Assembly: GCA_040217195.1 (NCBI GenBank)
Contig: JAVJNR010000008.1
Location: 512,001-576,000 of the forward strand
Length of the DNA stretch: 64,000 bases
DNA from: Leptospiraceae bacterium
GTDB taxonomy: Bacteria > Spirochaetota > Leptospiria > Leptospirales > Leptonemataceae
Reading direction: 5' to 3'
Below are positions 1 to 64,000 of this stretch, piece after piece. Made by a program: the position numbers and the translations under genes. The notes beneath the pieces were generated by a model. That model saw only the letters and a list, made by a program, of their open reading frames with translations, did not search any database and was not told where the DNA came from. Each line of letters starts with the position of its first letter. Within the stretch, counting starts at the first letter, position 1.

Positions 1-519
1 ATGCAAATCACAGGCAAAGCATTACTGAACAGTGCCGAAAGCATTCTGAAGGACCGGAAGGAAGATAGCTCCTCCAGAACAAATCGGGCGCCGCGCGAAA
101 ATGCTACCTCCTCCCGACCTGGCGATCGATTGGAACTGGATGGAATGGAAAACCGTCTGCTGACTTTGCAAAAGAGCCTGGGCGAATTGCAGAACCAGTA
201 CACCCGGGAACAAACTCGTCAATCCTACCTGAATCAATTCTCCAATGAAGTGGGACCTGAACTGCAGTTTCAGGGGGAGCCGTTGTTTCCTGAACTCTCC
301 CAGGGAAAATCCCTGAAGGATATTCAGACTCTGGTGGCAGAAAGTTTGAATCAGCTAACCAGTCGCTTGCGCAAAACAGAAGTGGAGATGGAAAATCTCT
401 ACGCTCTGAACATTGACTCCTCCGTGGCTCCACGCATTGGTGCTCAAGAGCTTAACAGTCAGGCACTAAGAAATATTGATCCAGGTCGAGTTGCTCGACT
501 GACCCGCGATAGCCAGTAA
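1..519 (+). CDS. hypothetical coiled-coil protein (true start could lie upstream of the window)
   Basis: 172-aa ORF; TAA at 517-519 directly abuts the yggS ATG at 520; helical Q/E/L-rich composition. Confidence 0.7.
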   Translation: MQITGKALLNSAESILKDRKEDSSSRTNRAPRENATSSRPGDRLELDGMENRLLTLQKSLGELQNQYTREQTRQSYLNQFSNEVGPELQFQGEPLFPELSQGKSLKDIQTLVAESLNQLTSRLRKTEVEMENLYALNIDSSVAPRIGAQELNSQALRNIDPGRVARLTRDSQ

Positions 520-1239
520 ATGGAGCATAGCTCCCAGGCGGCTCTGGAGGAAATCCGCCGGTCCCTGATGGAAATGGGCCGGCCGGACGTAACCATTGTA
601 GCCGTTTCCAAGACCCATGGACCGGAGCGAATCGATGAACTTGCTAACCTGGGATTACGAGATTTCGGAGAGAATCGGTACAATGAAGCCCGGGATAAAT
701 TCCCGGAAGTAAAATACACAGATCCCGTAGAGCCTTTAATCTATCATCATATTGGTCCCTTGCAGTCCGGCTTTGCCCGTAACCTGCCTGGACTTTTTCA
801 TCGTGTACATGGAGCATCCTCGATTTCCGCCCTGGAGAAACTGGCAAAGTCAGCTCTGCGGTACAGTCAGGACAATGTCGATTTACCGGCAACTCAATGG
901 CCCATGCAATATCTGATTCAATTGCGACTCACCGGAGAACAGAGCAAGCTGGGCGGAATGTCCCCGGAGGAATTCCTGTCTCTAGACACACTTCCAGAAA
1001 ATGAAGCTTTAAAGTTCAATGGATTTATGACAATGGGGCCTGAAAATCAGGACCCGGTGGAAACAAGAGAGGTTTTTCATCGACTTAGAGAAATGAGGGA
1101 TCAGTGTCTTCCTGAAGGGGAACTAAGTATGGGTATGTCCGGAGACTGGAAGATCGCTGTGGAAGAAGGAGCCACACTGATTCGGCTTGGTTCCGTTCTT
1201 TTTGGACCACGCAAGGGAGCACCCTGGAAAAAGGATTGA
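520..1239 (+). CDS. yggS: PLP homeostasis protein, YggS family
   Basis: Motifs VAVSKT (PLP Lys), FGENRY, HHIGPLQS, GFMTMGP, LSMGMSGDW, EEGATLIRLGS. Confidence 0.95.
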   Translation: MEHSSQAALEEIRRSLMEMGRPDVTIVAVSKTHGPERIDELANLGLRDFGENRYNEARDKFPEVKYTDPVEPLIYHHIGPLQSGFARNLPGLFHRVHGASSISALEKLAKSALRYSQDNVDLPATQWPMQYLIQLRLTGEQSKLGGMSPEEFLSLDTLPENEALKFNGFMTMGPENQDPVETREVFHRLREMRDQCLPEGELSMGMSGDWKIAVEEGATLIRLGSVLFGPRKGAPWKKD

Positions 1240-1271
1240 TTGCCTGCGGGCAAAGAGGAGCCATTCATTAG

Positions 1272-3749
1272 ATGCCATTGGAACCAGGCAAACCACTACA
1301 GCAGCAAAAAGTAGATCCGGGAACCGTGTTGTTTCAGAGCGGTCAGAGCGCCGAGATGCTTTGCTTGCTTCACCAGGGCGAAGTGGGTATTCAGTTTCCA
1401 GGGCATAAGAATCCCGCCTACCGTCTGGGCAACAATACGTGCCCTGGCTTTGCGGCTCTCCTCCGCAGAGAAAAGTACGAAACCAATTTTGTAGTGACCA
1501 AGCCTTCTGTGATCAGTGCCTTCCCGGTTAAACGAGATCAGGGATTCCAGGGGCTGGTGCTTGGAAAGCTGAACGTGGCAATGCTTGCTGTTCGCACAGT
1601 GGCGCAGGAAATCATGCAGTCTCTGCAGTCCAGCAAGCAGATGGAGGATTTTTCCAACTATTTACAGAAGACCCTGGATAACATGGCTCTGGCTTATTAT
1701 CGCTGCAATCCACAGGTATTTGAAAACCAGATACAGGCCGGAGGAGACTCCTTTGTGGATCCGGTGATCGCCGCTGCCAGGATTGTGGTGGATAGCTTTC
1801 AAGAACACGGCGGGGAAATCCCTGAATCATTGAACCGCGCCTGGTTGGATGCAGATCACTCTCAATTCCTGGATAGAACTTATGATTTTGAACCCTCCGT
1901 AGACCAGGACAGCTTCCAGCTATTTCGCAGAATCCTTTCCCTTCCCGCCAATGTACAGGGAGCCATGTACAAAGCCGATCTACAGATTCTTCAGGGAGTT
2001 GGAATTCGTCTGACAGATATCCTGGGAGAGGCCCAGCAGGATTTGAGACAGCTCTATCATGGAATCAAGGAAGGAATGGAAGGACTGGTGCAGGGAGAAT
2101 ACTGCTTCGCAGAGAAATACTTTATGCTTTCCGATCTGGCCCGGTCCGGGGTAACCAGTGTATCCGCCCCGGAATTTGCACAGGTCATTCGATGGGTGCA
2201 CGACACCATCGCCCGCACTGTACAGAATTACAAATCGTTGATGGGTGGATCTCTTCCAGACATCACTCCATCCGTTCAGAAAATCGAAGAGTTCCTGCAA
2301 GAGGATCCGGCAGCCAAAGCCGTAGAGGAACAGGCCGAGAAAAAGGCGGCCCGCGCAGGCGCGGACATGGATGTCATTAAAAAAGATCTCCAGGGCTCCA
2401 CAGGTAAGATACTTAGTTTTATCCAGATGCCCAACGATGAAGCCAAGAAGCTTCTCGCAGATTTAAAAGAACTTAAAAAGGTAAATAATCCTCTGGATTC
2501 ATCCCCGGAACTCCGCAAGTTGCGAAGAGGGATTTCCACTCTGTACTGGAAAGCGTACGAAAAAGCGCATTTCAAATTCAAAGAATCCAACGGAAATGTA
2601 CCCAGACCGGTTCGGCTCATGCTGGATTTTGGATTCTTCGACGAGGAAATGCTGGATGATAACCATCTGGAGTTTATCTATGATCTCCAGGATACCACTC
2701 GGGCAAATAAGATCTATCCGGTGATGTATTCCAGAGAATGGATCGAGCATGTAGGAAATCGAAAAGAACCTCCATCCATCGATGAAATGGGACAAACCTA
2801 CTTCGAAAAGTTAAAACAGGAAAACAAAGAAAAGGGCTGGAAGAGAGAAAGCGACCTTCCGGAAGAATATACAAATTACAGCGTACTTTCGAAATACGAA
2901 TTGCATAATTTCCTGGAAACGAATGTAAAACTGACATCAGGCAGTCCGGCCAGCGCATTTCCTATACTCACTCGATACGATATCACCATCGATCTGGATA
3001 AATCTTTTGTTACCAGAGAGAAGATTTCTGAGGCTCTGGACAAACTTCTGGCCACGGATTATTCAGCCTTCCACAGAGAAGTGTTGATCAACGATGAAGA
3101 AAAGGGAATACTGAAAGAGTTCGTTCAGACCAGAGTCATTCCAAATTTCATTATTGTTCCTTCCATAGGAACTAAAATCATGATGTGGCAGGAACTTGCC
3201 CTTTCCCGTCTCAAAGGATCCCGTGGCAGGATTGCCGTGCCTGTATTTGCTACGGCAGACTTCTACACTTTGTTACTTGAAGCTGTGGCCGCTTTCCGAT
3301 GGGAGCTTACCAAGACAATCCTGGGAGCAGACTGGAATAACATAGCGAACTCTTCCCTTACTGCAGATTACACAGACTATATTCAATTCTTCAAGAAGAA
3401 CCGAGAGCTTTCTCAGGAAGCCAAGGAAAAACTGGCTGCTGAGCTGAAGCGATATCGCGGAGAGCGAAATATGTTTGTAAACGATTACACAAACTGGATT
3501 CGATATGAGTCTGAAGGTGTAATGAAGCTCAACAAGGTGGCCCGAGCCATCCTTTACCGTCACGTTCCATTTTCCAAAGCTGTGCGCGACAATCTGGCCA
3601 ATCAGCCTGCCTTCTCAGAGTTGCAGAACCGACTTTCCAATATTCGCAAGAAGAAACTTCATGAATTGGAGATCAAGTATCGCAAATACGGGGAACCAGG
3701 AAGCCTGCCTGAACCACTGGAAGAGAATCTAAACTTTTTTCGAGTTTGA
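1272..3749 (+). CDS. large protein with N-terminal cyclic-nucleotide-binding-like domain and long helical C-terminus
   Basis: N-terminus PGTVLFQSGQSAEMLCLLHQGEVGI resembles a cNMP beta-barrel; 825-aa uninterrupted ORF. Confidence 0.75.
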   Translation: MPLEPGKPLQQQKVDPGTVLFQSGQSAEMLCLLHQGEVGIQFPGHKNPAYRLGNNTCPGFAALLRREKYETNFVVTKPSVISAFPVKRDQGFQGLVLGKLNVAMLAVRTVAQEIMQSLQSSKQMEDFSNYLQKTLDNMALAYYRCNPQVFENQIQAGGDSFVDPVIAAARIVVDSFQEHGGEIPESLNRAWLDADHSQFLDRTYDFEPSVDQDSFQLFRRILSLPANVQGAMYKADLQILQGVGIRLTDILGEAQQDLRQLYHGIKEGMEGLVQGEYCFAEKYFMLSDLARSGVTSVSAPEFAQVIRWVHDTIARTVQNYKSLMGGSLPDITPSVQKIEEFLQEDPAAKAVEEQAEKKAARAGADMDVIKKDLQGSTGKILSFIQMPNDEAKKLLADLKELKKVNNPLDSSPELRKLRRGISTLYWKAYEKAHFKFKESNGNVPRPVRLMLDFGFFDEEMLDDNHLEFIYDLQDTTRANKIYPVMYSREWIEHVGNRKEPPSIDEMGQTYFEKLKQENKEKGWKRESDLPEEYTNYSVLSKYELHNFLETNVKLTSGSPASAFPILTRYDITIDLDKSFVTREKISEALDKLLATDYSAFHREVLINDEEKGILKEFVQTRVIPNFIIVPSIGTKIMMWQELALSRLKGSRGRIAVPVFATADFYTLLLEAVAAFRWELTKTILGADWNNIANSSLTADYTDYIQFFKKNRELSQEAKEKLAAELKRYRGERNMFVNDYTNWIRYESEGVMKLNKVARAILYRHVPFSKAVRDNLANQPAFSELQNRLSNIRKKKLHELEIKYRKYGEPGSLPEPLEENLNFFRV

Positions 3750-4513
3750 TCCGATTGCCTCTGTTTTTCAGAAGTCATCTGCTGAAGAATCAATCGAATT
3801 TCTCTGCGCTCCACAGGATGCTTGCTCAGAAATAGGGCTCGTTTTAAATGCTTTCTGGCCAGCTTGAATTCGTTGGCCTCTATGTACAGCTCCCCCAGTT
3901 CGCGAAGACACCCTGGATGACCCTTCTTTAGCTGGCAGGCCTTTTCGAGCATGGTAAGTCCCTGCCCGGGGTTTTCATCATAGTAGGTTCTGGCCAGAAG
4001 ATACATGGAGCCAAAATGATCTGGCTTCAAAGACAGTGCCTTTTCCAGCAGACTTCTCCTATCCTCTTTCTTGACCAGGGCCAGATTATAATAGCCGGCA
4101 TAGAAATCCGGAGCACATTCAATAGCTTTTCGATAGAGTGAAGCGGCCCGATCGTAACGATGAGCATCGGAATGAAGGTTTCCCAGATTCACCAGAGCCT
4201 TCTTATGGCAGGACTGAAGTTTTAGAGTATTCTCATACTCCCGGGCCGCCTGTTCGCGATAGTTCATTTTATGGAAAAGAAAAGCCAGACGAAATCGAAT
4301 TTCCTGAGAATTCGGATCCAGTGTGGCTGCCCTTTTCAGCATCCGAACCGCTTCCACATCGCCCTGAGTCAGACTCTTATGATACAGATCATGGGCTGGA
4401 TCTGCCTGTATTAAACCTGGCAATCCCAGAATGGAAAGAGCCAGGCCTATCAGGATAACCGGAACTGAGAAATGGTGGTGTATACCGAAGCCAATACGAA
4501 TACCAGTAATCAC
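3659..4513 (-). CDS. exported tetratricopeptide-repeat protein
   Basis: Hydrophobic N-terminus; repeated TPR patterns (ALVNLGNLH, AGYYNLAL, SMYLLARTY, CLRELGELY); 3' end overlaps the previous gene by 91 nt. Confidence 0.85.
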   Translation of the reverse strand: MITGIRIGFGIHHHFSVPVILIGLALSILGLPGLIQADPAHDLYHKSLTQGDVEAVRMLKRAATLDPNSQEIRFRLAFLFHKMNYREQAAREYENTLKLQSCHKKALVNLGNLHSDAHRYDRAASLYRKAIECAPDFYAGYYNLALVKKEDRRSLLEKALSLKPDHFGSMYLLARTYYDENPGQGLTMLEKACQLKKGHPGCLRELGELYIEANEFKLARKHLKRALFLSKHPVERREIRLILQQMTSEKQRQSDQTRKKFRFSSSGSGRLPGSPYLRYLISNS

Positions 4514-4836
4514 CTTTTAATTATCGATGATTTAGACAGGTAGCTTGATGGATGAAACCGGTGGATACCCGGTGAAATGGTCCAGGATTTACACTGACCG
4601 GGTTTGGCCAGTTTCTGGATGCCAGCCATGACAGGACTGGCATAGCTGTGCAGTCATGTCAGTTTTCAGCAACGCCCATAGCCTGGCTGTGGAGTCCCGT
4701 TCCTTTTCAATTGCGGCAAGAACCTGACAGGAATCAATTTAAGCAGCCAGCCCTTTCAATTATTGAAGGGCCGATCCAGACGGTGCCAGTCTTATTGCCC
4801 GAGACCAGGAGATTCAATACAAAGGCCTGGTATATT

Positions 4837-5526
4837 CTAGAAGTCCTCTACGAAATAAGACTTTGTATACTCCCGCACCACTTCCACAATGAATCGGGCC
4901 CAGCTACGTTGATCCCCGGATTCAATATGCACCTGCTTTAGTTTGGGAAAATAAGGCCTGGGTTTATGTATACTATGCGTAAGCTCAATAGCTCGAATAT
5001 AATGGTCCACTCGCCGAATGCGAACAAAGTTCAATTGCTCGGTTTCCAGCCTTCCAGGAGGCAGAAAACCTACGATGATTAGCTTGGGAAACAGTGCCTT
5101 TTTCAGAAGATTCAAGAACTCCGAAAAGGAGTCCACTCGATCGATGAATCCCTCGTAGGCTCCCCCACCCAGGTTCATCATCTGAGTGACTATGTCCATA
5201 CTGAGCGAGATTCCGGCCATCTCGTTCATGTCAGACACAATGACGATTCCTTCATCTGGCTGAAAGCATTTGAACTCCTGCTCTCCTCCGAAATGTCGCC
5301 GTAGAAGTTTGGCTCTGGAAATATCGATCTCCTCACCCTTGGTGAGCAGTGGGTCCCGGTTTGTGGGCACCCGCAACTCTTCCCTGGACATGATAAAGCG
5401 CTTCTTTAATGCGCTTTGATTCATGATTCGGAAAGCTTTGATTTTCTCTTCTAGCTCATCCAGCGTTGAAACCCCGATTCGCAGCGGGTTCTCCTTCTTT
5501 CTTATCTCTTCCTGACTGGGTTCCAT
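4837..5526 (-). CDS. conserved-looking hypothetical protein, possibly with a degenerate receiver-like C-terminal domain
   Basis: 229-aa ORF with ATG and upstream AAGGA; globular composition; fold guess is weak. Confidence 0.7.
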
Positions 5527-5570
5527 ATTTGGGGTTGCTTTCCTTTTACATCTCTATTCAAAGGCAGGTT

Positions 5571-5831
5571 CTAACCACGAAGGACAAACAGTATCAAGAA
5601 TGCTGAGAAAAACAATCCAAGGGTGATCAGGAAATACTGCATCCAACGGGTCTTTCTTTCCAGATCATTGATCCTTCGGCTCAATTCCATATTTTCCTCT
5701 TCCAGCTTATTAACTGCAGGACCTGATTGACTCTGCTGCCACGCTTGAAAAAAGATTGGAATGACCTCGGAGACAAAAGGAACAAGGAGGGACAGGAAGC
5801 TTATCCTTTCTTTCTTTTCAGGGTGTGCCAT
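5571..5831 (-). CDS. small coiled-coil protein with C-terminal transmembrane helix
   Basis: ATG at 5831 (MAHPEKK); heptad segment LEEENMELSRRINDLE, then hydrophobic tail. Confidence 0.6.
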   Translation of the reverse strand: MAHPEKKERISFLSLLVPFVSEVIPIFFQAWQQSQSGPAVNKLEEENMELSRRINDLERKTRWMQYFLITLGLFFSAFLILFVLRG

Positions 5832-6249
5832 AAAACAGGTTAGCAGAGTTGCTCTTTCTCTTGCCCTGGGAAGCATTTTTTTACCCGGTTGTTATACTGC
5901 AGAATTCCAGCCTCATCCGGACTACCCGGGCCGCAGGCCACTTGATATACAAAAAACAGAATTGCGAGAATCCTGCTTTCGACCGCGGGGCCTCTTTCTG
6001 GGCACACTTACTATCCGGAATTTTCAGGGAGATCTCAGCAATCCAGGATTCCGAAGCTACATTGAATCTGAAATGGAGGAACGAGGTTCTAACTTCGCAT
6101 GTATTAGTAGCAGCCGCCTGGAAAACCAGGAACTCTATCAAGTTCAAAACAAGTCCATGCATTCCAATAAAGTACAACCGGGACAATCCCTGGAAAAAAA
6201 GGTAGGAATCATGATACTACATTTATACTATGATGCAGTAGAGGAATGA
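5761..6249 (+). CDS. putative lipoprotein (start codon uncertain)
   Basis: Signal/lipobox-like KQVSRVALSLALGSIFLPGC; stop abuts next ATG at 6250. Confidence 0.55.
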   Translation: MTSETKGTRRDRKLILSFFSGCAIKQVSRVALSLALGSIFLPGCYTAEFQPHPDYPGRRPLDIQKTELRESCFRPRGLFLGTLTIRNFQGDLSNPGFRSYIESEMEERGSNFACISSSRLENQELYQVQNKSMHSNKVQPGQSLEKKVGIMILHLYYDAVEE

Positions 6250-6804
6250 ATGCACACAAAACCGGAAGTCCACGTAAACCAGGCCGGCGTTTGGTATTTT
6301 CGCACAAATCCAATCGAGAATGCTTCGATTCTGAATTACTTTAAGCAGAATCTAAAAAGGGATGCAGACGGATTGTATTATATTGAGAATCGCTTTGGAG
6401 AAAGAAAAGAAGAAGGCTACATCCAGGGCGTGGCCGGATTCCCTCTTGTTATTAGCAGTCTGAGTACTGACAATTTCAAAGCCTATCTTGAATGCGATAT
6501 GGAAACGCAACTTGATCCTGCCTGGATCGGCAATCAGGCAGGAACAGAGCCTACGATTCTCTTTTACAAGGATGACTCTACATTGTGGACCCTGATTTCC
6601 ATGCCTGATTCCGAGTCAGGGATTCCAGCTCGACTGAGCGGAGCATGTATGGCTTCTCTTCACAATTTTCTGGACGATACATCGGACGGGCTACAACTGA
6701 AATTGGAAAACCAGGTATATTCTATTATCGAAAGATCACCGGATGATTTTTTTCAAGAGCTGGACTTAACTCCACCGGAACCATCGGACAATCCAGTGGA
6801 ATAA
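6250..6804 (+). CDS. hypothetical protein (possibly DUF1285-like)
   Basis: 184-aa ORF; N-terminal VNQAGVWYFRTNPI pattern; family call weak. Confidence 0.6.
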   Translation: MHTKPEVHVNQAGVWYFRTNPIENASILNYFKQNLKRDADGLYYIENRFGERKEEGYIQGVAGFPLVISSLSTDNFKAYLECDMETQLDPAWIGNQAGTEPTILFYKDDSTLWTLISMPDSESGIPARLSGACMASLHNFLDDTSDGLQLKLENQVYSIIERSPDDFFQELDLTPPEPSDNPVE

Positions 6805-6985
6805 AAAATGGTTCAGGAAGCCCGCAATCCGTATCAGCAACATTCAATTCGAAAATCCGGATCAATCCGGTTATTCGGCCACTCCAATGACTTTAGAAAT
6901 AGCGTAGCTTCCAAGCAAATCACATTGTATCCTGGGAATTCTTCCTGCCAGGCCGATGGCCACCGGTTCTGGAGTTACTTTCGCT

Positions 6986-7408
6986 CTAGGGGCGATTGAA
7001 ATTGGAATCTACTACGATCAGACCGGGAACCTTTCTGTATTGTTTGGACGTGGAACATATCCACATCAATCCTGCTTCCAGCGCAGCGGCTGCATGACCG
7101 GCCAATTGAATCGAAATAGAATTTTCCATTCGCAGAGCCCGGGCTTTTTGCCAGTGTCCTCCATCGAACGGAAGTATCTCCGAGCAAAGGTCTGCGAAAC
7201 CGTCACTGATCGAAAGAGCCAGTTGCTGATCCAGACCAGCCTCCGCTGCGATAAAATCCCATTGTATAAAGGTCAGCACGGATGTGAAGAAATGAGCCCC
7301 CTGCTTCAGACTCTGATCTAGATTCTGACGCACCAATTCTGAGTCTTTGCCCGGCGATGCGCAAAGCAGGAAAACCGATGGATCGACATAGAACTCCCGG
7401 GTACTCAT
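6986..7408 (-). CDS. PIN-domain (VapC-like) protein with degenerate active site
   Basis: 140 aa; FYVDPSVFL start, FIAAE, AGHAAAALEAG, ICSTSKQYRKVPGL end; ATGA overlap with upstream RHH gene. Confidence 0.7.
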   Translation of the reverse strand: MSTREFYVDPSVFLLCASPGKDSELVRQNLDQSLKQGAHFFTSVLTFIQWDFIAAEAGLDQQLALSISDGFADLCSEILPFDGGHWQKARALRMENSISIQLAGHAAAALEAGLMWICSTSKQYRKVPGLIVVDSNFNRP

Positions 7409-7674
7409 TTGAAGTTCCTTTCCAGTACTTCCTTTAAGGATGTGCTCTCAGTTTCAGCAAGAGGAGGCTCATCGTTCCATTGGGCCAGTCTTTGCATGGC
7501 GCGAATTCTGCTTCGGGGCCAGTACAGATCCTGATAGGCAGATCTGATCAATTCAGAAACCGAAACTCCCCGCCTTTCTGCCAGTTGTTTTAGATGACTC
7601 CATTCTGTTTCTGGTAACAGCATATGTAGCCGCTTCAGTTTCTTTTCTTTTTTGTCTGAATGGGCCTCGTCCAC
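7405..7674 (-). CDS. ribbon-helix-helix (CopG/VapB-like) antitoxin
   Basis: KRLHMLLPETEWSHLKQLAERRGVSVSELIRSA is a typical RHH; upstream of and coupled to the PIN gene. Confidence 0.8.
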   Translation of the reverse strand: MDEAHSDKKEKKLKRLHMLLPETEWSHLKQLAERRGVSVSELIRSAYQDLYWPRSRIRAMQRLAQWNDEPPLAETESTSLKEVLERNFK

Positions 7675-7785
7675 AGATCCAGCCTTTCATGGAGATGGAT
7701 ACAGGGAAGTAGAATCCAGCGGGATCGCCGGCCAGCATATACATAAATTCCTTGGCAGGGGGATGGGCCAATCCCCACTTTCCCT

Positions 7786-8772
7786 GTGATTGGACTGTGG
7801 ATTGTGGGAGGCCTGGCGGCCATTATTGCCGGAATATTTCTGCTGGGATACTACGGATTACCGGAACCAGAGGTGCCCTACCCCGGCGTACCTGGTCCGG
7901 ATAAGATTCTGCCTGGTGCTGAACCCTGGGAATTCAAAGGCGACTCCGATGTATGCTTTCTGGTAATTCATGGATTCGCCGGATCTGCCTTTAATACCCG
8001 ACCCCTGGGAGAATTCTTTCATTCCCTGGGTCATACGGCTGTAGGTCCATTGCTTCCCGGTCATGGAACTACGCCAGATGAGATGCAAAAAACCAGATAC
8101 TACCATTATCTAAGATATGTGAATCATCTGTACCATGAATGCCGAAGAAGGTACAAAGAAGTATTCCTGGTGGGATTCTCTATGGGAGGAACACTTGCCA
8201 TGGATGTGGCCAGTCGAAATTCCTTGAGAGCTCCTGTTTCAGGCCTGGTATTGGTTTCTACGCCTGCTTTCTTTAATGGATATTTCAACGGTAGAATGAT
8301 CCTTCATGATTTCAGCCTGATGCTCACTGGTGTCGCACAGATTTTTACAAACATTATCAAGCTAGATAAAAAACTGCCTGATGAAGTAAATGAAGCGAAT
8401 CCCTGGGTCGGCTACCGTTTCGTTTATCCGCTTGGCCCGCTGCACAGTTTTAAAAGAGCCTTTCGTGGGGTCCGACACAGACTTCCTCTAATCACCAGTC
8501 CCTGTTGTCTGGTAATGAGCCAGAACGATGAAACAGTGAATTCGGAGAACCAGTACTACATCTATTCAAGAATCAACAGTCGAGAGAAACGGGCCTGCAT
8601 GTTCCAGCTCCCCATGGATGGAACTACGAGACATGTACTTCCTACGCATAACTATGCTCGCGACAAGGTAGTGCGATTCCTGGAAGATTTTATCGAAGAC
8701 ACTCTGCAGGATATGTCTTTGCCACCCAGGCCGTCTGCCTGGAAGAGGTTTAAACAATTCTTCGGGCGATGA
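7786..8772 (+). CDS. membrane-anchored alpha/beta-hydrolase (carboxylesterase/monoacylglycerol lipase type)
   Basis: IHGFAGS oxyanion motif, LPGHGT, GFSMGG nucleophile elbow, DETV Asp, RHVL His; N-terminal TM. Confidence 0.9.
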   Translation: MIGLWIVGGLAAIIAGIFLLGYYGLPEPEVPYPGVPGPDKILPGAEPWEFKGDSDVCFLVIHGFAGSAFNTRPLGEFFHSLGHTAVGPLLPGHGTTPDEMQKTRYYHYLRYVNHLYHECRRRYKEVFLVGFSMGGTLAMDVASRNSLRAPVSGLVLVSTPAFFNGYFNGRMILHDFSLMLTGVAQIFTNIIKLDKKLPDEVNEANPWVGYRFVYPLGPLHSFKRAFRGVRHRLPLITSPCCLVMSQNDETVNSENQYYIYSRINSREKRACMFQLPMDGTTRHVLPTHNYARDKVVRFLEDFIEDTLQDMSLPPRPSAWKRFKQFFGR

Positions 8773-8846
8773 AGCACGGGTTGATCATCGCGCTTTATGG
8801 GAGACCGGCATCAAGCATCTTTGTAGCCCCCGATCCTGAGTGAAAG

Positions 8847-9134
8847 CACCGAAAACGGCTGAACATCGCTACGGCCGGGATATTGGCTCAACACTGAGAA
8901 CGGTTGCTCATTCCCACGGCCCGGGATATTGGCTCAACACTGAGAACGGTTGCACATCGCTACGGCCCGGGATATCTGCTCAACACTGAGAACGGCTGCT
9001 CATTGCTAAGGCCCGCGCTATCTGCTCAACGCTGAGAACGGCTGCTCATTGCTACGGCCCGCGCTATCTGCTCAACGTTGAAAACGGCTCCGCTTCGTTA
9101 CGGCACCCGAAGTCTGCTTAACTCTGAAAACGGC
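8847..9134. repeat. intergenic tandem repeat, 46-bp unit, about 6.3 imperfect copies
   Basis: Units start at 8847 (45 bp), 8892, 8938, 8984, 9030, 9076, partial at 9122; example unit cactgagaacggctgctcattgctaaggcccgcgctatctgctcaa. Confidence 0.95.
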
Positions 9135-9422
9135 AGAACAGCCGGAAAGCCCGAGACCTTAGGCGCAGGGTTCAGCATGGCTGACCAGAATCTCTCGCAA
9201 CTGCGATACCCAATCCTATTTTCAGGTCGACTCTCCATTCCCAATCCGTATTTCCCGAGGTTCAGGCCTTTCATTCCGGAATCAATCCAATCGGAGCCAT
9301 CTGGCTAATGCAATCCGCACATCTTCGGCAAATACCGATAGTGAGAGATCTGATTTAGCCATGCACCTCTCGTTTCTCTGCTGCCACAACCCCTCAGCAG
9401 CAAAGCTGACTGCAGTATCCTG

Positions 9423-9468
9423 TTGACAGATTCACCTCCCCATTTAGTTTGGACCCAAACTAAATGGG
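9423..9468 (+). promoter_or_regulatory. sigma70-type promoter with perfect palindromic operator over the marR start
   Basis: TTGACA 9423-9428, TAGTTT 9445-9450 (16-bp spacer); inverted repeat cccatttagtttgg-ac-ccaaactaaatggg at 9439-9468. Confidence 0.75.
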
Positions 9469-9904
9469 ATCAGGGTCGGAAAATCTATTATTCTTGATGA
9501 GTCAAATTCGAAGCAGCACCAACCGCATTCTTGTACAGGAAATGGAGCGCAGAGGAATTCGAAATGTATCCCCCGCCGACGGCGATGTCCTTTATGTGGT
9601 GGCTCGGTATCAACCTGTAGAAATGGGTGAGATATCCAAGCACACACATCGAGACAAATCGACCATAGCTGGTACGGTGAAAGGGTTGGTAATGAAGGGA
9701 TATGTAACCCGGACTCGGGCCAGGGAGGATTTTCGCAAATACAACGTCAGGCTTACCCGGAAAGCTATCTTACTTGCCCCGATTCTAAGAGAAATTTCCG
9801 AATCTTTTCGTGGAAGCCTCTTAAAAGGTTTCAAAAAGGAAGAAGTTTATTTGCTGGGGCAGTTTCTAGAAAGAATGCAGAGCAACTTAGAGGATTCTGA
9901 ATAG
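9464..9904 (+). CDS. MarR family transcriptional regulator
   Basis: wHTH pattern EISKHTHRDKSTIAGTVKGLVMKGYVTR; wing EDFRKYNVRLTRK. Confidence 0.92.
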   Translation: MGSGSENLLFLMSQIRSSTNRILVQEMERRGIRNVSPADGDVLYVVARYQPVEMGEISKHTHRDKSTIAGTVKGLVMKGYVTRTRAREDFRKYNVRLTRKAILLAPILREISESFRGSLLKGFKKEEVYLLGQFLERMQSNLEDSE

Positions 9905-9969
9905 CCAGGATTTTCGGGTAATCTGCTGTTTAAAATCAATCGCAACTCAATGTTGAAAGAGGTGAGAGA

Positions 9970-10371
9970 ATGGAATTCAAAGAGGGCGGAATATTTGAGC
10001 ATAGCAGAAGTTTCAGTCGGCAGGCCATTCTGCAATTTGCGGAATTGACCGGCGATCATGGGGCGCACCACACAGACCATACTGACAGGATCATGGCTCA
10101 TGGGTTGCTTGTAGCAAGCATCGTCACCAAAATCGGAGGCGATATGAATTACATTTCTTCCGACATGTCCATGGAATTTCGGGAACCAGTGTACGAAGAC
10201 GAAGAAATCACCGGCCGGTTAACCCTGGTCCGAGTGAAGGATGGAAAGCTTCGTACCAAACTGGAAATGAAATGCGAAGTACTGAAGGCGGATGGTACTG
10301 TTGTAGTGAATGGTAGCAGCCGCGGACAGGTCCTAAAAAAGTCCATTCTGTCCAGACGGAAGGGAATATAA
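9970..10371 (+). CDS. MaoC-like hotdog-fold (R)-enoyl-CoA hydratase
   Basis: FAELTGDHGAHH (D-x4-H), MAHGLL, FREPVYEDE. Confidence 0.88.
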   Translation: MEFKEGGIFEHSRSFSRQAILQFAELTGDHGAHHTDHTDRIMAHGLLVASIVTKIGGDMNYISSDMSMEFREPVYEDEEITGRLTLVRVKDGKLRTKLEMKCEVLKADGTVVVNGSSRGQVLKKSILSRRKGI

Positions 10372-10525
10372 TTCTTCCTCCCAGCCCGGACACTGGAATT
10401 CTTAAAGGATGGGGCAATGGGAACCAAATCAGCGGGTGGAACTCTGGAAAGACTTGCAGATATATTACATTCTTTTTCTAAATGACCAAACTTTTTATGA
10501 CAATCAAAGTAAAGGACAGCTCTAA

Positions 10526-11779
10526 ATGAACCTAGAAAACAAGCGAATTCAATTCAAGGCAAGATCAGAAACCTACCCTGGTTGCAGGATCGGGCAATCC
10601 ATCATTGGAGTTATGGATAAAATGCTTGGGCAGACATTTCGCTGCCTTCGCCTGGATTCAACACTCTTGACGTCGGGCTCCTTTCGTAGAAGACCGCTAG
10701 CATACATCTTTTCCGGGACCCTTTTGCTTACATTACTATTGAGTTGTGCAAGTCTGCCCCCTGCACCGCAGAGCAGTTGCCAGCAAATTCCAGTGGGCCC
10801 TGGCCCAGAAGACTTTGCCCTGGATTTTTCCCGGGGGGCCGGGAAGCCACGCATCCTGGTATCAAGCCACGAACGACGGGGCTGGGAACGCGGCGAAATA
10901 TACACCGTGAACCTTGATTCTACTTCGGAGCTCTCTGCAACAATACTTCCCCGTCATGGCGAGCCGGAAGGGCTTTTCTTTTCACCCCATGGAATGGACA
11001 TTCGCAACGTAGAAGGACAACCCAGACTATATATAATTAATCATGGTCCTGACGAAGTTGAGGGTCCCCATCACGTGCTAGTTTATCGCATTCTTCCGGA
11101 GGCCCTGGAGTTTCTTGGATCGACCACTTCCGAGTTTTTCTACTCTCCCAATGACCTGGCAATCGATGACCGCGGAGGTTTCTATGTCTCCAACGACGCT
11201 CGTAACCGGGGCAGTCTGCTGGAGCTGGCACTATCGTTACGTAATTCTTCGGTGGTGTTCTGCAAGCCCGGCAGCATCCGTCCAGGTCCTCTGGCTTCAG
11301 CAGAGGAAACACCAGAAATGTGTATACTGGCCGCCGAGGATTTGGCCTCCGCAAACGGTGTGGCCATCCAGAGGAGCCCCCAGGGCAATTCTGATTCAGG
11401 AAAGGTATTCGTTGCCACAAGCCGGGGGAACAGCCTTTATGTTTTTAGCCGGGAAGACAGCGGTAAACTGGTGGACCGGAAACCTATTTTCGAGGCTCCC
11501 ATACTGGACAATCTATTCTTCGATAACGATGGTAGACGACTGCTGGTTGCTTCTCATCCCAGCGGATTGGCCTTTCTAAGGCACTTGAAGGATGGAACTG
11601 TACCTTCCCCGTCCGTAGTGTACGGAGTGAATCTTGAAAACGGAAGCTCGGAAACCCTTTATTCTAATTCAGGGGAAGAACTGTCCGCCGCCTCCGGAGC
11701 TTTCCATTACAAGGGCCAGTTGTTCATTTCCCAGGTCTTTGAACCTTTTCTGTTACGCTGTAAAAGCTCCGGGCGATAG
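10526..11779 (+). CDS. paraoxonase/arylesterase-like six-bladed beta-propeller lipoprotein (real start probably 10613 or later)
   Basis: GPEDF, FSPHGMDI, YIINH, SPNDL, ANGVAI, LDNL, VASHP motifs; lipobox LLSC. Confidence 0.85.
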   Translation: MNLENKRIQFKARSETYPGCRIGQSIIGVMDKMLGQTFRCLRLDSTLLTSGSFRRRPLAYIFSGTLLLTLLLSCASLPPAPQSSCQQIPVGPGPEDFALDFSRGAGKPRILVSSHERRGWERGEIYTVNLDSTSELSATILPRHGEPEGLFFSPHGMDIRNVEGQPRLYIINHGPDEVEGPHHVLVYRILPEALEFLGSTTSEFFYSPNDLAIDDRGGFYVSNDARNRGSLLELALSLRNSSVVFCKPGSIRPGPLASAEETPEMCILAAEDLASANGVAIQRSPQGNSDSGKVFVATSRGNSLYVFSREDSGKLVDRKPIFEAPILDNLFFDNDGRRLLVASHPSGLAFLRHLKDGTVPSPSVVYGVNLENGSSETLYSNSGEELSAASGAFHYKGQLFISQVFEPFLLRCKSSGR

Positions 11780-11940
11780 TTCTTATGCATTCTCGCTGCC
11801 AGAGCCCTTGAAAGCGCGACACCTACTCAGGAATTTCCGTTCCTGCGGGCCCCCGGTTTATTTGCCCAATCCGGGGGCCGGAGCATCCAGCATGTTCAAC
11901 GAAAGAGTCACTAACGAGTATTAGTGTCCACGGCAGGCGA

Positions 11941-12374
11941 ACAGCCTCGCCCGGTTCGCCTTATGATCCGCGTCCGCTGTTTACTCGAACCCGCGCCGAG
12001 ATACAGCCCGGTCCGGTTCGCCTTATGACCCGCATCCGCTGTTTACTCGAATCCGTGCAGAGATACAGCCTGGCCCGGTTCGCCTTATGATCCGCGCCAG
12101 CTGTTTAACCGAACCCGCGCGGAGATACAGCCTGGCCCGGTTCCCCTTATGATCCGCGTCCGCTGTTTACTCGAACCCGCGCCGAGATACAGCCCGGTCC
12201 GGTTCGCCTTATGACCCGCATCCGCTTTTTACTCGAATCCGTGCAGAGATACAGCCTGGCCCGGTTCGCCTTATGATCCGCGCCAGCTGTTTAACCGAAC
12301 CCGCGCGGAGATACAGCCTGGCCCGGTTCGCCTTATGACCCGCGTCCGCTGTTTAACCGAACCCGCGCGGAAAC
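11941..12374. repeat. intergenic tandem repeat, 62-bp unit x7, with 186-bp higher-order periodicity
   Basis: Units start at 11941, 12003, 12065, 12127, 12189, 12251, 12313; unit 3 equals unit 6, unit 2 and unit 5 differ at 1 nt, unit 1 and unit 4 differ at 2 nt. Confidence 0.97.
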
Positions 12375-12480
12375 ACGATTCGGAGAAGCGGCCTGACGAT
12401 CCGTCCGTTTTCCGTCGCAGCCTATCTAAGCCCCTCATTCCGGTTGTCAGCCAGGGTGCGGTGCAAAATTCTGACATAGT

Positions 12481-14076
12481 ATGCAACATACAGTCTTAAT
12501 TTCAGACAAATTTGATAAAGAAGGTGTAGAGCGGTTAAAATCCTCGGGAAAATTTGAAGTTGTTTATAAAGAAGGACATACCCGAGAAGAAATGCTCTCT
12601 GTTATTGATCAGGCAGAGGCCCTGATCATTCGGTCCGCCACAAAAGCGGATAAAGAAGTTATCGAAAAAGCATCCAAACTGAAACTAATCATTCGAGCCG
12701 GTGTGGGAGTAGATAATATAGACATTCCCGAAGCATCCAGACGGGGTATCATTGTAATGAATGCTCCTGGCGGTAACTCCGTTTCCACCGCTGAGCAAGC
12801 AATTTCGCTAATCACCTCCATGTCGCGAAACATCCCTCAGGCCAATCAATCCATGCATGAAGGAAAATGGGAGAAGAAGAAATTCAAAGGAACAGAGCTC
12901 ACAGGTAAGACTCTGGGCGTTGTGGGTCTGGGACGAATTGGCAAAGAAGTTGTAAAACGAGCCAAAGGCCTTCGCATGAATGTTCTGGGCTTTGATCCAT
13001 ACATTCCTGCAGAAGCACTTTCCCATCTGGAAATCGACATCGTTTCCCGTGAAGAAATCATCAAGCAATCTGACTTCATCACTGTACACACCCCACTGAC
13101 AGATACCACCAGGGACTTCGTAAACAAAGACAACCTGAAGGATCTAAAGAAGGGAGTGAGGCTGATTAACTGCGCCCGGGGCGGTATTTACAACGAGGAA
13201 GCAGTTCTGGAAGGCTTGAAGTCTGGCCAGATTGCAGGAGCAGCCCTGGATGTATTCACTCAGGAGCCCGTGCCTGCGGATTTTCCCCTTCTAGGAATGG
13301 AAAATGTGATCCTGACTCCTCACCTCGGAGCCTCCACTGGAGAAGCAGAATTCGCAGTGGCAATGGAAAGTATTGATGAACTGATTGAGTTCTTTGATAC
13401 CGGAGTGGCTCGGAATGCCTTGAATTTTCCTTCTATTGATCCGGACAGTCTGGACTATCTGAAGCCATTCTTCGAAGGTGGTGAAAGAGCCGGTAAGCTT
13501 CTGGCTCATTTTGTAGGCGGCGATGTTAAAACCGTAGAAATGAACTACAAAGGTACCATTGCTGATTACAAGTGCGATCCAGTAACCACTGCCATCCTGA
13601 AAGGAGTGCTCAGTGTATCTCTGGGAAATGATCAATTAAACTATGTGAACGCCCCAGTCTTTGCCAAAGAACGTGGTATTCGGGTGCATGAAAACAAATC
13701 CGAAGATCCGGACACTTACAAAAGCAGCGTTGACATAAAGCTAGAAGCAACCTCCGGAAAGACGGCTACATTGAAGTTCACGGCCATTAATTCAGATCCT
13801 CTGGTAGTTTCCATGAATGAACTGCCCATCGAATTCAAGCCGGAAGGAATTCTAGTCCTCTGCGAAAACAACGATGTTCCTGGGGTTGTAGGTTCCATTG
13901 GATCCTTCCTCGGGCAGGAAAACGTAAACATTGCAAGCATTGAACTTGCTCGCAAGAAAGGCGGTAATGCTCGATCCGTTCTGGTTGTGGATGATCTACT
14001 AACTGCAGATCAACTACAACGAATGAATGAGCTGAGCCATATTGTAACCGCCATCCAGGTAGACCTGAGAAGTTAA
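12481..14076 (+). CDS. serA: D-3-phosphoglycerate dehydrogenase (type I, with ASB and ACT domains)
   Basis: [32 protein letters not shown]-terminal ACT ([12 protein letters not shown]). Confidence 0.97.
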
Positions 14077-14129
14077 CCTGGTGCACGAAAATTGGACAAT
14101 GGTTGCCAGCAGTAATGGTGGCCAGATCT

Positions 14130-14166
14130 AGAAAAAAAACGGCCCCCAGGGGTTGGTCTTTTTTCT
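14130..14166. terminator. probable bidirectional intrinsic terminator between convergent serA and MCP genes
   Basis: A-tract, ggcccc-ca-ggggtt stem, T-tract (agaaaaaaaacggcccccaggggttggtcttttttct). Confidence 0.55.
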
Positions 14167-14202
14167 GGAACGGACAAGTAGACTGGCTACGGAACAGATC
14201 TT

Positions 14203-16338
14203 CTAAGCCTGAGTGCGAGTCACAAGATTCTGTGCTCCGGTGCGCAGTCTTTCTGAGATAGCCCCCAGCTTCTGATTTGCCTCATTTAAGGTAGCTGCCA
14301 TCTGAGAGATTCGTTGAACAGTAGATCGGCCTTCCTGCATGGAAGCCAGCTGCTCGGAGGCCTCCACAGCTATCTCTCTGGATTTCTGATTAAGCTCCAC
14401 AGTATGTTTTTCAATTACATCCACTACCTGGTTTTGTTGCTCTACAGAGCCAGCCATTTCAGACAAACTTTCCTGCACTTTTTGAATATCCTGCGCCAGT
14501 CGCTCTACGAAGCCCACCGTGGATTCAGCCGAGCGCGCCCCGCCTACAATGGACTTCTGAATTTGATCTACACGACTTGAAATCTCCCTGGAACGGCCGC
14601 TGGTCTGCTCTGCCAGTTTGCCCACCTCATCGGCTACCACTTCAAATCCCCGTCCAAACTCTCCAGCTCGGGCTGCCTCAATCGAAGCATTGAGAGATAA
14701 CATATTTACTTTTTCTGTAATCTCACCAATGACTTTTACCAGATCAGCGATGGATTTGCCGCCCTGTTCAATTTCAGAGATTTGTCCCTGCAGGCTCTTC
14801 AGATGTTTACTCACATCTGCAAATACAACTTTCATTTCTTCCACGGATTGATTACTACGGTGGCTCTTTTCGATGACAGCATCATGGGCGCTTCGCAGCT
14901 CCTGCACCCGATTCTGCATCTGTTGCCCCGACCTGGATTGTCCTTCCATGGAGCGATGAATACCTTCCGTAACCTGAGTCAGTCCTTCAATAGATGCGAA
15001 TACCTCTTCGCTGGCTGTGGCCTGATCGGAAGACATCTCCGAAAGCTGCTCCACGAGCTGGCTTTGCTCCGTGGCTACTTCCTGAAGTTCACTGGCAGTG
15101 GAGGTTGCTTCCTGTAGCGCCGTTTGAAGGGATGTCTTCTGTTTTTCCAGGTCCTCCCTTTCCTGCTTAAGGTCTGCGTTTAATTCGCGAATTCTATCTG
15201 CCAGTCCCAGAGAAAGCAGTACCACCTGAAAAACCAGACCGGCAGGTATGGCCATACGAGTAAGTAGATTGGTAGGTATCCAACCAGGAACCGATGCTGC
15301 GAAAATCAATACAGCCACAAGCATGCCAGACCAGGAAATCAAAAACACTCGAGCAGGTCGGAAGCCTGCCCGGCTACCCTTGAAGGCCGTGATAAACAAT
15401 ATGGGCACAAAGGTAACTACCAGAAGCATACCAGCAATGATCGCATAGATATAGGCCGGAATCAAAGAAAGGGGCAGCAATAGAATGAACAGTGCTAAAT
15501 AGGCCAGGATGATCTTATGAAGTACAGGTGCGTACTTCTTTGGAGTGAGAAAATCCAGAACGAAGGTCCCCAGAAAAATCAATGCCAGAGACATTCCAAT
15601 TGGAACTGACCTCTCCGCCAGGTAAGGCCAATGCCCCAGTCCGGTCAGGTTGATTAGCCCCATCTCGGAGGCCATAAAGAAGAGGATAGCCAGCAAATAA
15701 GCACTATAGGAAAGGTAAACTCGATCTCGCAGAGAGAAAAATAACAGCAAATTATAGAAGAATATAATCAGAATTCCACCGTAGTACAGACCGGTTACAA
15801 GTCTGAGCTGGGCCGTATTCTTGTAGAACTCTTCCGGCTGCCAGACCTGCACGGGAAACTTGATTGAATCTCCGCTGGTTGCCCTTGCATAGACCTCCAA
15901 TCTTTCGCCAGCTTCCAGCTCCACTGGCAATACAAAGGTTGCATGCTCCACCGGCCGGCTGTCCACTCCTCGGCCACGACCGGTGGAATAGATTTGTCCG
16001 TTAGATAGAAATACATCCAGCTCATCGTAGAGAGGATGCCCGAACTGCAGAAACCAGCGTCCTCCCTTTTCAGGAGCCATTAGCGAAAAGCGGATCCAAA
16101 CAGCATCCCTGGTTAAGCCAAAACCTGTACCAAGATCGGCCCGACTCTGGAAGCTTTTGCTTCGCACCGCCGGATAGCTTTCTTCAGTCGACGAATCCAG
16201 CCAGAACTCCATATCCGAGTCCTTGAGAACCGGGGCCGATGCATCGGTTCCGGGCATTATCACCGGCTCTGCCAGGGCAGGTATGGGAAGCGAAATTATT
16301 GCCAGGAAAACAATGAAAAATTTATGGGAAACAGACAT
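14203..16338 (-). CDS. methyl-accepting chemotaxis protein with 7TMR-DISMED2 and 7TM sensor domains
   Basis: GFGLTRDAVWIRF, GLYYGGILIIFFYNLLLFFSLRD, 7 TM segments, signalling tip [36 protein letters not shown] 16338 with GGAG. Confidence 0.93.
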   Translation of the reverse strand: MSVSHKFFIVFLAIISLPIPALAEPVIMPGTDASAPVLKDSDMEFWLDSSTEESYPAVRSKSFQSRADLGTGFGLTRDAVWIRFSLMAPEKGGRWFLQFGHPLYDELDVFLSNGQIYSTGRGRGVDSRPVEHATFVLPVELEAGERLEVYARATSGDSIKFPVQVWQPEEFYKNTAQLRLVTGLYYGGILIIFFYNLLLFFSLRDRVYLSYSAYLLAILFFMASEMGLINLTGLGHWPYLAERSVPIGMSLALIFLGTFVLDFLTPKKYAPVLHKIILAYLALFILLLPLSLIPAYIYAIIAGMLLVVTFVPILFITAFKGSRAGFRPARVFLISWSGMLVAVLIFAASVPGWIPTNLLTRMAIPAGLVFQVVLLSLGLADRIRELNADLKQEREDLEKQKTSLQTALQEATSTASELQEVATEQSQLVEQLSEMSSDQATASEEVFASIEGLTQVTEGIHRSMEGQSRSGQQMQNRVQELRSAHDAVIEKSHRSNQSVEEMKVVFADVSKHLKSLQGQISEIEQGGKSIADLVKVIGEITEKVNMLSLNASIEAARAGEFGRGFEVVADEVGKLAEQTSGRSREISSRVDQIQKSIVGGARSAESTVGFVERLAQDIQKVQESLSEMAGSVEQQNQVVDVIEKHTVELNQKSREIAVEASEQLASMQEGRSTVQRISQMAATLNEANQKLGAISERLRTGAQNLVTRTQA

Positions 16339-16471
16339 GTAATCAGAAAACTCCCCCTCCGGCTTAGTGCCGTGCCGTCCCCGGGAAAAGCCTTTTTCCT
16401 GCACTTCCCGGGCGCGCTATTGGGAAAATCCTTTGACTCCAGATCATTGGCGCAGGATTCGGATTATAACC

Positions 16472-16545
16472 GCTCCGGTAGCTCAGCTGGATAGAGTGAC
16501 GGACTTCGAATCCGGAGGTCGCAGGTTCGAATCCTGCTCGGAGCA
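16472..16545 (+). tRNA. tRNA-Arg(UCG), CCA not encoded
   Basis: Acceptor GCTCCGG/TCGGAGC, D-loop with GGA (A20), anticodon loop CT-TCG-AA, T-arm GCAGG-TTCGAAT-CCTGC. Confidence 0.95.
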
Positions 16546-16560
16546 CAATTCACTTTCCGG

Positions 16561-16590
16561 TTGACCGGTTTTGCGAAATCAGTGTAAACT
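16561..16590 (+). promoter_or_regulatory. candidate sigma70 promoter for pckA
   Basis: TTGACC-18 bp-TAAACT about 70 nt upstream of ATG. Confidence 0.4.
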
Positions 16591-16659
16591 GGCGGCCACT
16601 TCGGAATTAAGTTCCTAATTTGCCGAAAGTGACAGGGACGACATTCCCGGGAGAGATCA

Positions 16660-18240
16660 ATGAAAACTATGGTAAAAATTCCCGGCATTGAAAACACGCC
16701 GGTTATATACAGAAACCTCAGCTTTGATGAGATTTTCGAGCATGAAAAGAAAAATGGCGAAACCAGCCTGACTGCTCAGGGAGCCATGACCGTGGACACC
16801 GGTATTTTCACCGGGCGCTCCCCTAAAGATAAGTTCTTCGTGAAAGAACCAGTCGCTGAAAAAGACCTGTGGTGGGGAAACATCAACCAGGAAGTATCTG
16901 AAGATGTTTTTAACGAACTACTGGCGCAGGTACAATCGCATCTCAGCGAAAAGCCTCTATATGTATTCGACGGATATGCTGGCGCTCGAAAGTCGACTCG
17001 GATGGTCCTGAGAGTGGTAACGGAGAAAGCATGGCAGCACCATTTCTGCACTAATATGTTTATCCGTCCTACAGACTCCGAACTGGAATCCCTGGAACCA
17101 GATTTTACTATCCTGAATGCTTCTGGCTTCAAGGACATAGACTGGAAGAAGCATGGACTGCATTCCGAGGTATTCGTTCTGTTTCACCTGGGCCGTAAAC
17201 TGGCCATTATTGGTGGTACGGAATATGGCGGAGAAATGAAGAAAGGTATCTTCTCCGTAATGAATTTCTACAAGCCTCTGGAAGGCATCCTTACCATGCA
17301 TTGCTCTGCAAACGTAGGCAAAGACCGAAACGATGCAGCCCTGTTCTTTGGACTGTCAGGTACAGGAAAAACAACTCTCTCCACGGATCCAAAGCGTCCC
17401 CTGATTGGTGATGATGAACATGGATGGGATGATGAAGGAATCTGGAACCTGGAAGGTGGATGCTATGCAAAAGTAATCAACCTCAACCCGGATGACGAAC
17501 CAGACATCTATGCTGCCATCAAAAAAGATGCTCTCCTGGAAAATGTAGTTCTGGAAAACGATGGTAGAGTAAACTACGGCGATGGTTCCAAAACAGAGAA
17601 CACTCGAGTTAGTTATCCAATTCATCACATCCCGAATCGGATTGAAAGTGGAGTTGCCGGTCAGCCGGAAAACATAATCTTTCTAACCTGCGACGCATTT
17701 GGAGTTCTTCCTCCAGTAGCAAGACTGACTCCCGAGCAGGCCATGTATCATTTCCTTTCAGGATATACTGCCAAGGTAGCCGGAACGGAACGCGGAATTA
17801 CCGAGCCCCAGGCAACATTCTCCGCTTGCTTCGGTGCTGCCTTTATGACTCTGCATCCGACTCGCTATGCCAAACTGCTGGGCGAAAAAATGAAAAAGCA
17901 TAATACTCGTGCCTGGTTGGTAAACACGGGCTGGGCTGGCGGTCCTTATGGCGTGGGTCAGAGAATGAAGATCAAGCTCACTCGCTCTATCATTGATGGT
18001 ATCTTCGACAAGTCCCTGGATCATGACGATTACACTCATGATGATGTAATGAATCTGCAGATCCCCAATAAACTGCATGATTACGATAAGCAGGTGCTTC
18101 ATCCCTGGGAATCCTGGTCCAAGAAAGAGGACTACGAAGCTCAGCGCAAAAAACTGGCTGCCATGTTCGTTAAGAATTTCGAACAGTACATCCAGGGCGG
18201 TGCTGAATTCGATTTTACAGAGTTCGGACCCAAGGTTTAA
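16660..18240 (+). CDS. pckA: phosphoenolpyruvate carboxykinase (ATP)
   Basis: [56 protein letters not shown]. Confidence 0.98.
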
Positions 18241-18260
18241 TTCACCCGACTTCTGAATGG

Positions 18261-18296
18261 AAGGCCTCCTGCCTACGGGCTCAGGGGGCCTTTTTT
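18261..18296 (+). terminator. intrinsic terminator of pckA
   Basis: aaggcctcctg ... cagggggcctt stem followed by T-tract. Confidence 0.85.
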
Positions 18297-18419
18297 GTTT
18301 CTGGTTTCTCCTGCACTCTGTACCAGGCCCGGAGGCGGATTTTCTCATTGATCACTAACGAATCGACGGAAGCTCTGGTAGCATTTTAATGACAACTCTC
18401 AAAAGCCCGTACACATTTG

Positions 18420-19253
18420 ATGCAGAATAGACAACAAAAGCTGAGGTTACTGCTTGCCTTAACGAAACGAGATTACGTGGTTCAGTTTGCTGGAGCTGGG
18501 CTGGGGATTGGCTGGCTTTTTATTCAGTACCTATTTCAGATCGCACTATTCTATTTGATCTTCGGCGTAGTTCTGGGCGGCGATTCCTCTGATCTGGGCC
18601 TGGAATCACGAAGGCTTACCGGACCGGGATTTTTGAATTATCTGCTGGGAGCCATGACTCTGTGGCTTCCGCTATCGGAAATGATTCAGCGGTCTGGCTC
18701 CATACTGTCTGAGAACCGAGCATTGATTCGTAGAACTCCTGGTGCCCTGGATGCCATGTCGGCGGTGCCGTTGCTTCAGGGACTATTTCACTTCACAATT
18801 CTATTTGTGGCATCCAGTGCAATTGCATGGCTGGGACCTTTACTCGGTCCGGTTTCTACAGCCAATGCTGCTACCGGGGATGCCTACCCGCCCTTTAGCT
18901 TTATTCTGGCCTATGGCACCGGCATCCTGTTTCTGTTGATCTGCTTTCCTCTATCTCTTTATCTTCAAAGGACCTCTGTGCTGCTCAAGGACCTTTCCCC
19001 GATTTTGAGATTACTTCTTCAGATTCTTTTCTGGTCCACGCCCATGGTGTATGTCATCCATCGAACAGACATTCTCAGTATTATGAGCTGGAATCCGCTG
19101 TTCTGCATGGTAGATGTTCAACGCTATCTAAGCTACGGCCTGGAGTTGCAGATCACTTCCTTTGCTGGACTTATCTGCCTGGTTCTACTTAGCGGTCTGG
19201 CCGGGCTGCTATCAAGATTCCGACTGAGGGAGGTCAGCGCCGATTTCCTTTAG
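18420..19253 (+). CDS. wzm: ABC-2 polysaccharide exporter permease (Wzm-like)
   Basis: RDYVVQFAGAGLGIGW, KDLSPIL, LFWSTPMVY, WNPL motifs; multiple TMs; upstream of Wzt. Confidence 0.88.
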   Translation: MQNRQQKLRLLLALTKRDYVVQFAGAGLGIGWLFIQYLFQIALFYLIFGVVLGGDSSDLGLESRRLTGPGFLNYLLGAMTLWLPLSEMIQRSGSILSENRALIRRTPGALDAMSAVPLLQGLFHFTILFVASSAIAWLGPLLGPVSTANAATGDAYPPFSFILAYGTGILFLLICFPLSLYLQRTSVLLKDLSPILRLLLQILFWSTPMVYVIHRTDILSIMSWNPLFCMVDVQRYLSYGLELQITSFAGLICLVLLSGLAGLLSRFRLREVSADFL

Positions 19254-19269
19254 AGAGTCGCTGCAGGCA

Positions 19270-20532
19270 ATGGGTGTAGAACTTAAAGTAAGGGGACTCT
19301 ATAAAGAGTATCCAATCTTCGCAAACCTGGGGCAGAGGCTCCGAGCTGCATTAAGCTTTGGTCTATGGCTTCCTGCCAGAAGGCATGTTGCAGTGTCGAA
19401 TCTCGACCTCCATCTGGGATGGAACAACCCGGACAAATCCAATACTTCGCATGAAGCGCCGGAATCTTCCGAAAAAAATGATCCAGATTCCGGTCTTATT
19501 GTAGGAATAGTGGGTCCCAACGGAGCCGGCAAGTCCACATTTCTGCGAATCCTATCCGGTGTCAGTCGACCAAGCGCCGGTAAAATTGAATTCCAGGGAA
19601 CGATTCGAAGCATTCTAGAACTGGGAGTGGGCTTTAGCGCTGAATTGACCGCAAGGCAGAACATTGAACACAATGGAGTGCTCTGGAATTATAGCTACAG
19701 TCAGTTAAGGAGCAAAACCGATGAAATCCTTGAGTTTGCTGAACTATTAGACTACGCCGACCAGCCAATTAAGACTTTTTCCACAGGAATGCAGATGCGC
19801 CTGGCATTCTCGGTTGCCACACTGGAACGCAGCGATTTGCTTCTGGTGGACGAAGCACTGGCCGTGGGTGATGCAAGCTTTCAACAGAAGTGTCTGGATC
19901 GCTTTAGAAAATACAGACAAGACGGGTCGTTAATTCTGATTGTCAGTCATGATATGAATCTGCTTCGAAGCGTATGCGATGAGATGGTTCTACTCAATCG
20001 AGGAAAGTTGGAGATGCGGGGGAACCCCACGGATGTATCCAGAAGATATATGGATCTCATTGCTCAGAGTCCCGGTAGCTCAGACCTATCGCAGAGCAAT
20101 GACGGAACTCTACGCAGTAGAATTCGAATTCTGAATGAACAGGAAAAATCGGTGAATCGATTCTACAGCGGAGACCGGGCCACTATCTCCATTGAGTTGG
20201 AAGCCACCGAGGAGATTTCAGACCTAACCTGTGGGATCCACATTGAAACAGCCACCGGAGTACTCGCTTTCGGAACCAATTCTTATCTATTGAGAAAAGA
20301 ATTCCATGGAAGTAAGAATACTCAGGAACTTCGATTTAATCTTAAGATGAACCTTGGACCCGGAAAATATACCGTGGGCTATTCGCTGCACAGGGGGAGA
20401 AGCCATGCCACAGATTGCTTCTTCTGGAGTCATGTAAGCGAAAGCTTCGAGATAGAAGCTCCCACCGATCAGCTTTTTGAGGGCAGCAGTAACCTGGAGC
20501 CAGAACTTGAAATCCGATCTGTACAGGACTGA
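19270..20532 (+). CDS. wzt: ABC polysaccharide exporter ATPase with C-terminal carbohydrate-binding domain (Wzt-like)
   Basis: GPNGAGKST, FSTGMQMRLAFS, LLVDEALAVGDASFQQKC, VSH; C-terminal Ig-like region (NLGPGKYTV). Confidence 0.92.
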   Translation: MGVELKVRGLYKEYPIFANLGQRLRAALSFGLWLPARRHVAVSNLDLHLGWNNPDKSNTSHEAPESSEKNDPDSGLIVGIVGPNGAGKSTFLRILSGVSRPSAGKIEFQGTIRSILELGVGFSAELTARQNIEHNGVLWNYSYSQLRSKTDEILEFAELLDYADQPIKTFSTGMQMRLAFSVATLERSDLLLVDEALAVGDASFQQKCLDRFRKYRQDGSLILIVSHDMNLLRSVCDEMVLLNRGKLEMRGNPTDVSRRYMDLIAQSPGSSDLSQSNDGTLRSRIRILNEQEKSVNRFYSGDRATISIELEATEEISDLTCGIHIETATGVLAFGTNSYLLRKEFHGSKNTQELRFNLKMNLGPGKYTVGYSLHRGRSHATDCFFWSHVSESFEIEAPTDQLFEGSSNLEPELEIRSVQD

Positions 20533-22465
20533 AGTAGATCTCAGCGGGATTTATCCGAAAGGCACTGCACCTGTAATCAAGCTTGCCGATGCAAAGGAAC
20601 TGCAGGATCGACTTTCCTCCTATTTTGAACCAGAATCTCTGTTGCCACTCTATACCGGCATCCTGGCTCTGCGAAGAGATAATCCGAAAGACTGGAAAAA
20701 CCTGAGAGAGAGCCTGCAACTTCGCTTTGTACCCGATCAAGAATCAGCTTCAGGCGCATGGCTGGATCTAATGTTTCTTCTCTACCTGGACCGGCATGTG
20801 GATTCTGATGCACTGGATTATTATTCAAGAGCTCTGCAAAGAGGCCTCCGTCCAGACCTGATTTCCACTCTTATCGCTCGCAGCTGCGATTTGCCTGCAA
20901 AAAGGCCCACTCTAGTTCGTAGCTTGAATGCACGTATTCGGCTGGCAATCTTGAAATGGATAGCTTTGCTCCCAGGCTCCGAACAAGAAATAGAGCAAAA
21001 AGGGAGCCTTACCGCCGGGCAGGACTCAAAGAAAAATCCCGGGGCAGGACAGGAGCCCGGGAAAAACCGCAATCCTGGCCCGGAGCCCCCCCGAAATGAG
21101 GATCAGACGCCAGGCAGCACTGAAATGGACGATGGCCTGATTCCTCAGGATAGAGCTGCCGGGACAGAAAGGCAGGCACCCGTAGAGAACGGAGCAGGAA
21201 AACAGAATTACAGCAGGCCTACTCTTGGATTTGTCATTCCAAGGTTTGGAGAGGGATTCGCCGGTGGCATTGAGTATCTGGCGCGAAAAGTTACGGAACT
21301 CCTGGAATCCGAATTCAACATCCGAATCTATACTACATGTGCCAGTAACTATCTGACCTGGGCGAACGAACTGGCAGTCGGAACTTTTTATTCAGGGAAC
21401 GTTCAGATAAACCGCTTCGAAGTGGATCATGAGCGAAACCTTCCTGAATTTGTGAGCGCTGAAAAAAATCTTAAGCTTAGATTATCCGATTCCAATGCCA
21501 GCAAGAAAGAACTGGAAACCCTCACGCAACAATGGATAGAAGCCCAGGGCCCCATCAGCCGTACTCTGGAAGAAACTCTGTTAAAGGATGCACGGTCCGA
21601 TTTGGATGCCGTTCTATTCTACACCATCCAGTACAGTTCCACCCTCAGGTTGCTCAGTAAAGTGCGAAGCCTGGTGCCTGTTGGCCTGGTTCCAGCTGCC
21701 CATCCTGATTGGACTCTTTCCATTCCTTATTTGATCCACTGCCTGCAGGCAGCCGATCTATGGATTACCAGTACTCCTGAGGAAGAATCCCTCCTTCGAG
21801 CAAAGTTGGATGGTATGGGCAACCAGAACTCAACAGGCACTCCTCCGGCATTAGGCACTCCTCCGGCATTACCGGGAGGACTACCTGTTCGGCTGCCCGG
21901 AAAAAGACCGCAAATGCAGCCGGTGCATGGATTGGAGGGGCAGCAATTTCTATTATTTGTAGGTCGTCTGGATGTGTCCAAAGGAGTGGATGAGCTGATT
22001 GAGTATTTTCTGATCTACAAATCTGATAAGAACCGCGATCCGGGGCTGAAGCTAGTTCTAGCAGGAAATGCGGCCATGGCCATTCCGGAACATCCGGATA
22101 TTGTGATGACCGGTTTTGTAAGTGATGCAGAGCTGGAATGGCTTTATGCCCATGCCCGAGCTCTGGTCAATCCATCCCATTACGAAAGTCTTTCCATTGT
22201 TCTACTGGAAGCCTGGGCCAGAGGATTGCCTACTATTTCCAGCGGTCAGAGCGCTGTTATGGAAGGCCAGACTGCCAGAAGCCAGTGTGGCTTTTGTTAT
22301 CGCAACCGGGAGGAATTCTTTCTGGCCGTTCAATCGATTACCGATCTTTCAGACGTTTCCCGAAAGGGCCCATCTTTCATCTCTGAAAATTACAATTCAG
22401 AAGTGATCCGGCAAAACTACACTTCCGCCCTACAGAAATTGATTACTTCCAGGAATGATATGTAA
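20507..22465 (+). CDS. GT4 family glycosyltransferase with N-terminal extension
   Basis: PRFG..AGGIE, LFVGRLDVSKG, NPSHYESLSIVLLEAW; TTG 20507 with GGAG 7 nt upstream. Confidence 0.88.
   Translation: MKSDLYRTEVDLSGIYPKGTAPVIKLADAKELQDRLSSYFEPESLLPLYTGILALRRDNPKDWKNLRESLQLRFVPDQESASGAWLDLMFLLYLDRHVDSDALDYYSRALQRGLRPDLISTLIARSCDLPAKRPTLVRSLNARIRLAILKWIALLPGSEQEIEQKGSLTAGQDSKKNPGAGQEPGKNRNPGPEPPRNEDQTPGSTEMDDGLIPQDRAAGTERQAPVENGAGKQNYSRPTLGFVIPRFGEGFAGGIEYLARKVTELLESEFNIRIYTTCASNYLTWANELAVGTFYSGNVQINRFEVDHERNLPEFVSAEKNLKLRLSDSNASKKELETLTQQWIEAQGPISRTLEETLLKDARSDLDAVLFYTIQYSSTLRLLSKVRSLVPVGLVPAAHPDWTLSIPYLIHCLQAADLWITSTPEEESLLRAKLDGMGNQNSTGTPPALGTPPALPGGLPVRLPGKRPQMQPVHGLEGQQFLLFVGRLDVSKGVDELIEYFLIYKSDKNRDPGLKLVLAGNAAMAIPEHPDIVMTGFVSDAELEWLYAHARALVNPSHYESLSIVLLEAWARGLPTISSGQSAVMEGQTARSQCGFCYRNREEFFLAVQSITDLSDVSRKGPSFISENYNSEVIRQNYTSALQKLITSRNDM
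21835..21870 (+). repeat. in-frame 18-bp tandem duplication (GTPPAL x2) inside the GT4 gene
   Basis: aggcactcctccggcatt repeated exactly twice. Confidence 0.9.
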
Positions 22466-22847
22466 GAGCCAATCGAATGAATTTCCTGACGGATTGCTCA
22501 TCTTTCTTGCGAAGTGGATGAGAATCGTTGAATCTGAGGCCCCGGCTACCATCGTAATGAAGGCCTGATAAGCCACTTGCCCGAGCGCGTTCCACGACTC
22601 TGGACTGGCAATGCACTCGAACGAAATACTCCTGGTCCTTGTGTTCCAGTCTAACAGTGGTCCCTTTTCCTGAACGGGCCATATAGGAAGGAGCATTCCA
22701 TTTCAACGTCTCAGACACTCCTCCAATGGGCTCCTCCCTGGCTACATCAAGAATCAACTCCCGAAGCCTATTTATGCTTCGCTGCACGTCTGGCGGGGCA
22801 GTTTCCAACCTCTTTTTGATCTGTGCAGGTATGGACTCTCGTTTCAT
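22443..22847 (-). CDS. DUF1801 (YdhG-like) protein
   Basis: RLRELILDVA, ETLKWNAPSY, VHCQS, ALTYH. Confidence 0.85.
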   Translation of the reverse strand: MKRESIPAQIKKRLETAPPDVQRSINRLRELILDVAREEPIGGVSETLKWNAPSYMARSGKGTTVRLEHKDQEYFVRVHCQSRVVERARASGLSGLHYDGSRGLRFNDSHPLRKKDEQSVRKFIRLALTYHSWK

Positions 22848-22909
22848 GGTATTAAAATCTAAAAATCCGGTGCCGTGAATTGAAGCCCCAATGGCTGGCT
22901 GCTTGGTGT

Positions 22910-23887
22910 CTACAGCCGGAGCTTACGCTCATCCAGAGAGCGTAATTCCTCTTCGCTATAACGTGAGCTGGAACTTTCAGTGGATTCTGCAACAGCTTCC
23001 CTATGGTTACATTGAAAACAGATCAGATCCTCCGTGCCCAGGGTTTCGAGCTCATAGTTTTCCAGGGTTTCCGCTTCCAATTGCTCGAGCCGGCTCTCCG
23101 GAAACATTGGCTGTCCGCATTTTGGACAGGGCTTCACTCGCCCCTGCTTTTCCTTCGAATCAATGCTAAAACGATCATCGAAAACAAAGCATTCCCCCTG
23201 CCAGAAGCCATCTGGATACTTCTTTAGATAGTTGATGATTCCGCCTTCTATTTGAAATACATTTTCATAGCCTTTGCTTCGCATGAAAGGAACAACCTTT
23301 TCACATCGAATGCCTCCGGTGCAGAATGTTACCAGAGTCTTATCCTTGAACTTATTCAGTATTTCATATTTTTCACGAAAATCGGAGAATTTCTCCAAGG
23401 GCATTCTATAGGCTCCTTTGAACGAGCCTACCAGGGATTCAAAATCATTTCGCACATCAATGGGAACCACCTGGCCGGATTGCATCAACCGATGAAATTC
23501 CTCTGGAGTCAGAAATCTTCCCTGATTGGCATTCCAGTCTATGGGTTCACCAAAGGTAATAATCTCCGCTTTTACTTTTAATCGAAGCCGGCGAAATACA
23601 TAGTGGTCTCGATTGGTTCTCTGTCTTTTTATCTCTGCACCCTTCAAAAATGCAAACTCCGAGGTTGCCAGCATTTCTTCGACAAATGCATCCAGGGCTT
23701 CCGGCAGGCCACAAAACCCGCAATTGATGCCTTCCGGTGCAATCAATACGGTACCGTGCAAACCATGATTCTCTGCAATACTGAGTAGAGCGGTGCCCAG
23801 TTCTTCGGGCTGTGCAATGGAAGCAAACCGATAGAAATTGATTACATCACCGGTGCGGCCTTCCGGGTATTTCTTGCGTCGGGGCAT
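22910..23887 (-). CDS. trhO: tRNA uridine(34) hydroxylase, rhodanese-domain
   Basis: GTVLIAPEGIN, KVKAEII, DVRNDFE, FCTGGIRCEK, GGIINY, GECFVFDDR. Confidence 0.9.
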   Translation of the reverse strand: MPRRKKYPEGRTGDVINFYRFASIAQPEELGTALLSIAENHGLHGTVLIAPEGINCGFCGLPEALDAFVEEMLATSEFAFLKGAEIKRQRTNRDHYVFRRLRLKVKAEIITFGEPIDWNANQGRFLTPEEFHRLMQSGQVVPIDVRNDFESLVGSFKGAYRMPLEKFSDFREKYEILNKFKDKTLVTFCTGGIRCEKVVPFMRSKGYENVFQIEGGIINYLKKYPDGFWQGECFVFDDRFSIDSKEKQGRVKPCPKCGQPMFPESRLEQLEAETLENYELETLGTEDLICFQCNHREAVAESTESSSSRYSEEELRSLDERKLRL

Positions 23888-24071
23888 ACATCCAGCGAAG
23901 CGAATGTGCATGGTAGGGCAAGCGGAAAACCGCAATCAGGAAAATCGATGCGGTTTTGCCAGAGCCTGAGCTGAGTGGCTTACAGGCCACTGACGTCCAG
24001 GCCGGGCGCCCGAAAAAATGGGTCTGCAGGATGCAGGGCCCCGGGCGCCGCGGTCACGTTTTCAGTTCAGC

Positions 24072-25229
24072 TCAAGGACCGGAACTCAGTCGGATTTCCG
24101 ATATTGCTGCATCCTCCCACTTGGAGCCCTTACTAACTCCGGTCACTTCCAGCCGGATAGCAGAGACACCGTTGCAGGAGCCCACATGTTGATAGTCCAT
24201 GATATTATCTTCCAGATTCGCGGACCTGGAAGTAGAGTCATGAGGATTGAAGCAAACCAGGTTCACATTCGTAATCCTGTTATTCTGATTATACAGTTCT
24301 TCCGATTTAGCGAATCCATTTACCAGTTCTACATTCACATAGTCGTAGGTACGATCGAATGTAATGGTCATGGACTCACCAACTCCGCCATTCTTGCTGG
24401 TCTGCCATGATGTTGAGAACGAACCGTCAAAAGCCTGCTCTGGAGAATACACATGCTCCCGACCTACAACATCGCTGTCTACCCAGCTAGTGGCATCGAG
24501 AGTGGCGGTGCCAAATCCTTGAATAGCAACCTCTGGCTGGACTTTTACATCTCCCTGGCCTACGGTTTCTCTGAGGACCCAGTGTTCCTGACCTTTCCAG
24601 ATGTTGAATTTAACAAAATCCCCTTCTTCATCCACCTGATAGCCTTTCTTTCCCACGGGCAGAGTTCCCACAGTTCGACGATTGCGATCCGGTCGGTCAT
24701 AAATCTTGGTTTCGTTTAGAGCCGTCAGGATGATCTTTTCTCCGATGAAAATATCTCCGGAAGGAACCCAGGCTACCTCATCAAGTCCGGCAATTCCAAC
24801 CTGGGAATACTTTTTACCGTCCACTTCCTTTTCTCGAATGAGCCGAAAAGACTCCCCTCGGGCCAGTCGGGCCACCGCTTTGCGTTCTTCGGTGCCAGGC
24901 TTGTCATAGGCCACGGTAGGTATGATGGCAAATCCAGGAACGGCCAGCTTTCCTTTCTTATCCGAAATCTGAATTGCACTATCCGGAATCCAGCCTTTCG
25001 TGTCGCCGGACATCTTAATCTGAACCAATTTCTCGCCACCGATTTCACGGGAATCTGTGACCGTTACTTCCTCACCCGGACGTACTTTTCCAATGGTCTC
25101 AGGATGTGCAAGCTCCGGATCATCGATTACTGAAGCGGACTCGAGTACAATTCCTCTCTGACCATCACCACACTGGAGGGCCAATGCCAGCAGGCAGAGT
25201 ACCGGTACGATTTTCCAATTCTTTCTCAT
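24072..25229 (-). CDS. lipoprotein with several SH3b-like domains and a C-terminal discoidin/glycan-binding-like domain
   Basis: Lipobox ALQC; repeated GW/AW SH3b-like segments; AFDGSFSTSW, NGFAKS...NNRI, AAISEI. Confidence 0.8.
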   Translation of the reverse strand: MRKNWKIVPVLCLLALALQCGDGQRGIVLESASVIDDPELAHPETIGKVRPGEEVTVTDSREIGGEKLVQIKMSGDTKGWIPDSAIQISDKKGKLAVPGFAIIPTVAYDKPGTEERKAVARLARGESFRLIREKEVDGKKYSQVGIAGLDEVAWVPSGDIFIGEKIILTALNETKIYDRPDRNRRTVGTLPVGKKGYQVDEEGDFVKFNIWKGQEHWVLRETVGQGDVKVQPEVAIQGFGTATLDATSWVDSDVVGREHVYSPEQAFDGSFSTSWQTSKNGGVGESMTITFDRTYDYVNVELVNGFAKSEELYNQNNRITNVNLVCFNPHDSTSRSANLEDNIMDYQHVGSCNGVSAIRLEVTGVSKGSKWEDAAISEIRLSSGP

Positions 25230-25351
25230 TTAAACTCCCCTAATATTCGCATTGCTGCTTAGTTTTTTTATTCCTACATACATTTCTGTCTCTGGAACAA
25301 TCTCAAATTCTGTAAGATTGATGACTCATTTCTATTCAAGCATTTGCAGAT

Positions 25352-26545
25352 CTATCGCAGACTGAGCACCGAGATCTTATTGTCAGCCGCGACATAGAGT
25401 TTGAGTGACCGGGAATCGAATGCCAACGCATCTACCTCATCGTCGGCCAGCCCCTGTTCGGCGGTAAAACTGGACCATCCGGTGCCCTGGTCCGTGCTAA
25501 AAGAAATGCCGTTATCGGTGGCCACAAGTACCATAGTCCCAACTGCAATGATATCGTTTACGCTACCGCTCTCAAAATGCCGGTAGCCGGACTCATTGAG
25601 TAAGTGGATGCCATCGTCGCCGCCGGCCCAGACACTTCCATCGGAAGAACAGGCGAGCGCCGGAGAATCCTCTATCTCATCGGATGAGTCCAGCCTACTT
25701 AACTGTCCGGGAGCGCTGCGAAGAGCCCGGGCAACACCATCTTCGAAGGATACCCAGAAACTTACCGAACCTGCACTTCCAGAACAAACAGCCAGCGCCA
25801 GAGCATCACCGCCTGGATCATATCCACTAAGAGGCTTCCAGGATTTACCGGCATCCTCGGTCATTACGGAACCTTCTTCTGTGAGCGCCAACCAGCGAGC
25901 AGAGCTCAATATTGCTACATCCTTTACTTCATTGGAAGGCAGGCCGTTGGATGCTCGGAAGCGGCTCCAGGTTTGCCCTCCATTATGACTGATCCAGAAC
26001 CCGGAGCCCTCGCCCTCGGTAGACCCCAGGGCGATTCCGTTGCTACCCGATGTATGGATGGCATCAATGGTTCCGATTTTCTGGCCCAGCACTGTAGGCT
26101 CCAGGGTCTGCCAGATTGCACCGCCGTCTTTGGAGATACTCAATGAATTATTATGCACAACATAGATAGTGCCGTCCAGGGATACCTCTAACATGCGAAT
26201 TTCCGAGTTTCCCACAGGTCCAATCTGTCGGTCCAGATTCAGACTCTTTCCGCCAGGGGCTACCTCCAGGCCCAGATAGGTCCCAAATACCCAGCCCTGT
26301 TTTCCCGTTCTTTCATGAATGATTTTATACCAGTAGTTAGACTTTCCATCCGCCTGGCTCATTTCATTGCGGCGTTTAATGACAGAAACCCTGTCATTTT
26401 TTTTCATCACAGTGACTACATCTCCGTTCACAGTGGGCACTCCCCGCAGATTTACATAATCTCCCAGGATTCGGGCCTTCTGGCCGGAGGGATTGGCCCA
26501 GAGCGGGAAACAGGACAGAACAAATAGAAGAGCAATCTTTCGCAT
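25352..26545 (-). CDS. exported SH3b plus Asp-box (BNR) beta-propeller protein
   Basis: VNLRGVP...WYKI...GWVFGTYL; Asp boxes SKDGGAIW, SHNGGQTW, TEDAGKSW, STDQGTGW. Confidence 0.85.
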   Translation of the reverse strand: MRKIALLFVLSCFPLWANPSGQKARILGDYVNLRGVPTVNGDVVTVMKKNDRVSVIKRRNEMSQADGKSNYWYKIIHERTGKQGWVFGTYLGLEVAPGGKSLNLDRQIGPVGNSEIRMLEVSLDGTIYVVHNNSLSISKDGGAIWQTLEPTVLGQKIGTIDAIHTSGSNGIALGSTEGEGSGFWISHNGGQTWSRFRASNGLPSNEVKDVAILSSARWLALTEEGSVMTEDAGKSWKPLSGYDPGGDALALAVCSGSAGSVSFWVSFEDGVARALRSAPGQLSRLDSSDEIEDSPALACSSDGSVWAGGDDGIHLLNESGYRHFESGSVNDIIAVGTMVLVATDNGISFSTDQGTGWSSFTAEQGLADDEVDALAFDSRSLKLYVAADNKISVLSLR

Positions 26546-26751
26546 CGGTGCATCGTATAGTATCTTGAATGTCAGTCAATCAACTTAGGCGGCTTCGCCC
26601 ATACATTTGATATTCAACCCGGCCAAACCAGAAAAGAGCTTCCAGGGACCAGAGAGCAGCCTCCAGGATCGAAAAGAACAGATTTAATCCGGGATTTTCA
26701 GGTTGAAAGTTAGCTCAATGGAGTTAGCCTCTGGCTTTTTATGGAGAGACG

Positions 26752-27978
26752 ATGATTCTAAAGCTAACCATTCGACCCGGGGACACCGAGGATGATATTC
26801 GAGATAAGCAACTGTTTGTTCCCATGCTGGCAGCCGCGGTGGGCCTGAGCGTTGTGGTGGCATCTATTCAGTACTACGTAATTAATAGTGGCTCTGCGAT
26901 AATTCCACTTGTTCTGGCCGGTGTTTTCTTTATCAATCTGCTGCTGCTCATTGCCACTGGCAGTATTGCACTTTGTCATAACATTGCCTTTCTTGCCCTG
27001 CTCACCCTACCGGCGCTGGATCAGTGGGCCCTGGGCGGATTTGTAGCCACAGGGGGACTGGCTATATGGGGTATGGGAGGGCCTTTTGGAGGAATGATCT
27101 TTCGAAGTCTTCCTGAAGCTATGATCCAGTTTGTCCTCTATTTGATAGTTTTTGCTGTGGCAATCCTGGCTGAACAATGGTATCCATCTCCGTTTGCCGG
27201 TGTTCCAAAAGAGGCCTCTGTGTTTCTTCTAATTGGAAACCTGGCTGCATTTATGGGCTACATAATGGTGAACGTGATGCATTTTCGGATGCAGCGGGAT
27301 GAAGCTCAAAACGCCCTGAGAGAGCAGCACTCTCTTCTCCAGGAGGAAAAACATCGGTCCGAAAACCTGCTTTTAAATGTGCTACCGGCCCGGATCGCAG
27401 ACCGATTAAAAGCAGAGCCCGGGCCCATAGCCGAGGGCTTTGACGATGTATGTATTATCTTTGCCGATATTGCAAATTTCACTCCTCTGGCATCCAAAAT
27501 GGAACCCACCAGACTTGTGGGCATACTGAATGAAATCTTTTCTAGATTCGATGACATTGCAGAACAGTACGGACTGGAGAAAATCAAAACCCTGGGCGAT
27601 GCTTACATGGCAGCTGCCGGTTTGCCGGAAAAGGTAGATCGCCCGGCCCAGAGATGCGCTGAAGCAGCCCTGGCCATGCAGAGTACGCTGCGCACGATCC
27701 ACATCCCGGAAGCACCGGACATTCAATTGCGTATTGGTATTCATTCCGGCCCGGTGGTAGCCGGAGTGATAGGACGAAAGAAGTTCATTTATGATCTATG
27801 GGGCGATGCAGTGAATACAGCCAGTCGAATGGAATCCCATGGAAATGCCGGGCACATCCACATTAGCGCGGAAGCGTCTCGTCTTCTGGACGATGAATTC
27901 GTTCTTCAGGCCAGAGGACAGATCGATATTAAAGGAAAGGGTCTGATGCCCACATATTTCCTTCTGAGTAAGAAGTGA
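26752..27978 (+). CDS. membrane-bound class III adenylate cyclase
   Basis: About 6 TMs; FADIANFT, EKIKTLGDAYM (ATP-specifying Lys), IYDLWGDAVNTASRMES. Confidence 0.93.
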   Translation: MILKLTIRPGDTEDDIRDKQLFVPMLAAAVGLSVVVASIQYYVINSGSAIIPLVLAGVFFINLLLLIATGSIALCHNIAFLALLTLPALDQWALGGFVATGGLAIWGMGGPFGGMIFRSLPEAMIQFVLYLIVFAVAILAEQWYPSPFAGVPKEASVFLLIGNLAAFMGYIMVNVMHFRMQRDEAQNALREQHSLLQEEKHRSENLLLNVLPARIADRLKAEPGPIAEGFDDVCIIFADIANFTPLASKMEPTRLVGILNEIFSRFDDIAEQYGLEKIKTLGDAYMAAAGLPEKVDRPAQRCAEAALAMQSTLRTIHIPEAPDIQLRIGIHSGPVVAGVIGRKKFIYDLWGDAVNTASRMESHGNAGHIHISAEASRLLDDEFVLQARGQIDIKGKGLMPTYFLLSKK

Positions 27979-28218
27979 GTTGTGTTAATCGTTTCTGTGC
28001 GGCCGGTAGAAACCTGTGGTTCCCAAATATGATGGATTCTCCCTATTCTCATGAATAATTCGGCCTGATCCCTGGGCTCAGAACTCAACGTCCATGCCGC
28101 TTCGAATTCAACCAGACCTCATGAAACTGGCCAATACGCTACATCGAAGTTCTACCAGACCGAGAATGATCCTCTGCAGTGAACCTGGAAACCCGATTGA
28201 AAGCTTCCTCTCAGGCGC

Positions 28219-29097
28219 TTACTGTTCTACCGGCGGGAAAGATTGCAAATAGAGCCATAAAGCGTCCAACTCCACGTCCGTCATCTGGCTAAACGACGGC
28301 CACGGCATAGTGCGATCGAGCACTCGACCATCCGGACGTACCCCCTGCCGCATGGCTCTGAAAAACTCCTCTTTGCTCCATTTACCAATACCGTACTTTC
28401 TGTCGAAGGTGATGTTGGGTGCCCGAGGAGTACCCGGTGCTTCGCCCATCATCTTTTGCCCTCCAAGATCTACTCCGTGGCAATGGTGGCATCCCCGGGA
28501 TAGATATCGACCAAACTCTTCCGTTGGCTCCGCTTTCACAACCTTCGACGGATTGATGGCATGATTTATCCGCTCTACGGGTAGTGCACCAGGTAACCCG
28601 AGGGCGACCAGAAGAATGGGGCCCGGTCCAAGTTCGGTTCCGGGTAGTTCCTTATCTACCGCAGGAAGGGTGTTAATATAGGAAATGATCTTTGCGAGTT
28701 CGTCATCGCTCAAATGAGCGTATTCATTGGATGGCATGAAGGCCAGTGGTCTGCCGTCCTCTCCCACTCCATGCCGCACAGCCCGCACGATTTCAGCCGC
28801 TGTGGGTCTTCGGCTGCCGGCACCGCCCGTCAAATTCGGAACGACAAGGCGACCAATGAGAAAGCTTTCCCCGGTGATTTTACCCTCGAAGCCGCTCATA
28901 TGGCAATCAATACATTGCCTGGCAGAGTAAAGTCTCTTTCCTTCGGCCACCGATATGGCATCTGCGGGAATCTCGATATTATCCGCCGGAAAATCGTACA
29001 CCCGATGCATTCGCCAATAAGCAGTTCCATAAAGCGCCGCAGCCGCAATCAGTAGCACCGCGGCCGAACCCAGGATGATAGTTTGCAACGTTTTCAT
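28219..29097 (-). CDS. membrane-anchored diheme cytochrome c
   Basis: CIDCH and CHHCH; distal Met motifs FMPS and TMPW; PNLT/PNIT. Confidence 0.9.
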   Translation of the reverse strand: MKTLQTIILGSAAVLLIAAAALYGTAYWRMHRVYDFPADNIEIPADAISVAEGKRLYSARQCIDCHMSGFEGKITGESFLIGRLVVPNLTGGAGSRRPTAAEIVRAVRHGVGEDGRPLAFMPSNEYAHLSDDELAKIISYINTLPAVDKELPGTELGPGPILLVALGLPGALPVERINHAINPSKVVKAEPTEEFGRYLSRGCHHCHGVDLGGQKMMGEAPGTPRAPNITFDRKYGIGKWSKEEFFRAMRQGVRPDGRVLDRTMPWPSFSQMTDVELDALWLYLQSFPPVEQ

Positions 29098-29391
29098 TCA
29101 CATACCTTGATAAAGAATCCCTCGCGGATGTTCTCTTCGGCATCGCCAGTCAGGGGCCGTCATTGGCAACCGCCTCCGAAAAAAACGAAACTCCCGGCCT
29201 GGCGCCACCGAGTAATAGGCTCTCCATTTCTCTGGTCAATCATTCTGCAAGTTCGCGAATTGGACGAATCAGTTAAGACCTATTGCTGCTTCGCTTCACC
29301 GCGTTGTCAGTGTAGCATAATGAAAAAATACCACCTGAAATCCACATAGAAAAAGGGAAAAGGGTACATCCAGAGCAGCAACAATGAACCC

Positions 29392-30567
29392 CTAGCGCCT
29401 GGCCCGAATAAGAATTCGAATCGGGGCCGGAAGCCCATCTTTTAAAAAACCGGGGCGATCAGCATCCAGAAATTCTTCCAGGACCGGAAGTCCTGTATCG
29501 GCATTCAATTCTGCGGAGTAGTCCCACTGCTTGAGAATTTCAATCTGGCGAAATCCGCTACGATGTAGATAGTTTTTTAGAGTGCCAGCATCCGGAACAT
29601 GCCAGATTCCTCGGGCCCCGGCATATTTTCCCGGCGGAAAAATGGCTCTTGGATAAGGAGCGGCCGGATCTTCCAATATGGCCATGGATTCTAGATACAG
29701 GACCCCACCTGTCTTTAATGATCCATGGATGGTACGTAATAGATCGATGGGATCGGTACGATGGTAGATCACTCCCCAGCATAGAATGGCATCAAAGGAT
29801 AATCCCGAAAGATCAGCCGTAGCCGGGGCGGTGTCCGAATCCTGGGCCGAAGTTTGCCTAATATTCACATCTTCGGGCTTTTCTCCACCAGACCTGAGCC
29901 CGGAGGCATTATAAGGTTTTTCAGTGCCGGCAGTTGATTTACCGAAGTCCCGGGCGGAAGTTCGATTAATATTCACATCTTCCGGCAGTTCTGCCCCCGC
30001 GTGGACACTGCTCCATCCGGATTCGTTGCATGCATTCGGATTCGAATTTAGTGCATCATGCGCGGCAGGAACAAAGCGAATCTTTCGAATGGGATGCTCC
30101 ATGCTGAGCATTTCCTGTAGGAATCTAAATTGTTGAAAAAAGGAAGGGGCCGGATCCATTCCGATCAGTCGGCCACCGGTCTTGATCTGGTGCAAACGAA
30201 GCAAGTAGTAACCATTGTTGCAGCCCAGATCCAGCACATCTCCATCCGTGATGGAAGAGTCTTCTCTCAGAAAGGGAAGGCAGTGCTGCCATTTGGCATC
30301 GCTGTTCCAGTGCGATGCGACTGGCTGCCCGAAAAATGAAAACGGCCCTTTTCTGTATGGTCCCAGCTCTTCTAGATAGTGATTCAGTTCATCCCGCTGC
30401 CGGGACGAAAGATTGGATTTCGATTCCAGGTTAGCTAATGGGCCGCTCTCTATAGAAGAGGAACCCTCCTGAGAAGGACCTACCTGAATGGTAGGTCCGA
30501 TCTCAAGAATACTGGTTTGAATGCTTTGAGCAAATTCCAGGGCTCGCTTGAACTTAACTTCATCCAC
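29392..30567 (-). CDS. cmoB: tRNA U34 carboxymethyltransferase (CmoB-like, DUF1698) with internal insertion
   Basis: PYRKGPF, HWNSDAKW, VLDLGCNNGYY, GMDP, FDAILCWGVIYHRTDP, YAGARGIWHVP. Confidence 0.85.
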   Translation of the reverse strand: MDEVKFKRALEFAQSIQTSILEIGPTIQVGPSQEGSSSIESGPLANLESKSNLSSRQRDELNHYLEELGPYRKGPFSFFGQPVASHWNSDAKWQHCLPFLREDSSITDGDVLDLGCNNGYYLLRLHQIKTGGRLIGMDPAPSFFQQFRFLQEMLSMEHPIRKIRFVPAAHDALNSNPNACNESGWSSVHAGAELPEDVNINRTSARDFGKSTAGTEKPYNASGLRSGGEKPEDVNIRQTSAQDSDTAPATADLSGLSFDAILCWGVIYHRTDPIDLLRTIHGSLKTGGVLYLESMAILEDPAAPYPRAIFPPGKYAGARGIWHVPDAGTLKNYLHRSGFRQIEILKQWDYSAELNADTGLPVLEEFLDADRPGFLKDGLPAPIRILIRARR

Positions 30568-30577
30568 GCTGGATGTC

Positions 30578-33145
30578 CTATTTTAGAGCCACTCTGTCCT
30601 TTTCCAGACCCAGCTTATACTCTTTGTCTGTAGAGAAATCGCCTTTCAGGATAGCCTGGCTTAGAGTGTTTCCCACATCCTTTTGAATCAGTCGTTTCAG
30701 AGGTCGGGCACCGAATTGAGGATCGTAACCCTTCTTGGCCAGATGATTGATCAGTGTGCTTTCCACCTTCACATTCAGACCAGCCTCCCTGGCTCGCTGA
30801 ACAATCTTTCGAAGCTGTATCTTTACAATGTCCTTCAAAGCTTCCTCTGAAATTGGATGATAGTAGATAGTATCATCCAGTCGATTCAAGAACTCGGGAC
30901 GAAAAAATGTATGAAGCTCCTTTTCGATCAAAGCCTTCTTTTCTTTCTCGGATTTGGAGCTATCCATAAGATGATGGCTTCCAATGTTAGAGGTCATTAT
31001 GATTATGGTATTTTGAAAATCCACCATCCGGCCCTTGGAGTCCGTAAGTCTGCCATCATCGAATAGCTGCAAGAACAGATTGAATACATCCGGATGAGCC
31101 TTTTCCACTTCATCGAACAGAATTACCTGATAGGGCCTTCTACGCACAGATTCAGTGAGCTGACCGCCTTCATCGTATCCCACATATCCAGGAGGAGCAC
31201 CGATGAGTCGAGCCACAGCATGCTTTTCCATGTACTCTGACATATCGATTCGAAGCATTGCATTTTCATCGTCGAATAGAAACTTGCTCAAAGCCCGGGC
31301 AGTCTCGGTTTTACCTACCCCGGTGGGACCTACAAACATGAAAACTCCCACCGGCCGATTCGGATCGCTCAATCCACTTCGATTCCTTAAGATTGCTTCA
31401 CTTACTTCCTGAAGTGCATGGTCCTGACCTATGACTGTGGTTCTGAGTTGATCGAACATACCCAGAAGCTTTTCTTTTTCACCCTGCATCATTCTAGACA
31501 CAGGAATACCGGTCCATCGAGAGACTATGGTTGCGATGTCTTCATCAGTGACCTCTTCTTTCAGATACTGCTTCTTGCTCTCCTCAATCTTCTTTTCCAG
31601 GGCTTTAAGCATGTTTTCCAGAGTGACCAGCTTACCGTATCGGATTTCGGCCACTCGATTCAAATCACCAATTCGTTCTGCTTCCTTTTCCTGCATTCTC
31701 CAGGAATCGATTTCTTCGCGCAGGGACTTTGCTTTTTCCACATCCACGCGCTCAGCTTCCCAGACTCCTTTCTTGTTCATGAATTCTTCTTCAAGATTGG
31801 CCAGCTCTCGACCCACAACTTCGAGCCTTTGCTTGGATACTGGATCCTTCTCTTTTTTCAGAGCCTCCCTTTCGATCTTCAGAGACTGAATCTTCTTGGA
31901 TATGATATCCAGTTCTTCCGGAAGGGAATCCAGTTCGATGCGCATTTTACTCATGGCTTCATCGATTAAATCCACAGCCTTGTCCGGCAGGAATCGATCG
32001 GTGATATAGCGATTTGAAAGCTTGGCTGCAGCCACTAGAGCACTGTCAGTTACTCGAATACCATGATGCAGCTCATAACGGTCTTTCAATCCCCGAAGAA
32101 TGGTAACAGATTCCTCTTCAGAGGGCTCCTTGACATACACCGGCTGAAAGCGCCTTTCCAGAGCCTGATCTTTCTCAATGTATTTCTGATACTCTTTAAG
32201 AGTCGTAGCTCCAATACATCGTAGATCTCCTCGAGCAAGTGCAGGCTTGATCATATTGGATGCATCCAGGGAACCTTCAGCAGCACCAGCGCCAACAATG
32301 GTATGGATTTCATCTATAAAGAGGATGATTCTACCATCGGATCTCTGAACCTCATTAAGCAAAGCTTTGAACCGGTCTTCGAATTCTCCGCGATACTTGG
32401 CTCCTGCAATCATGGATCCCAGATCCAATGCATAGAGTTCTTTATCCAGCAGGCCTTCCGGTACTTCACCGGCTACAATCTTTCCGGCAAGACCTTCTAC
32501 AATGGCCGTTTTACCGGTTCCGGGCTCACCAATCAATATTGGATTGTTCTTCGTTCTTCGGCTGAGCACCTGCATGATTCGTCGAATCTCTTCATCTCGA
32601 CCAATCACTGGGTCCAGCTTACCTTTACGGGCTGAATCGTTCAGGTTTCTGGCATATTTGGACAGAGCCTCGATCGTATCTTCGGGGTTGTCATTTGTTA
32701 TGGGCTGACCGCCTCTCATTTCATTAACCGCCTGCTTGATCTCTTTTGGGTCCAGACCCAATCGTTTTAGTTCCCCGGTTAATTTCTGAGTATCATCTTC
32801 CAGATAGGCCAGGGCAATATGTTCCGTGGACAGATATTGATCGTCTCGATTCTTGGCGATCTTATCTGCCCTTTGAAGCAACTGGGCAAATCCCCTGGAT
32901 GGTCGGATTTCCATTTCGCCTTCGGCTCTGGGAAGTGTTCCAAGATGACCTTCCAGAAGTCCCAGCACTGTGCTTTGAGACACTCCCATCCTTTCCAGAA
33001 GCATGGGACCCATCCCTTCCTCCTGGCGGAATATTTCGTAGAGTAAATGCTCCGGCATTACCTCAGGATTTCCTCTTTCCTGTGCTATCTCCTGAGCATT
33101 TTCAATGGCCTCATGGGCTTTGGTTGTTAGTTTATCTAGTTTCAT
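30578..33145 (-). CDS. clpB: ATP-dependent disaggregase ClpB
   Basis: Two AAA modules ([16 protein letters not shown]), coiled-coil M-domain, [12 protein letters not shown] 33145 with AGGAG. Confidence 0.98.
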
Positions 33146-33706
33146 ATCATGGCTCCTGGCGCCTGGACTAAACCTTCTGGTATTCTTTCCATCATGCACA
33201 TATTCATCTCTGCAAAGAGATCTGAACTTATATCAATATTGCTTTGTATACTACCGCTCTGTTGCATACCAGCTTACCCGGGATGAACCCTGTATAACAT
33301 AGATCGGTGATGAGCTGAATGGTATGGCAATGCTCATACTGTAGTGTACTCTAACTCTGCTTCTAGCATTCGTTCATTCACCAGAGGCCTATCAGTCTCT
33401 TCCATCTTTGTTCTATACATAAGGCCATAGCAAGGAATGGACCAGGCTCTGACAATTGCATCGGGCGATCCCTGTGATTCTGAAGCAAAGTCATTGTCGA
33501 TTTGTCAGTGAGGTTGGAAACTCTGGCAGTTTCCATGTATTCTGAGATTGGTTCTCAACAAAAGGCAAAACCCGGAATTTTTACAGCAAAAGAATGCACG
33601 GCTGGCAGATTCTATTGACAGCCTCATTGCAAATCCATTCTTGTTCAAGGCGGGATCAGCGATCATCGCGGCGCTTCCGCCAATTTGGAAAAAGGGCACA
33701 GGCCAA

Positions 33707-34279
33707 ATGGCACCTCTTCTAAGAATCGCAAAGAAGCACGGAATCAAATTTGTATTACTCTTCGCTTTAATCGGCGCATTTGTGTACTTGTACGGAGTTA
33801 ATCCGAAGTATCAGGGATACGCTGCCGATCAACCCATCCCATTCAGCCACAAGATACATGCTGGGGAGCTTGGCGTAGACTGCCAGTTCTGCCACACTAG
33901 TGTGGACAAGAGTGCGATGGCAAGCGTACCGGACACAGCAACCTGTATGAAATGTCATGCATACGTTGCCTCCGACAGTCCGGATATTCAATACCTCCGA
34001 AAAACCTATGAAAAAGGGATCCCCATGCGCTGGAATAAAGTGCATGACCTCCCTGACCATGCAAAGTTTTCGCATAAGGTTCACATTGCCCGTGGCTATG
34101 ACTGCGCTCAATGCCATGGAAACGTTGCTGAAATGGACAAGGTGGAAGTAACCAGCGAGTTTAACATGGGCTGGTGTGTTAACTGCCACCGAGACCAGGC
34201 CAAGCAAATGAACCTGGATAAGGAGCCTGGAGGCAATCATAGCCTGGGCATTACCGACTGTAGCACCTGTCATTATTGA
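33707..34279 (+). CDS. actA: alternative complex III pentaheme cytochrome c subunit
   Basis: One TM; QPIPFSHKIH; five CxxCH (CQFCH, CMKCH, CAQCH, CVNCH, CSTCH); ATG 33707 with AAAGGG. Confidence 0.92.
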   Translation: MAPLLRIAKKHGIKFVLLFALIGAFVYLYGVNPKYQGYAADQPIPFSHKIHAGELGVDCQFCHTSVDKSAMASVPDTATCMKCHAYVASDSPDIQYLRKTYEKGIPMRWNKVHDLPDHAKFSHKVHIARGYDCAQCHGNVAEMDKVEVTSEFNMGWCVNCHRDQAKQMNLDKEPGGNHSLGITDCSTCHY

Positions 34280-34311
34280 GATCACTGGAAGGATCGACCT
34301 GGTTGGATTTC

Positions 34312-37300
34312 ATGGAAACAAAGAATAGAACTAGAAAATACTGGCAATCTCTGGAAGAGAGGAACGCTCCTCCTGCAGAGAACTATAAAGAGCCCGAGTT
34401 TGGCATGTCCAAGAATGAGATGGTTGCCGAACTCAAAAAGAAGCCCGTAAGCCGGAAGAACTTCCTCAAATTTATGGGTGCAGGCGCCGTTCTGGTGCAA
34501 GCCGCATGCCGCCGGCCCACCGAGCAAATCGTACCGGCTGTAATCCGACCGCCCGAGGATATTCCGGGCGAAGCAAACTATTACTCCACAGTAGCTCCCG
34601 ATGGAACCGGCCTGGTGGTTCGGACTTCGAATGCAAGGCCAAACAAGATTTCGGGAAACCCGGAACATCCGCTGACTAAAGGCGGAGTATCCAGTTATGA
34701 TGTGGCCAGCATTATGGATCTTTATGATCCTGATCGTCTGCGCAAGCCAGCCAGGCTTACGAACAGGAAAAAGAAACGAGCTTCCCGGGATGCCCTTATT
34801 TCCGAACTGCAAACCGAGATTAAGAAAGGCGATTATGTCCTGCTAACCGGTCCAATAGATAGTCCCACAAGCAAGAAGCTAATTCGAGACTTTCTAAACG
34901 CTAATCCCGGCGGAAAGCATGTAGAGTTTCGCGCGGACCCAACTCTTCGTCAAATCGCAGAGGGTCAGCGGGCCTCTTACGGCGAAGCACTGATTCCCTA
35001 CTATCGATTTGACCGTGCCAACCTTGTTCTGGCCATCGATGCAGACTTTCTGGGAACCATGGGATTCCCGGCCGCTCATACGGCGGATTTCACCAGCCGT
35101 AGGGATCCTACAAAAGGAAAACCGGCCAGGCTCATCGCCATTGAATCGATGTTCAGTCTTACAGGTTCCAACGCCGATATGCGAATCCCTGTTAAACCAG
35201 GGGATCAAACATCGGTAGCATTATCTCTGGCCGCGCACATTACCCTGAACCTTAAAGTGGGTCCTTATACTGGAAATGCCCAGGTCCGCGGACTTCTGGA
35301 GAACTACACTCCTGAACGAGTGGCCGAGGTGCTGAAACTGGAGCAAACAGCTCTGGAAAAAACAGCGGAAGAACTATGGTCCAATCGAGGGAAAGGACTG
35401 GTCCTGGGTGGATCGCCCTTGGCCGCCACCGGCCGTCAGGCAGCTCTTGGAATTGCCGTAAGTCTGCTAAATGACATTTGTGGCAACGACGGTATCACCG
35501 TAGACTACCGCAACTCATTGAACTACTCTGTAGGCATCTCTGCACCGGATATGCTATCTCTGCTGGCGGACTGTAAGGCGGGTAAAATCAAAACCCTGAT
35601 TGTGTCCGGCGCGAATATTCAGTATCATTTACCGGCCAGTGCTCAGGTAAAAGAGGCTCTGGCAGCCGTTCCATACGTTGCATCGATCAGCGATCGTATC
35701 GATGAAACGGCTAAACTTGGAAATGCAGTGCTTCCACTGAGTCATTTCCTGGAATCCTGGGGTGACCGAGAGGTAATCGGTGGTATTGCTGCCATTCAGC
35801 AGCCGACGGTTCGTCCCATCTTTGACTCTGCCAGCCTGGAAGACTATCTGATTCAAATCAGTGGTGGCACCCTGGGTGGATCTTCTGATTATCATAGCTA
35901 TTTGAAAGCGGCCTGGGCCGGACGTGGAGGCGCCAACTTCCAGAACTTCTGGGTGAAGATACTCCAGGACGGATTCTATGCTCCGGATGCTGGTAAGCTG
36001 AACGGAAATGCTCCAGCCCGTCGATTCAATGCAGGTTCTTTGAATAATCTGCCCAGAAGTGTGGATGAGAAGGACGGTCTGAAACTGGGTCTATTCATGG
36101 GAGTAGCCGTTCGAGACGGAAGTCAGGCAAACAATGCGTATCGCCTGGAACTTCCTGATCCAGTGACCAAGATCGTCTGGGAAAACTATGCTGCCATTCT
36201 TCCTTCTACGGCTCGCAAACTAAAACTGAAGCAAGGCTCTATTGTAAAAGTCAAATCAGGGGAAACCACTCTGGAACTTCCGGTGCACATGCAACCCGGT
36301 CTGCATCCGGATGCAGTACTGGTGGCCCTGGGCTACGGTCGCACGGAAGCAGGTAAGGTGGGCAACGACCGTGGTGTGAATGCCATTTCAGTGGCTACCA
36401 CCGGTGATGATTCTCTCACTCTTTCCGGTCATACGGTCACTCTGGAAAACACCGGAGACCGAAAGACTCTGGGCAATACTCAAACCGTGTATCGTACTGG
36501 AATGAATGAGCCAGACAACTTTCCTGGCATCTCCGACGATATTCCTTACGCTCCTTTTGCTGGCTCAACTCAGTATACCAAAGAGCAACGGCCCATCATT
36601 ATGGAAGCCAGCTATAGCGAGTATAGCAAAGCGAAGGGCTTCCTGAATGAGTATACTGTAAAGCATCCTCAAAATGCACAGCTCATGGAAGCCTGGAAGT
36701 ATGAGAACCTCCGCTGGCATATGGTGGTGGATCTCTCCAAATGTACAGGTTGCGGTTCCTGTGTGACCAGCTGTAATCTTGAAAATAATATTCCTATGGT
36801 TGGCCCGGAAGAGGTATCTGTAGGTAGAGAAATGCACTGGTTGCGAATCGACCGCTATTACAGCGGATCGGAAGAAAACCCCGCGGTAAGCCATCAGCCC
36901 ATGCTATGCCAGCAGTGCGAGAATGCTCCCTGCGAAAATGTATGCCCTGTGGCAGCTACCACCCATAATTCGGAAGGTCTAAATGTAATGACCTATAACC
37001 GTTGTGTAGGAACCAGATACTGCGCCAACAACTGCCCCTACAAAGTGCGCCGCTTTAACTGGTTTGAGAACTGGTATTATATGGAAGGTCTGGAGCGCAA
37101 ACTCCGTGATCCAATGCAGCTGGGACTGAACCCCAACGTAACCGTTCGATCCAGAGGGGTTATGGAGAAGTGTACTTTCTGCGTGCAAAGGATTAATGCG
37201 GCTCGCCAGGATATGAAAGTCCGGGGCGATAAAAGAATCAAAGATGGCACGGTAGTAACGGCCTGTCAGGAAGTTTGCGGTGCTGGAGCCATCACATTCG

Positions 37301-37434
37301 GCGACATCAACGATAAATCCTCGGCTGTATATCAGCTGGCTGAAAAAGACAAGAGAAGATACCGCGTCCTGGATTTTCTGGGTGTGGCACCTTCGGTGAC
37401 CTATCTTGCGAAGATTCGCAATCCCATGGCTTAA
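34312..37434 (+). CDS. actB: alternative complex III molybdopterin-oxidoreductase-like/Fe-S subunit
   Basis: YWQSLEE leader, Tat-like SRKNFLK, lipobox AAC; LYDPDR; Fe-S motifs CTGCGSCVTSC, CQQCENAPCENVCP, CVGTRYCANNCP, CTFC..CQEVC. Confidence 0.95.
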   Translation: METKNRTRKYWQSLEERNAPPAENYKEPEFGMSKNEMVAELKKKPVSRKNFLKFMGAGAVLVQAACRRPTEQIVPAVIRPPEDIPGEANYYSTVAPDGTGLVVRTSNARPNKISGNPEHPLTKGGVSSYDVASIMDLYDPDRLRKPARLTNRKKKRASRDALISELQTEIKKGDYVLLTGPIDSPTSKKLIRDFLNANPGGKHVEFRADPTLRQIAEGQRASYGEALIPYYRFDRANLVLAIDADFLGTMGFPAAHTADFTSRRDPTKGKPARLIAIESMFSLTGSNADMRIPVKPGDQTSVALSLAAHITLNLKVGPYTGNAQVRGLLENYTPERVAEVLKLEQTALEKTAEELWSNRGKGLVLGGSPLAATGRQAALGIAVSLLNDICGNDGITVDYRNSLNYSVGISAPDMLSLLADCKAGKIKTLIVSGANIQYHLPASAQVKEALAAVPYVASISDRIDETAKLGNAVLPLSHFLESWGDREVIGGIAAIQQPTVRPIFDSASLEDYLIQISGGTLGGSSDYHSYLKAAWAGRGGANFQNFWVKILQDGFYAPDAGKLNGNAPARRFNAGSLNNLPRSVDEKDGLKLGLFMGVAVRDGSQANNAYRLELPDPVTKIVWENYAAILPSTARKLKLKQGSIVKVKSGETTLELPVHMQPGLHPDAVLVALGYGRTEAGKVGNDRGVNAISVATTGDDSLTLSGHTVTLENTGDRKTLGNTQTVYRTGMNEPDNFPGISDDIPYAPFAGSTQYTKEQRPIIMEASYSEYSKAKGFLNEYTVKHPQNAQLMEAWKYENLRWHMVVDLSKCTGCGSCVTSCNLENNIPMVGPEEVSVGREMHWLRIDRYYSGSEENPAVSHQPMLCQQCENAPCENVCPVAATTHNSEGLNVMTYNRCVGTRYCANNCPYKVRRFNWFENWYYMEGLERKLRDPMQLGLNPNVTVRSRGVMEKCTFCVQRINAARQDMKVRGDKRIKDGTVVTACQEVCGAGAITFGDINDKSSAVYQLAEKDKRRYRVLDFLGVAPSVTYLAKIRNPMA

Positions 37435-37456
37435 TTAGAAAAGGGACAAACTAGAA

Positions 37457-38851
37457 ATGGCCAATAATACAGAAACCCTGGAAAAAGTAGAACTCGTACA
37501 AGGTAATAAGAGCTACGGCGATGTTAATCAGGACATTACACGCCCTCTTGATACATTTCCCGAGAAATGGTGGTGGGGCGCTTTTGCAGTAGCTCTGGGC
37601 CTACTGACCCTGCTGATTGTGGAAATCGGCTATTTGATCGCAGTCGGCATGGGCGTAGTTGGTGTGAACGTTCCGGTAAGCTGGGGTTCCTTTATTATCA
37701 CGTTCGTTTTCTGGATCGGTATTGGACATGCCGGTACATTGATTTCTGCAATTCTGTATATTTTCCGACAGGAATGGAGAACGGCTGTAAACCGTTCCGC
37801 TGAAGCCATGACAATCTTTGCCGTGGCCTGTGCAGGTATTTATCCGCTAATTCACGTTGGTCGCCCCTGGTTTACATTCTGGTTGTTTCCTTACCCGAAT
37901 GAAAGAGGAACTCTCTGGCCAAACTTCCGTTCTCCGCTTCTGTGGGACCTATTTGCTATTTCTACATATTTGACCATCTCCCTGGTATTCTGGTACATGG
38001 GACTGATTCCTGACTTTGCTTCCGTTCGGGACAAAATCAAAGGCGGGGAATGGTTCAACAAGTTGCGAAAGAACCTCTATTCCGTGCTGTCTATGGGCTG
38101 GGTGGGCTCCGCCCGAGCCTGGTCGCATTATGAAACCACAGCTATGATTCTGGCTGGTCTTTCTGCACCACTGGTTCTTTCCGTTCACACAATTGTATCT
38201 TTTGACTTCGCCACCTCCGTAATTCCTGGATGGCACACCACAATCTTCCCGCCCTACTTTGTGGCCGGGGCGATTTTCTCCGGATTCGGAATGGTGCTTA
38301 CTCTCCTGATCCTCATGCGTGAGCTGTTTGGCTTTAAAGAATACATCACCGTAAAACACCTGGAGAATATGGCCAAGATTACCATGCTCACCGGGACACT
38401 GGTGGGTCTGGCCTATGCCACGGAGTTCTTTATCGCATGGTATTCCGGCTCCAAGTTTGAAGGTTTCGCATTCATCAACCGGATGCTCGGGCCTTACTGG
38501 TGGTCCTACTGGATCATGGTATCCTGTAATGTAATTTCCCCGCAGCTATTCTGGTTCAAGAAAATCCGGACCAATCCTGCAGCACTGTGGATTATCAGTA
38601 TCTTCGTAAACATCGGAATGTGGTTCGAGCGTTACGTGATTGTAGTAACCAGTCTGCATAGGGACTACCTCCCTTCGAGCTGGGATCTATATATCATGAC
38701 GATTCATGACTTTGGAATTCTAATTGGTTCCTTTGGATTGTTTTTCACTCTGTTCCTGCTCTTCATGAGGTTCTTTCCTACCATCGCTATGGCAGAGATT
38801 AAAACAGTAATGAAAAGCCCTGGAGCCCGTGGCTACGGCGGAGGCCATTAA
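37457..38851 (+). CDS. actC: alternative complex III quinol-binding NrfD/PsrC-family subunit
   Basis: [58 protein letters not shown]. Confidence 0.96.
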
Positions 38852-38875
38852 TCCAGAACTATCTGGCAGGTAATT

Positions 38876-39565
38876 ATGGAAAAGCTAAACGCTATGACAG
38901 AAAAACTGGAACAATTCTTTGACCGGTTCTTTGAGAAGCAATACGTAGCCTTCCGGAACATTCTGGACAAGGCTTTCGAATACACTTACCGGGAAACCGA
39001 AAAGGGAGTATTCGGACTGTTCAACACACCGGAGCAAATCTCGGATGCTGCAAAGAAAACAAAAGAAAAGGGATTTACGAACTTCGATTGCCTGACTCCA
39101 TTTCCGGTGCACGGCCTGGAGTTTGACATGGGCTTCAAACGCTCCAGGCTCCCTTACGTAACATTCTTTGCAGGACTCACCGGGTTCACCATTGCATTCC
39201 TGCTCCAATTCATCGTACATGAGCAGGTGATCAATTATACCATTACCCGCGCCATCGATGCATACCCGAACCTGAACTCCTATCCTCTGAATATTGGTGG
39301 GAAACCTACTTATAGTTGGCCGGCCATGATTCCTATCTGCTTTGAGCTAACTATTCTTTTTGGCGGACTGGCAACGGTGGCTGGATTGTTTATGATTTCC
39401 CGAATCCCCAGGCCATTCCGGAGGATTCTGCATCCTTCTATTACTGATGATAAATTCTGTCTCTGGATCCCGGAAGACTCAGCCAACTACGATGAAGAAG
39501 GCGTGAAGTCCTTTCTTCAAGAAATGGGTGCTGAGGAAATCACTTCGGTTAAGGAGTCGGCGTAG
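38876..39565 (+). CDS. actD: alternative complex III subunit D (DUF3341)
   Basis: TPFPVHGL, NIGGKP..SWPAMIPICFELTILF, TDDKF. Confidence 0.93.
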   Translation: MEKLNAMTEKLEQFFDRFFEKQYVAFRNILDKAFEYTYRETEKGVFGLFNTPEQISDAAKKTKEKGFTNFDCLTPFPVHGLEFDMGFKRSRLPYVTFFAGLTGFTIAFLLQFIVHEQVINYTITRAIDAYPNLNSYPLNIGGKPTYSWPAMIPICFELTILFGGLATVAGLFMISRIPRPFRRILHPSITDDKFCLWIPEDSANYDEEGVKSFLQEMGAEEITSVKESA

Positions 39566-39577
39566 CCCGGAAATACC

Positions 39578-40219
39578 ATGATCGACAAGGCAACGAATAT
39601 GAATCCCGTTTCCCGCATTATTACTCTGGCCATCTCTTCTGTGGCACTTGTGTTCGTAGCACAGTGCAATTTCGCAGGGAATCAGTCCGGTATCCATTTC
39701 TTTCTGGATATGCATGATTCTCCGGCAGTAGAATCCCAGGAAGAGGATCCCAGCACCCTGGATGAAGCTTACGAAGGTAACTACGAAAAAACCATGGGCT
39801 CGCTGGAATCCTGGGGCGGTCCGGGCTCCACGGCTCGTACAGCTCCAGAAGGCACTGTGCCCAGGAACAAAACACCGTATTTGATTCCGGCCGCAGACTT
39901 TGATCAGGCTGCGAAAATGAATAACCCGCTGCGCCCTACCAAAGAGGTGCTTGAACTGGGTCAGAAGAAATACAATACGTATTGTGCCGTTTGCCATGGC
40001 AACACCGGCATGGGCGATGGACCGGTAACTCCGCGATTCGCTGATATTCCTGCTCTGGTAGGAGACGAATCACTGGTACTGAACTGGGAAGACGGTAGAA
40101 TCTTCCATATCATTACCGTTGGCCGAGCCCGTATGCGGCCTTATGCAGCTCAGACTACAGAAAAAGAGCGATGGGCCATCATTCATTATATAAATCTGCT
40201 TCAGAAGCAGGGACAGTAG
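39578..40219 (+). CDS. actE: alternative complex III monoheme cytochrome c lipoprotein
   Basis: Lipobox VAQC, DMHDSP, PEGTVPR, CAVCHG, RMRPYA, ERWAIIHYI. Confidence 0.93.
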   Translation: MIDKATNMNPVSRIITLAISSVALVFVAQCNFAGNQSGIHFFLDMHDSPAVESQEEDPSTLDEAYEGNYEKTMGSLESWGGPGSTARTAPEGTVPRNKTPYLIPAADFDQAAKMNNPLRPTKEVLELGQKKYNTYCAVCHGNTGMGDGPVTPRFADIPALVGDESLVLNWEDGRIFHIITVGRARMRPYAAQTTEKERWAIIHYINLLQKQGQ

Positions 40220-40237
40220 AAACAGGAACGATTATCT

Positions 40238-41479
40238 ATGGCAGCAAATCTGGAACAGGACAAACTGAAGTTTGAATTCCCTCCCCGGCTGAAGCAAATC
40301 AGTCTGGCTTTGATAGCGCTGGGACTGATTCTCACAGTGGCGCAGATTTTCGTACCCTGGCACGGTCATGGAGAGCATGTGCCGGGACACAACCCCAGAC
40401 TATTTCTTTCTATCCTCCTGGCTGTTCTGGTATTCTTACCTGTGGCTGTGGGCGGTATCTATTTCACGGCCCTGCATCATGCATCCGGCGCGGCCTGGAG
40501 TGTATCTGTACGGCGAATCGCAGAATCCTATTTCTGGTTTTTGCCTGTAATTCTTCTGGCTCTAGTCGCAGTATTCTTTGGACTCGGTGATGCGTATCAC
40601 CACTGGGTGGGAAAAGCTGCAGAAGACGAACTGATTCAATGGAAAGCTCCGTATCTGGATCAGACTTTCTTCATTGTAAGAAATCTTATTATCATCGGAA
40701 TCTGGATTTTCTTTGGCCTTCTATTCTGGAAGAAATCCACAGCCCAGGACAATGATGGAAAGGTATCTCATACCAAATCCATGATCAAATGGTCCGCAGG
40801 ATTTCTAGTTCTTTTTGGTCTTACATTCTCCGTTAGCTCCTGGGATCTTTCCATGAGTCTGGAGCCTCACTGGTTTTCTACAATGTGGGCCGTCTACATT
40901 TTCGCAGGTCTTGCTCTAACAACATTCGCATCCCTGATTCTCTGGGTGAACTATCTGAAAGGCCGGGGACTACTGGGCGATGCAGTGAATGAAAATCATA
41001 TTCACGATCTGGGAAAATATCTATGGGGCCATACGATCTTCTGGGCCTACATTGGAATCTGTCAGTATCTTCTGATCTGGTACGCACATATTCCAGAAGA
41101 GACCTACTTTTACAACAATCGACTGTTCACAGATGAAATGGGCTTCAACTCCTGGAGCTGGGTAAGCCTGGGACTTCTGGTTCTTCGATTCTTTATTCCT
41201 TTTTTCGCACTGCTAAAACGTGAGAACAAACGTAATATTAAGTTTCTGTCTGTCATCGCCTGGATTGTAATTCTGGGACAGATCGTAGATATGTACTGGG
41301 TGGCCTACCCAACCCTGGAACATGATGCTTCATTTGTCATGTTTTCCTGGCAAGAACTGGGCCCCCTTCTGGCGCTGGGTGGAGCTTTCATATTCGTTGT
41401 GGGCTCTGCTCTAACAAGAGCTAACCTGGTGCCTGTAAAGGATCCCAAGCTGGAAGAATGTCTGCACATGCACCAATAG
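40238..41479 (+). CDS. actF: alternative complex III membrane subunit F
   Basis: WSVSVRRIAE, WDLSMSLEPHWFSTMW, HIHDLGK, QYLLIWYAHIPEET. Confidence 0.93.
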   Translation: MAANLEQDKLKFEFPPRLKQISLALIALGLILTVAQIFVPWHGHGEHVPGHNPRLFLSILLAVLVFLPVAVGGIYFTALHHASGAAWSVSVRRIAESYFWFLPVILLALVAVFFGLGDAYHHWVGKAAEDELIQWKAPYLDQTFFIVRNLIIIGIWIFFGLLFWKKSTAQDNDGKVSHTKSMIKWSAGFLVLFGLTFSVSSWDLSMSLEPHWFSTMWAVYIFAGLALTTFASLILWVNYLKGRGLLGDAVNENHIHDLGKYLWGHTIFWAYIGICQYLLIWYAHIPEETYFYNNRLFTDEMGFNSWSWVSLGLLVLRFFIPFFALLKRENKRNIKFLSVIAWIVILGQIVDMYWVAYPTLEHDASFVMFSWQELGPLLALGGAFIFVVGSALTRANLVPVKDPKLEECLHMHQ

Positions 41480-41505
41480 GAATGTTTAGAGGGAAAGCGA
41501 AAGAG

Positions 41506-42075
41506 ATGCAATCCAACAAGTATATCATATCTGGAATCCTGATTCTGGCAGCAGCGGCCTGCGGAAAGGAGCCTGCGCCCATCTACAAGGCAACTGCAGA
41601 CAGCCTGTACAATGGATCTGTCTACTACGCAAGTTCCGAGTACAACTGCAAGAGTTGCCATGGCATCGCCTGGGATGGCAATGGCCCGGAAGCAAAAGGC
41701 CTGAAAGAACAGGGAATTGAAGTACCTTCTTTTACAGATGCCACCTCCCCGGAAGTAACTCCCGTGGATTATTTCAAGGCCATGACCGTAGGAACTGAAA
41801 AGACCACTGATCTTCCTTCAGGCCATGCGTATCAATCCCATACAGACCGGGGACGTTGGGCCATGGCTCATTACCTGTATTCTCTGGCTCCTCCGGTTTC
41901 TTCCAAAGACAAGGCCAAACGCGAAGAAGCCATCCATGCAGCCATGGAAGAGGTTAAGCAAGCCTATGCCAGCAGTCGTCGCTGGAATATGGGTTTCACT
42001 CCGCTAAAGGAAAGACCTCAACCTCCCAAACTTGAAGAGATGAGTGGATTCAATCCTGCACCGGCAGAAGAGTAA
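41506..42075 (+). CDS. monoheme cytochrome c lipoprotein
   Basis: Lipobox AAAC; CKSCHG..GNGPEA; RWAMAHYLYSL class I C-terminal helix. Confidence 0.88.
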   Translation: MQSNKYIISGILILAAAACGKEPAPIYKATADSLYNGSVYYASSEYNCKSCHGIAWDGNGPEAKGLKEQGIEVPSFTDATSPEVTPVDYFKAMTVGTEKTTDLPSGHAYQSHTDRGRWAMAHYLYSLAPPVSSKDKAKREEAIHAAMEEVKQAYASSRRWNMGFTPLKERPQPPKLEEMSGFNPAPAEE

Positions 42076-42099
42076 GGCAAACAGGAATCGATCATAACT

Positions 42100-43584
42100 A
42101 TGAAACTACTGAGTAACGACTACAATCGAACAACAGGGCTTTATCTGATCATCTCCACTCTATGGCTCCTTCTGGGCGTTGCCATCCGCGTGGTGAACGA
42201 GATTCAGATGATCACCTTCATGCCCGGACCGGATTCCTATTTTTCCTACGGATATCTTCGTCCGGTGGGTTCCAATCTGCTGATCTTTGGCGGATTGCTG
42301 GGCTACTTTTTCGCCCTTGGATATCAAATCATTCATGCTAGAGCAGGCTTTCGCATTGACCTGGCAGGTCTTGCAGCCCTGGGAGCTCATCAAACGGCCC
42401 TTCTATTTGGAATAATTACCATCTTTGCTGGCTACAATTCCGGTCGAGAATATGGTGAGCTGAACTGGATCGCCGACAACCTGATGATGGTTGTATTCAC
42501 TGTATTTCTGGTCCTACTACTAATTGCACTATGGGGCAAAGAAGATCTAAAGGCCTATGAAAAGCTTACGGCTGCTACCATAGGCGGGATGATGGTTTTC
42601 TATTTCCTGGGTAACTTTGGCATGCCCAATGGTCTTCTGGTGACCACGGCCCCAACATCCGGAGCCCAGGATGCTCTGGTTGCTGAAATGTATCGGAACG
42701 CAGTGCTTACGTTCTTCATTCTGTTCCCTCTGTTTACTATGGGATACTACTGGCTGGAAAAGCATTATGAACTTCCGGTATTCAGTGAGGCCACGGTACA
42801 TTTTCAGATCCTGGCCGGAGCTGTGATGGTGCCTGTGGCCGCCGGTGGCACTTTACTGGGCACAGCCGATGCCAAAATTCTGCAGTATGTGGGCACTGGT
42901 GCAGCCCTGGCTCTGACCATGTCTTTGCTTGCGGGAGTAGCCAATATTCATTATTCTCTGTCTCGAAGCGGTAAGATCATTGAGTCCGACCAGGATGGAA
43001 AAGCTCTTCGCTGGGGTCTGATTCTGGTGGGTGTTTACCTTGCGGTCCGATTTGTGCTACAGATTCCTCTGATTGGATCTGACTTTCGCTACATGGCCTG
43101 GAATAACCAGGACCTGTATTCTCTGGCCGCCACGGCAGTACTACCTCTGGCCCTGGCATCAGCCTATTTGCTGCTGGGCTACTGGAAACAAGCTTCCACT
43201 CCTTCGAAGCTAAAGTCCTTCGGTAATTTCTTTCTCTATACTGGTATCATAACCTTTCTGGGTGCAGCGCTGACCCAGGGTTGGATTCAGGCCCTGAATG
43301 CTTCTTCGCTGGCCGGAGAAGGCGCAGAAAAAGCTCTGGAAAATCCAGCCTGGGCACAGGTTCTCTTCGCAGGTAGCCTGGAATCAGAAGTAGGAAAGGA
43401 TGCACTATTCAGTTATCTGTATTCTGTATATGGATTTGTATTAATCGGGCTAATCATGACTTTTATCGGTGCTCTGGCCGGCGTTTTGGCCGTGCTGGCA
43501 GGTTTGTCCGGAAAAGCGGCGGCTTATAGTCGCCCGAGCATGGTGAGTGAGGCCCCGGTGGCCCAGTCTGCCCAATCGCATTGA
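42100..43584 (+). CDS. cbb3-type oxidase subunit I (CcoN) homolog lacking all heme and CuB ligand histidines
   Basis: About 12 TMs; CcoN-like SYGYLRP, REYGELNW, GAQDALV, YYW..K...PVFS, VHF; ligand positions read G, N, GT, DLY. Confidence 0.85.
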   Translation: MKLLSNDYNRTTGLYLIISTLWLLLGVAIRVVNEIQMITFMPGPDSYFSYGYLRPVGSNLLIFGGLLGYFFALGYQIIHARAGFRIDLAGLAALGAHQTALLFGIITIFAGYNSGREYGELNWIADNLMMVVFTVFLVLLLIALWGKEDLKAYEKLTAATIGGMMVFYFLGNFGMPNGLLVTTAPTSGAQDALVAEMYRNAVLTFFILFPLFTMGYYWLEKHYELPVFSEATVHFQILAGAVMVPVAAGGTLLGTADAKILQYVGTGAALALTMSLLAGVANIHYSLSRSGKIIESDQDGKALRWGLILVGVYLAVRFVLQIPLIGSDFRYMAWNNQDLYSLAATAVLPLALASAYLLLGYWKQASTPSKLKSFGNFFLYTGIITFLGAALTQGWIQALNASSLAGEGAEKALENPAWAQVLFAGSLESEVGKDALFSYLYSVYGFVLIGLIMTFIGALAGVLAVLAGLSGKAAAYSRPSMVSEAPVAQSAQSH

Positions 43585-43603
43585 GACCAAGGAAACGAAC
43601 GAT

Positions 43604-44272
43604 ATGAATTCTCCGTTCAAAACAGTATCTTCTACCGTTGTTACCACCGTGGTGGCCGGGCTTGTTGCTTTCGCAGCCAGTATCGTGCTACCATTTGGAG
43701 CTCCCGATTTGCATGGAAAGCACCAGTATACGCAAGCTCCTGAAGACATTCTGGTTCTAAAAGGTCAGGAAGTCTACTATCAGGAAGGATGCCAGTACTG
43801 CCATAGCCAGGGAATTCGAGCCCAGGCCTGGGAGGTTCTGCGCTTTAGCGATACAGAAAAGCTGGGGTACTATCCAGCTCCCCAGAAGCAGGCAAATCTG
43901 TTTTTTACTCCTTCCGTGCAGGGCTCCACTCGCATTGGTCCTGATCTTTCGCACATTGGACTGAAGATGGATAAATCGGCGCTCAGGGCTCTGCTCCAGA
44001 GTGATCCGTATCAGAATCCCAGGAATCCTCAGTTTGATATGCGAACGGGAAATCATAACTACACGTATCTCTTCTCCCAGGATGAGCTGGATGCCCTGGC
44101 CCTGTCCTGGAAAGTGCGCTGGATGATGAACTTCGGCCTTCCGCTGAATGATCCCTATCAGCGCTCTGCATTCTCCAGACTGGAGGATCAGACTCGAGGA
44201 GATGCTCTGGTGGAATATCTGAACTTCCTGGGAAGCCGACAGGCTGCTTACGATGGAGAGTTCTACCAATAA
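43604..44272 (+). CDS. ccoO: cbb3-type oxidase subunit II (CcoO) homolog, monoheme
   Basis: GQEVYYQEGCQYCHSQGIR, GSTRIGPDLSHIG, DALVEYLNFLG; ATG 43604 with AAGGA. Confidence 0.88.
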   Translation: MNSPFKTVSSTVVTTVVAGLVAFAASIVLPFGAPDLHGKHQYTQAPEDILVLKGQEVYYQEGCQYCHSQGIRAQAWEVLRFSDTEKLGYYPAPQKQANLFFTPSVQGSTRIGPDLSHIGLKMDKSALRALLQSDPYQNPRNPQFDMRTGNHNYTYLFSQDELDALALSWKVRWMMNFGLPLNDPYQRSAFSRLEDQTRGDALVEYLNFLGSRQAAYDGEFYQ

Positions 44273-44326
44273 GATCTCAGTATTGAGGCTTATCAGTTTT
44301 CGACTTAGAAGGATCTGGCAAGAATT

Positions 44327-44830
44327 ATGAGTGATAATAGCAATAACAAAGCCGTACCGGGATGGGTGAATTTCCTTTTCTGGGGAGCGCTGGTGGGTGG
44401 CGTGATGGTTGCCATCTTCTCCCAGGGCTTTCTGAATCAGCCGGATGCTGTGACAGTTCGTGACCAGCTGGGTCAGCGATATGTGGTTCCCAGCATTGAT
44501 ATTATTCCAGTTCGAGATGCAGCCGCCATTGAAGCTGGAAAAGAAACCTACGGCCGAGTTTGTGTGGCCTGTCATGGTCTCAATCTGGAAGGTGGCGTTG
44601 GCCCCAACCTCTCTGACAATGAATGGTGGCATCAGCCAGCAGCAGAGACCAATCTGGCGAAACTGGTCATGAACGGTGTTAGCGCCGGTGAGGCTCTGGG
44701 CCCCAATAAGGTTCCCATGCCTGCTCGTGGTGGCCAGGCTTTATCCAATGAAGAAGTGTGGCAGGTTATATACTATATATCTGACCAGAACGGCTCCATT
44801 GAACAGGATGCTGTTCCAACGGCTCAGTAA
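44327..44830 (+). CDS. ccoP: cbb3-type oxidase subunit III (CcoP)-like monoheme cytochrome c
   Basis: N-terminal VPGW plus TM; CVACHG, GGVGPNLSDNEWWH, MPAR, LSNEEVWQVIYYI. Confidence 0.82.
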   Translation: MSDNSNNKAVPGWVNFLFWGALVGGVMVAIFSQGFLNQPDAVTVRDQLGQRYVVPSIDIIPVRDAAAIEAGKETYGRVCVACHGLNLEGGVGPNLSDNEWWHQPAAETNLAKLVMNGVSAGEALGPNKVPMPARGGQALSNEEVWQVIYYISDQNGSIEQDAVPTAQ

Positions 44831-44910
44831 CTTAGTAGGCTCAGTCAAATCGCATAAGAAGATCAAAATAGTCGCCAGGCCATTCTCCTGGCAGCAATGG
44901 GATCAAATTG

Positions 44911-44938
44911 AAAGCCGTGTTTTCTAGCACGGCTTTTT
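44911..44938 (+). terminator. intrinsic terminator closing the act-cco operon (possibly bidirectional with recJ)
   Basis: aaagccgtgt-tttcta-gcacggcttt followed by tt. Confidence 0.75.
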
Positions 44939-45030
44939 CTATTCTAATGAGTTTCCAGTCCCAGCCTTTATGAGTTTCTACCTGTCCGGGCGGCGGCTCA
45001 TGTCTACTTACCCTTCCCGCCAATCGAATT

Positions 45031-47265
45031 CTAGCCAGCATTCACTGCCGAAACAGTCTTTGCACCGGCTGTAGCGGCAGATTCTTCACTGTTCTTAAAA
45101 AGAGGACTGTCCAGGTCCTGAATCACAAACTGAAACTTAGAGCGCTTTTTGCCTCCCCGGAATACATCCGCCTCCAGGGTGCCCAGTATCCAGTCCACAG
45201 GTATTTGAAGACCGGAAACGGTTCCTCTGGCTTCGGATTCCTGTCCTGACTGCAAAATCATCGTCTGAATAAGTCCACCTCGATTCCAGAGTACACCACG
45301 TACGGTTCGATTACCCTGCAGCGTAATCTGAGCATGGAGCCCACCAGACATGAATTTAACCTCTGTTATCACTGTGTTTTGAATTCTGAATATTGGTTCT
45401 GGATTTCCCGGACCAAAGGGCTCCAGAAATTCCATTTGCTCATAGATCTGCTTGTTCAGTGCAGAAAGTGGCAGATCCACCACCAGACCTTCGCGCACCG
45501 AATGCTCCTCTCCATTCCAACCGGTAGATTCCAACAGTGAATCCATATGAGTTAATAGAGCACCTTCAATAAATTCCAGAGCCTCCCGCTCCAGGGAGAA
45601 GCCCGCCGCTTCTGGATGGCCTCCATATTGGAGTAAATGATCGGACACTCCTTCCAGAATAGAAAGTGCACTCAAACCACCAAAGCTTCGCACGGATCCT
45701 CGAACTCTTTCTCCATCGGGATTCATATAGACCACTGGCCTGCGATAGCGTTCCATGAGTCGACTGGCTAGAATGCCGGACACTCCGGGCTCCAGCCGAT
45801 CATCATAACAGACGATTAGGGGAGCTGTGGTTTTTTCCGGATCCTTTTCCAGAAGTTCTTCTAGTATGGATTGATTCCTTCGCGTACGATCCTTGCGCTT
45901 TTCATTCAGTCTTACAAGTTTGCGAGCCAGGGCACTGGCATCTTCCGGACTGGAGCTACAGAGTAAATCCAGGGCAAGCTCCGTTTCACCCATTCGGCCT
46001 GCCGCATTCAGTACAGGACCAATCTTCCATCCGAAGTCTCGACCGGACCAGTCCGTTCGATCTATTCGCAAAGCTGAATAAAGGGAATCCAGCCCGGGCC
46101 GAAATTCCGGTTCAGGAATAACACTGCCCAATAGAGTATTCAATCGCATACCCAGGCGAGCCACTACTCGATTCTCTCCCAGGAGAGGTACCATATCTGT
46201 AACAAGACCGATGGCAGCCAGATCGGAGTGTTCTACCATGAATTCCAGAAGCCGAGGTCGTTGCATTACAGCGGATGCGAACAGATATTGCCCGGCTCGC
46301 AATCGACCTTCTTCGCTTTCCACCCATGGACTGCAATTCATGCGACTTTCATCCACCAGTTCCTCTTCCGTAATCCTTTGAATGTCTGGTTGAATGTTCA
46401 TTATTCCGTTTAGGGCCAGCGGAGGCTGAATCTCTTTCTCCGCCATGAATTGGCCCATAGAGAGAAGGGATTGCTCCAGCTGTTGTTTGGCCAGGGACTC
46501 ATCAGCGGGCAGCGAAGCTGGCAACAAATCCCTTACTTCTGATGGAAGCACACTGGACGATGGATCTACCGAAGAATGCAAAAAGGCACCGGTCCGGTAC
46601 AGATTATAACTTCCATCCTTGCTGGCCAGAATTTCCACTCGGTTCCACAGAGCAGTATGGGAAAGTGCATAGGCAATTAGCAGTTTATAAACCAATCCCA
46701 CAGTGGCGATCTTTCCTCTATGTTCCAGACTTTCGCAGTAAGGTAATAACCTTGGGTTGATAAAGGCGCAGTAGGGAATACCCTGAGGATCGGAGATAAC
46801 ATGGTGATCCAGAACGATAACCCTTTTACCCGCATCCAGAACTTGCTGTATCTCGCTTAAGTGAGCGCTTCCCATATCCATGAGAATGACCAGGGGCGCT
46901 CTGGATGCGATAATCCTGTCCAGAAAGCTACCTGCAAGGCCGTAATCATCCCCTTCGCTGGAGACCAGGGTATCGACCAGGGCCACTTCCGGACCGGTTC
47001 TTTGATCCAGAAATCGGTGTAGCAATGCCGTTGAGGTAACTCCATCCACGTCCCGGTCTCCTACAAGTAAGATGGGAGACTGCTTTTGAATGGCATCATC
47101 CAGGTATTGAACGGCCAGAGCCATTCCAGGAAGGGATAAGGGACTGTGCATCACCGGATACTCTACAAAAAAGTCCGGATCGTTCAGATGCTCATAGGCA
47201 GAGTTGGCTTTTAGAGACTCCACCAGGTTTTTTCCGTCGGTTGAAATGCTATCCATCGGTTCCAC
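45031..47265 (-). CDS. recJ: single-stranded-DNA-specific exonuclease RecJ with internal insertion
   Basis: GDRDVDGVTS, DMG, LDHH, INP, DMVPLLGENR, GPVLNAAGR, RGSVRS, GGHPEAAGF, EPFGPGNPEP. Confidence 0.93.
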   Translation of the reverse strand: MEPMDSISTDGKNLVESLKANSAYEHLNDPDFFVEYPVMHSPLSLPGMALAVQYLDDAIQKQSPILLVGDRDVDGVTSTALLHRFLDQRTGPEVALVDTLVSSEGDDYGLAGSFLDRIIASRAPLVILMDMGSAHLSEIQQVLDAGKRVIVLDHHVISDPQGIPYCAFINPRLLPYCESLEHRGKIATVGLVYKLLIAYALSHTALWNRVEILASKDGSYNLYRTGAFLHSSVDPSSSVLPSEVRDLLPASLPADESLAKQQLEQSLLSMGQFMAEKEIQPPLALNGIMNIQPDIQRITEEELVDESRMNCSPWVESEEGRLRAGQYLFASAVMQRPRLLEFMVEHSDLAAIGLVTDMVPLLGENRVVARLGMRLNTLLGSVIPEPEFRPGLDSLYSALRIDRTDWSGRDFGWKIGPVLNAAGRMGETELALDLLCSSSPEDASALARKLVRLNEKRKDRTRRNQSILEELLEKDPEKTTAPLIVCYDDRLEPGVSGILASRLMERYRRPVVYMNPDGERVRGSVRSFGGLSALSILEGVSDHLLQYGGHPEAAGFSLEREALEFIEGALLTHMDSLLESTGWNGEEHSVREGLVVDLPLSALNKQIYEQMEFLEPFGPGNPEPIFRIQNTVITEVKFMSGGLHAQITLQGNRTVRGVLWNRGGLIQTMILQSGQESEARGTVSGLQIPVDWILGTLEADVFRGGKKRSKFQFVIQDLDSPLFKNSEESAATAGAKTVSAVNAG

Positions 47266-47431
47266 GATTATATGTTATTATGTCCATGTGACAAGCGAGA
47301 AAAGCCGCAGAATTCAGGCAGGCGGACCAGGCGTCAGGCAGCAGACATTGCCAGGTCATTACCAATTCCAGAAACAGGAGGACCTATTCTGCCTGGCCTG
47401 TTTGTGCCCGGAAGACGGTAATAGCCGTAGA

Positions 47432-47890
47432 TCAGTAGGGCCCGGATGAGGATTTTAATTCCTCTGGATCCGCCAGCCGGGGTCTCTGGCCTGTGGACGC
47501 TTCCAGAGGATCCAGGTATCTGGGGGTTTCGGACAAATGCCTGCCAGCCAGAGGAAATCGCTCGGACAGATCCCCTCCTTCTCGAAAGAACAATCTCTCA
47601 AGTGAAATCAAGAATCCATACCAGCCATGTTTGCGAATGGCCTTATGAGCGTAGGCGGAGCAGGAAGGATACATAGGGCATCGGGGGCCGTCCAGGTGGG
47701 TACCGGTGGTTCGATGATACTCAACCAGCGCATCCACAAGTCCCAGCCCGGGGGCCACATCTTCTTTTTCTGAAGCAGCGGTGCAGTGAATTACAGAAGA
47801 AATAGCCAGCGCTGCCAGAAAGAAAAACCTGAGCCCACCGGATCTTTCTGTGGATCTACTCCTTTTACTATGCTGGATATTACTATTCAT
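47432..47890 (-). CDS. YidD-like (membrane protein insertion efficiency factor family) protein with signal peptide
   Basis: RCPMYPSCSAYAHKAIRKHG, YLDP; N-terminal hydrophobic FFFLAALAISSVIHC; ATG 47890 with AAGGA. Confidence 0.8.
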   Translation of the reverse strand: MNSNIQHSKRSRSTERSGGLRFFFLAALAISSVIHCTAASEKEDVAPGLGLVDALVEYHRTTGTHLDGPRCPMYPSCSAYAHKAIRKHGWYGFLISLERLFFREGGDLSERFPLAGRHLSETPRYLDPLEASTGQRPRLADPEELKSSSGPY

Positions 47891-47927
47891 TTCCTTATTT
47901 TTTCCGGTTGAAAAAAGGACCGCAACT

Positions 47928-48863
47928 ATGAAAAACATGCTACAGCCTATGCTGCCGCATAAAGCCCTGAGGCACAATCTTTTCTATTACCCGGCGCTCC
48001 TGCTATTTCTGGTCTTTGAATTCTACTCCACTGCATTGAGTGCGCAGCAAGTCCAGCCCTGCAATCGCCCGCAAGGCAATGCATTATACAATGCAGGTCA
48101 ATACCCCCTGGCATCCCTTTCCTTCTTTGAATCTCCCTTCGAAAAATCAACTGATTGTGCAGAACGGTACGCACTGGCACGTATGCGAGACGGTGATTTT
48201 CGCAGGGCCAGGGATGCATTACGCAATCGCTTTGACAATTCTTCGTTGCTGCTTCGAATGTTTGCAGGCATACCACTGGGAGAGTACAACGATGTACTCT
48301 TCGATCGAGACCAATTTCTGGCCGGGGATGCGCCGGATAAACAGAAGGATATAGCGCGACTGCTGGGACTTTCTGTTTATCTTGATGCCGGGGATTACAG
48401 CCGAGCCAACCCTGGACTGGAAAGGCTTCAAAAAAGCACAAGCCATGAAGATTTAAGATTACTTATTGGCCAGGTTCGCACAGACCTTCTGGAATACGAA
48501 TCTCTGGACCGAAAGTCTCCCTGGATTGCGGGCGGACTGGCAACTCTCTTTCCGGGGGCCGGACATGTATACACAGAGCATTATACGGATGCGGCCCTTT
48601 CGCTCTTCTGGAATGGGGTATTTCTGGGCGGTGGAGCGTACCTGTACAATCTCGAGCGAAAAGCAGATGTGAGCCATGGAGGCTCCATTGTATTTGGTCT
48701 TGCAGGACTGATATTCTACGCTGCCAATATCACAGGAGCCATCAGTTCTGCACATAGGTACAACTATTTTCAGGAAAGAAGGCTTCAGCAAAAAATTCGG
48801 GAACGATATTTTAATCTTGATTTTATTGAGAAACAATCCGGGCTTACATTCACTGTTCAATAG
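47928..48863 (+). CDS. exported TPR-like protein with C-terminal TM2-like hydrophobic segment
   Basis: Signal peptide; helical repeats; KSPWIAGGLATLFPGAGHVY. Confidence 0.75.
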   Translation: MKNMLQPMLPHKALRHNLFYYPALLLFLVFEFYSTALSAQQVQPCNRPQGNALYNAGQYPLASLSFFESPFEKSTDCAERYALARMRDGDFRRARDALRNRFDNSSLLLRMFAGIPLGEYNDVLFDRDQFLAGDAPDKQKDIARLLGLSVYLDAGDYSRANPGLERLQKSTSHEDLRLLIGQVRTDLLEYESLDRKSPWIAGGLATLFPGAGHVYTEHYTDAALSLFWNGVFLGGGAYLYNLERKADVSHGGSIVFGLAGLIFYAANITGAISSAHRYNYFQERRLQQKIRERYFNLDFIEKQSGLTFTVQ

Positions 48864-48905
48864 TGGCAGTAGCTCCCGGCTGGAAGGACAAATTAAGGAT
48901 ATACT

Positions 48906-49577
48906 ATGGAAAAGGATCCAAGACAGATTATTTCAGAGATGTGCCAGAATTTCTATCGCCAGGGATGGGTTTCCGGCACAGGTGGAGGGATTTCCATTCG
49001 CCGGGATGACAGGGTCTACATGGCTCCCAGCGGAGTAGAGAAGGAAAAGATACGTCCGGAAGATTGCTTTGTTGTAAATCTACAGGGCGAAGTTCTGGAA
49101 ACGCCAGCCAACAATACCCTGAAGCTCACTGAATGCGCTCCTCTATTTCTTTCTGCATTTGAACTGCGAGATGCCGGCGCCGTCTTGCATTCCCATTCCT
49201 CCAATGTTGTTTTAATGACTATGCTGGCCAGACGCCTGGACGAAGAATTGTCTGTGCTGGAATTCACTCAATTGGAGATGATCAAAGGCATTATTGGGCA
49301 CGGATACTTTGATACATTTGAGTTACCTGTAGTGGACAATACAGCTCATGAATGCGACCTGACCGCATCTATGCGAAAGGCCATAGAGCGTTTTCCAGAT
49401 AGTCCAGCTGTGGCCGTACGCAATCACGGAATCTATGTTTGGGGACCCAATGAAGTAAAAGCAAAGACCCAGGCAGAATGCATCGATTTCATCTGCGAGG
49501 TTTACTGGAAGATGCGCTCCGCTGGAATAGAATCTCATATCTCAGCGCCTCCTCAAACAGCTGCGCTACAGTCATGA
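48906..49577 (+). CDS. mtnB: methylthioribulose-1-phosphate dehydratase (class II aldolase fold)
   Basis: GWVSGTGGGISIR, APSGVEKE, AGAVLHSHS, EMIKGI, VRNHGIYVWG. Confidence 0.93.
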   Translation: MEKDPRQIISEMCQNFYRQGWVSGTGGGISIRRDDRVYMAPSGVEKEKIRPEDCFVVNLQGEVLETPANNTLKLTECAPLFLSAFELRDAGAVLHSHSSNVVLMTMLARRLDEELSVLEFTQLEMIKGIIGHGYFDTFELPVVDNTAHECDLTASMRKAIERFPDSPAVAVRNHGIYVWGPNEVKAKTQAECIDFICEVYWKMRSAGIESHISAPPQTAALQS

Positions 49578-49617
49578 TCTACCGACATCGCCAGGCCCCC
49601 CTCTGGAACCTACTATA

Positions 49618-50115
49618 GTGTCAGTCAAAGAACCTGATTTTGTATTGGACATATTCCTCCGTCCGGGGGAGTTTTTCTGGGGCGATGCTACCACCAGGAT
49701 TCGCACTATCCTGGGAAGCTGCGTGGCTATCTGTCTATGGCATCCGGAACTCTGCGTCGGAGGTATGAGCCACTCCATACTTCCCCGCCGAAAAACCCCG
49801 GAGCTACCGGAAAAAGGCCAGGAAGCTCGCTATGTTGACGATGCTATTGACCTATTCTTGAGAAACATCAGGAAATCCGGTACAAATCCGTCCGAATTTC
49901 AGGTGAAGGTATTCGGAGGAGGAAGCTTCTTCGCCGGTGGAGAAAATGACCGTTCCGTTGGGTCCATGAACGTGGCTATTACCCGGGAACTACTTCAGGA
50001 TCATGGATTTCGAATTCACAAAGAACACCTGGGCGGAATGGAAGGCCGCAATGTATTGTTTCATCTATGGAATGGAGAGGTCTGGATGAAGCGCATTGCC
50101 ATAACAAATCGATGA
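49618..50115 (+). CDS. cheD: chemoreceptor glutamine deamidase
   Basis: TILGSCVAICLW, GGMSHSILP, KVFGGG, GSMNV. Confidence 0.93.
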   Translation: MSVKEPDFVLDIFLRPGEFFWGDATTRIRTILGSCVAICLWHPELCVGGMSHSILPRRKTPELPEKGQEARYVDDAIDLFLRNIRKSGTNPSEFQVKVFGGGSFFAGGENDRSVGSMNVAITRELLQDHGFRIHKEHLGGMEGRNVLFHLWNGEVWMKRIAITNR

Positions 50116-51200
50116 TCAATGTAGCCATAGTAGATGATTCAGCGGTTGTCCAGGAGACATTCAAGCTGCTCCTGAGCCAGGACCCGGATATCCATGTATT
50201 GCATACTGCAGCAGATCCTATTTTTGCGCTGCATAAGTTTAAAAAGCAATGGCCGGATGTAATTATCACAGACATCGAAATGCCACGCATGGATGGCATA
50301 GCTTTTATTCGAGAAATTAAAAAAACTCACGATACTCCCATCATCATCTGTTCCTCGGTTACCGGTGAACTTCCCCGGAGCACCATCGCAGCTCTGGAAG
50401 CCGGAGCCATCGAAATCATCCCCAAACCTCAGCTTGCAGTAAAACAGTTCCTCCAGGATATTGAGCACAAGGTAATTCATTTAATCAAGGCCGCCGCCGC
50501 ATCCCATCCTTCGGCCCCTCCTCCTGCTCGCGAAAGCTCAGGCACCGGGACGGTACATACCATTTCCAGGTCAGTCCCTTCATCCACTTCCAACTTTGAA
50601 CAATTACTGGACGATCCCAGAAGTAAGATGCCCTGCCGGATGGTGGCCATCGGAGCGAGCACAGGTGGTGTTCAGGCTCTTGAAAGCATTATCACAGCGC
50701 TCAGGCCTCCATTGCCACCCATAGTCATTGTTCAGCATATGCCGGAAAAATTCACAGAAGCTTTTGCCCAGAGACTGGACCATATTTCCACCGTACATGT
50801 TCGGGAGGCCAGGGATGGAGAGAATCTGAAAAATAGCACGGTGTACATCGCTCCGGGCAACTATCATCTGGAGGTGCGCCCGGATGCGGCTGGATTTGCC
50901 TGCAAGGTATCCCAGGGGGATCCAGTGAACCGTCACAGACCGTCGGTCGATGTTCTATTTCACTCCGTGGCCCAGCACGTGGGAAAGCTAAGCGCTGGAA
51001 TACTGCTCACCGGGATGGGCGCTGACGGAGCCCAGGGACTACTTGAAATGAGACAGGCAGGGGCCAGAACCTGTTGCCAGGATGAAGCCAGTTCTGTAGT
51101 ATTTGGAATGCCGTACGAAGGTATTCGCATTGGGGCTGCGCAGACAGTTATTTCGCTGGACAGAATGCCCCAGTACATTGCCTCCCTTGTACACAGGTAA
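50112..51200 (+). CDS. cheB: chemotaxis response regulator protein-glutamate methylesterase
   Basis: Receiver VDDS...DIEMP; catalytic GASTGG, QHMP, GMGADG; ATGA overlap with cheD. Confidence 0.96.
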   Translation: MINVAIVDDSAVVQETFKLLLSQDPDIHVLHTAADPIFALHKFKKQWPDVIITDIEMPRMDGIAFIREIKKTHDTPIIICSSVTGELPRSTIAALEAGAIEIIPKPQLAVKQFLQDIEHKVIHLIKAAAASHPSAPPPARESSGTGTVHTISRSVPSSTSNFEQLLDDPRSKMPCRMVAIGASTGGVQALESIITALRPPLPPIVIVQHMPEKFTEAFAQRLDHISTVHVREARDGENLKNSTVYIAPGNYHLEVRPDAAGFACKVSQGDPVNRHRPSVDVLFHSVAQHVGKLSAGILLTGMGADGAQGLLEMRQAGARTCCQDEASSVVFGMPYEGIRIGAAQTVISLDRMPQYIASLVHR

Positions 51201-51389
51201 TACCCTACCCCCCGTTCCCTGACCGGTTCCTGTATATATTTGACTTTACTTAATACATATTAATTGGTAGCGGCCAGATTTTGCTTGCAAAATGAATTCA
51301 CCTGCCGCTAAATCAGTTGAGATTTTCGTCAGATAGAATGAGATTAGTCCCCCTGCACTGGCATATAGAGTTTTCAAAAAGGAAATATT

Positions 51390-51770
51390 ATGAGTAAAAA
51401 GATACTGATCATAGACGACTCTCAATCCATGCGTAGCTTCACCCGCATGGCCCTGGAGGGAGCCGGTTATGCCGTTGAAGAGGCTGTGGATGGCCAGGAT
51501 GCCCTGGATAAACTGGAAAAGGAGAAGTTCGATACAATCCTTTCCGACCTAAACATGCCGAACGTTAACGGAATTCAGATGATTGAAAAAATCCGCGATG
51601 ACGATCGCTATGAAAGCGCCCGCTTCACACCGATAATCATGCTAACCACCGAATCAGAGGAAGAGAAGAAGCAACAGGGGCAAATGGCCGGGGCTCGTGC
51701 ATGGCTGGTAAAGCCTTTTGCGCCGAGCCAGCTGGTCGCCGTAATGCAGAAAATTTGTCCCCTGGACTGA
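51390..51770 (+). CDS. cheY: single-domain response regulator CheY
   Basis: IDDS, DLNMP, LTTES, KPF; first gene of the che cluster. Confidence 0.93.
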   Translation: MSKKILIIDDSQSMRSFTRMALEGAGYAVEEAVDGQDALDKLEKEKFDTILSDLNMPNVNGIQMIEKIRDDDRYESARFTPIIMLTTESEEEKKQQGQMAGARAWLVKPFAPSQLVAVMQKICPLD

Positions 51771-51777
51771 GGCATAC

Positions 51778-52143
51778 ATGCTGCAGATTGAGCAAGAAAG
51801 TAATCAGGGAGTCATCCTTAAAGCCTCCGGTTCCTGGACCATCGATCAGGTGGCCGGAATCTGGAAGTTACTGACCCCTCATCTTCATGGTAACGTGGCT
51901 ATCAATGCTGAAGGCGTTGAGCGGATGGATTCTGCCGGACTACAAATACTACTTATGGCCAAAAAGAATGCAAACGATGCCGGCAATGTATTCAAGATTC
52001 TGAATCACTCGATTGCTGTTCTTAAGATTATGGATCTATCGGGAGTTCTGGGCTCTCTTCGAGACCAGATTCGGATTTCCGCTTCCGAGAAAGAGGCCCT
52101 GAAGCTAACTTATAGTCGAAAGCGATATAGCCTCTACGAGTAG
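51778..52143 (+). CDS. STAS domain protein
   Basis: GVERMDSAGLQILL; between cheY and cheA. Confidence 0.88.
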   Translation: MLQIEQESNQGVILKASGSWTIDQVAGIWKLLTPHLHGNVAINAEGVERMDSAGLQILLMAKKNANDAGNVFKILNHSIAVLKIMDLSGVLGSLRDQIRISASEKEALKLTYSRKRYSLYE

Positions 52144-52146
52144 ATT

Positions 52147-54339
52147 ATGGATCTCAGCGAAATCCAGAAAGCCTTTGTAATTGAGATTCGAGATCTACTG
52201 GATCGCGTGGAGGACAGTCTATTTCAGCTGGAGCAACAGACCACTCCCGGCGAGCTGGATGCACTCTTTCGTGCTCTCCATACAATTAAAGGAAACTCTG
52301 GAATCTTTCAGGCCAGGCATCTAGAGTCTTTTGCACACACAGTAGAAAGCCTGCTCGATAAATACAGAAGCGACCCATCACTATTCAATCCATCCGACGT
52401 ACCTTTACTACTTTCCTGTAGAGATCATATTGAATCTCTATCCACTGCAGAACTGGCTGAAGGGGCCACCGGTCAGATCCCGGACGAAGTGTTCCAACAG
52501 GACAAAGAACTCAAGAGTCAGATTTCGCTTCGCCTGGAGGAGCTTTCCGGTCCACAGGACAATACGGAGAGTATGACATCGGAAGAACAGGCCGAATTCG
52601 GTGTCTCTATCGGACCACCATTAAATCATCTTTCTGGAAGCTATCATATTTCCTTCCGACCTCCCGGGGATGCTATGAAGGCAGGCCTGGACCCTTTAAA
52701 CTTCGTTCGATTTCTAAGAAACCTGGGTCAGATTCAATGCGTATTTACTGTACTGGATGGGTTGCCAACCTACAGCGACCTTGATCCGCAAATGGCATAC
52801 CTGGGATTCGAGATCTTACTGGAAAGCGAAGAGCCCCCGGCTGCCATAGAGGATGCCTTTGAGTTTATCAAGCAAAACGGAATTCTACGAATCCATACGT
52901 CCGAAAGCACTGCTGCAGATTATAGACAGACTATAGAGACACTTCCAGAATCAGAAGAAAGGCTGATCAAAATCTGGAAGGAGATGCCTTTTGCATTGCC
53001 TCTGGAAAAACTTCAGGCAGGTTCCCAGGCCGCGCCTGGACCGGCCCAGGCCCCGGTAGAGCCAAAGATACAGTCTCAGACCGAAGTACCATCCTCGGCG
53101 AATACCGCCAGGCCAGCCTCTTCGGCCCCCGGTTCTAACTCTATAAACTCTACATCCGCTCAGGAAGCATCGCAGACCACGTCTGCCAGTGCCCACTCCA
53201 CATTGCGTGTAGATGCCTCGCGTCTTGATGCATTGATCAACCTGGTGGGGGAGCTGGTCATTCAGTCCCAGAGCTTGAAACAAATATCCCGTGTATCCAA
53301 GGATGCTTCCCTGGGGGCATCAACCGACACTATGGAAAGGCTTATAGAGGATCTGCGCCAGCAGAGTATGAGTCTTAGAATGATAGAGATTGGTACTGTA
53401 TTCCAGAAAATGCGTCGGGTAGTACACGATGCATCCATCGATCTAAAGAAAAAGATTCAGCTAAAATTGCAGGGCGAAGAGACGGAGCTGGATCGCGGAG
53501 TGATTGAACGAATACAGGATCCTCTGATACACCTGGTAAGAAACTCCATCGACCATGGCCTGGAAACTCCTGAAGAAAGAACCCAGGCTGGAAAATCTGA
53601 GACAGGAACCATTGAGCTGCGAGCCTTTCAGGACATGGGCCATGTTGTGGTAGAAATCGAAGACGATGGACAGGGAGTGAGCACTGATGCAGTTAAGAGA
53701 AGAGCCATCGAAAAAGGGATCATGACCCAGGACCAGGAAGTGGATCCAGAGGCACTTCATCAATGGATTTTCCATCCTGGATTTTCCACCAAAGAAACAG
53801 TGAATCAGTATTCTGGTCGCGGCGTGGGCCTGGATGTTGTGAAGCAGGATATTGAAGCCCTGGGCGGTTCAGTTCAATTGAGAAGCGTTGAGGGTCAGGG
53901 AACAAGAATTACATTAAGACTGCCCCTTACCCTGGCCATCATTGATGGATTCCTGATTCGGGCGGCTGGTGTACACTTCGTAGTTCCTCTGGATATGGTA
54001 TTTGAATGTACGGAGCTTTCGGCACATAAACGAACCGGAAATGCAGGCAATTATATAAATCTACGGGGCGATGTGGTTCCCTGTGTAAATCTTCCAGAAG
54101 CGTTTCAGATGCAATCGCCGGGAGCAAATGATCTGATTGTACTCCAGCAGGGAGACAATCGAGTGGGCCTGGTGGTGGATGAGCTTCTGGGAGAATACCA
54201 GACAGTGGTAAGAAAAGGCGGCAAGGTTCTCAGTAACCTTCCTGGAGTGAGCGGCGTTACGATCCTTGGAACAGGGCAGATTGCCTATATCCTGGATGTG
54301 AGCTCATTTTTCGGGGATAGAGAAGCCAGAGCCAGTTAA
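52147..54339 (+). CDS. cheA: chemotaxis histidine kinase
   Basis: Hpt FRALHTIKG, LINLVGELVI, HLVRNSIDHG, EDDGQG, GFST, GRGVGLDVV, CheW-like C-terminus. Confidence 0.97.
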   Translation: MDLSEIQKAFVIEIRDLLDRVEDSLFQLEQQTTPGELDALFRALHTIKGNSGIFQARHLESFAHTVESLLDKYRSDPSLFNPSDVPLLLSCRDHIESLSTAELAEGATGQIPDEVFQQDKELKSQISLRLEELSGPQDNTESMTSEEQAEFGVSIGPPLNHLSGSYHISFRPPGDAMKAGLDPLNFVRFLRNLGQIQCVFTVLDGLPTYSDLDPQMAYLGFEILLESEEPPAAIEDAFEFIKQNGILRIHTSESTAADYRQTIETLPESEERLIKIWKEMPFALPLEKLQAGSQAAPGPAQAPVEPKIQSQTEVPSSANTARPASSAPGSNSINSTSAQEASQTTSASAHSTLRVDASRLDALINLVGELVIQSQSLKQISRVSKDASLGASTDTMERLIEDLRQQSMSLRMIEIGTVFQKMRRVVHDASIDLKKKIQLKLQGEETELDRGVIERIQDPLIHLVRNSIDHGLETPEERTQAGKSETGTIELRAFQDMGHVVVEIEDDGQGVSTDAVKRRAIEKGIMTQDQEVDPEALHQWIFHPGFSTKETVNQYSGRGVGLDVVKQDIEALGGSVQLRSVEGQGTRITLRLPLTLAIIDGFLIRAAGVHFVVPLDMVFECTELSAHKRTGNAGNYINLRGDVVPCVNLPEAFQMQSPGANDLIVLQQGDNRVGLVVDELLGEYQTVVRKGGKVLSNLPGVSGVTILGTGQIAYILDVSSFFGDREARAS

Positions 54340-54437
54340 TGCGCCGTACGGATATTGTACCATCCGGCGGCCAGATTAGTGGAATGATCATATTTCGGAT
54401 ACCGGGTCAGAATTAATCCTGGATTTCCGATTGGAGA

Positions 54438-56111
54438 ATGAAAATGTTAAAGAATCTATCGGTGAAAGCAAAACTTGGAGTGCTGTTAACGTTACTGAGC
54501 ACACTATTATTGGTCATCGGCTCACTGGGGCTGTATGGAATGAACGACGTAGTGACCAGTCTTCGCAGTGTCTACAATGATCGTACAATACCCCTCGAAA
54601 AACTGGCAAAAATTCGCGCCCTTCTACTATTAAACCGAGTTGCCATTACTGCAGCCGTAACATCGGAAGACGAAGCCTTCATTAGAGAAGAAATCGCACA
54701 GGTGGAAAGCAACCTGAAGGCCATCGATGAGGAATGGTCTGAATACATGCGAACCAACCATACCGATGAAGAAGACCGACTGGCCCAGAAGTGGGAGACG
54801 GACTATGCGAAGCTTCGAGATGATGGTATGGAAGTAGCAATAGCCCAGTTAAAGACGGGAAACCAGGAAGGAGCCAACAATACAATCGCCACCAGGATCA
54901 GGCCACTCTATGAACCTGTGGGCAAAGATATGGATGATCTGGTGGAGCTTCAAGACCGGTTAGCAGCCGAATTATTCCATGCAGGTGAGGCCGAGTACAA
55001 TGTAATTTTGATTATCACCGTAAGCGCAATCGTGATTGGCGTGTTGTTCGCCATTATTCTGGGAGCTCTGATTATTCGAAGTATTACCAATCCGTTGGCC
55101 AGAGCAGTGGACCTGGCCAATCGCCTGGCCGAGGGAGATCTCACTCATCAAGTAACCGTAGATTCTAAAGATGAAATCGGTAATCTGATGGAAGCTCTGC
55201 GCAACATGGTGATCAAGCTATCTGCTATTATTTCAGAAGTTCGCCAGAATGCAGGAATCTTGAATCAGGTTTCGCAGCAGGTAAACTCCTCGGCTCAGTC
55301 CATGAGCCAGAATTCCTCCGAACTTGCAGCCAACGTAGAAGAAAGCTCCTCCACGATGGAAGAGATGGTATCTAGCATAGTACAGAATACCGAGAATGCA
55401 GGACTTACGGAAAAGATTGCGCAGGAATCCGCCGGTGCAGCCAAAGAAGGTAGCGCCGCCGTGCGACGAACCATCGATGCAATGCAACAGATCGCAGACA
55501 AGATTAACGTAGTACAGGAAATCGCCTACCAGACCAACCTGCTGGCACTGAATGCAGCCATTGAAGCAGCCCGAGCCGGCGAGCATGGCCAGGGATTTGC
55601 AGTTGTGGCCACTGAAGTGCGAAAGCTGGCCGAACGAAGTAGAGGATCGGCTCAGGAAATCAGCGAAATCGCAGCCAATTCAGTCGATGTGGCAGCAAAA
55701 GCAGGAACTTTGATCGAAGATATGCAACCAAGCATCCAGAAAACGGCGGATCTAGTCGTTGAAATCTCTGCATCATCGCGACAGCAGAAAGATGGTGCAG
55801 AACAGATCAATACAGGAATTCAACAGATGAGCCAGGTATCTCAGCAAAGTGCCTCCTCGGCTGAAGAACTGGCAGCCACTGCCGAAGAATTGTCCGGTCA
55901 GGCTGATTCTTTACTTGATAACCTGTCTTTCTTTAAAGTAGATGAAAGCAAGTCCGGCCAGAAGAAGCGTGGTGGCTATCAATCGGCCTCTACTGGCCTG
56001 GGAGCCGCCCAACCGACAAATGGCCGATCCAACGAACCTGCGAGAGCGGCGCAGCCCAGAAAACAGGATTCGGAAAGCTCTGGCAATCAGGCTGATTTTG
56101 AGAAATTCTAA
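54438..56111 (+). CDS. methyl-accepting chemotaxis protein (4HB sensor, HAMP) with C-terminal pentapeptide DFEKF
   Basis: Two TMs, HAMP (PLARAV...DEIGNL), [35 protein letters not shown]. Confidence 0.96.
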
Positions 56112-56114
56112 ACC

Positions 56115-56690
56115 ATGGCTGAAGATAGACAAATACTTTCGTTTAATTGTGGAGACCAGGTCTTTGGCCTGGAAATCTCATTCCTTCGAGAGATCATCGA
56201 AAACCAGACTTTGACTCAGATACCTCTGATGCCCGAGCATATTCGAGGTGTCTTAAATCTACGTGGTAACGTGGTGCCCGTTATCGATCTGAAGGCCAGA
56301 TTGTGGGGCATGACCACCAGGGTAAGCAAGCTCAGTTGCATTCTGGTTGTGGAATTTCATGGAAAGGCTACGGAAACCCTGGGCCTTCTTGTGGATTCAG
56401 TCAATGAGGTGATCCGCGTACCCGCGGAGAATGTGGAGCATACTCCTGAGCTGGGGGCACGCATCCGAACTGACTTTATGGACGGAATTGCGAAGGTAAA
56501 CGATGAATTCATCATCCTGCTTAGAGCGGACATGGTTCTGAATCTGGATGAGCTGGCTCAAGTTCATGAAACACTGAAACTAACAGGCAAAGATCTCACC
56601 GAGGAACTTCCCCCATTGGACGATACACTACCGGAAACTGAATCCGCTGGTTCTAAAACAGATCGTCCGGCCTCCTCTCAGTCCACGTAA
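56115..56690 (+). CDS. cheW: chemotaxis adaptor CheW
   Basis: GVLNLRGNVVPVIDL, GLLVDSVNEV. Confidence 0.95.
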   Translation: MAEDRQILSFNCGDQVFGLEISFLREIIENQTLTQIPLMPEHIRGVLNLRGNVVPVIDLKARLWGMTTRVSKLSCILVVEFHGKATETLGLLVDSVNEVIRVPAENVEHTPELGARIRTDFMDGIAKVNDEFIILLRADMVLNLDELAQVHETLKLTGKDLTEELPPLDDTLPETESAGSKTDRPASSQST

Positions 56691-56705
56691 GCTTATCCTG
56701 CCTGT

Positions 56706-56731
56706 GTCAGCGGAGTATCCGGTGGCTTTTT
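56706..56731 (+). terminator. possible intrinsic terminator after cheW
   Basis: Imperfect stem gtcagcgga-gta-tccggtggc followed by ttttt. Confidence 0.4.
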
Positions 56732-56880
56732 ACTCGACCTATTGGCACAGGCCAATACATTGTCCCCGTTCCACGGTATAGAAATTTCAATTCAGGGACC
56801 GACCGCTCCCGCACTCACAGCCATCTGGCCGGACCCAACAATGTACCGCAGTGGAGCCCAGTTCAAACCAGGAAGGCACA

Positions 56881-58635
56881 ATGATTCAGGGATTCAGAAA
56901 ATCGATCTATCTAAGTATGACTCTGGGGCTGCTTTTCAGCACCGCACTGATGGCTGAAGAGGAAGCTCTGAAGCGTCTGGAGCCCATTCGCACAGATAGC
57001 CCCCGGGAAACCATGCAATCATTCATGGAGGCCATGAATGATTATAGGACAGGCAAAGACCAGGGGATCGCTGAAAAGGAAGCCCGAATTCAAGATGCAC
57101 TTCGAACCCTGGACCTATCTGAAATTCCAGCTGTAACCAGAGAAGAAAAAGGACGGGAGGCGGCCATGCTTCTCAAGGAGGTAATGGACCGGGTCATTGT
57201 TATAGATTATCAGAGAATCCCTGCAGAAACGGATGAGGAACCTCTGCCCACTCGTTGGAGACTGGCAGGCACCGAAATAATAATTGTTGAGCAGAAGGAT
57301 GGCGAACGTGCCGGCGAATATTTGTTTAGCTCCAATACCATCCAGCGAAGTCGGGAATTCTATGAAAAAGTGAGGGACCTGCCCTATCTGGAAGGATCCG
57401 GTGGTGGGGCCGCTTACAAGGATCCCTGGATGGACCAGTACATACCCTCCTGGGCGCAGAAGAAGGTTCTGGGTCTGCTTACCTGGCAATGGATGGGACT
57501 GGCCATCGTAATTCTAATAGGTTTAATCATTCGCACGATCGTTAAATTCTCCGTGGGCAAACTTGTTATCCTTGTTTCCAAGAGTGAAACCAAGTGGGAT
57601 GATAAACTAATCGATGCGCTTCGGGGCCCCACGGGCTTCGCAGTGGCTACCTTGTTCTGGTATTTTTCATTGAAGTACCTGAGGTTCGACGGAGGCGTAC
57701 TTACTTTCTTTAACGTAATCATCCAGATGCTTTTTAGTGTTAACTTCATCTGGCTGGCCTATCGCCTCACTGGTGTGGCTACAGAGTACATGACTGCAAT
57801 TGCATCCAAGACCGAGTCCACACTGGATGATCAGCTTGTCCCCCTTCTTTCGAGAACTCTTAAGATCTTTGTTGTTGTTTTTGGAGTGCTGGTCACGATT
57901 CAGAATCTAGGAATAAATGTAATGTCGGTTCTGGCCGGTCTGGGTATTGGAGGTCTGGCCTTTGCTCTGGCTGCCAAGGATGCTGTGGCTAACTTCTTTG
58001 GATCACTGATGATTCTATTCGACAAACCGTTTCAGGCCGGAGAATGGATCAAGGTGGGTGAAGCAGAAGGTACGGTTGAAGAGATTGGATTTCGCTCCAC
58101 CAGGATTCGGACTTTCTATAATTCATTGATCTCTATTCCGAACGCGGAGTTGATGAATGCTAAAATCGATAATATGGGTAGAAGGGAGTATCGCCGACTG
58201 CTTCTGAAGCTGGGAGTCACATACGATACAGGTCCGGATAAACTGGAAGGATTTCTGGAAGGCATTAAAAATATTATCAAAGCCAACCCCCATACAAGAA
58301 AGGATTACTATCATGTTGTGTTTCATGAATACGGACCGGATAGCCTTGTTATCATGGTCTATGTATTCTTCAAGGTTCCGGACTGGTCAACAGAGCTTGT
58401 GGAGCGCCAGAACCTGATGCTGGAGATCTACCGCCTGGCGCAGTCCATGGGAGTGGAGTTTGCTTTTCCTACTCAGACATTGCATGTGGAGACATTTCCA
58501 GAAAAGAAGGCTTACCGAGTCTCCCAGGAAAAAGCCGTGGAAGACATAAAGAAGATTGCTGCCGAGTACGGACCCAACGGCCCTCAGGCCAGACCAGCCG
58601 GCCAGGGAATCTTCGTCCCTCCCCATACAGAATAA
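56881..58635 (+). CDS. MscS family mechanosensitive channel with periplasmic N-terminal domain
   Basis: DSPRETM, AGLGIGGLAFALAAKD, DKPFQAGEWI, GTVEEIGFRSTRIRT, FAFPTQTL. Confidence 0.94.
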   Translation: MIQGFRKSIYLSMTLGLLFSTALMAEEEALKRLEPIRTDSPRETMQSFMEAMNDYRTGKDQGIAEKEARIQDALRTLDLSEIPAVTREEKGREAAMLLKEVMDRVIVIDYQRIPAETDEEPLPTRWRLAGTEIIIVEQKDGERAGEYLFSSNTIQRSREFYEKVRDLPYLEGSGGGAAYKDPWMDQYIPSWAQKKVLGLLTWQWMGLAIVILIGLIIRTIVKFSVGKLVILVSKSETKWDDKLIDALRGPTGFAVATLFWYFSLKYLRFDGGVLTFFNVIIQMLFSVNFIWLAYRLTGVATEYMTAIASKTESTLDDQLVPLLSRTLKIFVVVFGVLVTIQNLGINVMSVLAGLGIGGLAFALAAKDAVANFFGSLMILFDKPFQAGEWIKVGEAEGTVEEIGFRSTRIRTFYNSLISIPNAELMNAKIDNMGRREYRRLLLKLGVTYDTGPDKLEGFLEGIKNIIKANPHTRKDYYHVVFHEYGPDSLVIMVYVFFKVPDWSTELVERQNLMLEIYRLAQSMGVEFAFPTQTLHVETFPEKKAYRVSQEKAVEDIKKIAAEYGPNGPQARPAGQGIFVPPHTE

Positions 58636-58636
58636 T

Positions 58637-58858
58637 ATGCGCTCCCTCCGTGTAACAGTGAAGCCCAACTGCAAGACCGTGGGAGTGGAGAAGACCTCGG
58701 AGGACCACTGGGTTGTGCGGGTTCGCGAGCCGGCCACGGAGGGAAAAGCAAATCGCGCAGTCATACTTGCAGTGGCCCGGGAGCTGGAAGTCCCTCCCTC
58801 CGCGGTGACCATCCATAGAGGTGAAAAGGGAAAGGAAAAGCAGCTAAGAATCATTTAG
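58637..58858 (+). CDS. DUF167 (YggU/UPF0235) family protein
   Basis: VTVKPN, EPATEGKANRAV, GEKGKEK. Confidence 0.88.
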   Translation: MRSLRVTVKPNCKTVGVEKTSEDHWVVRVREPATEGKANRAVILAVARELEVPPSAVTIHRGEKGKEKQLRII

Positions 58859-59144
58859 CTAGCCCGGGCCACTAACAACGCCTCGGGCTTCGAGCCACTA
58901 ACTCCATTTTGCCTCGGATGATGGCCAGGTCTATTCCGCTCACTGTTCTGGCCCCGGTGCCCGTCCATTGGCTGCATTGCGTTTTTGGGATAATTCGGAG
59001 CGACTTTCGAAAGTTATTTCTCTGCCGGCATTGACTTTCTTAAGAAGTGCAATGCCTGTCCTGAATATCCATATCTGCTTTCAAATCTAAAACAATTGAC
59101 AGTACAGCGGTTCCTTCGCTTCCTCTTAGAAGCAGGAGAACTAA

Positions 59145-61820
59145 ATGTCTATCAAAGATGCATCCCTAAAATCACTTAAGACTTCCGCCGGTGACGTAAA
59201 AATCCATAAACTGGACATTATTGAGAAAGAAGGACTGGGAAAACTGGATCAGCTTCCGTTCAGTATTCGCATCCTGCTGGAAACAGCTATTCGTAATCTG
59301 GATGGTTATCGCGTTGAGGAAAAAGACATCCATTCCGTGGCTGCCTACGATGCTCATAAGCCCTCTTCTAAAGAGTTTCCTTATTTGCCCGGACGAGTCG
59401 TCCTGCAGGACTTCACCGGCGTTCCCTGCGTAGTAGACCTGGCCGCTCTGCGAAGCGCCATGGTACGTATGAAAGGAGATCCGTCCCGAATTAATCCACA
59501 GGTTCGAGTGGACCTGGTCATCGACCACAGCATCCAGGTAGATTTCTTTGGTCAAAATGATGCACTGATAAAAAATATGGAGCGCGAATTTGAGCGCAAT
59601 CAAGAAAGATACGAATTCCTGAAATGGGGTCAGCAGGCCTTCCAGAACTTTGGAGTGGTACCTCCAGGAGCCGGAATTGTTCACCAGGTAAACCTGGAAT
59701 ACCTTGCAGGCGTTGTTTTACAGAAAGATGGAGTTGCCTTTCCGGACAGTCTTGTGGGAACCGATTCGCACACCACCATGATTAATGGTCTGGGTGTGCT
59801 CGGCTGGGGCGTAGGAGGCATCGAAGCAGAAGCCGTAATGCTTGGTCAGCCAATGTACATGCTTCTGCCTCAAGTCGTTGGATTCAAATTAATAGGCCAG
59901 CTACCCGAAGGTGCCACGGCCACTGACCTGGTTCTTACAGTAACTCAGATGTTGCGCAAGAAGGGTGTGGTAGAGAAGTTCGTAGAGTTCTATGGCCCTG
60001 GACTGAGTTCCATGGGCCTGGCCGACCGGGCCACCATTGCCAACATGGCCCCGGAGTATGGAGCCACCACCGGCTTCTTCCCGGTGGATGCAGAGACCCT
60101 GAATTATATGCTTCGCACCGGAAGAACTAAAGAGCAGGTAGACCTGGTAGAAGCCTACTACAAAGAACAGGGAATGTTTCGCACGGACAGCACGCCGGAT
60201 CCAGTGTACTCAGATTCTCTGGAACTGGATCTTAGCACTGTGGAACCATCTCTGGCCGGACCCAAGCGTCCTCAAGATCGCATTGCCATGACATCTCTGA
60301 AAGGCAAATGGAACGAATTATTGAAATCCTCTGTTAAAGATGGTGGCTACGAACTGGACTCCAGTGCCATTGAGCAGAAAGGTCATATCAAGAATGGTTA
60401 CGAAGCAGACATCGGACATGGAGATGTGGTCATAGCAGCCATCACATCATGTACGAACACATCCAATCCAAACGTTATGGTGGGCGCCGGGCTTCTGGCC
60501 AAGAATGCCGTTGAGAAAGGACTGGAAGTTAAACCATATGTAAAAACCTCTCTGGCTCCTGGATCTCGGGTTGTGACTGACTATCTGGATCGGTCCGGAC
60601 TAACCGAGTATCTGGATAAGCTTGGTTTTCAAACCGTAGGGTACGGTTGCACCACCTGTATTGGAAATTCGGGCCCCATTCCAGACCCAGTTGTAGATGC
60701 AATCAATGAAGGTAACCTGGTGGCTGCCAGCGTCCTGTCCGGTAACCGAAATTTTGAAGGCCGAATTTCCCCTCACGTTAAGGCTAACTTTCTGGCCAGT
60801 CCTCCTCTGGTTGTTGCCTATGCATTGGCCGGCACCATGGACATTGACCTTTCCAAAGATCCTATTGGAAAAGGTAAAGATGGTAACGATGTATTCCTGA
60901 AAGATATATGGCCTACCACGGACGATATTCACAAGACCGTGGCCTCCGCCATCGAACCTGAAATGTACACATCCAGGTACGGAAACGTCCGCGTAGTAAA
61001 TGAAATGTGGAATGATATTCCAGTGGCTGAAGGTCAGATCTATGAATGGCAGGACAAGTCTACCTACATTCAAGAGCCCCCTTTCTTCATTGATATGCCT
61101 CTTGAAATACCACCGCTGAGCGACATCAAAGATGCAAAATGCCTGGTAAAAGTGGCCGATTCAGTAACCACGGATCATATCAGTCCAGCCGGAGCGATCG
61201 CCAGAGACAGCGCCGCCGGACAATATCTCCAGGATAACGGCGTTGAAGTAAAGGAATTCAACTCCTATGGATCTCGCCGGGGTAATGACCGGGTAATGAC
61301 TCGGGGAACGTTTGCAAATATTCGTTTACGAAACCAGATTGCGCCGGGAACCGAAGGTGGAATTACCAGGCTGCTCCCCGAAGGTAAGCAGATGTCTATC
61401 TACGATGCAAGCCTGGAGTATAAGAAACGAAATACTCCGCTCATTGTGCTTGCAGGGGCAGAATATGGCACAGGTTCATCCCGGGACTGGGCGGCCAAAG
61501 GAACCTTTTTGCTTGGCGTTCGCGCAGTGATCGCAACAAGCTTTGAAAGGATTCACCGATCCAATCTCGTAGGCATGGGTGTTCTACCTCTGGTCTTTCA
61601 GGAAGGCCAGAGCCATGAAAGCCTTGGACTAACCGGAGAAGAGACATTCGAGATTCTGGGCCTATCTGATGATTTGAAGCCCCGCCAGGAACTGACCGTC
61701 AAAGCAGACGACAAAGAATTCAAGGTAGTTTGCAGACTGGACAACCCGGTGGAAATAGATTATTACAAGAATGGCGGAATACTTCAAACGGTCCTTCGAT
61801 CTTTTGTTAAGAATAGCTGA
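59145..61820 (+). CDS. acnA: aconitate hydratase A
   Basis: [67 protein letters not shown]. Confidence 0.98.
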
Positions 61821-61828
61821 TCACAAAG

Positions 61829-62212
61829 ATGCGCATGGGAAGGATAAAGATGCAAAGAAGGCTAAATCTGCTGCTCGGGTTAATACTCTTCGCAGCTGGC
61901 ATTTCCTGTGGTGCAGAAGCCCATGAAAACCAGGAAAAGAGTATGAACGAGATCAAAACGATGATTGAGAATGGTGCGGCGATAATTGATGTGCGGTCTC
62001 CCATGGAGTATAATATGGGTCACTATCCTGAGGCTAAAAACATTCCCGTTACCGAACTTCAAAAAAGAGTCGATGAAGTTGGTCCAAAGGACCGGCCAGT
62101 TGTAGTCTATTGTGCTTCGGGAGGTAGAAGCGAAACAGCCCGCAACTTCCTGAAATCCATGGGCTATGAAACTGTAGTGAATGCCGGCGGACTATCCAGT
62201 ATGCCGCGGTGA
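61829..62212 (+). CDS. rhodanese-domain (PspE-like) lipoprotein
   Basis: Lipobox GISC; IDVRSPMEY, GHYP, YCASGGRS. Confidence 0.9.
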   Translation: MRMGRIKMQRRLNLLLGLILFAAGISCGAEAHENQEKSMNEIKTMIENGAAIIDVRSPMEYNMGHYPEAKNIPVTELQKRVDEVGPKDRPVVVYCASGGRSETARNFLKSMGYETVVNAGGLSSMPR

Positions 62213-63738
62213 CAGTATTCGGAAAAAAATTCAGGGGAGTTTCCCTGATTCAAAAGGCCTGCCTGATCCTTATTGCAGGCCTTTTCCTTTATAGAGCGCC
62301 AGCCTACGCTCCGGATACAGAATTCATAATCGGTGGCTTCAGTAGCGATACGGCCATTCCAATTCTGATGGCCAACTCGGATTACTTCTCTCCTTTCAGT
62401 CTTTATTACTGGGGACAGGACCGGTTTGGCTCCTGGCCTTTTCTGGCATTTCGCGCCCTTGGAAATAACTGGGATTATTATTCTATTTATCTGGGAATGT
62501 ACATCTACCTCCACCTGGGCTTCATGTACTTCTTTCGAAATCGCAACCCATTGCTTCTTACACTGGTATTACTTCTCTTGCACTTCTGGCGACCTGTATC
62601 CGGTTTCATTTTCGACATAGCCCAGCCTTATGGCTGGCAATTGGGTACCATCTTGTTCGCACTGGGGCTGACGGAAAGTCGCAGTCGAAAATGGCATCCC
62701 TGGCTTTATTTCTTTTTATCCTTTCTTGGCATCTGGCTCAGTCCCTCCAGCGCGCTATATCTTCTGGGTTATCCTTTTTTGAAGGGAATCGCCCGAGAAG
62801 GTCCTTTGCTAAGGCGAGCCATGGACGGATTGAGGAAATGCCTTCCAGTGTTTCTCGCATACTGGGGCCATGGTCTGTTGAGACGCTATGTAGTTCAGTT
62901 CAATGGAAATGCCTTTTATCAGGAATACGAAACCCCGCTACGATGGAAACTGGAATACATAGGTACTGCCTGGAAGGCCGTTCTCAATGACGTTCTAGAA
63001 AATTGGGAACTGGCTATCTGGATTGTCTCTCTGGGATTCCTGCTTTCCGTGCTCTCAGTATTCAGCCTGAGAAACCGAAGCTTTAGTCTCCGGCGGCAGA
63101 CAATGTCTGTGGCTTTACTCGCAGCTTCGGCGCTATTTCTACTATCAATCCTTCCTCTTAACTGGTTTACTTTGAATCAATTTGGTGCCAGATACCTGGC
63201 TCTACCTCGGTTCTTGATTCCAGTAGGATTGATTCTATTTCTATGGAATTTTCTGAAAGCAAGAGTGCCTGCCCTGCCCTGGTCAACTGGTCCACGGCCG
63301 GGCCCGAACCTGAGCGGCTTTGTTGCTTCATTGATTCTGTTGATTGTCCTGCTTCCCTCCATGCCCGAGCGCAAATTGTCTGAGCCGTTCGAGTACAGGC
63401 AGTCCATCGCAGCAGACCTGGAATCGAAGTATCCGGGGCTGCCACTTATCGGCAATTACTGGGAGACCTATGTTTATGCTGCTCTGCAACGTACCGCCAA
63501 TATACCTCAACCAGGTCACGGACAGTATCAGAGAACCCCCTTTCTATTACCCGATGTTCTGGCCGGGCAGCAAATACTGGTAAATCATGAAGGACTTCCG
63601 GCTACGACGATAAAAAACGGTATTCCGTTAGGAGAATTTCGCTTCCGCGGACAAATCTATGTTCTAAAAGAAGAGAACGTATTGAATCGAAACCCAAGAA
63701 TCTCGCTCTATGCAAAGAGCAGCGGCCAGAACAGATAA
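62209..63738 (+). CDS. polytopic membrane protein, possibly GT-C fold glycosyltransferase
   Basis: GTG overlapping upstream TGA; FSSDTAIPILM, YYWGQDRFG loop after TM1; many TMs; RYL late motif. Confidence 0.65.
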   Translation: MTVFGKKFRGVSLIQKACLILIAGLFLYRAPAYAPDTEFIIGGFSSDTAIPILMANSDYFSPFSLYYWGQDRFGSWPFLAFRALGNNWDYYSIYLGMYIYLHLGFMYFFRNRNPLLLTLVLLLLHFWRPVSGFIFDIAQPYGWQLGTILFALGLTESRSRKWHPWLYFFLSFLGIWLSPSSALYLLGYPFLKGIAREGPLLRRAMDGLRKCLPVFLAYWGHGLLRRYVVQFNGNAFYQEYETPLRWKLEYIGTAWKAVLNDVLENWELAIWIVSLGFLLSVLSVFSLRNRSFSLRRQTMSVALLAASALFLLSILPLNWFTLNQFGARYLALPRFLIPVGLILFLWNFLKARVPALPWSTGPRPGPNLSGFVASLILLIVLLPSMPERKLSEPFEYRQSIAADLESKYPGLPLIGNYWETYVYAALQRTANIPQPGHGQYQRTPFLLPDVLAGQQILVNHEGLPATTIKNGIPLGEFRFRGQIYVLKEENVLNRNPRISLYAKSSGQNR

Positions 63739-63838
63739 CATCCATCCGCGAAACGAATATCTTCTATCTATTAAAACTGTCCGGCAGGGTTAAGTTAGCC
63801 TCCGAAAAATCGATATTTAAATTATCGGAGCGCCAGGA

Positions 63839-64000
63839 ATGAAAGCATCTCAAAACCAGATCGAATCAGCCAATACTAATCCAGGAGCAACCAGTGAATT
63901 TCTGGCCCTTCTGGAAAGCGGAAATGAGCTACGCATTCGCCTGCGGGGACAGCTAAACCTGGACAATCATAGCAACCTGAGAGAGCTTTTGGAAGAGGTA
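63839..64000 (+). CDS. STAS/anti-sigma-factor-antagonist-like protein, truncated by window end
   Basis: ATG 63839, open to the end; IRLRGQLNLDNHSNLRELLEE resembles STAS beta2-alpha1. Confidence 0.55.
   Translation, partial: MKASQNQIESANTNPGATSEFLALLESGNELRIRLRGQLNLDNHSNLRELLEEV

Follow-up and report, generated by a model that had tools for sequence, protein, structure and literature searches.

An oxidase core stripped of its metal ligands is encoded behind alternative complex III across the Leptonema family

Electrons can pass between respiratory complexes through tethered cytochromes, such as the extra cytochrome c domain of ActA in F. johnsoniae and the membrane-anchored cytochrome cy that serves the bc1-cbb3 path of R. 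capsulatus. Published work on alternative complex III (ACIII) describes varied cytochrome c adaptors by which the complex reaches an oxidase (PMC5928083; PMC8552683), with direct reduction by ActE of the cytochrome c domain of the caa3 oxidase in R. marinus, and an oxidase-derived cluster that frequently follows the act genes (PMC5928083). Where electrons exit ACIII, and what ActE does, are given as open questions (PMC8552683). Several heme-copper families have altered active sites without the cross-link Tyr (gNOR, eNOR, sNOR, nNOR and a putative N2O reductase), and of these gNOR, with one His replaced, is described as the first in which an active-site His was exchanged (PMC11214002).

The locus described here lies in a 64,000-nucleotide stretch of DNA (the window) from a Leptospiraceae bacterium (genome G000, 93.7% complete). 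Ten plus-strand open reading frames run from 33707 to 44830, ACIII genes first and cbb3-derived genes after them, in the order actA-F, a lipoprotein cytochrome c (X7), a ccoN paralogue, ccoO and ccoP (Table 1). The intergenic gaps are 32, 22, 24, 12, 18, 26, 24, 19 and 54 nt, and the hairpin downstream has a z-score of -4.89, with none of 200 shuffles as stable. This bears out the first-pass annotation, which had described ten co-oriented genes separated by at most 54 nt and closed by one terminator. The whole scan contains 18 terminator-like hairpins, 17 of them weaker than that of the operon, against 11.6 ± 3.3 in shuffled sequence.

Table 1. Features of the ACIII-pseudo-oxidase operon, in window coordinates
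Feature	Position	Strand	Evidence
actA, pentaheme cytochrome c with a single N-terminal membrane anchor, 190 aa	33707..34279	+	5 CxxCH; QrcA-like NF041781, E 2e-24
actB, Tat lipoprotein, molybdopterin-like and Fe-S domains	34312..37434	+	TIGR04519, QrcB/QrcC matches
actC, quinol-site membrane subunit	37457..38851	+	PF03916; 6BTM_C, E 4e-176; 6F0K_C, E 3e-174
actD	38876..39565	+	PF11821, E 6.5e-54
actE, monoheme (His/Met) lipoprotein	39578..40219	+	Distal Met186 invariant, 27/27 rows
actF, ActC paralogue	40238..41479	+	Position after actE; ActC profile also finds ActF chains
X7, family-specific lipoprotein cytochrome c	41506..42075	+	His107 at usual distal-Met position, predicted bis-His
pseudo-CcoN, 12-helix heme-copper-oxidase fold	42100..43584	+	Ligands for heme b, b3 and CuB all absent
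CcoO paralogue	43604..44272	+	PF02433; intact CxxCH; invariant His151 in place of distal Met
CcoP paralogue, monoheme	44327..44830	+	PF13442; distal Met131 kept (His/Met)
Intrinsic terminator hairpin	44910..44937	+	12-bp stem and T tail; ahead of convergent recJ gene

ACIII itself appears intact, as had been proposed: all six core subunits are encoded, the five ActA heme motifs recur in 19 of 19 relatives fetched, and the 15 Cys of the ActB Fe-S domain, grouped 4+4+3+4, fit three predicted [4Fe-4S] clusters and one [3Fe-4S] cluster. ActC retains the quinol-site residues H133, D164 and D250 in alignment to 6BTM_C; their correspondence to His139, Asp169 and Asp253 of R. marinus (PMC5928083) is by motif. 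Orthologues of actF in relatives are 49-93% identical. By genes, hemes, Fe-S motifs and quinol site, actABCDEF is thus predicted to encode an ACIII with the same subunits, quinol-site residues, five plus one c-hemes and four Fe-S clusters (predicted here) as those of R. marinus (6F0K), F. johnsoniae (6BTM) and Chloroflexota (6LOD/8K9E). In contrast to these, a further lipoprotein cytochrome c is inserted after actF, ahead of the CcoN paralogue, and the downstream oxidase-derived cluster is predicted to be unable to reduce O2.

At the six His positions the CcoN paralogue (pseudo-CcoN) carries G57, N200, G250, T251, D338 and Y340, and V244 stands at that of the cross-link Tyr. None of the six His occurs in any of 23 family pseudo-CcoN sequences, whereas all six occur in 18 of 18 real CcoN. 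The helix-VII cross-link Tyr (Y251) and the Glu at E323 are also missing from all 23, and each of the best 38 profile matches keeps none or one of the six His. The residues that replace the His ligands and the Tyr differ among copies. Across 55 distinct family rows there is no conserved His, Met or Cys, His never exceeding 47% in any column, and the H60 position holds a bulky Phe or Tyr in many copies. A K-channel-like proton path is not predicted (Y223 in 16/23, S240 in 1/23 and H243 in 1/23 by MAFFT); HMMER places His234 of the operon's own protein on H243. The only domain matches, TIGR00780/NF011053, score 60.6 bits, far under the cut-off of 583. The 12-helix fold is nonetheless retained, with an AF2 model (pLDDT 84.5) that aligns with 3MK7, 8SMR and 9G6B at TM 0.79-0.82 (Foldseek), as are the periplasmic loop motifs (R54, E117, E120, N172 and D191). 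At the old metal site are new conserved pairs, E196/R199 (42/55 rows) and R317/D338 (36/55), with opposite charges as expected for structural salt bridges.

Identity as a nitric oxide reductase of the heme-copper superfamily, in which His (and Glu/Asp) bind hemes b/b3 and FeB or a variant site, is not supported, since no His ligands are present; a separate norCB locus lies on contig C1. Nor does pseudo-CcoN fit a C-family oxygen reductase: the fold agrees, but the His ligands, Tyr, E323, K-channel and CcoO Met do not. The variant families noted above resemble it in lacking the cross-link Tyr, but they keep a metal site (PMC11214002), whereas pseudo-CcoN has lost all six His.

The first-pass annotation held that the oxidase core cannot bind its cofactors. 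This stands for heme b, b3 and CuB and fails for heme c, with CxxCH motifs intact in X7 and the CcoO and CcoP paralogues. X7, described there as monoheme, has one heme here and two in 14 of 22 relatives; its lipobox Cys19 is present in 19 of 23 sequences and His107, aligned to the Met of 6H5L_B, in 22 of 23. His151 of the CcoO paralogue, found in 23 of 23, aligns with the Met of 8SMR_F/9G6B_B, and the heme is predicted to be bis-His with a lower potential than in cbb3. His/Met ligation is said, in a passage on nNOR, to lift heme potential by about 150 mV (PMC11214002). The CcoP paralogue keeps its distal Met in 20 of 20 rows. It is monoheme as annotated, but this is no sign of decay, because the real CcoP of this genome (182 aa) and 17 of 17 from relatives are also monoheme. 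Ligation and potentials throughout the module are predictions read from alignments.

Relative to cbb3 CcoNOP (P. stutzeri 3MK7/5DJQ; P. aeruginosa 8SMR), the module shares the 12-helix CcoN fold, the N-O-P order, a monoheme CcoO and the loop motifs (R57/E122/E125 equivalents), and its monoheme CcoP resembles that of this order's real cbb3. It differs in having no ligands for heme b, b3 or CuB, no cross-link Tyr, no E323 and no conserved K-channel Ser/His, in the His that replaces the distal Met of CcoO, and in its linkage to act genes. Neither ccoQ nor ccoGHIS occurs within the operon, as had been pointed out, but this tells little alone because assembly genes are present at the real cbb3 locus on contig C10 (ccoQ, ccoG, ccoH, a DsbD-like gene and ccoI).

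The arrangement is not a one-off. The module is present in 26 of 26 good genomes of the Leptonema family and was detected in none of 148 further genomes from the class; X7 occurs in 37 of 41 family genomes and in none of the 148. All 22 loci fetched conserve the order actF-X7-N-O-P, always in linkage with act genes and in no case with cco genes; in three of these loci the operon is split, and the module then remains with actDEF. In six within-genus pairs, dN/dS is 0.028-0.073 for pseudo-CcoN, 0.034-0.116 for CcoO, 0.022-0.135 for CcoP and 0.025-0.142 for X7, close to the act genes (0.007-0.134). Pseudo-CcoN is under purifying selection and is no relic. In a sister family (f2), the act operon ends at actF in five of five genomes, with real cbb3 genes still present, so the module is unnecessary for ACIII as such.

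A survey for act clusters followed by His-less ccoN, proposed in the first-pass annotation, found the arrangement both family-wide and in Verrucomicrobiota, where 58 of 64 CcoN-like proteins keep at most two His. The His-poor CcoN adjoins actF in all 51 loci with enough upstream DNA, and the clusters run from actA-F through the His-poor ccoN to ccoO, frequently with a ccoP-like gene as well. Despite this shared act-then-N-O layout, the Verrucomicrobial CcoO keeps the Met (38/50 by column; His in none), X7 homologues are absent from all 64 loci, and cox genes often join the cluster (coxA in 20/58). Common descent of the two ligand-less CcoN groups was rejected: they form separate branches with support 100, and the AU test gives p=0.0007 against a single origin (LG+G4, 31 rows, with pseudo-CcoN on a long branch). 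Ligand-less CcoN behind ACIII thus seems to have had an origin of its own in Verrucomicrobiota.

Other terminal oxidases of G000 were listed, as the annotation had also suggested. Real caa3 (A-type) and cbb3 oxidases and a cNOR are encoded away from the operon; neither bc1 nor bd oxidase was found in this 93.7% complete genome. Real ccoN was detected in 34 of 41 family genomes and not in G008 (one contig, 83%), G023 (91%), G031 (92%) or G035 (94%), which bear the module and an A-type oxidase; G021 and G033 have the module without a detected A-type oxidase. Because the module occurs either with an A-type oxidase only or without a detected A-type, no single oxidase accounts for its presence.

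What, then, might an oxidase core without metals do behind ACIII? We consider it somewhat probable that pseudo-CcoN is a catalytically dead, cbb3-derived membrane scaffold for two heme-c subunits which, together with X7, would extend the ACIII heme wire to terminal enzymes encoded elsewhere. ACIII would oxidise quinol, electrons moving along ActA/ActE to lipid-anchored X7, whose one or two hemes are predicted to be bis-His, then to the CcoO heme (predicted bis-His, lower potential) and the His/Met heme of CcoP. From CcoP they would reach one of several acceptors: caa3 (through its cytochrome c domain), the real cbb3, NorC or a soluble cytochrome; E196/R199 and R317/D338 would stabilise the emptied metal site. 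In a working cbb3, electrons run from CcoP to CcoO to heme b, and the proposed O-to-P flow would be the reverse. The closest working likeness is most likely the tethered cytochromes of R. marinus, F. johnsoniae and R. capsulatus that bypass soluble carriers, although the adaptor in this case would be a pseudo-enzyme of several subunits, derived from an entire oxidase chassis and containing two to three hemes predicted to be bis-His. At least two origins next to ACIII point to a scaffold and its cytochromes doing a job for ACIII. A scaffold or heme wire, already suggested by the first-pass annotation, fits the evidence best and is partly supported. Several points count against it. The f2 genomes have ACIII and do without the module. 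ActE of R. marinus has a potential of +165 mV (PMC5928083), and electrons leaving it may have to move uphill to reach the two or three hemes predicted to be of low potential. Twelve helices are a costly means of anchoring two subunits that have membrane helices of their own, and the need for an extra wire is less clear because the CoxB of G000 has its own cytochrome c domain, like that of R. marinus.

The complete 12-helix fold would also suit a mainly structural part, as a membrane spacer organising an ACIII-oxidase supercomplex, with the hemes an electron buffer and not an obligatory wire. Such supercomplexes are known (PMC5928083), and in Verrucomicrobiota the gene for the dead CcoN is frequently flanked by act genes on one side and cox genes on the other, but a buffer has no obvious need for heme ligands to be switched invariantly or for an additional cytochrome of its own, and we regard a mainly structural part as rather unlikely. 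In the cbb3 structure 3MK7, the site of heme b adjoins the CcoO heme. The emptied heme cavity may bind quinone or another non-His cofactor beside the CcoO heme, with exchange between ACIII and the quinone pool; the family-specific Met-to-His switches in CcoO and X7, which predict lower potentials, and the conserved buried charges in place of ligands would agree, as would an ACIII electron path split at ActA/ActE, as has been proposed (PMC8552683). Against it, pseudo-CcoN has no conserved His, Met or Cys, Phe/Tyr at the H60 position could fill the cavity, the charges are paired as in salt bridges, and the Verrucomicrobial analogue keeps the CcoO Met. We judge it unlikely, and equally doubtful in its fullest form, in which the chassis became metal-free at least twice behind ACIII and, in Leptonema, the cavity became a second quinone site on a bis-His, low-potential branch whose split path returns electrons to the membrane.

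The CcoO and CcoP paralogues might instead serve the real cbb3, either regulating it or standing in for its usual subunits, with pseudo-CcoN as their chaperone or sink. Real ccoN is common in the family, and the CxxCH-to-GPDL spacing is 53 residues in both the CcoO paralogue and the family's real CcoO, where several other CcoO have 45; yet no real ccoN was found in four genomes that bear the module (G008, G023, G031 and G035), and its linkage is to act alone, which makes this very unlikely. The four genomes also weaken, for cbb3, the earlier suggestion that the module regulates a true oxidase or helps to assemble it. A tie between cbb3 oxidases and redox signalling has been described in Rhodobacter, but a redox or oxygen sensor reporting ACIII electron flow to a signalling system is highly improbable here, as no conserved regulator adjoins the operon in the relatives' loci fetched (the usual flanks are clpB and recJ) and pseudo-CcoN has no remaining gas-binding site. 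Least credible of all is either a still-active O2 or NO reductase with non-histidine ligands, despite the single His replaced in gNOR (PMC11214002) and the label 'cbb3-type cytochrome oxidase subunit 1' on some copies, or a cluster of decaying pseudogenes. Neither the Tyr nor any of the six His survives, and the residues in their place vary; the reading frames are unbroken, with dN/dS well under 1.

A family-wide, selected and fully ligand-less heme-copper member would be a respiratory pseudo-enzyme, since, to our knowledge, the six His are treated as near-invariant in the superfamily, and all are lost here. Literature searches found no description of a ligand-less CcoN behind ACIII. Also new here are the CcoO and X7 Met-to-His switches, which give a sharp prediction on potentials and flow direction, and the conserved Glu/Arg and Arg/Asp pairs at the old metal site. 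Pseudo-CcoN occurs in a named species, Leptonema illini, and is thus bench-testable. There it is named as a cbb3-type subunit 1 in one source, and at least 15 family copies exceed the Pfam COX1 cut-off, so genome surveys can miscount pseudo-CcoN genes as cbb3 oxidases.

The ten genes of the operon all lie on the + strand (33707-44830), are separated by gaps of 12-54 nt and are followed by a 12-bp terminator hairpin (44910-44937), with divergent clpB and convergent recJ as flanks in the window. The compact, co-oriented layout and the intact alternative complex III (ACIII) reported in the first-pass annotation are both borne out. The first six genes, actA-F, form a complete ACIII. ActA has five CxxCH motifs, and ActB has a Tat signal match (TIGR04519) and 15 Fe-S cysteines, whose 4+4+3+4 grouping agrees with the one [3Fe-4S] and three [4Fe-4S] clusters of R. 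marinus ACIII (available text of PMC5928083). ActC aligns with F. johnsoniae 6BTM_C (E 4e-176) and retains the quinol-site residues H133, D164 and D250, ActD matches PF11821, and the distal Met of ActE is present in 27/27 rows. On every feature examined, actA-F encode a genuine ACIII. The other four genes make up what we refer to as the module.

Genes of the module downstream of actF
Feature	Position in window	Strand
X7, lipoprotein cytochrome c	41506-42075	+
CcoN-like protein	42100-43584	+
CcoO-like protein	43604-44272	+
CcoP-like protein, monoheme	44327-44830	+

The CcoN-like protein (pseudo-CcoN) keeps its fold and has lost its metal site. Its best sequence match among solved CcoN chains has an E of 2.6e-12, its AF2 model (pLDDT 84.5) gives TM-scores of 0.79-0.82 to 3MK7, 8SMR, 9G6B and 6XKW, and an Atlas search gave COX1 clusters alone (0.92-0.94). 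The six His positions are occupied by G57, N200, G250, T251, D338 and Y340, and the cross-link Tyr position by V244. In a single alignment, all six His are present in 18/18 real CcoN and none of the six in 23/23 paralogues, which upholds the claim that this core is unable to bind heme b and Cu. His stays at or below 47% in every column of 55 distinct family rows, and no Met or Cys is conserved beyond the start; therefore, the ligands have not shifted to other positions. Retained are the periplasmic loop motifs Y50-G51-x-L53-R54-P55 and G115-R116-E117-x-G119-E120, along with N172, P176, G188, D191 and W418. Of the reference residues, H60, H345, H347, Y251, E122 and E323, with the roles we take them to have, were placed via the 3MK7 alignment; H207, H257, H258 and W203 follow the P. 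stutzeri numbering in the available text of PMC3578206. We read two new charge pairs, E196/R199 where W203/G206 stood (42/55 rows) and R317/D338 where G324/H345 stood (36/55 rows), as predicted salt bridges that would hold the emptied site. The gNORs are described as the first family with one active-site His replaced (Murali et al. 2024, available text of PMC11214002), whereas pseudo-CcoN has lost six. The downstream module is outside both the cbb3 oxidases and the NORs.

The heme motif CxxCH is present in X7 and in the CcoO and CcoP paralogues. The single heme of the CcoP paralogue is ordinary for the order, since real CcoP is likewise monoheme there (176-207 aa). In two of the three proteins, an exchanged distal ligand is predicted. 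His151 replaces the distal Met in 23/23 copies of the CcoO paralogue, aligning with the Met of 8SMR_F and 9G6B_B, and His107 of X7 stands at the Met position of 6H5L_B in 22/23 copies; in four of these, Met is absent from the 70 residues past the heme motif. X7 is diheme in 14/22 relatives; its second domain has a His near the domain end and, in 8/14, no Met past the motif. A Foldseek search with the X7 model gave no match at E<=0.001, the best weak one being ActE (8K9E_E, E 0.2). The CcoP paralogue retains its distal Met (20/20). Because His/Met ligation reportedly raises heme potential by ~150 mV (nNOR low-spin heme, available text of PMC11214002), a slope from CcoO to CcoP is predicted, the opposite of that in a working cbb3. 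An antisense ORF over the two paralogue genes (43757-44632, - strand, 291 aa) has no Pfam match and is probably a shadow frame.

The arrangement is not a neutral one-off, an outcome that the first-pass annotation had left room for. Of 40 loci fetched around homologue matches, 22 carry the paralogue and 18 are real cbb3 loci. The order actF-X7-N-O-P occurs in 22/22 paralogue loci, at CcoN identities to the window of 24-89%, and actA-F lies upstream in 19/22. In the other three (L050, L053 and L054, one genus), the operon is split and the module remains with actDEF, separate from actABC. Over 190 genomes of the class, a profile built from 23 X7 copies of the Leptonema family (Leptonemataceae) matched 37/41 other family genomes, 26/26 family genomes of good quality and 0/148 outside the family. 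CcoO paralogue matches at orthologue level (E<=8e-24, a cut set at the score gap) occur in 36/41 family genomes and in none outside. Family genomes that miss a match are 54-91% complete, or their locus is broken. In the sister family, which we infer to be that of Leptospira, the act operon ends at actF (5/5); its matches were rejected as pseudo-CcoN orthologues, with real CcoN in 12/12 fetched loci. Nei-Gojobori dN/dS values for six within-genus pairs, which are rough as dS is often >1, are 0.028-0.073 for pseudo-CcoN, 0.034-0.116 for CcoO, 0.022-0.135 for CcoP, 0.025-0.142 for X7 and 0.007-0.134 for the act genes. One pseudo-CcoN (locus L043) is identical to an ‘uncharacterized protein’ of Leptonema illini (WP_002771968.1, UniProt H2CCW8). 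In a word-index search, whose nine matches understate the range, close homologues of the pseudo-CcoN in the window carry the labels Spirochaetaceae or Leptospiraceae bacterium.

Ligand loss in CcoN seems, from the sequences compared, to be recurrent. Searched with a profile, a set of 1.84 billion representatives yielded 1211 matches at E<=0.001. Among the best 150, which were inspected, 38 score >230 bits with 0-1 His each. The remaining 112 include 32 in which all six columns are filled and no more than one holds His (31 short rows left out); these 32 spread over several other clades, and decaying copies may be among them. Among the matches P0047-P0158, CcoN proteins and CcoN-CcoO fusions that keep between zero and four His are numerous and lie in separate clades; one is from Pirellulaceae (P0141) and another from a relative of Cobetia (P0080).

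The suggested survey for His-less ccoN after act clusters found further cases in Verrucomicrobiota, whose ACIII-linked cbb3 genes are regarded as an oxidase in the available text of PMC6688271, for a strain whose own copy may retain its His. Of 67 loci fetched, 64 have a CcoN-like protein of at least 380 aa. In 58/64 it has two or fewer His, it lies behind actF in 51/51 of these with enough upstream DNA, and coxA is in the locus in 20/58. No X7 was found in the fetched loci, and the distal CcoO column is Met in 38/50 and His in 0/50. Verrucomicrobial CcoO of L143 (11466-12161) and L151 (11430-12083) has a Cys beside the distal Met position, possibly giving a His/Cys heme. In a tree of 52 rows trimmed to CcoN alignment columns (LG+C20), the Verrucomicrobial proteins are nested within a five-His clade (support 100), and those of the Leptonema family form a long branch placed with canonical CcoN (support 100). 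An AU test rejected a single clade (p 0.0007; 31 of the 52 rows, LG+G4, long branches), which, with that long-branch caveat, points to separate origins of ligand-less CcoN behind ACIII. Independent origin, the extra cytochrome X7 and the Met-to-His switches are what is specific to the Leptonema family. A common CcoO loop length suggests duplication from the family's own cbb3; a CcoO FastTree, with the paralogues on a long branch elsewhere, did not confirm this. CcoN variants that in our alignment retain five of the six His (L097, L113, L116, L145, L146, L148) are sister to the Verrucomicrobial ligand-less clade, and that of L116, behind an act cluster, may resemble the ancestral state.

Other terminal oxidases, which the first-pass annotation wanted listed, are encoded away from the operon. 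The window's genome has an A-type SCO-coxBACD cluster (contig C4; CoxB with a cytochrome c domain), a full ccoNOQP-GH-dsbD-I cluster (C10) and norCB plus norQD (C1). Neither bc1 cytochrome b nor cytochrome bd was found in this assembly (93.7% complete), and with no bc1 cytochrome b found ACIII is probably the chief quinol:cytochrome c route. Three stretches picked by eye for their CxxCH content and sequence presumably encode a fusion of NirK with cytochrome c (C1:683018-684409), an NrfAH pair (C1:771713-773598) and a protein resembling diheme peroxidases (C5:173562-174836). Among relatives 83-95% complete, four (G008, G023, G031, G035) have the module and an A-type oxidase with no real ccoN found, and two (G021, G033) have the module and cbb3 with no A-type found; the module is therefore independent of any single oxidase type. 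The full ten-gene operon of G008 (L057, C1:1189600-1207500) sits in a 1.9-Mb single-contig genome with an SCO gene immediately upstream of actA. In G021 (L055:10492-13661), ActB is two ORFs of 793 and 251 aa, a natural split or a sequence error, and a Tll0287-like heme protein lies convergent past the operon end. A second weak COX1 match (G010:C75:8645-9811, 66 bits, 482-aa frame), beside a 593-aa heme-copper subunit, is possibly another degenerate paralogue.

So, what does the module do? On balance we lean towards pseudo-CcoN being a cofactor-free scaffold on which the CcoO and CcoP paralogues would be held; together with X7, these two would extend the heme wire of ACIII. Electrons would pass from ActA/ActE to X7, CcoO and CcoP, and on to caa3, cbb3, cNOR or soluble carriers. 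If this model holds, the module works like a tethered cytochrome c adaptor, and known ACIIIs likewise employ diverse ones: in the available text of PMC5928083, the R. marinus ActE passes electrons to the cytochrome c domain of caa3, and an additional ActA domain serves as adaptor in F. johnsoniae. The latter species can do without ActE, and a split electron path has been proposed for it (available text of PMC8552683). Against the wire, the sister family does without the module and CoxB already has its own cytochrome c domain. The predicted low-potential hemes downstream of ActE (+165 mV in R. marinus, available text of PMC5928083) may also make the step uphill.

A mainly structural role is rather unlikely. 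The possible uphill step keeps alive a bolder and likewise unlikely reading, in which the module is a low-potential branch and the emptied pseudo-CcoN cavity holds a quinone site. We consider a cbb3 partner improbable, the module also occurring where no real ccoN was found, and a sensor very improbable. An active enzyme or a pseudogene is barely credible; the metal ligands are gone and the genes are under selection.

The scaffold and wire reading aside, the module is a real, selected variant of ACIII-linked respiration that is apparently undescribed. As the first-pass annotation had supposed, no published description was found, in a search short on subscription literature on ACIII clusters and HCO classification. 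The available text of PMC3578206, PMC5492636, PMC13608581, PMC8361435, PMC7876108 and the bioRxiv preprints 10.64898/2026.01.22.701106 and 10.1101/2024.01.15.574570 makes no mention of ligand-less CcoN; the supplementary datasets of PMC11214002 may include such sequences. Upstream in the window, 4.6 kb from actA and separated from it by clpB and a CmoB-like methyltransferase gene, a 292-aa diheme cytochrome c (28219-29097, - strand; PF00034/PF13442) is a possible electron carrier.

Follow-up and report, generated by a model that had tools for sequence, protein, structure and literature searches.

The window analysed here is a 64,000-nucleotide stretch of a Leptospiraceae contig. It carries a ten-gene operon on the forward strand, in which ActA to ActF, the genes of alternative complex III (ACIII, a respiratory complex that oxidises quinol), are followed by cytX, psN, psO and cytY:

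33548..34279, forward strand: ActA, multihaem cytochrome c subunit of ACIII, 243 aa with several CxxCH motifs, named from its position in the ActA-F order and not from a family model
34276..37434, forward strand: ActB, fused molybdopterin-like and 4Fe-4S subunit of ACIII (Pfam Fer4_7, 5.7e-13)
37457..38851, forward strand: ActC, NrfD-type membrane subunit (Pfam NrfD, 8e-24), 72-98% identity in related loci
38876..39565, forward strand: ActD (Pfam PF11821 ActD, 6.5e-54, 182.5 bits)
39578..40219, forward strand: ActE, monohaem cytochrome c with a lipoprotein-like N-terminus (Pfam Cytochrome_CBB3, 3.8e-12; one CxxCH, CAVCH)
40238..41479, forward strand: ActF, second polytopic membrane subunit, assigned from position and length (no Pfam match)
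41458..42075, forward strand: cytX, cytochrome c (CKSCH) with a lipoprotein-like signal (weak Pfam Cytochrom_C match, 1.5e-3)
42100..43584, forward strand: psN, CcoN homologue without haem or Cu ligands (alignments, AF2 model and family analysis)
43604..44272, forward strand: psO, CcoO-like monohaem cytochrome c with an N-terminal TM helix (Pfam FixO, 1.6e-16)
44327..44830, forward strand: cytY, membrane-anchored monohaem cytochrome c, CcoP-domain-like (Pfam Cytochrome_CBB3, 1e-13)
44910..44937, forward strand: terminator-like hairpin at the end of the ten-gene operon, a 12-pair stem plus T run, 80 nt past the cytY stop
45031, reverse strand: recJ, converging on the operon

Neighbouring genes of the operon overlap or are separated by at most 54 nt, with cytX starting 22 nt before the end of ActF, and the hairpin after cytY is the only terminator-like structure. 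An alternative GTG start of psO at 43547 would overlap psN. ActA has colinear orthologues (57-94% identity) in 19 of 23 related loci, and ActF is colinear in all 23 (49-93% identity). Matches of ActB to the Molybdopterin families are weak and lie below the curated Pfam cut-offs (Molydop_binding, 9e-6; Molybdopterin, 7e-3); by NCBIfam the protein is QrcC/QrcB-like, and it scores over the cut-off of the TAT-variant signal model TIGR04519. CxxCH is present in 23/23 orthologues of cytX (one motif in 9 loci, including the four close relatives of the window, and two in 14) as well as in 23/23 orthologues of cytY, which matches NCBIfam ccoP below the cut-off (7.3e-9). Based on the ordered gene set, the ActD family model and the colinearity in related loci, we identified ActABCDEF as an ACIII. 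The block ActD-ActE-ActF-cytX-psN-psO-cytY is colinear in all 23 loci, 19 of which contain the full ActA-F set, and it stays together in genus g160 although ActC is located elsewhere there. Gene order, the same in 23/23 loci, is what links psN to ACIII.

The psN reading frame starts with ATG and encodes 494 amino acids without any internal stop. HMMER aligned the protein with solved CcoN chains (9g6b_A, E = 2.6e-12; 3mk7_A, E = 3.3e-9). The original prediction described psN as a full-length CcoN homologue in which six ligand histidines and the cross-linking Tyr are replaced. We compared three alignments: HMMER against the solved chains, MAFFT, and hmmalign to an HMM built from 58 canonical CcoN proteins of Leptospirales. 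All of them place G57 at the haem b His of RPLHTN and N200 at the CuB His of WWYGHNAV. The CuB HH pair corresponds to a gap or G250 followed by T251, and the GHVH pair to D338 (proximal His of haem b3) and Y340 (second haem b His), which reproduces the residue mapping proposed before. The methods differ only in the column of the cross-link Tyr, where psN has P244 or Val depending on the alignment. The two His of low-spin haem b (G57, Y340 in psN), the proximal His of haem b3 (D338) and the three His of CuB with their cross-linked Tyr, by which a CcoN is recognized, are all missing. The protein contains six His in total, none of them at a ligand column, and all seven residues are present in the canonical CcoN of the same genome (P0113, contig 10). 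The retained segments that had been pointed out were found again by HMMER: REYGELNW aligns with the KEYAELEW loop of CcoN, and GYYWLEKHYELPVFSEATVHF with the matching canonical segment. psN scores 60.6 bits with TIGR00780, for which the cut-off is 583.15 and the same genome's canonical CcoN reaches 613 bits, and a Pfam scan including COX1 (PF00115) gave no match at E <= 0.01.

The AF2 model of psN (pLDDT 88.5, pTM 0.90) has 12 long helices, consistent with a predicted 12-TM fold of haem-copper oxidase subunit I, and its top Foldseek matches are CcoN chains (3mk7_A, 8smr_E; E = 6e-17, TM 0.82-0.88). Because the model is confident and finds CcoN chains, the homology between psN and CcoN is not due to chance. 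The comparison with the cbb3 structure 3mk7 that had been suggested thus indicates that the CcoN fold is kept. NorB, recognized by six His and the FeB Glu, fits the model less well (TM 0.70); psN has none of these His and the genome's own NorB (L004, 456 aa) retains its His motifs, in agreement with the earlier view that psN is not a NorB. Structure predictors leave out cofactors, and the psN models are silent on unconventional haem or metal binding. Conservation of psN is higher in the periplasmic half; a similar bias to the periplasmic side is also expected for canonical CcoN. Taken together, the three alignments and the predicted fold confirm psN as a genuine homologue of CcoN in which every haem and Cu ligand is missing. 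Since all ligands are absent, O2 reduction or proton pumping by psN is, judged from its sequence, very unlikely.

Family members were counted at E <= 1e-75, i.e. above the score range of canonical CcoN, because the looser matches of a phylum-wide profile search (74 of 401 genomes) in a sister family are canonical CcoN. All 29 sister-family loci inspected carry all four His motifs and were rejected as psN; their CcoN proteins reach 215-240 bits in this search, like the canonical copy of the window genome. With this threshold, 40 of the 42 genomes of one Leptospirales family, spanning 21 genera, contain psN, against none of 114 genomes of the sister family. The two negative genomes of the family are 58% and 76% complete. 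A word-indexed protein search with the psN family alignment returned only the nine proteins already in hand, and the ESM Atlas only generic COX1 clusters; the extent of the family was taken from an exhaustive representative search and the genome searches. NCBI names the homologue P0012 "cbb3-type cytochrome c oxidase subunit I", a mislabelling of the kind that had been anticipated, and others "hypothetical protein".

Over the same 14 genomes, psN has a median identity to the window of 32% and canonical CcoN one of 76%. dN/dS of psN against four close relatives is 0.044-0.053, values that are only rough because dS exceeds 1, and lies within the range of the neighbouring ACIII genes (0.01-0.12). 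Judging from these comparisons, the constraint on psN is relaxed but not free. Such fast evolution, together with scores below the curated family cut-offs, could be taken as a sign of a decaying pseudogene or an annotation artefact, a view that we find hardly credible: the frame is open in 40/40 genome matches from 21 genera, dN/dS is about 0.05 and the model is confident. Real ccoN pseudogenes of the same family do carry stops, as seen in three extra canonical-like copies with one or two internal stops each. These sequence comparisons show psN to be under purifying selection, kept family-wide and not decaying, so that both the proposal of a selected pseudo-enzyme and the dN/dS check suggested for it are borne out.

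The absence of ligands extends through the family. No His occupies any of the six ligand columns in 35 of 36 genome-derived psN reading frames, the exception being one His in an ambiguous column. An alignment of 38 members has no column with His in more than 20 rows, and the number of His per protein ranges from 0 to 13, with a single member having zero. The haem b His columns hold F, Y, G, A, S and similar residues, in most members Tyr or Phe at the first and S, G or A at the second, and the CuB columns hold A, G, S, N or T. Asp or Asn is found at the b3-His column in 34/38 members (31 D, 3 N; MAFFT), the (K/R)EYxEL loop retains its two Glu in 33/38 and 37/38, respectively (MAFFT), and conservation is 87% or more at R116, E120, N172, D191 and Y198. 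With aromatic residues at the first haem b column and a conserved D338, psN might still bind a haem or metal in an unconventional way, by Tyr, Asp or Met, and serve some redox or catalytic role. Intermediate ligand states do exist in nature, because a metagenomic lineage described below has Tyr at the b3 position and intact haem b His. No candidate ligand is conserved family-wide, however, the second haem b column and the CuB columns hold the residues listed above, and one member lacks His altogether; we therefore give this idea very little credit. The near-invariant Asp/Asn at the b3-His position and the Glu pair are a hint of a site under selection inside psN, beyond a pure scaffold.

Immediately 3' of psN, a FixO-family gene is found in 23/23 loci. 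In the window this is psO, which scores 60.9 bits with FixO (PF02433; cut-off 29.6) and matches CcoO chains in the PDB at 1e-12. Family score, CxxCH and N-terminal TM helix agree with a CcoO/FixO protein: psO combines CQYCH with a hydrophobic N-terminus, and CQYCH or a variant is present in 23/23 orthologues. The Met of the canonical ..KMPAY.. segment, which we take to be the axial haem ligand, is absent from psO. Its column holds T or N where the canonical CcoO P0114 has Met-Pro, and an invariant His (His151, 19/19 psO proteins) follows one to three positions downstream, the distance varying with the alignment.

The predicted complex of psN and psO reached an ipSAE of 0.91 in three runs, with 0.00 for the best control; the ipSAE mark is attained by 116/157 solved complexes vs 2/215 mismatched pairs. 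Contact agreement between the runs was at least 91% and partner pLDDT at least 78. Since CcoN-CcoO complexes are already solved, this prediction shows likeness and may reflect memory. Of the 49 psN residues with the highest conservation, 17 fall in the predicted interface, against 9.5 expected, a modest enrichment (Fisher p 0.007). Based on these models, psN is predicted to pair with the CcoO-like psO as CcoN does with CcoO.

We propose that psN serves as a membrane scaffold free of cofactors, by which c-haem subunits are kept on ACIII to form an electron exit module, and put the probability of this reading at roughly 0.55. psN would be a catalytically dead descendant of CcoN that has kept the 12-helix fold and the periplasmic CcoO-docking surface; because haem b, haem b3 and CuB cannot bind, it would reduce neither O2 nor NO. 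A single operon would yield psN together with ActABCDEF, the lipoprotein cytX, the CcoO-like psO and the membrane-anchored cytY, and the scaffold would place psO, and probably cytY too, beside ACIII. Electrons taken from menaquinol by ACIII could then leave via a fixed c-haem chain to an aa3-type oxidase, or to cbb3 or cNOR where present. We infer the physical attachment of psN to ACIII, the electron relay and the identity of the acceptor. A simple downhill relay to the oxidases would be less obvious if the psO haem were bis-His and low-potential.

The conserved acidic residues could also point to a new, non-redox role of psN in cation binding, proton or ion conduction or sensing, acting through E117, E120, D126, D191 and D338 in the periplasmic half and perhaps adding to the energy conservation of ACIII; ion or proton conductance had been raised in the original prediction. 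The D/N at the b3-His column, the loop Glu pair and the conserved R116, E120, N172, D191 and Y198 all fit such a role. The same residues belong to the predicted interface with psO or its vicinity, which is a simpler reason for their conservation, and we know of no ion-transport function for any cofactor-less haem-copper oxidase fold. We regard this sequence-based reading as improbable.

Possible electron acceptors are encoded elsewhere in these genomes. The window genome has a canonical ccoNOQP, and most psN genomes carry canonical ccoN outside the operon. Four genomes (G405, G408, G409 and G411; 83-94% complete, one of them a single contig) contain psN with A-type CoxI only and no canonical CcoN, and a dependence of psN on a working cbb3 was rejected on this ground. 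An aa3-type CoxI was found in 5/5 psN genomes checked; in the window genome, the aa3 genes lie outside the operon (contig 4 vs contig 5). psN might thus be a pure supercomplex adaptor that docks ACIII to an aa3-type oxidase or stabilises ACIII, with independent cytochromes and no psN-held electron chain. ACIII-caa3 supercomplexes are known and oxygen-reductase clusters often follow ACIII clusters, according to the available text of PMC5928083, and the linkage of ActDEF with psN survives where ActC is located elsewhere. A mere spacer would have no need of the haem motifs of psO and cytY, which are kept in 23/23 loci, or of a psO predicted to sit on psN, and the operon does not contain the aa3 genes; we consider the adaptor unlikely. 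In the sister family, ACIII stops after ActF without a psN module, from which it follows that ACIII does not need the module. An apparent sister-family ACIII adjoining canonical ccoN was rejected, the 420-aa ORF beside ccoN not being ActF.

An unrelated metagenomic lineage (L122) has the same kind of operon, in which ActABCDEF is accompanied by a small ORF, a CcoN devoid of ligands, a FixO-like protein and a cytochrome c. An intermediate state in this lineage has the b3 His replaced by Tyr and both haem b His kept, and in a metagenome scan the CuB ligands were absent from 55/80 ACIII-linked CcoN relatives. Because an unrelated lineage shows the same operon with graded loss, ligand loss appears to be recurrent. 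This recurrence, the ACIII operon around psN, the canonical ccoNOQP elsewhere in the genome and the spread of psN through the family go beyond the original prediction. In two quick trees (SH-aLRT only), in which long-branch artefacts are possible, psN forms a long-stemmed clade (stem 1.9-2.2) outside both the canonical Leptospirales clade and the metagenomic ACIII-linked clade. psO and cytY are 33% and 30-35% identical to CcoO and the third subunit of the sister family, vs 29% and 25% to their own genome's canonical CcoO and CcoP, a gap too small to decide on origin. Tentatively, ACIII-coupled cbb3 modules may form a pseudo-oxidase class with at least two independent losses of the O2 centre behind ActABCDEF, in which the dead subunit I became a permanent part of an ACIII enlarged by its own fixed c-haem wire for electron exit, perhaps with a site for ions or cations at the Asp/Glu cluster; we see the odds as somewhat against this wider claim. 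In the metagenomic lineage, the loss would have proceeded stepwise from full ligands through a haem-b-only state (N and QR in place of the CuB His, Tyr in place of the b3 His) to none, with CcoO and a cytochrome c retained in both lineages.

We found no published description of a ligand-less CcoN with ACIII in the literature on ACIII, cbb3, haem-copper oxidase pseudoenzymes and CcoN-like proteins, leaving aside the supplements and datasets of PMC11214002, which could include such proteins, and reviews by Refojo and colleagues on where ACIII occurs; the available portions of PMC5492636, PMC10732223 and PMC8407424 do not mention ligand loss. The psN module resembles cbb3 CcoN-CcoO-CcoP (3mk7, 8smr, 9g6b) in its subunit I fold, in a gene order that puts subunit I before a CcoO-like monohaem c and then a membrane-anchored cytochrome c, in the periplasmic (K/R)EYxEL loop and in the predicted subunit I-II interface. 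It differs from cbb3 in the loss of six His and Tyr from psN, in a psO with an invariant His beside the missing axial Met, and in being encoded as the tail of an ACIII operon. Like the loci of Rhodothermus marinus (PMC5928083) and Flavobacterium johnsoniae (PMC8552683), as far as the available text goes, it follows ActABCDEF with genes of a haem-copper-oxidase-type module, and ACIII-caa3/aa3 supercomplexes share with our proposal a direct hand-over of electrons from the ACIII c haems to an attached partner. Unlike those systems, the psN module is derived from the C family, its catalytic subunit is dead and the real oxidases are encoded elsewhere. Cofactor loss has been described for other haem-copper oxidases in the part of PMC11214002 available to us: qNOR's N-terminal domain lacks a haem c motif, gNOR and bo3 subunit II lack CuA, and in gNOR an Asp replaces one active-site His. 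There, too, an ancestral redox site is gone while fold and partner contacts are kept, but the loss concerns an accessory-subunit site or one ligand and the catalytic centre survives, whereas psN has lost all ligands and the accessory haems are kept. As we propose for the psN module, the third haem of Neisseria gonorrhoeae CcoP, an electron branch point, passes electrons to other acceptors and leaves the CcoN centre unused (PMC8552683, available text). The Neisseria oxidase is still active, whereas with psN such a by-pass would be the sole route. Within ACIII itself, the molybdopterin-oxidoreductase fold of ActB is said to lack a Mo cofactor; as in psN, a cofactor-less enzyme fold serves there as a structural module, in a different fold and subunit.

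The presence of ccoN is widely taken as a marker of microaerobic, high-affinity respiration. Because 55 of the 80 ACIII-linked relatives lack the CuB ligands, respiration inferred from ccoN can be wrong, and the label cbb3 subunit I has already been given to at least one psN homologue. If the pseudo-oxidase class is real, many annotated high-affinity cbb3 genes in soil and marine metagenomes would not be oxidases. Subunit I of the haem-copper oxidases is among the most conserved catalytic scaffolds of respiration. According to the available part of a 2024 superfamily survey, its active-site His are completely conserved outside gNOR, which changes one (PMC11214002). psN has dropped six His and the Tyr and is under selection in 21 genera, which shows that this scaffold can persist as a pseudo-enzyme. 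As to how electrons leave ACIII, the available text of PMC8552683 reports transfer to aa3 without a need for ActE and puts forward another acceptor. For this exit and for the partners of ACIII, the c cytochromes anchored by psN would be a concrete, operon-encoded candidate route.

The open reading frame psN (42100-43584, + strand) has an ATG start codon and specifies a 494-residue protein without an internal stop. A Pfam search with this protein returned no match at E ≤ 0.01, and the NCBIfam ccoN model TIGR00780 scores it at 60.6 bits (curated cut-off 583). By phmmer, it matches the solved CcoN chains 9g6b_A (E 2.6e-12) and 3mk7_A (E 3.3e-9). An AlphaFold2 model based on a 38-member alignment (pLDDT 88.5, pTM 0.90) contains twelve long helices, and its best Foldseek matches are cbb3 CcoN chains (E 6e-17, TM 0.82-0.88). 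NorB (TM 0.70) and subunit I of the A and B families rank below them, in line with the original prediction that psN is not a NorB. Despite its family score below the cut-off, psN is a genuine CcoN homologue.

Ligand positions were mapped by HMMER against 3mk7_A and 9g6b_A, by MAFFT, and by hmmalign with a profile HMM made from 58 canonical CcoN proteins of Leptospirales, and all three agree on the residues found in psN:

First haem b His: G57
First CuB His: N200
Cross-link Tyr: P or V
CuB His-His pair: gap/G250 and T251
Haem b3 His: D338
Second haem b His: Y340

The replacement of all six ligand histidines and of the tyrosine, which had been predicted, was thereby confirmed. The alignment to the solved CcoN chains shows REYGELNW, YY..K...PV.S and VHF to be kept, as stated in the initial observation, every testable detail of which held. 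Of 36 genome-derived psN reading frames, 35 are free of His throughout the six ligand columns. The highest His count of any column in a 38-row alignment does not exceed 20, and one member is entirely devoid of this residue. Because psN has no conserved His, Met or Cys, binding of haem b, haem b3 and CuB in any known manner is impossible, and reduction of O2 or NO is very unlikely, judging from the sequence. Unconventional cofactor binding would be a rival explanation; the structure predictors do not take cofactors into account. Five features that define CcoN are missing from psN, and the fold and the partnership with a CcoO-like protein are present; we regard it as a haem-copper oxidase (HCO) subunit I in pseudo-enzyme form.

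Searched exhaustively with phmmer, 1.84 billion cluster representatives yielded 103 proteins at E ≤ 1e-3, 31 of them at E ≤ 1e-30. In the 36 full-length matches (P0010-P0046; ≥ 380 aa; E 1e-18 to 1e-88) the six ligand columns are free of His except in P0042, which has one at a single CuB column, and the cross-link Tyr is absent from all 36. Matches weaker than E ~1e-12 are mostly canonical CcoN. The psN members are all genome or metagenome sequences, and the four named ones derive from Leptospirales-type MAGs. As anticipated for automatic annotation, one of these four is mislabelled: P0012 is a "cbb3-type cytochrome c oxidase subunit I" at NCBI. Since canonical CcoN is also matched by the family profile (215-240 bits), a threshold of E ≤ 1e-75 was applied to 156 Leptospirales genomes. 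At this threshold psN occurs in 40 of them, namely the window genome and 39 of the other 41 genomes of its family (21 genera), and in none of the 114 genomes of the sister family. The remaining two genomes of the family have completeness values of 58% and 76%.

Such a protein could simply be decaying. The dN/dS ratio of psN against four close relatives (73-89% identity) is 0.044-0.053 by the Nei-Gojobori method, within the range of nine neighbouring genes (0.010-0.121); these ratios are rough because dS exceeds 1 and is saturated, but dN is nonetheless very much smaller than dS. At larger evolutionary distances, psN diverges much more rapidly than the surrounding genes: ActC remains 72-82% and ActF 52-60% identical, and median identity to the window across the same 14 genomes is 32% for psN versus 76% for canonical CcoN. 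None of the 40 genomes has an internal stop in its psN match. Real decay in this family looks different: three extra canonical-like ccoN copies (G425:C1:3528958-3530325, G423:C128:2640-4004 and G415:C1:52781-53659) carry one or two internal stops each and are probably true pseudogenes. Taken together, these data argue against decay and for purifying selection under a constraint that is strongly relaxed yet present, as the original prediction of a selected protein had it.

The psN genome encodes a canonical ccoNOQP cluster on a different contig (CcoN, 613 bits, all seven residues present), an A-type CoxI and a norCBQ cluster, indicating that psN is an additional, divergent paralogue rather than the organism's oxidase. 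Canonical CcoN is found in 35 of the 42 family genomes. Four psN genomes (83-94% complete, one a single contig) lack it and possess only A-type CoxI; psN thus does not work in the service of a resident cbb3 oxidase.

Ten genes on the same strand, with intergenic gaps of at most 54 nt or overlaps, form a cluster with psN in eighth place; they encode alternative complex III (ACIII, ActA-F), psN and three further cytochromes:

ActA (+): multihaem c
ActB (+): Fe-S and molybdopterin-like
ActC (+): NrfD, 8e-24
ActD (+): PF11821, 6.5e-54
ActE (+): cytochrome c
ActF (+): sixth gene, before cytX
41458-42075 (+): cytX, lipoprotein-like cytochrome c between ActF and psN, CKSCH
42100-43584 (+): psN
43604-44272 (+): psO, CcoO-like, directly after psN, FixO 1.6e-16 (above cut-off), CQYCH
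cytY (+): membrane-anchored monohaem cytochrome c after psO, Cytochrome_CBB3 1e-13
44910-44937: terminator-like hairpin, 12-pair stem, 3' of cytY

Beyond the hairpin, recJ lies on the opposite strand, convergent with the cluster. Upstream of the operon, a 292-aa reading frame at 28219-29097 (-) with two CxxCH motifs resembles a dihaem cytochrome c, and a ClpB-like reading frame (30578-33199, -) lies in between. ActC (38839-38851), ActF (41459-41479) and psN (43570-43584) have conserved C-terminal tails that end in His, likewise in loci L070-L088. The ActC tail reads ..G[YF]GH in 19 of 20 true ActC reading frames (leaving out L086, the 21st row, a mis-assigned ActF), the ActF tail ECLHxH[QH] in the majority of the 23 loci, and the psN tail ..GAH or ..SH in 14 of 38 members.

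We compared 23 loci, 19 from family genomes and four from public MAG contigs. The order ActD-ActE-ActF-cytX-psN-psO-cytY is colinear in all of them, and 19 contain the full ten-gene set; one locus is truncated by a contig end. In three loci of genus g160 (L074, L079 and L086 of genomes G409, G410 and G408) this segment is intact without ActABC upstream, and ActC (77-78% identical) is encoded at a distant site or on another contig. Thus, the psN module stays with ActDEF even when ActC is elsewhere. ActD itself is present in 150 of the 156 Leptospirales genomes. In the sister family, ACIII stops after ActF in the four loci examined, unrelated genes follow in the one locus whose downstream reading frames were scanned, and the canonical ccoN-ccoO-cytochrome c cluster is located apart from ACIII.

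The CxxCH motif is kept in psO, cytX and cytY at all 23 loci. cytX has one such motif in nine loci, including the four close relatives of the window, and two in 14. The monohaem form (~205 aa) occurs in the window's genus and some others, the dihaem form (14/23 loci) measures ~270-335 aa, and all orthologues carry a lipoprotein-like signal ending in Cys. psO has no Met in the canonical axial segment (which reads ..KMPAY.. in the solved CcoO chains and Met-Pro in the canonical CcoO of the same genome), where this residue is presumably the sixth haem ligand. H151 is invariant in 19 of 19 psO proteins and lies one to three residues downstream of the Met position, depending on the alignment. This suggests, on sequence grounds, that the haem c of psO may have switched to bis-His ligation with a lower potential.

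The predicted psN-psO complex scores an ipSAE of 0.91 in three runs, which share at least 91% of contacts (partner pLDDT at least 78); the best of three controls reached 0.00. Of 157 solved complexes, 116 attain this mark, as do two of 215 mismatched pairs. Because CcoN-CcoO complexes have already been solved, the score reflects likeness to them and is not proof of binding, and the prediction may simply reproduce solved homologues. The predicted interface includes the GYNSGRE loop, residues 183-195 and D338. Of the 49 psN residues that are most conserved, 17 belong to it, where 9.5 would be expected (Fisher p 0.007). Positions with conservation above 0.6 number 80/267 in the periplasmic and 32/227 in the cytoplasmic half, a bias consistent with the model, although canonical CcoN would show a similar one. 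As another rival explanation, the conserved Asp/Glu cluster may have taken on a new role involving cations or ions.

The cluster-representative search also revealed CcoN or fused CcoN-CcoO proteins from further lineages in which the ligands are partly or wholly lost. Nine fused proteins of 650-930 aa (P0055, P0059, P0064, P0069, P0075, P0083, P0089, P0097 and P0102) have strong Pfam COX1 and FixO scores and lack some or all ligand His. Some members of their clusters belong to Rubripirellula/Rhodopirellula or "Pseudomonadota bacterium" MAGs and are annotated as cbb3 oxidase subunits. Five to seven of the fused proteins group with mainstream CcoN in trees, as a single clade in one tree (SH-aLRT 97).

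A metagenome scan with P0074 (497 aa, all seven residues lost), another protein from the representative search, gave 80 loci with CcoN homologues (L122-L201), mostly from soil and freshwater, whose ligand states were assigned by hmmalign. The full set HHYHHHH is present in 17 (e.g. L124, L139), and complete loss is found in two (L122, L123). The remaining major type, HN[AS]QR[YFW][HY], occurs in 55 (e.g. L141, L146, L147, L161, L195, L196): one or both haem b His are kept, the first CuB His is replaced by N, Tyr by A/S, the His pair by QR (or TR) and the b3 His by Y/F/W. Among the 22 loci longer than 12 kb, ActA-F lies directly upstream in 16 and at least ActF in two more. Downstream of ligand-less L122 come a FixO-like gene and a cytochrome c gene, as they do behind psN in the window; L146 is also followed by genes of these two kinds. 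A quick tree unites the metagenomic sequences in one clade (SH-aLRT 100), inside which the haem-b-only group is nested; the Leptospirales psN clade is separate (SH-aLRT 100, stem 2.2) and joins mainstream CcoN at weak support. Subject to the caveat that these are quick searches with long branches, the catalytic centre of ACIII-linked CcoN was lost at least twice, apparently stepwise in one lineage.

In full-text literature searches, no account of a ligand-less subunit I or of the ACIII-psN operon type turned up; psN belongs to known kinds of system (cbb3 module, ACIII operon). There are published precedents for the scaffold reading given below. According to passages of PMC5928083, ACIII clusters often precede oxygen-reductase clusters, and a supercomplex of ACIII and caa3 exists. 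Passages of PMC8552683 state that electron transfer to aa3 does not require ActE, on which basis its authors proposed another acceptor, and that a CcoP haem of Neisseria gonorrhoeae routes electrons away from the oxidase centre.

A further rival is that psN acts purely as a supercomplex adaptor. Selection has kept the fold of psN together with its periplasmic face and the loop that docks CcoO, and the partners have kept their haem c; we therefore read psN most likely as a membrane scaffold for c-haem partner subunits beside ACIII. That the module is attached to ACIII is inferred, and so are the acceptors and the direction in which electrons flow. In the membrane, psN would fix psO, and probably also cytY, next to ACIII. 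With the lipoprotein cytX added, these subunits would provide a bound series of c haems along which electrons would pass from ACIII to the real terminal enzymes.
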